A program made the position numbers and the translations under genes. Below are positions 1-21,132 of a stretch of 21,132 nucleotides of DNA, in pieces (the first letter of the stretch is position 1; each line of letters starts with the position of its first letter). A model generated the notes under the pieces. That model did not search any database. It was not told the origin of the DNA and was given only the letters and a program-made list of their open reading frames with translations. Source of the stretch: Paraspadella gotoi (lineage: Eukaryota > Animalia > Chaetognatha); NCBI GenBank assembly GCA_051294375.1, contig JBJCIZ010001437.1:1-21132 (forward strand), in the 5' to 3' direction.

Positions 1-53
1 ACGCACTTTCTTCTAATCTTCTCCAATTATCTTCTCTTCCAATTTTCTTCCCT

Positions 54-60
<7 letters not shown>

Positions 61-97
<37 letters not shown>

Positions 98-110
98 CTC
101 TCTTCTCTCT

Positions 111-142
<32 letters not shown>

Positions 143-150
143 CTCTCCCT
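61..150. repeat. (CT)n microsatellite immediately upstream of an ATG
   Basis: Near-pure CT dinucleotide run read directly; the minus-strand RE-repeat ORF 27..272 is a by-product of it. Confidence 0.95.
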
Positions 151-156
151 CCAACC

Positions 157-1218
157 ATGCCCTCTGTCCTCCTACTCTTCCTCCTCCTCTTCCTTCCCTC
201 CATCCGCTGCTCCTCCGCGCCGACGCGCTCGACGCGACGACGCAGCGGCTCGCCGACGCCGTCGAACGCCATTTCCGGCGCCCCCTCTCGCCCCGGCGTC
301 TTTTATGGCGCCGGCGTTAGACCCGGCCCATGTTCGGAACCGACGCGCCTTCGCCAGACTCGCCGTCGTCCTGGAGGCGGAGGGGGCGTCGGCAGTGAGA
401 GAAATTCCAGGACGAGAGTCTCCCGGGCAGACTTCCTTTTATGGCGGGAGTGAGATGATTATGATGAATGTGATTTATGTGATGAATGTGATGATTATGA
501 TGATGTGATTATGTGATGAATGTGTGATTATGATGAATGTGATTTATGTGATGATTATGATGATGTGATGATCTGCGATGAGTGTGATTCTTTATGATGA
601 ATGTGATGATTGTGATAAATCTGAATGAATCTTATTATCGTGATGATAGTTATGATTTTTATGAATTTTATTATTGTGCTGAATGAGATGATTTTGCCAA
701 GAATTTGATGATTAAAACGTAATGAATGTGATAAATGTCATAACATTGATTTAGATTATGATGACAAGTGATAAATTATCAATTGATTGAATGCGATAAC
801 AGTGAAATGTAAGAATGTGACCAATATGATTAAATGAACAAATATGAGATAATACGACCCACTCACCCGCCAGATATTTCGCTTCCTCTCCGGCTTCCAC
901 CGCCGCTTCGCCGCTGCCGTCGACGCCGCGTCACGACGCCGCTCGCCGCTTCCGCCGCGACAGCGCGACCTCGAAGAGACGCTGCAGCGTTTCCGGAGCG
1001 CCGCCCAACGCGTCGAACGCCGTAGAGAAGCGACGCGAAGAGGCGCGCGACGCACGACGCCGCGCGTCGCGGCGCGCGGCGCCGCAGGGAAAACGTCGCC
1101 GCGGAATCTCGTCGAAGTTGGAATCGATCGTCATAGAGGCGGACGACGTGAGACGAGAGGCGAGGCGGAGAAGGTAGAGGGCGTCTCGGAATACTTGTTT
1201 ATTTATATATTCTGTTAA
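157..1218 (+). CDS. Hypothetical, possibly secreted protein; two exons (~157-449, 874-~1218) with probable frameshift errors
   Basis: ccaaccATG followed by signal-peptide-like MPSVLLLFLLLFLPSIRCS. Two GC-rich islands are separated by an AT-rich intron with gtgag donor (450) and cag acceptor (873). Exon 2 reads IFRFLSGFHRRFAAAVDAA...QRDLEETLQRFRSAAQRVERRRE. No recognised domain. Confidence 0.45.
452..660. repeat. Imperfect TGA/TGATGAATGTGATT tandem repeat at an intron 5' end
   Basis: Recurrent tgatgaatgtgatt(t)atg units, almost free of C. Confidence 0.85.
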
Positions 1219-1309
1219 CAATTTATATACGACCTAACTAAAAATTTATCTAAAATTCCGATAATTATGTATAGAAAGAAGCCGAGATTCTTAAGAAGAA
1301 ATATTCGTT

Positions 1310-1378
1310 GAGCCGTGGCGCAATGTAGCGCGTCTGACTCCAGTTCAGAAGGTTGCGTGTTCGAATCACGTCGTGTCA
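1310..1378 (+). tRNA. trnW: tRNA-Trp(CCA), copy 1 (imperfect acceptor stem; pseudogene or consensus errors)
   Basis: TGGCGCAATGTAGCGCG D-arm/A-box, TCTGA-CTCCAGT-TCAGA anticodon arm, GCGTG-TTCGAAT-CACGT T-arm. Core closely matches the animal tRNA-Trp consensus; acceptor strands are mismatched and one D-loop G is missing. Confidence 0.75.
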
Positions 1379-1455
1379 ATGATTTAAGTTTACTTTAGCT
1401 TTTATTAATTATATGCTGCTTTTTTCTTATCAAAAATTTTTTATAGTTTTTACGT

Positions 1456-1527
1456 GGGCTTGTGGCGCAACGGTAGCGCGTCTGACTCCAGATCAGAAGG
1501 TTGTGTGTTCAAATCACACCGGCCTCA
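1456..1527 (+). tRNA. trnW: tRNA-Trp(CCA), copy 2
   Basis: 72 nt GGGCTTG TGGCGCAACGGTAGCGCG TCTGA CTCCAGA TCAGA AGGTT GTGTG TTCAAAT CACAC CGGCCTC A. Canonical length, CCA anticodon, followed by a T-run Pol III terminator. Acceptor stem is weak (G-U pairs and one C-C mismatch). Confidence 0.92.
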
Positions 1528-1662
1528 TGTTTTTAAAATTCATTCCCTCCCATCTTAAATGCAACGAAAAAGAAGAAAATATAAAAGATATCTATTTTAA
1601 TTCCATATCTTTCGACTACTAAAAAGATGAATAGATGATTGTCTTCTTAGATCATAGAACGC

Positions 1663-1731
1663 GAGCCCGTGGCCAACGGATAGCGCGTCTGACTCAGTTC
1701 AGAAGTTGCGTGTCGAATCACGTCGGGCTCA
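1663..1731 (+). tRNA. trnW: tRNA-Trp-type gene, copy 3 (several single-base indels)
   Basis: Perfect acceptor stem GAGCCCG/CGGGCTC, TCTGA/TCAGA anticodon stem with a 6-nt loop CTCAGT, T-loop missing one T; T11 terminator at 1743-1753. Confidence 0.7.
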
Positions 1732-1759
1732 AACTATGTCTATTTTTTTTTTTACTCCT

Positions 1760-2859
1760 TCGCACGCCTCCACTCCCAAAAAGGAGTCGGCCATCGCTGC
1801 CCTCCAACGCTACGTCGCCGGTGAGACCCTCCTGCCTTCCGTCCTTTCTCAACTTCTCTTACATCACCGGAAGTGGTTCGTCGACGCCAATCGCCGAAGT
1901 CGACGGCGTCGTCGGGGCGTCGACGGGAGATTGAGGGCTTTGATTTAAGAGAAGATTCGGGACCAAGTTGCAGTTTGATTAGATGCATTCACATCTCGAA
2001 AGAATTGTTTCCATTTTAGATCGAGATATGTGAGATTTTTCTCAAATTACAAGAGCAGAGTATCTTTTGGTTCATTCATACGAGATTGGGTTCTTTAATC
2101 TCGTTTGCATAATGCATATGTAGATTATTTCTCATTGTGGAGACAAATTCGTGTGGACATCGAAGGACTTGAGATGAAGAACAATTCGTGATGAGACAAT
2201 TCTTTGTGGAACATCATCATCATCATATCATTGCCCACAACAATCACCCTCTAACATTTTGCTACGAACATTCAAGAAACTGTTCTTCAATATAAACATA
2301 AATAGTGATTGGCTTTGATCTATCATATTTATTACTTTGTTTTACTCTATTTTCCTATATAAGTTTTCTATTTATAAACTACTTTTCCTCGCTGCAAGAG
2401 CGTTTTATATACTTTGATATATAAATGCCTTCACTGTAGCGTTGCCACATTGCACTGTTTCCCCACTCGCCTTTCCTAACACCCTTCTACATCCCTCTAA
2501 CAGGAGCACACCCGGACGAACGAATTGGGCCACGAGGGTGTCGCCCGTGATCTAAGACTTTGCTCCGCGCTGAAGCAAATCGGGCTGGAGGAGAGGGAGT
2601 GTTGAGAGTTCCTGGGAGAGTCTCCAAAAGGTCCCTCCAGTGTGATGGTAGATTGTTCAGTGTAAATGTGGTCTTAAGAGCTCTGTTGGAGTTTGTCAAT
2701 ATTGTTATAATTTGATTTAGCCAATGTTCAAATCCAATCCATCAATCATTCATCATTAAATCAATCAATCAATCATAAATAAATCGATTAAACATGTTCT
2801 TTTATTAAATCAAACAATCCATCCATCAAAATAGAATTATCGTTCAATCAATCAACCAA

Positions 2860-2939
<80 letters not shown>

Positions 2940-2986
2940 AAATAAATAAATACATAAATAAATACATAAATAAATAAATAAAATAA

Positions 2987-3041
<55 letters not shown>

Positions 3042-3100
3042 AAAAAACACATCAATCAATCAAATCAACAATCATTGAATCATAAATTAATCGTTCGATC

Positions 3101-3134
<34 letters not shown>

Positions 3135-4476
3135 CCAGGTGAAATGCCTCGTGACCGCCTTCGACTTCCCGGCGCCATCGATTGGCGCCGGTTCGCGGCG
3201 ACGGTCCACGCCATCGCGACGCCTTCAGTCTTACTCCGCCAACTCCCGCAGCCGCTCGTCGACTGGCAAAGGTTCGAGCCTCTCATGCAGGAGGACGCGC
3301 GGCGGCGACGGCGGCTGCTGCGGAAGACGGCGCGCACGCGGTCGGGCGACGAAGAGTTGGGAAGCGTTGGCTCGACGGGCGCAGGGTGGAGAGACTCGTC
3401 GTCGTCGCGGCGCGGAAGTGGCGGAGGATTTCGCGGAGTCGGTCGTCGCCGGCGTCGCCGTGGATTTGCGGCGTCGATTTGAGGAAAGAGTTGAGGATGG
3501 AGGAGACGAGGGAAGAGGTGAGTGTTGTTGTTGTTGTTGAATATTTTGTGTTTTAGTTAAGTCTGTAATTGTTTAGAACCAAAATCGTCTATACTGACAT
3601 ATTGTGGCGAATCCTAATCGCCTCTCGTATAGCTTGGTGAAACTCAGATCGTCCCATCGCCAGTGACATGGGGGGGGTCACTGCAGGTCCAAAGCCTGAG
3701 CGCCAGCTGTCGGGAGATGCCTCACACTCCCAGGCATCACACATGTACTCCGTTGCCATAATATTTCATTTTAAACAACCAAACACAAGTTTGGGCAATA
3801 AGCGTAGTGAAAGTTGCAGATCAAATCGAATAGTTGATCATGAACAGTCTTGTACTAAAGAACAATTTTGATTTTTAAAATTTTTATTACGCTTTACGGA
3901 GTAACAAAAATATTAATGTCTTGAAACTTCAATAAAATGAACAAAACAAAAAACGTTTTTTTAATTGAAAAATAAATTTTTTTTACGAAATTTCACCTCA
4001 AGATTTTTCATTCTCAACTCTCTCTTTCTCTCCTACCCTTTCTCTCTCTCTCCCCCTCTCTCAACCCCCTCTTCCACAGCCCCCGACCCCTTCCACACCC
4101 TCGACGCCACCCTCCTTCGCGCCATCAATCATTCCCTCTACGCCACGCCCACCGTCCCCGCGTCAACCTCGCCTACGTTGTCGATCTTTCTTTCGCCATC
4201 TTGGATCGATCCTCCGTCAACAAGATGACGGCCGAAGGTCTCGGCCTGATCATGGGGCACAACTTGACGAGGGGTTGCGGCCTCGGGGGAGTCGGCGGCG
4301 GCGCCGGTCGTCCGGAATCGGCCGTCGCGTCTCAAATCGGCGGCCGTATCGTCTCGATCCGGCGACGTCGTCAGATTCGTCAAAATTTGATCGAAAATCG
4401 TGATTTTTTGTTTTCCCAAATTTTCGGCCGAAGACAGAAGAATTTTCGAAGACAACGTCGACGACGACGACGATGA
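1760..4476 (+). CDS. Divergent RhoGAP-domain protein; exons ~1760-1972, 3139-3517, 4080-4476; frameshifted in this sequence
   Basis: RhoGAP-like motifs in the expected order across frames: LPSVLSQL...IEG...SG.KLQ | VKCLVTAFD...TVHAIAT..LRQLPQPLVDWQRFEPLM | RVNLAYVVDLSFAILDRSSVNKMTAEGLGLIMGHNLTR...LIENRDFLF (cf. VHxxASxLKxYLRELPEPL and NKMTxxNLAxVFGPNL). Splice sites: ccag at 3138, gtgag at 3518, acag at 4079. The 5' exon and start are uncertain. Confidence 0.8.
2858..3041. repeat. (TAAA)n microsatellite flanked by (CAAT)n
   Basis: Long near-perfect TAAA run in the RhoGAP intron; source of the spurious IYLF ORFs. Confidence 0.97.
3603..3760. mobile_element. 158-bp insertion with short imperfect inverted termini and a 4-bp ATAT flanking duplication (solo-LTR- or MITE-like)
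   Basis: ATAT|TGTGGCGA...TTGCCATA|ATAT. GC-rich relative to the host intron, with two perfect internal 7-bp hairpins (CAGTGAC/GTCACTG and GATGCCT/AGGCATC). Confidence 0.5.
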
Positions 4477-4559
4477 TAAAAAAAATAAACAAAACAACAA
4501 GAAAAAACAAAAACAACGACATGGCAATAAATAACAAAAAGCAAAACAAAACAACCAAA

Positions 4560-5740
4560 CTAACAACAGAAGAAACGACAGCAGCGGAGGCAGGAACAGT
4601 AATGAGAACAGCAGCGGCAGCAGCAAAAATAACACCACGACTCAGTCAAACCGGCTCCAAAACTTCCGGCGTCATTAAAAACGCAACCCCCAAAATCACA
4701 GCCTCAAAGAGTTCTCTGGCGCTCCGGCGCTCTTTCTTTCACAAACCGGCGTCGTTTCCATTCACCGGCGGCGGCGTCGGCCTCCGGCGCAACTCCTCTG
4801 ATCCTTTCGTCGGCCAGAAAGTTGATGGATAGAATTCGACCGACGATTCGGAAGATGGAAACCGTCTCGGCTTTGACGGTTCAAATGCGACGGAGCAATT
4901 GAGGTCGACAACGTGGAGTGTCGGAAAAGTCGAAGAGAAAGTCTCGTCTCTGGAGCCTTTCGGGATCGCGGGAGCTGGTCGGGGTGTCAAGACAGCGGAG
5001 TTTGGGGGTGGCTGGAGAGCCGGGGGCTGCGGCTGTGGGCAGCGGCGGCTGCGGCGGGGCCAGTGGCGATGTCGACCAAGACGTCGAGGGATTCTCCCGT
5101 ACCTCGATCTCAAGAAGCCGAAGTCTAAAGGATCGATTTCATTTTCGTTCCAACCGCTCCAAAGATCGCTTCCTAGAGGAAGACGGACCGCTGCCAAGAT
5201 AAGAGGAATGACCGCTCCAATGATCGATTCCTAGAGAAACCGACCGCTGCCAAGATAAGGGAAATGACCGCTCCAATGATCGCTTCCAAGAGAAGACTGA
5301 CCACTGCCAAGATAAGGGGAATGACCGCTCCATGATCGCTTCCAAGAGAAGACCCGACCGCTGCAAGATAAGAGGATGGACCGCTCCAATGATCGCTTCC
5401 AAGAGAAGACCGACCGCTGCAAGATAAGAGGAATGACCGCTCAAAAGTGAGGAATCACTCCAGCGGATTCAATTTTAGACTCGAAGGGAGAACCTTTCTT
5501 CGATGAGAGAGCTTTATCGATGCCAGAGCGTCGTGACGTCGTTGACATTGTCGTTGCCATCTTCGCCGTCCGCCGTCGTTGCCATCTTTCGCCGTCACAG
5601 TCGTTTGCCATCGCCGTCGTTGCTATTTCGTCGTTGTCATCGTCGTCATCAAAGTCGGAAAGACTCGTCGGCGCCGACGGAAATCTCGGCCAATTTATAT
5701 TTTCGGTCGGAATTAGACAGGAAAATTTTTACCGGGTGAG
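4560..5740 (-). CDS. Hypothetical low-complexity protein (acidic D/N tract, 19-aa repeats, Pro/Ser-rich region, Cys-rich C-terminus); frameshifted
   Basis: Continuous GC-rich island reading SDFDDDDDNDE...HSSYLGSGRSSLGSDHWSG repeats...PQPQPPALQPPP...WCYFCCCRCCSHYCSCLRCCRFFCC* (TAG at 4562-4560). Convergent with the RhoGAP gene. Frame and start are uncertain. Confidence 0.45.
5153..5442. repeat. 57-bp tandem minisatellite, ~5 copies
   Basis: Consensus accgctccaatg-atcgcttccaagagaagaccg-accgctgccaagataagaggaatg, with contiguous copies and no spacers. Confidence 0.95.
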
Positions 5741-6565
5741 GGAGACAAGAAGTGAGAGGAAGACAAGAGTGAGAGGAGAGGGAGACAAGAAGTGAGAGGG
5801 AGAGGGAGACGAAAACGAAATTGAAAAAAACTTTTGTAACATCGCAGGACGCAAAGCGGGCGAGGCGGGTACATTTTACTTTACTGGTTTATTTCCTACG
5901 AATCTTGTTATCTGTAAATTTGAATTCCTAAATCAGTCATTTCTTCTGCGATAAAATAATAATAACTGACGACTCTGTCGGCGTATTGAAAATTTTACTA
6001 ACGATCCAAATCTGTATTTCGCTTCTAAAAAGTGACGTAATCACATGATGTTGGCTTTTTTTTTTTCGTTTCGACAATTTAAACAAAGCTTGGCAGATAA
6101 TCACACAATATGAAATTTTGTACAACAATGTAATAATGTTAAACTTAACCATGTGAATACTATGATTTAAATTCTTTCAGTATTTCATTCGATTTCTCAA
6201 CTCGACGTAATCACGATCATCCCTTGAAATTTAAATTCTCTTTTTCAACGCGACGCGTCCCTGAGCGTTTTCACGATTCGTAATATTATACATTTATTTT
6301 TTGTTGTATAGTTGATAGTTTAATCGCCGCTTAACAAGAATGCGCTCGTCCGCTGGGATTTTTTTTGTGGGATTTTTAACAATAAAACAAATGAAAAACG
6401 AAACAACCTTGAATTTGCCGGGATCGAAAAAAAAACAGTGTGATGATTAGAACAGTTATTAAAAAGAAAACATTAGAAAACAATTTTGAAATATGAAATT
6501 AGGGAACATTAGATAGAAGATAGAAGATAAAAGGTAGAGATAAAAATATAAAGATAGAATTTAAA

Positions 6566-6567
<2 letters not shown>

Positions 6568-6611
<44 letters not shown>

Positions 6612-6652
6612 TAATAATAATAATAATAATAAGTAATAATAATATAATAATA
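6568..6652. repeat. (TAA)n microsatellite
   Basis: Read directly. Confidence 0.95.
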
Positions 6653-6699
6653 AAATAATTTATTTTATAAATTGAAAAAAAAGTCATAATCGAACACAT

Positions 6700-7330
6700 A
6701 TATGTATACATATATATACATATATCGTAAATATATTTTCTTCTAAGACAACAACGACAACAGCACAAAGCCCAAACTACCCACCTCTTTAAACCACCCA
6801 ACCAAACCCAACCACCACAAACACCGGACCACATCACAACTACGGATTCGATCCCTCACGAGGCGAAGCGATTAAATTCGGCGAAGAGAAAATCGACGCT
6901 TGTGACTCGAAGGAAAAGTTGGGGTGAGGGGGTGAGCCGTGAGGGTGAAGGGGGCGTGCGGGTGGAAGATGGTGGTTATAGTGGGTAGGGGGTTGGAGAA
7001 GTGATTGGGGAGTGATGGGTCAGCTGATGGGGACTCGAAAATCTCCTTTGAGAGCATAAGTTTGGTCGAGGTCAAAGATCGAGAAAGTTTTAAGTTTTTT
7101 AAATTATTGCTATATCACAGTTATGAATTTTTTTTTTTCGTCGGTGACGAACGATGGTGAATTCGAATTTAATCACAAAAAGACGTCGTCGGTCATCGTC
7201 GTCTTCGTCGTCATTGTTGCGGTTTTCATCTTCAGTATCGTCGTTGTGGATGTCGTCGTCAATATCTCGTCGTCATTGTCGTCGTCGTTGCTAAATATTT
7301 GAGTATTGGACCCCGAAAGTCTCTCTCTCT

Positions 7331-7388
<58 letters not shown>

Positions 7389-7480
7389 TTCTTTCTTTTT
7401 CCTACCCGAGTCCCTCTCTCTCTCTCGTTTTCGACGACGTTAGGGAGCAGGTAAAGTCCATCATCATCATCGTCATTTTC
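6700..7480 (-). CDS. Hypothetical protein (acidic D/N tract, Pro/His/Thr-rich region, CCCRCC near the end); frameshifted
   Basis: Minus-strand pieces NDDDNDDE...IHNDDTEDENRNNDDEDDDDRRR, LSKEIFESPSADPSLPNHFSNPLPT and LKRWVVWALCCCRCCLRRK; no single open frame. Confidence 0.35.
7320..7390. repeat. (CT)n microsatellite
   Basis: Read directly. Confidence 0.95.
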
Positions 7481-8206
7481 GATTATGAAATTTCATATTT
7501 GAAAATGTTTTTTTTCTTTTTTTTTTTTTGGTTTATAATATTGTCACTTTTTTCGAACACAAAAAAAGACAATTTTTTTAAAAAAAAATTGTGAGATAAA
7601 TATTTTATTTTACAATGTAAATTTTAAGTAACTACTATTACAAAGAACAAACTTATTCACAATAACAACGAATAAACATGCTGTCGTTGTTTAAGATAAA
7701 GACAGGCAACTTTGAAATCAACGCTAAACAACAGTCCACACAGAACAAGACAACAGAGAGAAATTAACAAATCGAAATTGAGTCTCTGATCGTAGAGACA
7801 TTAACGGGTAGATACTAGATAGCCTATCAAGTTACAATTAAAAAAAATTAATATAACAATTTTCAGAAGACAACACTAAAATCCCCTCACTCCCAAAAAT
7901 TAAATTGACCAACACCTATTTCGCTAAAGATAATTTTTTACAATATATTTTACGAAAATAATACCTACAGTTGCATATTTTAATATAGTAATACAGTAAT
8001 CTTGAAATTTTCATACAACAACACTTTTATAAAAAAAACAAACAATGACAAAAAAAAAATAAATAAAAAATATCTTTTCTAGAAACTCTCACGAGCGTCC
8101 GTCGCCGTCGGAAACTAAAAAAAAAAACAAAACAAAAATAAAACCACATTAAAAAACAAAATATACAAAACAAAAACAAAACAAACCCCTAAAAACCAAA
8201 AAGACA

Positions 8207-10531
8207 ATGCCGGAAATGACAGGAGGATTGCCGCGAATGGAGGCCGAGTGGAGGCGACGCGGACGGCGAGGACTTCAAACAGGAAAGAGACAACGAGGTG
8301 ATTGACGAGAGAGTTGGAGCGGCCAAGGAGCAACTTGGAAGGGCATCTCAAGCACAAGGGAGGCATACTGAGGCCAGGTTGGCGAGTTGCGAGAAAGCAG
8401 GCGGGACGGCGAAGAAGGCGGCGATTGAAGGATGCGGAGAAGAGACATAAGAGGGATCAGGTTGAGAGGGGGGGGAGTTAATGAATTGAATGATAAATGA
8501 ATGGGATCAATTAATGAAAAATAACGAAATGAATGAATAAAAGAATTACGAAATAAACGACACTAATAAATAAATAGATTGATTTAATGAATGAATAATA
8601 TAATGAAAAAATGCCATAGAATTAATTAATAAATAAATAAAAAGAACGGAATAAATGAAATTAATTATCGAATGAATGAATGAAATGATGAATGAATGAA
8701 GTGAATTGAACGAACAAATTAACGAAACGAGAAACAGAAACAGCATATAAACTAAAGTTTTTCTTTTTTTAAGGATGACATTCCGGGGAGACATGACAAC
8801 GCGAAGCAGGGCAGCCAAGACCAGGTTACGACAAAGAAAAATAAAAACAAAGACTTAAGACAGAGACAGAGAACGATTTCCCCCCCCCGCCCCTCCTCCT
8901 CCTAGGTCCGCGCCCTCTCGAAAAGAGTTGCGGCTGAAGAGCGAAAGTTGAGAGGAGACGATTGGACGATCTCGGCGTCATGGAGTTGACCGACGGCGTT
9001 CGGCGCAGCAGGATGTGGAGAACATTGAGGAAGAGGATCGATTTGCAGAAGGTGAGGTTTTGATCCGGTTGTCGATGCGAAATGGCGTCAGTTGCTCGAG
9101 GTGGGTGAGAAAAGTGAAGGGCAGGGTAAGTTCAAGAAGTTAGGATTTGTTGACCAGCTTGATATTTCTTAATTTACAATAATAACTTATTTTATTAGTT
9201 AAATAATCCTTGAACAATTTTTAAATGTTTGGGAATTTTTACCCCCCATTTTTAGGGAAATGTAAAATCTAGCAAGGATTATTTGAAGTCACGGAGAATT
9301 AATTGATGATTGTGAATTGTTAATTCTTAGTGAGTTATATAAAACATTCGAAAGACCCAAACTATGTAGCATTTTATTTTGTTAAATCATAGAGCTTATA
9401 ATCTCATTGCATTATTGCGGTATCGTTGTATTTAGTTTTGCTAGTTTGATATATTTTTTATTTCTATTTGCCCCGAAGGTTTGATATCACTCTTTAACAT
9501 CTCATCACATTTATTATCATATCTCTTATTCCGATTTATCACAACATTCCCCATCAAGCTCTCTGTTCTATCAGGACCAAATGCGAACGAACCCCAGACG
9601 CTTCCTCGACAAAACTGGAGAAGAGAAACGCGAAGTGGGAAGCGATTGTTACGAAAAAGTTTGAGACGGCGATCACGATCGGCTTGAGGGAGGAGAATCA
9701 GAGAGCGGAGATGGAGAATCTCTCGATGCAGCTGATCTGTTCGGTGGAGGGAAGAAAAGAGTATTTGAAGGGAGGCCGAAGCGAGAGAGGTTGAAAAGAA
9801 TGCAGGTGAGGGAGAAGAGAGGAGAGAGAGAGACGAGAGAGAGAGCGAGAGAGAGAGATTGAGAGGAAGAGAGATGAGAGAAGATGAGAGAAAGAGAGAG
9901 ACAGCTGAAGAGAATTTACAATCCCATCCACACAGCGAAAAAAGAACCGATAAAATATTTCATAATATCTATTTATTGATTAAATAAAATCTCACGTCTC
10001 TCCATCCTTCCCCTCCAGGATCCTTCCTCCTCTCCAAAAAAAGAAAAAGTCCAAAGGACGCGGGCCGCCGCCCGTCGTCGACGACTACGAATACGACGAA
10101 CGAAGACGAACGCGCCAGCGACGCCTACTTACTCCTCCCGACGCCGCGAACGCCAGCGCCGCACGAACAGTCGCCGCGGCGGCGGCGGCCGACACCGTTC
10201 GCCCGTCCGTCGAAGGACGAAGCGCGAACTCGGTGGCTCCCCTCCGCCGTTCGCGCGCCAGCCGTGGAGTCTTTGAGAGGGCGGCGTGGCCGTGAACCTC
10301 TTCCGTTCGTTCGTCTCGTCGTCGACGACGATCGTGAGACGAGGAAAGAGGACGAAGAGATGAGCGTGTTGAGCGCGAGTGCGGCGAGAGAGAGAATCGC
10401 GAGGAGGGGGAAGGTGAGAGAGGAGGAGGAGAACCGGAATTGGGAGAGGATTAAAAGGATTGAGGGAATTCATGATGGCGCCACCGGCGAAGAAGAAGGT
10501 AACGAGGGAGACGGAGTGGGATGATTTGTGA
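8207..10531 (+). CDS. Hypothetical charged/coiled-coil protein; exons ~8207-8460, (8774-8824), 8906-9125, 9575-9805, 10019-10531
   Basis: Series of GC-rich islands bounded by plus-strand splice sites (cctag 8905, gtaag 9126, tcag 9574, gtgag 9806, ctccag 10018). Helical E/K/R-rich peptides such as VRALSKRVAAEERKLRE, KLEKRNAKWEAIVTKKFETAITIGLREENQRAEMENL and REEEENRNWERIKR. Frames need indel correction. Confidence 0.55.
9807..9900. repeat. GA-rich simple repeat at an intron 5' end
   Basis: Imperfect (GA)n directly after the gtgag donor. Confidence 0.9.
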
Positions 10532-11195
10532 GGAAGAGAGAGAGAGCTGGGGTGGGAATAGTGGAGGGTGGTGGGTTACAATATCTGCATAACGGTACTA
10601 GTTAACGTACTTGTGTACCAGAGTGTACACTCATTTCGTTCCAGCGATATATTCAAAATTGTAAAAAAAGATTTTTTAAAAAAATAATTTTCGATTGGTC
10701 TAATACTTATTTTTTAAAAAATTTGATCTCCGTGCATCGGGGCGTTCAATCGTAATTACGATTTTGAATATTTTTTAAACTGTTGATTATGAAACTTTAA
10801 GCTAAGGAAGCCAAGAATAGGGAGAAAAGTGAAAAAAGAAGTACCCAACTGTAGTTTCTGCCAAAAGTCATTTCATAAATATATTTTTTGACGAAATTAA
10901 AACTCAATCGCTGATCTCTTTTCTCATTTGTCTCTTTTTTTTTTAATTCGTAGAATTATTATCATCACGGAAATACCATATTTTTTTTAAAGGTTAAAAT
11001 CGATTTCGCATATAGTAAGTTATACGCTTATACGGCAGTTAGATACACAGCCGTATTGTTGTCATTTGGGAAAACGTCTGTTTTCAATCACACAAATGTT
11101 TTTACAAATCGCTCGGTTTTATTAAAAAAATTTACTATTTATTATTCAAAAACATTTCGTTAATCTCTCCCCCGCGAACGCACCGCAATGACGCA

Positions 11196-12184
11196 ATGAC
11201 ACCATCCTTCTACGCAACAGTCTCCTCTCTCTCTCTCTCTCTTCTCTCTCTCCCCTGCGTCACCAAAATTGGCGAACGCCACCCACAGTTGACGCAAGGG
11301 GGCTTGCGTCGGTCGATGCGCGCAACGCGTGTAAGATCGTCCAAGCGCGACGCAGACGACGAACCAAAAGAGCAGAAGTCTTTTCGAGGTGGGACCATCG
11401 ATCCTCTTCCCCGCAGCCGAGGTTGAGTAACAGGTAAGGTCGCGCTCCTGAGGGGCGAGAGTTTGAGAGAGATGAGAGAGAGGTTCGAAGACGGTAAGGC
11501 TGATTTTGGTTAAGTTCTACTCTCAAAGAAAAAAATTTACCCTAAAGTTTTCATATGATAGATTTCGAAAGAGAAAACAATGTTTTTGTTGATAAATGTT
11601 GGTTCAATAAAGCGACTCTTGATCGATAGATTTAGATTTTATATTATATTTTGACTTCAGAATTAGTGCCCGGTGGGTCTGGTGAGATTTTTCCCGTTCA
11701 ATTGGCCTTGGCATTTCGGAACTTCGGATCGGCGGTAGGCTTGCTACGGTTGTTTAACCGGCCCGTCCTGTTACCAAGTTATCTTGCCTGATTCGCTTGG
11801 ACCACTTAGGGTTCTGAGGGACGAAGCGTTTAGCATGAGGCCGCTATTACGGTTTTAGTTCTTTCTGAAAAAAGTCATATCTAACTGGTAGGATATTTTT
11901 TATGCCATAATGATTCTGTGTAAATGAATTTATTTTAAAAAAAAAGGTAAGGTTGAATGCAACAGCCGGCTCGGGTTGACTGTGATCCCATTTGGGATGA
12001 GGGTATTCTCACTGTTGGCTTTGGGGGCGTCTCACTCTCAGTGGACGCCTACAGTCACTGGGCTCGCGTAACCCTAGGGACGGTGGAAACTGTTGAAGGA
12101 ACACTAACGCTTAGGATTGTGTGTTCCCCCTCTGAAGCCAATGGATTTGGCAGGAATGACGCGTGGACCTTTGAGGCGGTGTGA
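11196..12184 (+). CDS. Possible hypothetical gene (segments ~11196-11433, ~11661-11860, ~11957-12184)
   Basis: GC-rich islands with a cag|gtaag donor at 11433 and a ttcag acceptor at 11660; no recognisable product; strand and frames uncertain. Confidence 0.25.
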
Positions 12185-12276
12185 TATACCCGCCAACAAG
12201 ATATCATTAATTGGACTGACAAACAACCCCATAAAAACAACAAACAACACAACTCATCCAGCGGCCATTCTCTGCC

Positions 12277-12663
12277 TTAAACTTTTTCGAATCGTTGCGT
12301 TTTCGACCGACGACGACGACGACGACGATCCGTACGACGACGAATATGTCCAGACGGACGACGACGACGACGACGACGACGACGCCGAGGACTTCTCGTG
12401 GTGATTACTTGCTCGAAATCATGGGCGGTCGGCTTCGCGTTTCGGCGGACCGTCGTCGTAAGGATTCGCTCGTCGTAGTCCGATTCACCGACCGCCGGGA
12501 GCGCCGCCGTACGGCGTAAAGGCGGGTCGTCGGCGGGGAAATTATCGGGATGGCGGGGAGAGTTGAAGACTGGAGGATGAGGGGGGGAAGAGGGGGAGAG
12601 CACGGGGAAGGGAGGATAAGTGGAGGAGAGAAGTGAAAGGAGAAAAGAAAGGGAGGGTGAATT

Positions 12664-12695
<32 letters not shown>

Positions 12696-14080
12696 GAGAG
12701 AGAGGAAAAAGTGAGAGAATTGAAAAGTAAAGAGATAGGTGTATTGTATAGATGAGAGAGAAAATGAGCAGAATAACTTGACATGAAGTTCTTCAATCTT
12801 ATTACAAATTGTAGCAGTTCTAGATTCATTTTCTTCATAACCTTTCGATTTGGTTTAATAAGAAATCTTATTTTACTTATTTTAGATATACTTTTAATAG
12901 TATTTAATTATAAATTTAAGTTTTCAATTAACAGTCAAAAATATTTCATTGTAGTTTCCACTGTAAAGAAGATTTAAAAAGACTAAGAAGATTTTTAACA
13001 ACCACAACCACCCAACCACGGACATCAATAGTCCCCCACAACTACAACTACAACCACGATTTTCCTCGTCTCCACAAATTTCTTCCTTCTTCTCATCGGC
13101 GCCGCTTGACGACGCCGACTTTCTTCCAACCGACGACGCGGATCGAATCTGGCGCTATTTCGGTTAATTGGGCGCTCGTTCGATGCCATCCGGCCGTTGA
13201 CGTTAAATCCGGCTTCCTCGGCCGCTGCGAATACGAAATCTCCCGGTTGTCGGATCACGATTTCCGGCTCCACGACGCCAGGGGATTCCGGCGTCGCGTG
13301 ACACAGATTCTGGCGTTTGCAATGCTGGACGGCTGCGGAGCCGGACGGCAATGGGCGGGTGTACCGGGCTCCGGGATGACCGTGCGATTGCTGCGCCGAT
13401 AGAGCGCTTACGTCGTTCCGGGAGAGCGTGGCGTTCCGTAGCGGGAGAGCGTTAGCGTAGGCGAACCATGTTCGCCATATCGCGGCGTCGATTTGGCATC
13501 GCTTCTGTCCCTCGAATCGAGCGCCGCTCGTTTTGGACGTCCGACGCCTGGGATTCGTGGACGGGTTACGCCTGAAGCCAATCTAGAGGGCGCGGCCCGT
13601 CGCGGGCGGCCCCGTCGGACGCCAAAGAGACGCCGGCGCGTTGCATTGAGGGATTCTCAGTTTTGAACTTTTTATATCAAATTTATCAATTTTCGCAGCT
13701 TTTTTTAAAAATTTAGGCGACTTAAAAACTTTAAGAAATTTCGGAATCTATAATCGAAATTTCTTTTAGTTTAACATTTTGATGTTAGTTTTTTAGGCTG
13801 TGATTTCCTACAAATAACTCAGTCTAACTTATTTAAATATTGAAACAACAAAACCGGCCCTCTTTATTTTCGAACAAAAATTAAACCTTGCTTCCCAACA
13901 AAAGAACAGTTTGTATTTTCCTACTAAAACCCAAACCTGGCAGAAAAGTGTTACTATTTTCTATGCCTCACGGGTCGCGCATTCGAAGGCGTCGCCCGTC
14001 GAATGTTATGTACACATTTTGGCTAAAGGAGACTAAAAATTAATTTCACGACATACAAAGTGCGTCAAAATGTGATTGAC
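12277..14080 (-). CDS. Hypothetical multi-exon protein with Arg-rich C-terminus; exons ~14080-13937, ~13655-13050, 12569-12277
   Basis: Minus-strand pyrimidine tract plus CAG acceptors at 14081 and 12570, donor gtttgg at 13936. The last exon is open for ~97 codons (FNSPRHPDNFPADDPP...RRRSKTQRFEKV*). Upstream exons are frameshifted. Confidence 0.4.
12309..12383. repeat. Two (GAC)n trinucleotide runs
   Basis: Read directly; gives poly-Arg/Val/Ser on the minus strand and poly-Asp/Thr/Arg on the plus strand. Confidence 0.9.
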
Positions 14081-14082
14081 CT

Positions 14083-14140
14083 GAGAGAGAGAGAAGAAGA
14101 GAGACGAGAGAGAACGAGAGAGAAGAGACGAGGAGAGACT

Positions 14141-14172
<32 letters not shown>
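14083..14172. repeat. Imperfect (GA)n
   Basis: Read directly. Confidence 0.9.
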
Positions 14173-14173
<1 letters not shown>

Positions 14174-14512
14174 AGGCGAGGCATAACATTTTTATTCAAA
14201 CTTAGATCAAACAAATGATAAATCTTCCCCGGTCGTCTTCGTTGTCGTCGTGTTTGCCGTCGTCGTCTTCAGAAGTTGGCGACTCCGTCCGAAATTATTT
14301 TAAGGACGAAATCTCATTGAAGATCCTTGAGGAATAATAATTAAATAAATTAATAATTAATTAGTTTAAAGAAAGCCGTAAATAAAGATACCAAGTTCAA
14401 TTAATCAAATCATAATTTTTCTTTCTCATTCTTGTAAATAATTCTGGAGTACTTAAAACTTTTTTCAATTGTTCATGTTTATTAAACAACTTCTATCTGA
14501 CAAAAAAACTAG

Positions 14513-14526
14513 ATATAACCAATATA

Positions 14527-14596
<70 letters not shown>

Positions 14597-14627
14597 CCAA
14601 TATATATATTATATATAACCAATATAT
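14513..14627. repeat. (AT)n microsatellite embedded in three ATATAACCAATATA units
   Basis: Pure AT run at ~14530-14595, with atataaccaatata once before and twice after. Confidence 0.92.
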
Positions 14628-14949
14628 CATCGCAGCCTATATAACGTAATCTGACCCAAACAAAACAAATTTTCTGGACCTGAAAACGATAACCTGGATT
14701 CGAACGTGAGCAGGATTTCCGCTGAGTGACAGACGGTCAGGAGGGAAGGAACAGGCACCCAGTCGATTCCTGTTTGAGAAGGAACAGGCTTGAAAAAGTA
14801 TAATCAAGTTTTATAATTATAATTTGACAAAAAGGCAAGACAGCTACTTTCTTACAGAAAAGAAACGGAGAAAAACAGGAAAAGGAATTTACTAATAAAA
14901 GTAAGAGGAACAAAGAGAATCAAAAAAAATAAAAAAAAAAAAAGAAAAT

Positions 14950-15194
14950 GCTCATCTTTTATCTTCCACCTTTTGCCTCCGTTTTCGTGGATTTTTTCAA
15001 ATCACGTGATTCTACGTCCAAATTGATTTTCCTCGTACGAACGGGACAAACTTGGGGAGAATTGCTGGAAGCTCTCCAGGATGTTGCCGGCCCAAGTTGG
15101 AGCTCTGCATGCTTGGAGTGGATGGAGAAGGGGATGACTGCAGGGTGTCTGTGGTCTGTCCGTCTTTCTTTCTCTCTCTCCTCTCTTCTCTTCT

Positions 15195-15260
<66 letters not shown>

Positions 15261-16489
15261 ACTTTCCAAAACTTCGCAACCCCTCAAAACTCCTTTCTAG
15301 AATGTCGTTTCCTACGAGGAACCAAGACAGACGACGTTGTCGACGCGACTGACGCATCTCTAAGAATCTTCCGCCGCTGCGAATCGCATCGTGGGAGACC
15401 CTGGAAGGCAGAGGTTGACCTTGGAGGCGGGACCAGCTTGGCGAGGGCGGGAGGCGGCGGGGCGCGTGGCGGTACGGCGCGCGGAACGAGATTACTCGGC
15501 GGAGGCTTTGATGATTTATTGATTTGATTGATTTCTTAGATTGATTTTTAATTGTGTATTGATGAATAATGATTGAAAAATTAATAATTGGGGTTTATTT
15601 TAATTGTTTATTGATTATTATATGATATACTTTATTTATCGATAATGACTGTTACTCATTGTGTCATCTCAATAGAGTGGATTGTTCACGACAGGTCTTT
15701 AATTTGCCTCACTTTTAATAATTAATTATTTTCGTCGTTTGATGATAGGGACTAATTCAATTTAGTACATATATATATACATAACAATTACAATACATAA
15801 TTACAATTACCCGTGTCATCCTTCACGATTTCCTTTTGTTTTTTCGACTTTTGTCTTTCGCTGTCTTTTGGCAAAAGTCTCACTCGAGGAGCAGTTGAGT
15901 TGACTGAAAATTACAAACGAAGTTGCGTCCCATCGTAAAAATTATTACAGCATATAACGATTTGACCTTTTTCTTTAAGAAAGTTTCGCAAAATAACTAT
16001 TTGTCGATGGAATATCGGAAGCAAGAATGGAAATCGGGATGCTTTCGTCTCGGATGAAATCAATTGATAATAAAAAAAGATGAAATGACTGTAAAATTGT
16101 TTTTGGTTCACAAATAGATACGAATGGATTTCGAATTTTAGATTGTGGTTTAGAGGAAATTAGAATAAAACTTTAAGAAGAATATAGAATGAATTTCCTA
16201 GATAATAAATTACCTAGTTAAATAATAAAAAAAAAAATCAATAAAAAACAAAACAAAACAAAAGTCAACAAATGAATCAATCCAACGAAATAACCCACCT
16301 GGCGGTGAGTTTGTTTCGCATTCTGAGTTCGTACCACCTGTGACGTCACTCAAACGCCTCGGACGCAAAACGGCAAAACGACGCCGCGGTCTCTTCTTCG
16401 GCGCCGAGACACGATTCCACGGAACGAGCGGCGGCCGCAGTGGACGGAGCGCCCGTCGAATCGGCTACGCGGAAGCGACGTAGATACAT
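14950..16489 (-). CDS. Hypothetical multi-exon gene (exons ~16489-16299, ~16070-15884, 15505-15263, 15155-~14950); weak SGNH/GDSL-hydrolase-like motifs
   Basis: Minus-strand donors ccag|gtggg (16298), cga|gtgag and aaa|gtgag (15262). Peptide pieces KVNLCLPG...VDNVVCL..VGNDIL join only after frame correction. Confidence 0.3.
15163..15260. repeat. (CT)n microsatellite
   Basis: Read directly. Confidence 0.95.
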
Positions 16490-17367
16490 TCGGGGCGCCG
16501 CAAGCTTTTATGAAAACTAAGCCAAATACCGCAGTCTCAAATGCAATATTTTATATTAAAGTAGTTAGTTATAAAACCAAGTTTTTTATTCGGTAGACAT
16601 AACAGCAGTTTTAAAGGAGACCATTCTTTTCTCGCAAAGAAATCCTTGGCGGACAAAGACAAACAAATCGAACTCTGCCATTCGCGTAAACAAAGGAACA
16701 GTTTTTGTTCTACCTTATTGAATCATATTTAAAAAATGAAGATTAAAACCATCAAGCACAAGTTTGGTAAAAATCTATATTATTTAAAATTACTCAGAAA
16801 TGTAAATTACAAAAGTCTATATGATTGTCCTCATAGCTTTGTTGCCTGCTCTTGCCCCCTTCATCAAAAAAAATTCCTTAAGACACTCATCTAAAAGCCT
16901 TTTATTCAAGTTAATTGGAATTCAATGATAATTACTAAGTAAGTCCAAATTAATGGACGGTTAAAGTCTCGGATCCACTCCTCCCTATAACTAAATATAA
17001 AACGATTCAGTATATATATATTCAGTTAATCATATTCCATTTGGCGCTGTTCATGGAGCTGATTGATCGTGGCCCGCAGGTCCAGCCCACAATACCCCGT
17101 CCTGCTATAGTGGTGCATCGGCTGGTTGTGAAGATAATCTATTTTGTGTTTATTTTTGACTTATGCGTACATTGTATTTTAAAAATTAAAAACAAATTTT
17201 TACTTGTATATACATTATTTAACAATTCCCAACTTTAATTTACATTCCAAAAATCACTGTACAAAAAAGTTTTCAATATTAAGGAAAAATACAAGCATTG
17301 TAACAAAAAAAAAATCATTGTCCGACAACGATATTCTTCATCAGCCGCGCCACCCGATCCTCAGCCC

Positions 17368-19769
17368 TCATCTGATCTTCGCCATGATCGCTTTCACGCG
17401 CCAGGGACTCGGACACGTGTTGGGCACGTGTTCGGGCAAAGAAGGGCGATGGCGCGAATCTCGAGGGATTCTCGAAGCGGAGCCGTCGACGGGTGCTTTA
17501 GGTCTTCACAAGGGAATTGTGCGAAAGGGCGAAGTCGAGGCCGGTTGTTGAGGACAGAGTCATACTGTTTGAAGAGTATTATCTATAAAAAATTAGTTTT
17601 GGAATTATTCAGAAAATAAAATTTGTTTGCTTAATTTTTTTTTCCAGCTTTTTTACTGATTTTAAAATTTTTAGAATAAATCACTAAAACTTATGAACTT
17701 AATCTTGCAGAAAAAAATAAAAGAATTTAGTTGATTAAATTGCCTTCACTGACCTCATCCGTCCTCAATTCAGGGAATAAATTACCACTTATTGACGGTT
17801 GTTATTTTTTCCAGAAAGCGCAAAATTTTCTGCCATAACAACTTAATAAAAACTTCATCTATTCTCATTTCATAACCGAAAAAATTCGCTGAGACATAGT
17901 CCTGTAATAAAAATATAAATCCTAAAATTTCAACTAAAATGTCAATAAAAAAAAATTTATCTTTTTTTATTATTTTGGAAATTAAATCAGCAATTTCAAA
18001 AAAAGGTAATTAAAATTAGTACAACCAATATAAAACTATTCATTCATTTCATAAACAAGGTATTTTGCCCCTGACTTTGTAAATAATATTTTCTTGTAAT
18101 ATAACAAGGAGATACTTACTTCTGATCCGATTCCCGGGGACAAAGACTTGAAATCCAATAAACACAAATGATGATTCACAATTGGTTCGTCGCTGATGTT
18201 CCTCCAAGAGTTGATGAAGACGAATCTTCCGCGCCTGAATCGAGCATCGAGTCCGCGGAGACTTGAAGCGAAAAATGCCTCAGCGGTTTCTGGTGTCGTG
18301 TCGCAGTGGATTCGGGAGGAAAATTCTATAAAATATATATATAAAACAATATAAATTAAAAAAAAATGTTTGAATCACTTTCATAAAAATAAATATTAAC
18401 CAATCACAAAGCAAAACAAAAAATCTTAAAAGGATAAGGATGGTCGCAATCGCATAAAAAAATCTGGACCCACTACAAACTTTGATTCTCAAAAAAGCAA
18501 ATTTGATATAAGAAAACACAATTTTAAACATAATCTTGGCTTTATACATAAAAAACAATATTAGCTTAGAAGTAAAAAACAAAAGAAATATCTAATAACA
18601 GATGAACAAACATGGACAAAAATATTTAAAAATATAAAACTGAAAAAGAACAAAAAAAGAAAAAAAAGAAAAAACTAAACAAAATAAAAAATAGAATGGA
18701 AAAAGAATGAAAGTACTAGGAAATATAAAATAAATTTAAAAAAAATATTAAAAAGTAATAACGATTTGCCACACATAAGAAATAATAAATGAAATAAAAC
18801 AAACATGTAGAGAACCAAAAAAAGAAAAGAAAGAAAACGTAAGAGCTGAAAAAGAAAATAAGAATAAAAAAATGAAATGAATGAATAAAATAAAATAAAA
18901 TGATTTGAATTAAATGAATTTATTGAAATGAATTAGATAAAATGAATTGAATGAATGAAATAAATTGACAGAATGAATTAAATTTAAAATATATAAATGG
19001 CCTTAATTTGGCCATACTTTCTATAAATGTCCATTGAGATTCGATTTCAAGTGACTTATTCTTATTTTCTTACCTCCATCGTCAATAGGATTAATGACTT
19101 GGCTCACTCTTCCGTTTCTGATTTGGTGATTTAAACAAGTCACGATCTCAGCGCCCGTCAATCTTTTGATACAATCTTCCGTCTCTTTGTAATAAACGTC
19201 GATGATTTTCTGGTGATTGGAACGAAATTCATTTGTGGTCAACGAAGTTTCACATTTGACGAGTTGAAAAGATTCGTTGTCGATTGTGAGGTCAAGATCT
19301 CTGCCGTCGCGAATCGTGACTTCCTACGATGGAGAAAAGAGTTTATCGATATTATTAATATTATTAATATCATAATGATTATTATTATCTAAAATCGTCC
19401 TCATAAACAATTCACAATTCATAAGAGTAGGTATTCTACCACTTGAAAACTGAAGAAACTAGGTATGTTTTTAACTCCTAAACTTATAAGAGGGATTGAG
19501 GCTTAAACTCGCCATAGTCGGGAGATCGATAGCTTATTCATTAAATAAATGGATAATTTTATATTGGTTTATCAATTTCGTATTGTTTTAGTAATTACTA
19601 ATTAGGGGGCTTTAACGAAAATTAAAAATGTCACCACCCGATTTAAACATACCTTGATCACGTTTTTCCCTCCCTTCACCGATTCGCCCTCTCCTCTCGA
19701 GAATCCATAGAGGTAAGGTTTAGGTCCGTTCGGATCCACATAACTCATTTTCGCTTTCACGTCCGTCAT
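17368..19769 (-). CDS. CmcJ/NvfI/AsaB-like (GA4-desaturase-like) Fe(II)/2-oxoglutarate-dependent oxygenase; 5 exons: 19769-19653, 19323-19074, 18325-18120, 17901-17754, 17582-17368
   Basis: Exons 1-3 splice at GT-AG in compatible phases (0, 1, 0) into 191 open codons: MTDVKAKMSYVDPNGPKPYLY...|EVTIRDGRDLDLTIDNESFQLVKCETSL...YYKETEDCIKRLTGAEIVTCLNHQIR...|SRIHCDTT...GRFVFINSWRNISDEPIVNHHLCLLDFKS. Exons 4-5 give (H)KW(Y)LFPELRTDE|IILFKQYDS...(HNS)...APLRESLEIRAIA. All family blocks are present, including the HxD iron motif and RxSxExR. Exons 4-5 contain apparent insertions (errors or decay). Confidence 0.88.
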
Positions 19770-19986
19770 CTTGTTTTTATCGCGACGAAGAAAAAATTTT
19801 GGTCTTTTTACTAATAAGTTATAAAAGCGATTGTTCTTTTTTTACAGAATAATTTTTTTTACGTTTATGCCCATAAGAAGCAGAAAAAAAACTCTCACAC
19901 TATTTTACCATAATAATTAATAAGTAAACTACACATAATTTTTTTTTCTTTTACTATTCGATTAACGCTTATAGAATGTTGAAACC

Positions 19987-20053
19987 ATTTATTAAAATCG
20001 GCTCAAAACATGATCAACTAAAATTTATTAAAATCGGCTCAAAACATGATCAA
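19987..20053. repeat. Exact 31-bp direct duplication upstream of the oxygenase gene
   Basis: atttattaaaatcggctcaaaacatgatcaa at 19987-20017 and 20023-20053. Confidence 0.92.
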
Positions 20054-20366
20054 TATCTTTGGTCCTGAGGAAAAGAAACGGATTATTGTAAACAATACAA
20101 AAATGTTTTGTCTTTCATTAATTACATCGGAGGTTCATGTTTCGAGATGAGTAAAATTCCTTTAAACTAAAACTAGGTGAAGAGGTGCGTATATGTGCAG
20201 TGCACATTGTGCGCATATAACTTGGATGAACATTTTATTTTTATTATCTGCGTCGAAAAACCGAACTTCACCCATCGAGAGATAATATCTTTGTCTGTAA
20301 ACATTTGGTCGCGAAATAAAAACCTAATTAGCCGAAAGAAGGGTGAAATTCAGGCCATCCAAGAAA

Positions 20367-20657
20367 GTTAGACCAGGTCACCGAGAGGAGAGAGAGAGAG
20401 AGAGAATATAAATTAAGGACCAAGATGAAACCAGTAAATTGCGAAACGTTGTTACTCTGAACATCAATTATTTTAACTATACAATACTCTATAGTCAAAA
20501 CTCTATAACTCTATAACCCTTCGCCAGGTCCCGAACAACCAAGCTAGACCAGGTTAGACAAACAAAGGTTAGAAAGGTTAAACAAAGGTTAAACAAACTA
20601 GGTTAGAACAACCCTGTTAGACCAGGTCACCGGAGAAAGAGAGGTAGAGCAATATTT
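20367..20657. repeat. Composite repeat: GTTAGACCAGGTCACCG+GA tract direct repeats bracketing ACTCTATA x3 and AGGTTA x5
   Basis: Identical 17-mer at 20367-20383 and 20616-20632, each followed by a GA-rich tract and AATAT. Confidence 0.75.
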
Positions 20658-21132
20658 CAGACCCATTAGTAAATATTTTTTTATCTGGGAATAGTATAAA
20701 ATATGCAAATGAATTATGATACTAGAATTACAAAATAATTTTTTCTTTTTATTGATATTTGAAATATATGATTATATTAAACCATCATCATCAATAGGAA
20801 AGATTTTCAAACAGATTTTCCAAAAGAGCAATCTTTTGACAATATGCATGATAAATTTGGTTGCTTATTATGCAATATTTATATGCTTAATTAATTTTTA
20901 ATTATTGAAAAAGATAGAATAATTCAATTTTCGAATAAAATATTTTTGGGTTCAGAATTTTAGATCTAGACTATGAATCAAAATTTTGTATTTTTAAAAA
21001 TATCTGATTCAAGGCATTCGATTTTGGAACAATCTGATGTTTTTCGTTTTTTGATATCTTTTATTTTATCCAAAACTAAAATTCTGAATGACCATTGGTC
21101 AAGTTAAATATTTTTTTCAAAATCTTTAAAAA

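What the first reader, a model, noticed from the sequence alone, without database searches (positions are those of the whole stretch)
17368..19769. Intron-containing microbial-type secondary-metabolism oxygenase (CmcJ/NvfI/AsaB family) in an animal-like genome: horizontal transfer candidate
Seen: a five-exon gene with the full motif series of this family (VTIRDGR, YYxE...TGA...HxxR, HCD, RFxxINxWRxI, W..FPE...EIILFKQYDS, RESLEIR). Known: characterised members act in cephamycin 7-alpha-methoxylation (CmcJ, actinobacteria), novofumigatonin endoperoxidation (NvfI), aspergillic-acid modification (AsaB) and gibberellin desaturation (Fusarium GA4 desaturase), and the family is not part of the standard animal gene set. 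Linkage to metazoan-type tRNA-Trp and RhoGAP genes plus four spliceosomal introns argues against bacterial contamination. Its flanks also do not follow the skew polarity seen elsewhere. Inference: an acquired, domesticated enzyme for natural-product synthesis or detoxification; substrate unknown and no neighbouring pathway genes are visible.
Basis: partly seen in the sequence, partly recalled or inferred. Interest (0 to 1): 0.8.

Follow-up and report, generated by a model that had tools for sequence, protein, structure and literature searches.

The report
Marine-plankton-type oxygenase in an animal
A spliced five-exon gene in what is likely an invertebrate animal encodes an iron/2-oxoglutarate oxygenase related to fungal natural-product enzymes, but its nearest kin are an unstudied group from marine algae, protists and choanoflagellates rather than bacteria, so it was likely gained long ago from a microbial eukaryote or kept from the ancestor of animals, and it likely oxidises a small greasy molecule that is still unknown.

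Summary
The gene is real. Three exons hit NF041278 (CmcJ/NvfI) in order. Contigs from two public studies skip all four GT-AG introns exactly. These are insertion errors: transcripts give an in-frame exon 4, and the read-corrected protein (about 303 aa) keeps the HxD...H iron triad and RxS motif. No chimera at 16.4-17.3 kb. A second, diverged copy exists in the same organism. The origin story needs changing. The protein nests (100/99) in an unstudied eukaryotic subfamily with choanoflagellate, dinoflagellate, green-algal, ochrophyte and fungus-like members (38-41% identity; GTDB prokaryotes 23-29%). Grouping with bacteria is rejected (AU p=0.0007); grouping with choanoflagellates is not (p=0.29). 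Its closest relatives are unnamed transcripts encoding predicted ER-anchored proteins; this copy is predicted to be soluble. Best reading: an old transfer from a marine microbial eukaryote (about 0.5), against vertical retention (about 0.35). cmcJ genes in animals (springtails) are already published. Substrate unknown. New member of a known kind; interest modest.

The parts
19770..20008 (-). 5' untranslated part of exon 1 (no upstream in-frame ATG, no signal peptide)
   Evidence: X5 contig covers 19652-20008 with 0 differences; frame open only from a stop near 19842
19653..19769 (-). exon 1 coding part, ATG at 19769, 39 codons
   Evidence: 0 differences in X5, X6
19324..19652 (-). intron 1, 329 nt, GT..AG, phase 0; holds an abundant repeat near 19528-19569
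   Evidence: skipped exactly in X5 and X6; present in X1 and X3 contigs
19074..19323 (-). exon 2 (VTIRDGR, YYxE, HxxR motifs)
   Evidence: NF041278 E 8.5e-11; 0 differences in X5, X6
18326..19073 (-). intron 2, 748 nt, GT..AG, phase 1, A-rich; abundant repeat near 18418-18462
18120..18325 (-). exon 3; HxD iron ligands at 18308-18306 and 18302-18300; three-residue insertion shared with the sister group at its end
   Evidence: NF041278 E 1.2e-8; aligns to NvfI HCD; alignment
17902..18119 (-). intron 3, 218 nt, GT..AG, phase 0; abundant repeat near 18013-18079
17754..17901 (-). exon 4: 148 nt and frameshifted in the window, 135 nt (45 codons) in transcripts
   Evidence: 13 gaps and 2 other letters in X5 and X6; 13 gaps also in X1, X3
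17583..17753 (-). intron 4, 171 nt in the window, GT..AG, phase 0
17368..17582 (-). exon 5 coding part, frameshifted in the window; third iron ligand His at 17521-17519, RxS Arg at 17474-17472, stop at 17370-17368
   Evidence: NF041278 E 1.3e-5; frame restored by the read differences
17032..17367 (-). 3' untranslated region (to at least 17287 in X5, 17032 in X6)
15274..17885 (.). error-rich stretch of the assembly (roughly 3-11 gaps per 100 letters against the longer public contigs); the long pieces to its right match with 0 differences
   Evidence: table 8

Best explanation
This is an intact, spliced nuclear gene for a predicted soluble Fe(II)/2-oxoglutarate dioxygenase of the CmcJ/NvfI family, from an unstudied subfamily of marine eukaryotes, likely gained long ago from a microbial eukaryote (alga or protist) by an ancestor of the likely animal host, and likely hydroxylating or desaturating a small hydrophobic molecule. 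Shown: exon structure, splicing, family membership, catalytic motifs, a second diverged copy, placement inside the eukaryotic subfamily and away from bacteria. Inferred: Fe(II) held by His-x-Asp (exon 3) and His (exon 5), 2-oxoglutarate held by the RxS motif, O2 splitting to an Fe(IV)=O species that abstracts a hydrogen from the substrate (general chemistry of the superfamily, recalled). Ordinary hydroxylation or desaturation is more likely than NvfI-type endoperoxide formation, because the residue after the Asp is Thr where NvfI has His138, whose loss diverted NvfI's reaction (PMC8292354, passage). A hydrophobic substrate is a guess from relatives: 39 of 90 subfamily members carry a hydrophobic tail and some are fused to a lipase-type hydrolase. 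The gene lacks both the signal peptide and the membrane anchor of its sister group, so it would act in the cytosol. Parts of the confidence: real intact host gene about 0.93; active Fe/2OG oxygenase about 0.9; origin by transfer from a microbial eukaryote about 0.5.
For: Splicing in two studies with exons 1-3 identical. In-frame exon 4 of the same 45-codon length as the matching stretch of P0030. Corrected protein scores 308.6 bits on the subfamily profile. The AlphaFold model of stand-in P0120 (pLDDT 87.8) matches NvfI (E 2e-21, TM 0.84 by target) and CTB9. Subfamily clade 100/99. Bacterial grouping rejected, p=0.0007. For transfer rather than descent: 0 of 97 profile hits carries an animal name, though only 5 name an organism; the subfamily tree does not follow the species tree (named choanoflagellates apart, a fungus-like gene nested inside). 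Introns hold repeats that are abundant in the host runs, and exon CpG o/e (1.43) resembles the window's other GC-rich islands (1.31-1.57), as expected of a long-resident gene.
Against: A clade with choanoflagellates is not rejected (p=0.29), so descent with losses fits too. The sister group (86/96 in the careful tree, not starred; 97 in the two faster trees) is unnamed and may itself be animal. The window protein has a long end branch (0.96). I did not show the host is an animal: that rests on gene architecture and on unchecked earlier notes. No substrate evidence and no pathway neighbours were found. 23 residues of exon 4 and one in exon 5 were entered as X.
Confidence: 0.5

Rival explanations
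1. Same enzyme, but inherited vertically from the common ancestor of animals and choanoflagellates (or an early animal) and lost in most animal lineages; no transfer into this host's line.
For: Monosiga (P0136) and Didymoeca (P0164) carry the subfamily. AU test does not reject window + sister group + choanoflagellates, p=0.29. The 53-row quick tree puts them in one weak group (85). The unnamed sister transcripts could be animal zooplankton.
Against: No animal-named hit among 34 and 97 proteins. The grouping with choanoflagellates is absent from the careful tree. Many independent losses would be needed.
Confidence: 0.35
2. One reading: transfer from a bacterium or from a fungal secondary-metabolite cluster, then intron gain.
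For: All characterised relatives found are fungal (NvfI, CTB9). Springtail cmcJ shows that such transfers into animals occur (PMC5490193, passage). One fungus-like contig (L020) holds a subfamily member.
Against: GTDB hits are 23-29% identical to the window protein against 38-41% for the best subfamily members. Bacterial grouping is rejected. The fungus-like member does not group with the window protein. NvfI and CTB9 are about 20% identical to the stand-in. The GTDB scan was pattern-limited, and no named classical fungal sequence was in the tree.
Confidence: 0.06
3. The gene belongs to another eukaryote (prey, parasite or symbiont) co-sequenced with the host, or the host is not an animal.
For: Closest relatives are unnamed, mostly short environmental or assembly contigs. 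Linkage to the tRNA and RhoGAP-like region left of 15270 was not tested. Exon GC (45%) is below that of the other islands measured (51-67%).
Against: 9 listed runs in 3 studies, all labelled organism A, hold the stretch or part of it. Exons 1-3 are identical in two studies. Dozens of contigs pile on the intron repeats in X1 and X3, at depths in the thousands against 12-21 (X1) for exact-match pieces. One contig bridges 16399-17301 and reaches the next gene.
Confidence: 0.06
4. The locus is a decaying pseudogene (frameshifts and stops in exons 4-5).
For: The window sequence itself is broken.
Against: All four runs laid lack the extra letters where they cover the place; the gaps run on at a similar rate through non-coding DNA from 15274 to 17885; the transcript exon 4 is in frame and the corrected exon 5 gives the full conserved tail.
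Confidence: 0.03

Closest known systems
NvfI, novofumigatonin endoperoxidase (PDB 7de2, 7emz, 7enb; PMC8292354, passages and section 8 read)
   Same: Same fold in the stand-in model (Foldseek E 2e-21), HCD plus distal His triad, Arg equivalent to NvfI Arg118, RESxxxR strand
   Different: About 20% identity to the stand-in; Thr in place of His138; subfamily-specific C-terminal NTCP motif; no biosynthetic cluster; found in a likely animal
CTB9, cercosporin-pathway 2OG dioxygenase (PDB 7eus, 7eut, 7euu; entry titles only)
   Same: Second-best fold match (E 2e-20) and sequence hit of relative P0002 (E 8.5e-17)
   Different: About 21% identity to the stand-in; fungal cluster enzyme with a known substrate
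CmcJ of cephamycin clusters and its springtail orthologues (PMC5490193, PMC13617353, passages read)
   Same: Same NCBIfam family; precedent for the family in animal genomes
   Different: Springtail genes sit with beta-lactam genes (ACVS, IPNS, cmcI); none is seen here. Springtail sequences were not in my trees, so their relation to this subfamily is untested
Unnamed marine-eukaryote subfamily (Monosiga MONBRDRAFT_4795, Didymoeca, Scrippsiella, Pterosperma, Chrysoparadoxa; sister group P0030, P0116-P0121)
   Same: 32-41% identity by BLAST, shared FKQxDS, CFH, RxSxExR and NTCP motifs; three-residue insertion shared with the sister group only among the 14 rows aligned
   Different: The window protein has no signal peptide and no membrane tail, whereas 7 of 7 sister proteins examined have hydrophobic segments at both ends and Lys at position -3
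Ctenophore 2OG-Fe(II) oxygenases ML005129a and ML012034a (PMC6005172, Table 3 passage)
   Same: 2OG oxygenases reported as transferred from non-animal eukaryotes into a marine animal
   Different: Listed under the Pfam 2OG-Fe(II) superfamily; not shown to be of the NF041278 family; not compared here

Membership tests
CmcJ/NvfI/EfuI oxidoreductases (NF041278; PF27522) | Match to the family profile above the curated cut-off (80 bits) | tested here: met
   Three exons score 41.9, 34.8 and 24.9 bits on non-overlapping profile parts (sum 101.6, a rough figure; the joined protein was not scanned); closest full-length relative P0030 scores 204
CmcJ/NvfI/EfuI oxidoreductases (NF041278; PF27522) | His-x-Asp ... 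His iron triad | tested here: met
   HCD in exon 3 aligns with NvfI; the distal His is in frame after the read-supported correction
CmcJ/NvfI/EfuI oxidoreductases (NF041278; PF27522) | RxS 2-oxoglutarate-binding motif on the last strands (role recalled) | tested here: met
   RES present; Arg and Ser invariant in alignment A2
CmcJ/NvfI/EfuI oxidoreductases (NF041278; PF27522) | NvfI/CTB9-type double-stranded beta-helix fold | tested here: met
   Only on stand-in P0120 (41% identical to the window protein):
CmcJ/NvfI/EfuI oxidoreductases (NF041278; PF27522) | Fe(II)- and 2OG-dependent oxidation of a small molecule | not testable with these tools
   Needs recombinant enzyme
NvfI-type endoperoxidase | His138 next to the iron-binding Asp, substrate asnovolin A, nvf cluster | tested here: not met
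   Thr at that place; no cluster genes recognised among the window frames scanned
Springtail-type beta-lactam cluster cmcJ | Neighbouring ACVS, IPNS and cmcI genes | tested here: not met
   No such Pfam hits in the window frames scanned; frameshifts lower the sensitivity and the rest of the genome was not available
Horizontally acquired gene, prokaryotic donor | Nests among prokaryotic homologues | tested here: not met
   AU p=0.0007; 23-29% identity
Horizontally acquired gene, eukaryotic donor | Nests with support inside a non-animal eukaryote clade, vertical tree rejected | tested here: inconclusive
   Inside the eukaryotic subfamily 100/99, inner branches unresolved; choanoflagellate clade not rejected
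Horizontally acquired gene, either donor | Physically integrated in the host genome, with introns and expression | tested here: met
   linkage tested only from 15270 to 20200

The most novel reading that the evidence does not exclude
An arrow-worm-like marine predator took an oxygenase from plankton eukaryotes, from a subfamily that moves between marine lineages and has no characterised member, duplicated it, freed it from the ER membrane, and uses it together with other algal-type genes noted elsewhere in this genome (a type III polyketide synthase) to make or detoxify its own small molecules. The animal gene would then be the handle for finding the reaction of the whole marine subfamily.
Probability: 0.2. 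Interest if true: 0.65.

Novelty: new member of a known kind. Interest (0 to 1): 0.36.

Why it matters
The family is known from bacterial and fungal natural-product pathways, and in animals from springtail beta-lactam clusters. This gene points instead to a large marine-eukaryote branch (90 full-length members gathered here) for which my searches found no paper. If it came from a microbial eukaryote, it adds a case of eukaryote-to-animal transfer of oxidative chemistry, like those listed for comb jellies. If it is inherited, it marks an enzyme the first animals had and most lost. Either way a predicted soluble 300-residue member is an easy one to express and assay. A practical point: the assembly is error-rich here and an annotation pipeline would call this gene broken.

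Tried and rejected
No whole genome was held, so no paralogue count. The search for homologous proteins with exon 2 alone found nothing (0 of 33 candidates). The Pfam copy held here gave no hit for the exons or for two full-length relatives, although the precomputed PF27522 is listed for them. No RNA holder was on record as RNA; X5 is labelled 'DNA?' by guess, and I read it as RNA because its contig lacks all four introns while X1 and X3 show none of those joints; a processed copy is not strictly excluded. Five viral-contig hits were 27-29% identical to P0120 and the ones placed fell outside the subfamily or on long branches. The careful 53-row tree did not finish in two runs; a 28-row careful tree was used. 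Trees left out partial sequences (94 of 263 profile hits) and near-duplicates: 93, 53 and 28 of 169 full-length rows. PDB searches with two RhoGAP-region frames gave no RhoGAP hit. Neighbouring exons at 8-16.5 kb gave no Pfam hit above its cut-off. The ESM Atlas gave only fungal-dominated clusters, which says nothing on range. A search for the Pfam name YDMC found nothing relevant. The supplements of the metazoan HGT compendium (PMC13342648) could not be read and may list this family. Contig depth was not used as a copy number. The skew argument was rejected.

Full report
Observation. The minus strand holds five exons, 19769-19653, 19323-19074, 18325-18120, 17901-17754 and 17582-17368, with four GT..AG introns of 329, 748, 218 and 171 nt in phases 0, 1, 0, 0. 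Exons 1-3 join into 191 open codons. Exons 2, 3 and 5 each hit NCBIfam NF041278 (CmcJ/NvfI family) with E 8.5e-11, 1.2e-8 and 1.3e-5, at successive profile positions; exon 1 and the start of exon 4 gave no hit. The finding is not chance.

Read as written, exon 4 (148 nt) shifts frame and has stops, and exon 5 shifts frame twice around the third iron ligand. Nine public runs in three studies, all labelled organism A, hold the stretch or part of it; four were laid. A 1277-nt contig of X5 covers 17287-20008 and skips all four introns at exactly these boundaries; X6, another study, shows the same four joints in two contigs; X1 and X3 show none of them and carry the introns. Exons 1-3 have 0 differences in X5 and X6. 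Exon 4 has 13 gaps in all four runs, leaving 135 nt, 45 codons, in frame. Gaps continue at a similar rate through non-coding DNA from 15274 to 17885, while the long pieces to the right match with 0 differences. I read this as an insertion-rich stretch of the assembly. Only 12 gap rows were shown per call, so 23 residues of exon 4 and one of exon 5 were left as X in the 303-residue working protein; the length may be off by one.

Does it belong to the host? An X5 contig spans 16399-17301 in one piece and goes on to 15812-15847, so the suspected chimera at 16.5-17.3 kb is not seen. Its overlap with the gene's own contig is short (17287-17301), but X6 and X1 pieces cross that point. Introns 1-3 carry repeats on which dozens of contigs pile in X1 and X3, at summed depths of thousands against 12-21 for exact-match pieces in X1. 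Exons have CpG o/e 1.43, like the other GC-rich islands measured (1.31-1.57), at somewhat lower GC (45% against 51-67%). A second copy exists: contigs of X5 and X6 match 18196-18321 with 18 differences in 126 and rejoin near 19239, and X1 shows a like joint. Linkage left of 15270 was not tested. The two tRNA-Trp genes are real; the RhoGAP call is weak (E 0.064). I did not show independently that the host is an animal. Earlier notes on other pieces of this genome call it an invertebrate, one 'very likely an arrow worm'; these are unchecked leads.

Relatives. A full HMMER scan with exon 2 gave 101 proteins; word-based searches with P0030 and with a 16-row profile gave 34 of 1321 and 97 of 7441 candidates. 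The best relatives are 38-41% identical to the working protein. Those that name an organism are eukaryotes, Monosiga brevicollis, Didymoeca costata, Scrippsiella, Pterosperma and Chrysoparadoxa, except one distant bacterium. Of the 97, 5 name an organism, none an animal, and 81 have no name. One member sits intronless on a contig whose neighbours look fungal to me (a Myb-like protein and a UGGT-like glucosyltransferase, judged by eye). A pattern scan of GTDB gave 12 loci, 7 near full length, 23-29% identical to the window protein.

Trees. FastTree on 93 rows, a quick IQ-TREE on 53 and a careful IQ-TREE (LG+C20+F+G4) on 28 of the 169 full-length rows agree. The window protein lies inside the eukaryotic subfamily (100/99 in the careful tree) and next to a group of unnamed proteins from short contigs (P0030, P0116-P0121; 97, 97 and 86/96). 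That pairing is backed by a three-residue insertion seen only in them among 14 rows aligned. The AU test rejects a clade with the four prokaryote-type rows (p=0.0007; two named bacteria, two unnamed) and does not reject a clade with the sister group, the two named choanoflagellates and one unnamed EukProt protein that pairs with Monosiga (p=0.29). The inner branches are mostly open, the named choanoflagellates do not form one group, and the window's end branch is long (0.96). No named classical fungal enzyme and no springtail sequence was in the trees.

How it likely works. An AlphaFold model of stand-in P0120 (mean pLDDT 87.8) matches NvfI (E 2e-21) and CTB9 (E 2e-20) at about 20% identity. 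The window's HCD aligns with NvfI's, and the distal His and the RxS motif are invariant in the 16-row alignment. By the known chemistry of this superfamily (recalled), Fe(II), 2-oxoglutarate and O2 would give a ferryl oxidant that abstracts a hydrogen from the substrate. NvfI's His138, which contacts its substrate and whose loss diverts the reaction (PMC8292354, passages), is Thr here, so plain hydroxylation or desaturation is the better bet. All 7 sister proteins examined have a hydrophobic N-terminus, a hydrophobic C-terminal segment and Lys at -3, like an ER-retrieval signal (motif recalled); the window protein has neither segment and starts where their mature domain starts, so it is predicted to be cytosolic. 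Across the subfamily 39 of 90 have a hydrophobic tail and 9 of 90 end within 25 residues of the NTCP motif; several are fused to a lipase-type hydrolase. That hints at a hydrophobic substrate and no more.

Against what is known. cmcJ is reported in the Folsomia beta-lactam cluster (PMC5490193, passage) and across springtails (PMC13617353, passages), so the family in an animal is not new. Two ctenophore 2OG oxygenases are listed as transfers from eukaryotes (PMC6005172, Table 3 passage). In a published chaetognath genome paper the word search found 'oxygenase' 0 times and 'horizontal' twice, neither about this gene (PMC12460157, passages). Searches for CmcJ with NvfI (2 papers), asaB-like (4), cephem-methoxylase with transcriptome (4) and asaB with gene transfer terms showed, in their listings, nothing on the marine subfamily; supplements of the HGT compendium PMC13342648 were not readable and could change this.

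Verdict. Observation confirmed, with a correction for assembly error. Interpretation partly supported: a real, domesticated-looking enzyme gene, but of marine-eukaryote type. Transfer from a microbial eukaryote about 0.5, vertical retention about 0.35, bacterial or fungal donor about 0.06, foreign organism about 0.06, pseudogene about 0.03. New member of a known kind; interest 0.36.

Noticed in passing
window 15274-16554, minus strand: A further gene starts about 500-700 nt downstream on the same strand. X6 loose ends suggest exons near 16300-16550, 15811-15906 and 15274-15506, and an X5 contig runs from 17301 through the spacer into it. No Pfam hit above cut-off. A possible operon-like pair, but a contig across two genes shows no single transcript.
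   Followed up: partly
window 20008: Contigs of X5 and X6 both stop matching at 20008, and the X5 contig has 24 further letters that were not shown. Could be a spliced leader or just the end of the match beside a short direct repeat.
   Followed up: no
window 18196-18321 and near 19239: A second copy of the oxygenase gene, about 86% identical over this stretch, in X5, X6 and X1.
   Followed up: partly
window 1308-1730: Two tRNA-Trp(CCA) genes and a third copy near 1658-1730 seen by eye, with missing letters, probably also assembly error.
   Followed up: no
window 5153-5442: A 56-bp minisatellite, 5.1 copies, 89% matches, at the end of a GC-rich, possibly coding stretch.
   Followed up: no
proteins P0009, P0189, P0190, P0194, P0195, P0200-P0202; P0140: Subfamily members fused to a lipase-type alpha/beta hydrolase, and one more distant member with glutathione-transferase Pfam domains.
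   Followed up: no
L020 2947-4242: An intronless subfamily member between fungus-like genes; it nests among marine protist sequences and may be a separate transfer into a fungus.
   Followed up: partly
proteins P0123 and P0192: Two paralogues, each with a longest contig of 408,117 bases in ENA, probably the same contig of unknown origin.
   Followed up: no
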